In this document: positions 1-14,148 of the stretch, piece after piece
Numbering within the stretch: position 1 is the stretch's first letter
How the letters are laid out: each line of letters opens with the position of its first letter
Virus genome (UHGV): UHGV-1727423
DNA: 14,148 nt
Reading direction: 5' to 3' (one strand)
Source of the DNA: a virus
Translations under genes and position numbers: made by a program
The notes under the pieces: model-generated
Database searches by the model: none
What the model was told of the DNA's origin: nothing
What the model saw: the letters and a program-made list of their open reading frames with translations, nothing else

Positions 1-392
1 CATCCCGTCAGGCGAGCCAGATGTTTCTGTGCTGGCTGGAAGAGGCCATCGTTCGCCGCGTGGTGACGTTACCTTCAAAAGCGCGCTTCAGCTTTCAGGA
101 AGCCCGCAGTGCCTGGGGGAACTGCGACTGGATAGGCTCCGGTCGTATGGCCATCGATGGTCTGAAAGAAGTTCAGGAAGCGGTGATGCTGATAGAAGCC
201 GGACTGAGCACCTACGAGAAAGAGTGCGCGAAACGCGGTGACGACTATCAGGAAATTTTTGCCCAGCAGGTCCGTGAAACGATGGAGCGCCGTGCAGCCG
301 GTCTTAAACCGCCCGCCTGGGCGGCTGCGGCATTTGAATCCGGACTGCGACAATCAACAGAGGAGGAGAAGAGTGACAGCAGCGCTGCGTAA
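1..392 (+). CDS. B: Portal protein, C-terminal fragment (5' end lies outside the window)
   Basis: Open frame from the window edge to TAA at 390-392. Sits immediately upstream of, and overlaps by 20 nt, the C protease start, as in lambda B/C. Assigned by synteny only. Confidence 0.7.
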   Translation, partial: SRQASQMFLCWLEEAIVRRVVTLPSKARFSFQEARSAWGNCDWIGSGRMAIDGLKEVQEAVMLIEAGLSTYEKECAKRGDDYQEIFAQQVRETMERRAAGLKPPAWAAAAFESGLRQSTEEEKSDSSAA

Positions 393-1721
393 TCTCCCGC
401 ATATTGCCAGCATGGCTTTTAATGAGCCGCTGATGCTTGAACCCGCCTATGCGCGGGTTTTCTTTTGTGCGCTTGCAGGCCAGCTTGGGATCAGCCGCCT
501 GACGGATGCAGTATCCGGCGACAGCCTGACTGCCGGAGAGGCACCCGCGGCGCTGGCGTTATCCGGTGATGATGACGGACCACGACAGGCCCGCAGTTAT
601 CAGGTCATGAACGGCATCGCCGTGCTGCCGGTGTCCGGTACGCTGGTCAGCCGGACGCGGGCGCTGCAGCCGTATTCGGGAATGACCGGTTACAACGGCA
701 TTATCGCCCGTCTGCAACAGGCTGCCAGCGATCCGATGGTGGACGGCATTCTGCTGGATATGGACACACCGGGCGGGATGGTGGCGGGAGCATTTGACTG
801 TGCTGACATCATCGCCCGTGTGCGAGACATAAAACCGGTATGGGCGCTGGCCAACGACATGAACTGCAGTGCAGGTCAGCTGCTTGCCAGCGCCGCCTCC
901 CGGCGTCTGGTCACGCAGACCGCCCGGACAGGCTCCATCGGCGTCATGATGGCTCACAGTAATTACGGTGCTGCGCTGGAGAAACAGGGCGTGGAAATCA
1001 CGCTGATTTACAGCGGCAGCCATAAGGTGGATGGCAACCCCTACAGCCATCTACCGGATGATGTCCGGGAAACACTGCAGTCCCGGATGGATGCAACCCG
1101 CCGGATGTTTGCACAGAAGGTGTCGGCATATACCGGCCTGTCCGTGCAGGCTGTGCTGGATACCGAGGCTGCAGTGTACAGCGGTCAGGAGGCCATTGAT
1201 GCCGGACTGGCTGATGAACTTGTGAACAGTACCGATGCGATCACCGTCATGCGTGATGCACTGGATGCACGTAAATCCCGTCTCTCAGGAGGGCGAATGA
1301 CCAAAGAGACTCAATCAACAACTGAGTCTCTTTGGAGACTCAATCAACAACTGTTTCAGCCACTGCTTCGCAGGCTGACGTTACTGGCGTGGTGCAAGCG
1401 ACGGAGGGCGAGAACGCCAGCGCTGCGCAGCCGGACGTGAACGCGCAGATCACCGCAGCGGTTGCGGCAGAAAACAGTCGCATTATGGGGATCCTCAACT
1501 GTGAGGAGGCTCACGGACGCGAAGAACAGGCATGCGTGCTGGCCGAAACCCCCGGTATGACCGTGGAAACGGCCCGCCGTATTCTGGCCGCAGCACCACA
1601 GAGTGCACAGGCGCGCAGTGACACTGCGCTGGATCGTCTGATGCAGGGGGCACCGGCACCGCTGGCTGCAGGTAACCCGGCATCTGATGCCGTTAACGAT
1701 TTGCTGAACACACCAGTGTAA
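373..1721 (+). pseudogene. C: Capsid assembly protease C (S49/ClpP-like) with nested scaffold Nu3 frame; frameshifted by a 29-bp insertion
   Basis: GTG start at 373 preceded by AGGAGG (361-366). Translation reads MTAALRNLPHIASMAFNEPLMLEPAYARVFF..., matching lambda gpC as recalled. Frame is intact to ~1324, then shifts and stops at 1438-1440. The original frame resumes (ORF 1332-1721, ...TQSTTVSATASQADV...NDLLNTPV) and ends at TAA 1719-1721. Span 373-1721 is 1349 bp, i.e. 1320 bp (lambda C length) plus 29. Nu3 internal start would be ATG 1087 (MDATR...). Confidence 0.8.
1302..1353 (+). repeat. Quasi-palindromic duplication: 19-bp direct repeat (1306-1324 and 1335-1353) separated by 10 bp (1325-1334) that is the reverse complement of 1302-1311
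   Basis: Read directly: CAAAGAGACTCAATCAACAACTG / AGTCTCTTTG / GAGACTCAATCAACAACTG. The 10-bp spacer AGTCTCTTTG is the exact reverse complement of CAAAGAGACT at 1302-1311. Confidence 0.9.
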
Positions 1722-1730
1722 GGGATGTTT

Positions 1731-2063
1731 ATGACGAGCAAAGAAACCTTTACCCATTACCAGCCGCTGGGCAACAGTGACCCGGCTCATACCGCAACCG
1801 CGCCCGGCGGATTGAGTGCGAAAGCGCCTGCAATGACCCCGCTGATGCTGGACACCTCCACCCGTAAGCTGGTTGCGTGGGATGGCACCACCGACGGTGC
1901 TGCCGTTGGCATTCTTGCAGTTGCTGCTGACCAGACCAGCACCACACTGACGTTCTACAAGTCCGGCACGTTCCGTTATGAGGATGTGCTCTGGCCGGAG
2001 GCTGCCAGCGACGAGACGAAAAAACGGACCGCGTTTGCCGGAACGGCAATCAGCATCGTTTAA
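1731..2063 (+). CDS. D: Head decoration protein
   Basis: ATG at 1731 (second ATG of ORF 1725-2063) after AGGGA. 110 aa, [12 protein letters not shown]...GTAISIV, same length and near-identical to lambda gpD as recalled. Confidence 0.92.
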
Positions 2064-2080
2064 CTTTACCCTTCATCACT

Positions 2081-2105
2081 AAAGGCCGCCTGTGCGGCTT
2101 TTTTT
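2081..2105 (+). terminator. Intrinsic-terminator-like hairpin between D and E (GCCGC-CTGT-GCGGC followed by T7)
   Basis: Stem 2085-2089 pairs with 2094-2098, 4-nt loop, then seven T at 2099-2105, with an A-run upstream. Lies in the 55-bp D-E gap. Confidence 0.4.
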
Positions 2106-2118
2106 ACGGGATTTTTTT

Positions 2119-3144
2119 ATGTCGATGTACACAACCGCCCAGCTGCTGGCGGCAAATGAGCAGAAATTTAAGTTTGATCCGTTGTTTCTGCGTCTCTTTT
2201 TCCGTGAGAGCTATCCCTTCACTACGGAGAAAGTCTATCTCTCACAAATTCCGGGACTGGTAAACATGGCGCTGTACGTTTCGCCGATTGTTTCCGGTGA
2301 GGTTATCCGTTCCCGTGGCGGCTCCACCTCTGAATTTACGCCGGGATATGTCAAACCCAAGCATGAAGTGAATCCGCAGATGACCCTGCGTCGCCTGCCG
2401 GATGAAGATCCGCAGAATCTGGCGGACCCGGCTTACCGCCGCCGTCGCATCATCATGCAGAACATGCGTGACGAAGAGCTGGCCATTGCTCAGGTCGAAG
2501 AGATGCAGGCAGTTTCTGCCGTGCTCAAGGGCAAATACACCATGACCGGTGAAGCCTTCGATCCGGTTGAGGTGGATATGGGCCGCAGTGCGGCGAACAA
2601 CATCACGCAGTCCGGCGGCACGGAGTGGAGCAAGCGTGACAAGTCCACGTATGACCCGACCGACGATATCGAAGCCTACGCGCTGAACGCCAGCGGCGTG
2701 GTGAATATCATCGTGTTTGACCCGAAAGGCTGGGCGCTGTTCCGTTCCTTCAAAGCCGTCAGGGAGAAGCTGGATACCCGTCGCGGCTCTCATTCCGAAC
2801 TGGAGACAGCGGTAAGAGAACTGGGAAAAGCGGTGTCTTATAAGGGAATGTATGGCGATGTGGCCATCGTCGTGTATTCCGGACAGTACGTGGAAAACGG
2901 CGTCAAAAAGAACTTCCTGCCGGACAACACGATGGTGCTGGGTAACACTCATGCACGCGGTCTGCGCACCTATGGCTGTATTCAGGATGCGGATGCATTG
3001 AGTGAGGGTATTAATGCGTCTCCCCGTTATCCGAAAAACTGGAAGACATCCGGCGATCCGGCGCGAGAGTTCACCATGATTCAGTCAGCACCGCTGATGC
3101 TGCTGGCTGATCCTGATGAGTTCGTGTCCGTTCAACTGGCGTAA
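2119..3144 (+). CDS. E: Major capsid protein
   Basis: ATG at 2119 (internal to ORF 2092-3144). 341 aa, MSMYTTAQLLAANEQKFKFDPLFLRLFF...EFVSVQLA, same length as lambda gpE (HK97-fold major capsid). Confidence 0.93.
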   Translation: MSMYTTAQLLAANEQKFKFDPLFLRLFFRESYPFTTEKVYLSQIPGLVNMALYVSPIVSGEVIRSRGGSTSEFTPGYVKPKHEVNPQMTLRRLPDEDPQNLADPAYRRRRIIMQNMRDEELAIAQVEEMQAVSAVLKGKYTMTGEAFDPVEVDMGRSAANNITQSGGTEWSKRDKSTYDPTDDIEAYALNASGVVNIIVFDPKGWALFRSFKAVREKLDTRRGSHSELETAVRELGKAVSYKGMYGDVAIVVYSGQYVENGVKKNFLPDNTMVLGNTHARGLRTYGCIQDADALSEGINASPRYPKNWKTSGDPAREFTMIQSAPLMLLADPDEFVSVQLA

Positions 3145-3146
3145 TC

Positions 3147-3173
3147 ATGGCCCTTCGGGGCCATTTTCTCTCT
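3147..3173 (+). promoter_or_regulatory. Stable stem-loop with UUCG tetraloop between E and FI
   Basis: ATGGCCC (3147-3153), TTCG loop, GGGCCAT (3158-3164), followed by TTTCTCTCT. Ends 12 nt before the FI Shine-Dalgarno GGAGGA (3175-3180). Confidence 0.4.
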
Positions 3174-3185
3174 GTGGAGGAGTCC

Positions 3186-3581
3186 ATGACGAAAGATGAA
3201 CTGATTGCCCGTCTCCGGTCGCTGGGTGAGCAACTGAACCGTGATGTCAGCCTGACGGGGACGAAAGAAGAACTGGTGCTCCGTGTGGCAGAGCTGGAAG
3301 AGGAGCTTGATGACACGGATGACGGAGCCGGTCAGGACTCGTCTGTCAGCCCGGAAAATGCGCTGACCGGACATGAAAATGAGGTGGTATCAGCACAGAC
3401 GGATACCGTGACTGATACGGCTGCTCTGGTCACGGTTGTGGCACTGGTGACGCTGCATACCGATGCACTTCACGCCACGCGGGATGAACCTGTGGCATTT
3501 GTGCTGCCGGGAACGGCGTTTCGTGTCTCTGCCGGTGTGGCAGCCGAAATGACAGAGCGCGGCCTGGCCAGAATGCAATAA
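3186..3581 (+). CDS. FI: DNA-packaging / head assembly accessory protein FI
   Basis: ATG at 3186 after GGAGGA. MTKDELIARLRSLGEQLNRDVSLTGTKEEL...ERGLARMQ, 131 aa. Lambda position between E and FII. Confidence 0.85.
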   Translation: MTKDELIARLRSLGEQLNRDVSLTGTKEELVLRVAELEEELDDTDDGAGQDSSVSPENALTGHENEVVSAQTDTVTDTAALVTVVALVTLHTDALHATRDEPVAFVLPGTAFRVSAGVAAEMTERGLARMQ

Positions 3582-3592
3582 CGGGAGGCGCT

Positions 3593-3946
3593 GTGGCTGA
3601 TTTCGATAACCTGTTCGATGCTGCCATTGTCCGCGCCGATGAAACGATACGCGGGTACATGGGAACGTCAGCCACCATGACATCCGGTGAGCAGTCCGGC
3701 GCAGTAATACGTGGTGTTTTTGATGACCCTGAAAATATCAGCTATGCCGGACAGGGCGTGCGCGTTGAAGGCTCCAGCCCGTCCCTGTTTGTCCGGACTG
3801 ATGATGTGCGGCAGCTGCGGCGTGGAGACACGCTGACCATCGGTGAGGAAAACTTCTGGATAGACCGGGTTTCGCCGGATGATGGTGGAAGCTGTCATCT
3901 CTGGCTTGGGCGGGGCGTACCGCCTGCCGTTAACCGTCGCCGCTGA
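3593..3946 (+). CDS. FII: Head-tail joining (head completion) protein FII
   Basis: GTG start at 3593 after GGGAGG. 117 aa, MADFDNLFDAAIVRADETIRGYMG...PAVNRRR, same length as lambda gpFII. Confidence 0.85.
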   Translation: MADFDNLFDAAIVRADETIRGYMGTSATMTSGEQSGAVIRGVFDDPENISYAGQGVRVEGSSPSLFVRTDDVRQLRRGDTLTIGEENFWIDRVSPDDGGSCHLWLGRGVPPAVNRRR

Positions 3947-3957
3947 AAGGGGGATGT

Positions 3958-4536
3958 ATGGCCATAAAAGGTCTTGAGCAGGCCATTGAAAACCTCAGCC
4001 GTATCAGCAAAACGGCGGTGCCTGGTGCCGCCGCAATGGCCATTAACCGCGTTGCTTCATCCGCGATATCGCAGTCGGCGTCACAGGTTGCCCGTGAGAC
4101 AAAGGTACGCCGGAAACTGGTAAAGGAAAGGGCCTGGCTGAAAAGGGCCACGGTCAAAAATCCGCAGGCCAGAATCAAAGTTAACCGGGGGGATTTGCCC
4201 GTAATCAAGCTGGGTAATGCGCGGGTTGTCCTTTCGCGCCGCAGGCGTCGTAAAAAGGGGCAGCGTTCATCCCTGAAAGGTGGCGGCAGCGTGCTTGTGG
4301 TGGGTAACCGTCGTATTCCCGGCGCGTTTATTCAGCAACTGAAAAATGGCCGGTGGCATGTCATGCAGCGTGTGGCCGGGAAAAACCGTTACCCCATTGA
4401 TGTGGTGAAAATCCCGATGGCGGTGCCGCTGACCACGGCGTTTAAACAAAATATTGAGCGGATACGGCGTGAACGTCTTCCGAAAGAGCTGGGCTATGCG
4501 CTGCAGCGTCAACTGAGGATGGTAATAAAGCGATGA
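3958..4536 (+). CDS. Z: Tail completion protein Z
   Basis: ATG at 3958 after GGGGGA. 192 aa, MAIKGLEQAIENLSRISKTAVPGAAAMAINRV.... Stop overlaps the U start (ATGA). Confidence 0.87.
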   Translation: MAIKGLEQAIENLSRISKTAVPGAAAMAINRVASSAISQSASQVARETKVRRKLVKERAWLKRATVKNPQARIKVNRGDLPVIKLGNARVVLSRRRRRKKGQRSSLKGGGSVLVVGNRRIPGAFIQQLKNGRWHVMQRVAGKNRYPIDVVKIPMAVPLTTAFKQNIERIRRERLPKELGYALQRQLRMVIKR

Positions 4537-4928
4537 AACATACTGAACTCCGTGCAGCCGTACTGGATGCACTGGAGAAGCATGACACCGGGGCGACGTT
4601 TTTTGATGGTCGCCCCGCTGTTTTTGATGAGGCGGATTTTCCGGCAGTTGCCGTTTATCTCACCGGCGCTGAATACACGGGCGAAGAGCTGGACAGCGAT
4701 ACCTGGCAGGCGGAGCTGCATATCGAAGTTTTCCTGCCTGCTCAGGTGCCGGATTCAGAGCTGGATGCGTGGATGGAGTCCCGGATTTATCCGGTGATGA
4801 GCGATATCCCGGCACTGTCAGATTTGATCACCAGTATGGTGGCCAGCGGCTATGACTACCGGCGCGACGATGATGCGGGCCTGTGGAGTTCAGCCGATCT
4901 GACTTATGTCATTACCTATGAAATGTGA
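4533..4928 (+). CDS. U: Tail terminator (tail tube capping) protein U
   Basis: 131 aa, [33 protein letters not shown]...[13 protein letters not shown] overlap with Z. Confidence 0.88.
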
Positions 4929-4935
4929 GGACGCT

Positions 4936-5676
4936 ATGCCTGTACCAAATCCTACAATGCCGGTGAAAGGTGCCGGGACCACCCTGTGGGTTTATAAGGG
5001 GAGCGGTGACCCTTATGCGAATCCGCTTTCAGACGTTGACTGGTCGCGTCTGGCAAAAGTTAAAGACCTGACGCCCGGCGAACTGACCGCTGAGTCCTAT
5101 GACGACAGCTATCTCGATGATGAAGATGCAGACTGGACTGCGACCGGGCAGGGGCAGAAATCTGCCGGAGATACCAGCTTCACGCTGGCGTGGATGCCCG
5201 GAGAGCAGGGGCAGCAGGCGCTGCTGGCGTGGTTTAATGAAGGCGATACCCGTGCCTATAAAATCCGCTTCCCGAACGGCACGGTCGATGTGTTCTGTGG
5301 CTGGGTCAGCAGTATCGGTAAGGCGGTGACGGCGAAGGAAGTGATCACCCGCACGGTGAAAGTCACCAATGTGGGACGTCCGTCGATGGCAGAAGATCGC
5401 AGCACGGTAACAGCGGCCACCGGCATGACGGTAACGCCAGCCAGTGCTTCCGTAGTGAAAGGGCAGAGCACCACGCTGACCGTGGCCTTCCAGCCGGAGG
5501 GCGTAACCGACAAGAGCTTTCGTGCGGTGTCTGTGGATAAAACAAAAGCCACCGTGTCGGTCAGTGGTATGACCATCACCGTGAACGGCGTTGCTGCAGG
5601 CAAGGTCAACATTCCGGTTGTATCCGGTAATGGTGAGTTTGCTGCGGTTGCAGAAATTACCGTCACCGCCAGTTAA
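4936..5676 (+). CDS. V: Major tail tube protein V, with C-terminal Ig-like domain
   Basis: ATG at 4936 (internal to ORF 4906-5676) after GTGAGGA. 246 aa, [31 protein letters not shown].... The C-terminal ~90 aa are T/V/S-rich, as in the lambda gpV Ig-like domain. Confidence 0.9.
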
Positions 5677-5691
5677 TCCGGAGAGTCAGAG

Positions 5692-6114
5692 GTGTTCCTG
5701 AAAACCGAATCATTTGAACATAACGGTGTGTCCGTCACGCTTTCTGAACTGTCAGCCCTGCAGCGCATTGAGCATCTCGCCCTGATGAAACGGCAGGCAG
5801 AACAGGCGGAGTCAGACAGCAACCGGAAGTTTACTGTGGAAGACGCCATCAGAACCGGCGCGTTTCTGGTGGCGATGTCCCTGTGGCATAACCATCCGCA
5901 GAAGACGCAGATGCCGTCCATGAACGAAGCCGTTAAACAGATTGAGCAGGAAGTGCTTACCACCTGGCCCACGGAGGCAATTTCTCATGCTGAAAACGTG
6001 GTGTACCGGCTGTCTGGTATGTATGAGTTTGTGGTGAATAATGCCCCTGAACAGACAGAGGACGCCGGGCCCGCAGAGCCTGTTTCTGCGGGAAAGTGTT
6101 CGACGGTGAGCTGA
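5692..6114 (+). CDS. G: Tail assembly chaperone G
   Basis: GTG at 5692. 140 aa, MFLKTESFEHNGVSVTLSELSALQRIEHLALMKRQAEQ...AGKCSTVS. Stop TGA at 6112-6114. Confidence 0.88.
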   Translation: MFLKTESFEHNGVSVTLSELSALQRIEHLALMKRQAEQAESDSNRKFTVEDAIRTGAFLVAMSLWHNHPQKTQMPSMNEAVKQIEQEVLTTWPTEAISHAENVVYRLSGMYEFVVNNAPEQTEDAGPAEPVSAGKCSTVS

Positions 6115-6530
6115 GTTTTGCCCTGAAACTGGCGCGTGAGATGGGGCGACCCGACTGGCGTGCCATGCTTGCCGGGATGTCATCCACGGAGTATGCCGAC
6201 TGGCACCGCTTTTACAGTACCCATTATTTTCATGATGTTCTGCTGGATATGCACTTTTCCGGGCTGACGTACACCGTGCTCAGCCTGTTTTTCAGCGATC
6301 CGGATATGCATCCGCTGGATTTCAGTCTGCTGAACCGGCGCGAGGCTGACGAAGAGCCTGAAGATGATGTGCTGATGCAGAAAGCGGCAGGGCTTGCCGG
6401 AGGTGTCCGCTTTGGCCCGGACGGGAATGAAGTTATCCCCGCTTCCCCGGATGTGGCGGACATGACGGAGGATGACGTAATGCTGATGACAGTATCAGAA
6501 GGGATCGCAGGAGGAGTCCGGTATGGCTGA
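5692..6530 (+). CDS. GT: Tail assembly chaperone G-T fusion, made by programmed -1 ribosomal frameshift at 6090-6096
   Basis: The -1 frame ORF (6096-6530, ...FDGELSFALKLAREMGRPDW...) has no start or Shine-Dalgarno of its own. It begins at the slippery heptamer G GGA AAG seven codons before the G stop, the classic lambda G/GT arrangement. T segment is 435 nt, as in lambda. Confidence 0.75.
6090..6096 (+). other. Slippery heptamer GGGAAAG (-1 programmed frameshift signal for G-T)
   Basis: GGA and AAG are zero-frame G codons at 6091-6096. After slippage to GGG AAA the -1 frame continues GTG TTC GAC... into the T frame. Confidence 0.75.
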
Positions 6531-9072
6531 ACCGGTAGGCGATCTGGTCGTTGATTTAAGTCTGGATGCGGCCAGATTTGACGAGCAGATGGCCAGAGTC
6601 AGGCGTCATTTTTCCGGTACGGAAAGTGATGCGAAAAAAACATCGGCAGTCGTTGAACAGTCGCTGAGCCGACAGGCGCTGGCTGCACAGAAAGCGGGGA
6701 TTTCCGTCGGGCAGTATAAAGCCGCCATGCGTATGCTGCCTGCACAGTTCACCGACGTGGCCACGCAGCTTGCAGGCGGGCAAAGTCCGTGGCTGATCCT
6801 GCTGCAACAGGGGGGGCAGGTGAAGGACTCCTTCGGCGGGATGATCCCCATGTTCAGGGGGCTTGCCGGTGCGATCACCCTGCCGATGGTGGGGGCCACC
6901 TCGCTGGCGGTGGCGACCGGTGCGCTGGCGTATGCCTGGTATCAGGGCAACTCAACCCTGTCCGATTTCAACAAAACGCTGGTCCTTTCCGGCAATCAGG
7001 CGGGACTGACGGCAGATCGTATGCTGGTCCTGTCCAGAGCCGGGCAGGCGGCAGGGCTGACGTTTAACCAGACCAGCGAGTCACTCAGCGCACTGGTTAA
7101 GGCTGGGGTAAGCGGTGAGGCTCAGATTGCATCCATCAGCCAGAGTGTGGCGCGTTTCTCCTCTGCATCCGGGGTGGAGGTGGACAAGGTCGCTGAAGCC
7201 TTCGGGAAGCTGACCACAGACCCGACGTCAGGGCTGACAGCGATGGCACGCCAGTTCCATAACGTGACGGCGGAGCAGATTGCGTATGTTGCTCAGTTGC
7301 AGCGTTCCGGCGATGAAGCCGGGGCATTGCAGGCGGCGAACGAGGCCGCGACGAAAGGGTTTGATGACCAGACCCGCCGCCTGAAAGAGAACATGGGTAC
7401 GCTGGAGACCTGGGCAGACAGGACAGCGCGGGCATTCAAATCCATGTGGGATGCGGTGCTGGATATTGGTCGTCCTGATACCGCGCAGGAGATGCTGATT
7501 AAGGCAGAGGCTGCGTTTAAGAAAGCGGACGACATCTGGAGTCTGCGCAAGGATGATTATTTTGTTAACGATGAAGCGCGGGCGCGTTACTGGGATGATC
7601 GTGAAAAGGCCCGTCTTGCGCTTGAAGCCGCCAGAAAGAAGGCTGAACAGCAGACTCAACAGGACAAAAATGCGCAGCAGCAGAGCGATACCGAAGCGTC
7701 ACGGCTGAAATATACCGAAGAGGCGCAGAAGGCTTACGAACGCCTGCAGACGCCGCTAGAGAAATATACCGCCCGTCAGGAAGAACTGAACAAGGCACTG
7801 AAAGACGGGAAAATCCTGCAGGCGGATTACAACACGCTGATGGCGGCGGCGAAAAAGGATTATGAAGCGACGCTGAAAAAGCCGAAACAGTCCGGCGTGA
7901 AGGTGTCTGCGGGCGATCGTCAGGAGGACAGTGCTCATGCTGCCCTGCTGACGCTTCAGGCAGAACTCCGGACGCTGGAGAAGCATGCCGGAGCGAATGA
8001 GAAAATCAGCCAGCAGCGCCGGGATTTGTGGAAGGCAGAAAGTCAGTTCGCGGTACTGGAGGAGACGGCACAACGTCGCCAGCTGTCCGCACAGGAGAAA
8101 TCCCTGCTGGCGCATAAAGATGAGACGCTGGAGTACAAACGCCAGCTGGCTGCACTTGGCGACAAGGTTACGTATCAGGAGCGCCTGAACGCGCTGGCGC
8201 AGCAGGCGGATAAATTCGCACAGCAGCAACGGGCAAAACGGGCCGCCATTGATGCAAAAAACCGGGGGCTGACTGACCGGCAGGCAGCGCGGGAAGCCAC
8301 GGAACAGCGCCTGAAGGAACAGTATGGCGATAATCCTCTGGCGCTGAATAACGTCATGTCAGAGCAGAAAAAGACCTGGGCGGCTGAAGACCAGCTTCGC
8401 GGGAGCTGGATGGCAGGCCTGAAGTCCGGCTGGAGTGAGTGGGAAGAGAGCGCCACGGACAGTATGTCGCAGGTAAAAAGTGCAGCCACGCAGACCTTTG
8501 ATGGTATTGCACAGAATATGGCGGCGATGCTGACCGGCAGTGAGCAGAACTGGCGCAGCTTCACCCGTTCCGTGCTGTCCATGATGACAGAAATTCTGCT
8601 TAAGCAGGCAATGGTGGGGATTGTCGGGAGTATCGGCAGCGCCATTGGCGGCGGCGCATCAGCGTCAGGCGGTACAGCCATTCAGGCAGCTGCGGCGAAA
8701 TTCCATTTTGCGGCCGGAGGGTTTACGGGAACCGGCGGCAAATATGAGCCAGCGGGGATTGTTCACCGTGGTGAATTTGTCTTCACGAAGGAGGCAACCA
8801 GCCGGATTGGCGTAGGAAATCTTTACCGGCTGATGCGCGGCTATGCCACCGGCGGTTATGTCGGTACACCGGGCAGCATGGCGGACAGCCGGTCGCAGGC
8901 GTCCGGGACGCTTGAGCAGAATAACCATGTGGTGATTAACAACGACGGCACGAACGGTCAGATAGGGCCACAGGCACTGAAGGCGGTTTATGACGTAGCC
9001 CGTAAGGCGGCAATGGATGTTGTGACCGGGCAGATGCGCGATGGTGGTCTGTTCTCCGGAGGTGGACGATGA
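6523..9072 (+). CDS. H: Tail tape measure protein H
   Basis: ATG at 6523 after AGGAGG, overlapping the T stop (ATGGCTGA). 849 aa, MAEPVGDLVVDLSLDAARFDEQMARVRRHF.... Long coiled-coil-like central region and a Gly-rich C-terminal part. Stop overlaps the M start (ATGA). Confidence 0.93.
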   Translation: MAEPVGDLVVDLSLDAARFDEQMARVRRHFSGTESDAKKTSAVVEQSLSRQALAAQKAGISVGQYKAAMRMLPAQFTDVATQLAGGQSPWLILLQQGGQVKDSFGGMIPMFRGLAGAITLPMVGATSLAVATGALAYAWYQGNSTLSDFNKTLVLSGNQAGLTADRMLVLSRAGQAAGLTFNQTSESLSALVKAGVSGEAQIASISQSVARFSSASGVEVDKVAEAFGKLTTDPTSGLTAMARQFHNVTAEQIAYVAQLQRSGDEAGALQAANEAATKGFDDQTRRLKENMGTLETWADRTARAFKSMWDAVLDIGRPDTAQEMLIKAEAAFKKADDIWSLRKDDYFVNDEARARYWDDREKARLALEAARKKAEQQTQQDKNAQQQSDTEASRLKYTEEAQKAYERLQTPLEKYTARQEELNKALKDGKILQADYNTLMAAAKKDYEATLKKPKQSGVKVSAGDRQEDSAHAALLTLQAELRTLEKHAGANEKISQQRRDLWKAESQFAVLEETAQRRQLSAQEKSLLAHKDETLEYKRQLAALGDKVTYQERLNALAQQADKFAQQQRAKRAAIDAKNRGLTDRQAAREATEQRLKEQYGDNPLALNNVMSEQKKTWAAEDQLRGSWMAGLKSGWSEWEESATDSMSQVKSAATQTFDGIAQNMAAMLTGSEQNWRSFTRSVLSMMTEILLKQAMVGIVGSIGSAIGGGASASGGTAIQAAAAKFHFAAGGFTGTGGKYEPAGIVHRGEFVFTKEATSRIGVGNLYRLMRGYATGGYVGTPGSMADSRSQASGTLEQNNHVVINNDGTNGQIGPQALKAVYDVARKAAMDVVTGQMRDGGLFSGGGR

Positions 9073-9398
9073 AAACCTTCCGCTGGAAAGTGAAACCCGG
9101 TATGGATGTGGCTTCGGCCCCTTCCGTAAGAAAGGTGCGCTTTGGTGATGGCTATTCCCAGCGAGCGCCTGCCGGGCTGAATGCCGACCTGAAAACGTAC
9201 AGCGTGACGCTTTCTGTTCCCCGTTGGGAGGCCACGGCGCTTGAGTCGTTTCTGGCTGAGCACGGGGGCTGGAAATCCTTTCTGTGGACGCCGCCTTATG
9301 AGTGGCGGCAGATAAAGGTGACCTGCGCAAAATGGTCGTCGCGGGTCAGTATGCTGCGTGTTGAGTTCAGCGCAGAGTTTGAACAGGTGGTGAACTGA
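9069..9398 (+). CDS. M: Tail tip assembly protein M
   Basis: 109 aa, MKTFRWKVKPGMDVASAPSVRKVRFGDGYSQRAP.... Same length and position as lambda gpM. Confidence 0.88.
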   Translation: MKTFRWKVKPGMDVASAPSVRKVRFGDGYSQRAPAGLNADLKTYSVTLSVPRWEATALESFLAEHGGWKSFLWTPPYEWRQIKVTCAKWSSRVSMLRVEFSAEFEQVVN

Positions 9399-10096
9399 TG
9401 CAGGATATCCGGCAGGAAACACTGAATGAATGCACTCGTGCGGAGCAGTCGGCCAGCGTGGTGCTCTGGGAAATCGATCTGACAGAGGTCGGTGGAGAAC
9501 GTTATTTTTTCTGTAATGAGCAGAACGAAAAAGGTGAGCCGGTCACCTGGCAGGGGCGACAGTATCAGCCGTATCCCATTCAGGGGAGTGGTTTTGAACT
9601 GAATGGCAAAGGCACCAGTACGCGCCCCACGCTGACGGTTTCTAACCTGTACGGTATGGTCACCGGGATGGCGGAAGATCTGCAGAGTCTGGTCGGCGGA
9701 ACGGTGGTCCGGCGTAAGGTTTACGCCCGTTTTCTGGATGCGGTGAACTTCGTCAACGGAAACAGCGATGCCGATCCGGAGCAGGAGGTGATCAGCCGCT
9801 GGCGCATCGAGCAGTGCAGCGAACTGAGCGCGGTCAGTGCCTCTTTTGTACTGTCCACGCCGACGGAAACGGACGGCGCTGTTTTTCCGGGACGAATCAT
9901 GCTGGCCAACACCTGCACCTGGACCTATCGCGGCGATGAGTGCGGTTATAGCGGTCCGGCTGTCGCGGATGAATATGACCAGCCAACGTCCGATATCACG
10001 AAGGATAAATGCAGCAAATGCCTGAGCGGTTGTAAGTTCCGCAATAATGTCGGCAACTTTGGCAGCTTCCTTTCCATTAACAAACTTTCGCAGTAA
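9398..10096 (+). CDS. L: Tail tip protein L, with C-terminal Cys cluster
   Basis: 232 aa, MQDIRQETLNECTRAEQSASVVLWEIDLTEVGGERYFF.... TGATG overlap with M. C-terminal Cys cluster (C-x7-C, CSKCLSGC) consistent with the reported iron-sulfur site of gpL. Confidence 0.88.
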   Translation: MQDIRQETLNECTRAEQSASVVLWEIDLTEVGGERYFFCNEQNEKGEPVTWQGRQYQPYPIQGSGFELNGKGTSTRPTLTVSNLYGMVTGMAEDLQSLVGGTVVRRKVYARFLDAVNFVNGNSDADPEQEVISRWRIEQCSELSAVSASFVLSTPTETDGAVFPGRIMLANTCTWTYRGDECGYSGPAVADEYDQPTSDITKDKCSKCLSGCKFRNNVGNFGSFLSINKLSQ

Positions 10097-10101
10097 ATCC
10101 C

Positions 10102-10845
10102 ATGACAGAGACAGAATCAGCGATTCTGGCGCACGCCCGGCGATGTGCGGCAGCGGAGTCGTGCGGCTTCGTGGTGAGAACGCCGGAGGAGGAAAGATAT
10201 TTTCCCTGCGTGAATATCTCCGGTGAGCCGGAGGCGTATTTCCGGATGTCGCCGGAGGACTGGCTGAGTGCAGAAATGCAGGGAGAGATTGTGGCGCTGG
10301 TCCACAGCCACCCCGGTGGTCTGCCCTGGCTGAGTGAGGCCGACCGGCGGCTGCAGGTGCAGAGTGATTTGCCGTGGTGGCTGGTCTGCCGGGGGGCGAT
10401 TCACAAGTTCCGCTGTGTGCCGCATCTCACCGGGCGGCGCTTTGAGCACGGGGTGACGGACTGTTACACGCTGTTACGGGATGCTTATCATCTGGCGGGG
10501 ATTGAGATGCCGGATTTTCATCGCGAGGATGACTGGTGGTGTCACGGTCAGAATCTCTATCTGGATAATCTGGAGGCCACAGGGCTGTATCAGGTGCCGT
10601 TGTCAGCGGCGCAGCCGGGCGATGTGCTGCTGTGCTGTTTTGGTTCATCGGTGCCGAATCATGCCGCTATTTACTGCGGCGACGGCGAGCTGCTGCACCA
10701 TATTCCTGAACAACTGAGCAAACGAGAGAGGTATACCGACAAATGGCAGCGACGCACACACTCCCTCTGGCGTTACCGGGCATGGCACGCATCTGCCTTT
10801 ACGGGGATTTACAACGATTTGGCCGCCGCATCGACCTTCGTGTGA
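10102..10845 (+). CDS. K: Tail tip assembly protein K (JAMM/MPN metalloprotease-like N-domain plus NlpC/P60-like C-domain)
   Basis: ATG at 10102, 5 nt after the L stop. 247 aa. JAMM motif HSHPGGLPWLSEAD (HxHx7Sx2D) and an NlpC/P60-type Cys (VTDCYTLL) and His (NHAAIY). The 3' end overlaps I by 103 nt in another frame. Confidence 0.85.
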   Translation: MTETESAILAHARRCAAAESCGFVVRTPEEERYFPCVNISGEPEAYFRMSPEDWLSAEMQGEIVALVHSHPGGLPWLSEADRRLQVQSDLPWWLVCRGAIHKFRCVPHLTGRRFEHGVTDCYTLLRDAYHLAGIEMPDFHREDDWWCHGQNLYLDNLEATGLYQVPLSAAQPGDVLLCCFGSSVPNHAAIYCGDGELLHHIPEQLSKRERYTDKWQRRTHSLWRYRAWHASAFTGIYNDLAAASTFV

Positions 10846-11414
10846 AAACGGGAGCTGAAGCCATCCGCGCACTGGCCACACAGCTCCCGGCGTTTCGTCA
10901 GAAACTGAGCGACGGCTGGTATCAGGTACGGATTGCCGGGCGGGACGTCAGCACGTCCGGGTTGACGGCGCAGTTACATGAGACTCTGCCTGATGGCGCT
11001 GTGATTCATATTGTTCCCAGAGTCGCCGGGGCCAAGTCAGGTGGCGTATTCCAGATTGTTCTGGGGGCTGCCGCCATTGCCGGATCATTCTTTACTGCCG
11101 GAGCCACCCTTGCAGCATGGGGGGCAGCCATTGGGGCCGGTGGTATGACCGGTATCCTGTTTTCTCTCGGTGCCAGTATGGTGCTCGGTGGTGTGGCGCA
11201 GATGCTGGCACCGAAAGCCAGGACGCCCACGGCAGCAAGTACAGATAACGGCAAACAGAACACCTATTTCTCCTCACTGGATAACATGGTTGCCCAGGGC
11301 AATGTTCTGCCCGTTCTGTACGGTGAAATGCGCGTGGGGTCGCGGGTGGTCTCTCAGGAGATCAGCACGGCAGACGAAGGGGATGGTGGTCAGGTTGTGG
11401 TGATTGGTCGCTGA
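10743..11414 (+). CDS. I: Tail tip assembly protein I
   Basis: 223 aa, MAATHTLPLALPGMARICLYGDLQRFGRRIDLRVKTGAEAIR.... Gly/Ala-rich hydrophobic segment in the middle. Same length as lambda gpI. Confidence 0.86.
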   Translation: MAATHTLPLALPGMARICLYGDLQRFGRRIDLRVKTGAEAIRALATQLPAFRQKLSDGWYQVRIAGRDVSTSGLTAQLHETLPDGAVIHIVPRVAGAKSGGVFQIVLGAAAIAGSFFTAGATLAAWGAAIGAGGMTGILFSLGASMVLGGVAQMLAPKARTPTAASTDNGKQNTYFSSLDNMVAQGNVLPVLYGEMRVGSRVVSQEISTADEGDGGQVVVIGR

Positions 11415-11431
11415 TGAAAAACGTTTATGTG

Positions 11432-11452
11432 AAACCGCCTCCGGGCGGTTTT
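11432..11452 (+). terminator. Terminator-like hairpin in the I-J intergenic region (AAACCGCC-TCCG-GGCGGTTT then T)
   Basis: 8-bp perfect stem (11432-11439 with 11444-11451), 4-nt loop, T-rich 3' side. Lies in the 59-bp gap upstream of the J Shine-Dalgarno GAGGAA. Confidence 0.35.
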
Positions 11453-11473
11453 GTCGTTTATGGAGCGTGAGGA

Positions 11474-14148
<2,675 letters not shown>

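Follow-up and report, generated by a model that had tools for sequence, protein, structure and literature searches.

A 29-bp insertion built from inverted and direct copies of flanking sequence in the C/Nu3 gene of a lambda-like Escherichia coli prophage

The head gene C of the lambda-like DNA studied here, together with the scaffold frame Nu3 that is nested in it, is broken by 29 bp composed of an inverted and a direct copy of the adjoining sequence. How did these 29 bp arise, do they exist in the DNA of a prophage lineage or in an assembly only, and are the two proteins still made? We compared the locus with phage lambda, with E. coli prophages and with metagenome scaffolds to answer these questions in turn.

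The C/Nu3 locus in its gene block

The window, by which we mean the whole stretch of 14,148 bases that was analysed, is collinear with phage lambda 4045-18176 at ~97% identity, and many E. coli prophages are likewise collinear with it. Its best match among complete genomes is E. coli strain S10, at 98.2%. The window covers a lambda-type morphogenesis block with the gene order B (3′ end), C/Nu3, D, E, FI, FII, Z, U, V, G, T, H, M, L, K, I and J (5′ part). The C locus sits between the portal gene B, whose 3′ end it overlaps, and the decoration gene D, as it does in lambda and in annotated prophages. The equivalent of the lambda C start at 4418 is window position 373, and that of the lambda nu3 start at 5132 is the ATG at window 1087 (NC_001416). 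Lambda C (4418-5737) and nu3 (5132-5737) resemble the window locus closely, since they share its place between B and D, a GTG start overlapping the end of B, a nested in-frame Nu3 start, ~97% DNA identity and, after removal of the 29 bp, the length of 439 aa. Unlike in lambda, the frames of the window are broken after C residue 317 and Nu3 residue 79. The features of the locus are as follows.

373..1721, plus strand: whole C locus (S49 head maturation protease with the nested Nu3 scaffold frame), a pseudogene through the 29-bp insertion; homologous to lambda C 4418-5737
373..1440, plus strand: truncated C frame, 317 native residues and 38 out-of-frame residues, ending at TGA 1438-1440
1087..1440, plus strand: truncated Nu3 scaffold frame, 79 native residues and the same out-of-frame tail as C; ATG 1087 is in frame with GTG 373
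1301..1313, plus strand: source arm of the inverted repeat, CCAAAGAGACTCA, ancestral sequence present in all relatives
1306..1324, plus strand: first copy of the 19-mer GAGACTCAATCAACAACTG
1325..1334, plus strand: inverted copy AGTCTCTTTG, reverse complement of 1302-1311; the arm is 1323-1335 when shared flanking bases are counted
1335..1353, plus strand: second copy of the 19-mer, which with 1325-1334 makes up the 29-bp gain (placement at 1306-1334 is equivalent); missing in lambda, in E. coli S10 and in the intact prophage L006
1389..1721, plus strand: orphaned C-terminal part of C/Nu3 in the native frame; the gene caller gives a 110-aa ORF from GTG 1389, and the longest ORF runs from TTG 1332 (129 aa)

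Peptidase_S49 (Pfam PF01343) is found at C residues 150-297 with E=4e-44, in the restored and the truncated protein alike. The family is defined by an unbroken C frame of ~439 aa whose C-terminal 201 aa are common to Nu3; in the window the frame stops at 1440 after 355 aa. No Rfam family reached its gathering score anywhere in the window, and a scan for promoters and terminators gave nothing relevant close to the insertion site. Between D and E, at 2082-2108, there is a G+C-rich hairpin with a T run behind it (GGCCGCCTGTGCGGCTTTTTTT), which the terminator scan does not list.

Several other features of the block deserve a record. Compared with lambda and E. coli S10, gene H (tape measure, 6523-9072) has a 12-bp in-frame deletion (GGGGCTGTTGGT) at 8649/8650, so that its product has 849 aa where theirs has 853 aa. 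The shortened form is a common allele and occurs in 295 blocks of a contig collection. A shorter tape measure predicts a slightly shorter tail. In gene E, two C->A changes stand 6 nt apart at window 2820 and 2826 and are found in the window only, with C in L006, L004, lambda and the two metagenome scaffolds L010 and L011 described below. The change at 2820 replaces Asp by Glu at major capsid residue 234, the change at 2826 is synonymous, and L010 carries an additional change at 2816. The open frame of gene K (10102-10845) encodes 247 aa from ATG 10102, and its relatives are called with JAB and NlpC/P60 domains; a lambda-type record annotates K as 199 aa only, from a start equivalent to 10246. 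A GGGAAAG slippery heptamer is present at 6090-6096 in the overlap of G (5692-6114) and T (6096-6530). We take it to be the -1 frameshift site of lambda G-T, and the tail chaperone frameshift appears intact.

Repeat structure and origin of the insertion

Pairwise alignments placed a 29-bp gap at the insertion site in lambda, in a lambda hybrid and in E. coli S10, and the insertion was the only frame-breaking difference between the window and lambda 4045-18176. Without the 29 bp, the C frame of the window runs unbroken for 439 aa from GTG 373 to TAA 1719-1721. Over its 1,320 nt it then shows 0 differences from C of the intact prophage L006 (E. coli assembly GCA_000460075.1), and window 1-9864 differs from that prophage by 5 mismatches. 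A 76-nt query across the site collapsed to 47 nt in every one of the ~3,200 complete E. coli genomes with a homolog, and the same collapse was found in 80 of 80 phage records and 43 of 43 plasmid records with a homolog. Judged from these outgroups, all of which lack the 29 bp and so fix the ancestral state, the 29 bp is a derived insertion. A preliminary description of this DNA had claimed a 29-bp gain whose removal restores a C frame of lambda length. Both parts stand in the alignments to lambda and related prophages, where the gain lies in the window, and no lambda-family reference with the same arrangement turned up among the 80 phage records and ~3,200 E. coli genomes. Among the records that match the C gene, NZ_CP082339.1 is named a 'Salmonella enterica plasmid' and has 48,502 bp, which is the length of lambda, and records from Stenotrophomonas, Paenibacillus and Campylobacter (one a 'Campylobacter' phage) match it too. 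Such records probably consist of lambda control DNA that was submitted under the name of a host replicon.

The 19-mer occurs twice in identical form, and AGTCTCTTTG between the copies is the exact reverse complement of CAAAGAGACT (1302-1311). Both elements had been described before and were re-found in the same places, while the inverted repeat needs correction in its extent: it is a perfect repeat of 13 bp (1301-1313 / 1323-1335, loop of 9 nt) instead of 10 bp. A second hairpin of 8 bp pairs 1323-1330 with 1335-1342. No local direct repeat in the window exceeds 19 nt and no local inverted repeat 13 nt, and both of these lengths are reached at the insertion; the maxima without the 29 bp are 11 and 10. 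As a chance control we used 20 block shuffles, in which the maxima were at most 12 and 12. The 19-mer and the 13-bp repeat are the sole local repeats in the window above chance.

We then enumerated the ways in which the derived sequence can be written as an ancestral prefix, the reverse complement of an ancestral segment and an ancestral suffix. One event, with 6 equivalent placements, reproduces the whole difference from the ancestor exactly. Its departure point lies at 1322-1324, its reverse copy extends from 1313-1311 down to 1302/1301, and it resumes at 1306/1307. The first switch has a microhomology of 2 nt (TG/CA), the second one of 1 nt. The most likely origin is one template switch during replication, which is the most economical description of the sequence and not a demonstrated pathway. 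According to this model, the growing strand would reach ...CAACTG (1322-1324) and leave its template, would then copy 10-13 nt of the complementary or nascent strand backwards from 1313/1311 to 1302/1301, and would finally return to the original template at 1306/1307. Because the return point is upstream of the departure point, 19 nt would be copied again, and the strand would end up with a perfect inverted repeat of 13 bp and a direct repeat of 19 bp. The signature of a template-switch or hairpin-primed error, recognized in the preliminary description, is upheld in that one event accounts for the entire insertion.

The ancestral 36-mer has a fold energy of 0 to -0.4 kcal/mol on both strands, which is no better than shuffles, and the derived sequence folds at -13 kcal/mol as DNA. 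Since the ancestor is without secondary structure, the event is not a classical correction of a pre-existing quasi-palindrome. Hence the earlier label 'quasi-palindromic' is misleading, as the product is a perfect 13-bp hairpin made de novo from an ancestor with no quasi-palindrome. The event matches a template-switch model with four switch points, through which perfect hairpin stems are known to arise de novo (PMC8794818). Short-range template-switch mutations of this kind (PMC8794818; for a human study, PMC9435742) share with our locus the reverse-complement copy, the de novo stem and the origin in one event. The difference from those events is that point 4 here lies upstream of point 1, so that 19 nt are duplicated and the result is a 29-bp gain, not a substitution cluster. 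Quasipalindrome mutagenesis in E. coli (Ripley model; reporters in PMC7202029) belongs to the same class of polymerase strand switches and likewise yields a more perfect palindrome. However, Ripley-type events correct a pre-existing imperfect inverted repeat (PMC7202029), and such a correction is ruled out here, the ancestral 36-mer having no inverted repeat to template it.

The tiny microhomologies and the hairpin-free ancestor count against the template-switch account, and these same features leave some room for another real origin, either fold-back (snap-back) priming in break or gap repair or an insertion of 10 bp and a duplication of 19 bp as independent events. We consider such an origin unlikely. 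One event with two switches explains a perfect inverted and a perfect direct copy much more economically than two independent events would, and no intermediate allele, with the 10 bp only or the 19 bp only, was seen among ~3,200 genomes. Fold-back priming by a 3′ end gives a sequence outcome identical to that of an intrastrand template switch, but repair by fold-back is a variant of the same mechanism class, which sequence alone cannot separate. Intrastrand fold-back, a switch across the fork and snap-back repair priming would all leave the same sequence and are not separable at this locus. We assign a negligible probability to the footprint of a mobile element, with a target-site duplication and leftover element ends after imprecise excision. 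Direct repeats around a short core that looks unrelated do recall such a footprint, yet the 10-bp core is the exact reverse complement of adjoining host sequence, straddling the repeat boundary, and a 9-nt loop stands between the core and its source, which is not the case in palindromic additions from hairpin opening. Moreover, target duplications of bacterial insertion sequences usually have 2-14 bp, and the 19-bp duplication is out of this range. The preliminary description was right to set a transposon footprint aside, as neither the duplication nor the host-derived inverted core fits it. A single template switch thus stays the most likely origin of the 29 bp.

Occurrence in separate assemblies

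A look-up of the exact 355-aa truncated protein retrieved two ENA gut-metagenome scaffolds from different BioSamples, L010 (ERZ28666665, SAMN08366149) and L011 (ERZ28624689, SAMEA2581893), and both contain the identical 42-nt junction. Over 3,551 bp they share 99.9% identity with the window, and 2-3 positions differ; for L011 the sole differences are those at 2820 and 2826. The window extends beyond either scaffold and differs from both, and being longer and distinct it represents at least a third assembly. An assembler should be unable to invent junction k-mers, hence the insertion must presumably exist in the reads of these samples. Near-identical flanks and the improbability of recurrence point to identity by descent within one prophage or host lineage, and the insertion has probably been inherited clonally. 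The two scaffolds also share their start (window 231), and the end of L011 coincides with an N gap of L010 (window 3781). Breakpoints at identical positions suggest that the two samples share a repeat architecture and thus contain one strain. L010 and L011 seemingly come from one assembly series. The scaffold labels WENC17 and QINN14 presumably stand for two Chinese human gut cohorts. One contaminating strain may be common to both metagenomes, and the sequence would be real all the same.

Whether the 29 bp could instead be an artefact absent from the DNA, such as a library fold-back chimera or a mis-assembly, has to be weighed against this recurrence. The junction is missing from all complete E. 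coli genomes, from the phage and plasmid records and from the three large contig collections searched; searches with the exact junction patterns (42-mer and 27-mer) gave no match in species-representative genomes, IMG/VR or JGI metagenomes. In addition, the metagenome scaffold L016 has an N gap right beside the site, and other frameshifted C fragments in public assemblies resemble sequencing errors. On the other side, the same junction stands in two scaffolds of different BioSamples and in the longer, slightly differing window. De Bruijn assemblers should not create junction k-mers that are missing from the reads, and random chimeras would be expected neither to recur at one site nor to dominate a consensus. 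We therefore regard an artefact as quite improbable. The assembly error that the preliminary description had kept as an escape has become unlikely, given the identical junction and the 355-aa product in two independent metagenome scaffolds. It is very probable, in our judgement, that the insertion is a real, vertically inherited, templated gain of 29 bp in C/Nu3 of a lambda-like E. coli prophage.

Other irregularities were observed in the same part of C. In L016 (ERZ28641585, SAMD00291515) the gap of 10 N, at ~5325-5335 (window-equivalent 1357-1370), directly follows CAACTGTTT and may reflect allele heterogeneity or coincidence. Short frameshifted C fragments occur in several public assemblies, for example with a 1-nt loss at AAAGAGAC or a shift at a TTT run. 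A search with the junction peptide, which covered cluster representatives only, found the frameshifted C fragments P0001, P0002, P0005 and P0010, none with the insert-specific ESLWRLNQQ; some of these are probably long-read sequencing errors. The protein look-up gave no match for the 129-aa ORF from TTG 1332. Furthermore, L012 (Logan SRR7140553) carries an independent knockout of C, a CAA->TAA change at a Gln codon (L012:8114-8116; window-equivalent 1312-1314), whose stop falls inside the same 19-mer and cuts C to 313 aa.

Effect on C, Nu3 and the prophage

The insertion causes a +2 shift, and the C frame ends at the TGA with 355 aa, the S49 domain being kept. Of the 38 non-native residues, 28 lie downstream of the insert. 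The stop at 1440 had been noted before; the '29 out-of-frame codons' given with it need a small correction, because 28 residues follow the insert and the number 29 counts the stop codon. Nu3 is frameshifted along with C, as had been claimed: it ends after its 79 native residues, and the 122 C-terminal residues common to C and Nu3 are out of frame. In the procapsid initiator of lambda, C is the protease and Nu3 the scaffold, acting with the portal B (PMC3224144). Lambda C and nu3 were each scored essential, with a plating efficiency of <2e-7 on knockdown (PMC10695390). By analogy with lambda, the prophage should make tails and lyse yet form no heads, and would be unable to build procapsids by itself unless complemented. 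Rescue would come only from complementation by, or recombination with, another lambdoid prophage, and this is plausible, as an E. coli genome can contain as many as six copies of the gene.

Rescue within the locus was considered as well. A restart at TTG 1332 had been suggested before, with the remark that it has no Shine-Dalgarno. This is borne out, and none was found before GTG 1389, GTG 1392 or ATG 1485 either; downstream restart was rejected accordingly. Frame 0 has no X XXY YYZ slippery heptamer among its codons between positions 1306 and 1440, and rescue by -1 frameshift was rejected on this ground. Another route would be a ribosome hop of 29 nt between the 19-mer copies. Six matched codon pairs (GAG, ACT, CAA, TCA, ACA, ACT) stand exactly 29 nt apart, so that landing on the second copy restores the native frame and protein, and an 8-bp RNA hairpin (1323-1342, -12.5 kcal/mol) begins at the last matched codon. 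This recalls bypassing in T4 gene 60, where a short non-coding gap likewise lies between matched codons and the take-off site has a hairpin. The likeness is formal only: unlike in gene 60, no stop follows the take-off codon, there is no conservation and the gap is 29 nt versus 50 nt.

Expression of the gene by a hop, a -1 shift or a restart is very improbable. The codon after take-off is an ordinary GAG, neither a stop nor rare, and the allele is private, conserved in no relative among ~3,200 genomes. Nu3 is required in high copy number, and rare events would not rescue an assembly that needs much of it. We likewise give hardly any credence to the ideas that some ribosomes hop the insertion to make native C/Nu3, or that the truncated fragments poison capsid assembly of incoming lambdoid phages; nothing supports either of them. 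If a ribosome hop were true, the allele would be leaky and not null, and the site would be a natural, newly born bypass site.

All other complete genes of the window (D, E, FI, FII, Z, U, V, G, T, H, M, L, K and I) are full length. Together with the 5 mismatches in ~9.8 kb relative to L006, this suggests that the lesion arose recently and is where decay first becomes visible. The window can be compared with the cryptic lambdoid prophages of E. coli, having likewise a morphogenesis gene that a point lesion has knocked out and that is passed on with the host. In classical cryptic prophages deletions and insertions are numerous, whereas the window has its other complete genes intact in a background nearly identical to intact prophages. 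The insertion is a private inactivating prophage mutation of a known mutational kind, and the locus exemplifies two familiar phenomena, mutation by a short-range template switch and the recent pseudogenisation of a morphogenesis gene in a prophage. It raises no new question on phage assembly or mutagenesis.

Our results nevertheless matter to anyone who calls such a prophage 'intact' or attempts its induction, as it would probably not make heads by itself. The locus also offers a clean natural example in E. coli in which one template switch would have turned an unstructured sequence into a 13-bp hairpin and a 19-bp duplication. The prophage would persist as a recently crippled element carried by a bacterial clone, and the 42-nt junction, as a unique lineage marker, could allow a single E. 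coli clone or prophage to be followed from one gut metagenome to another.
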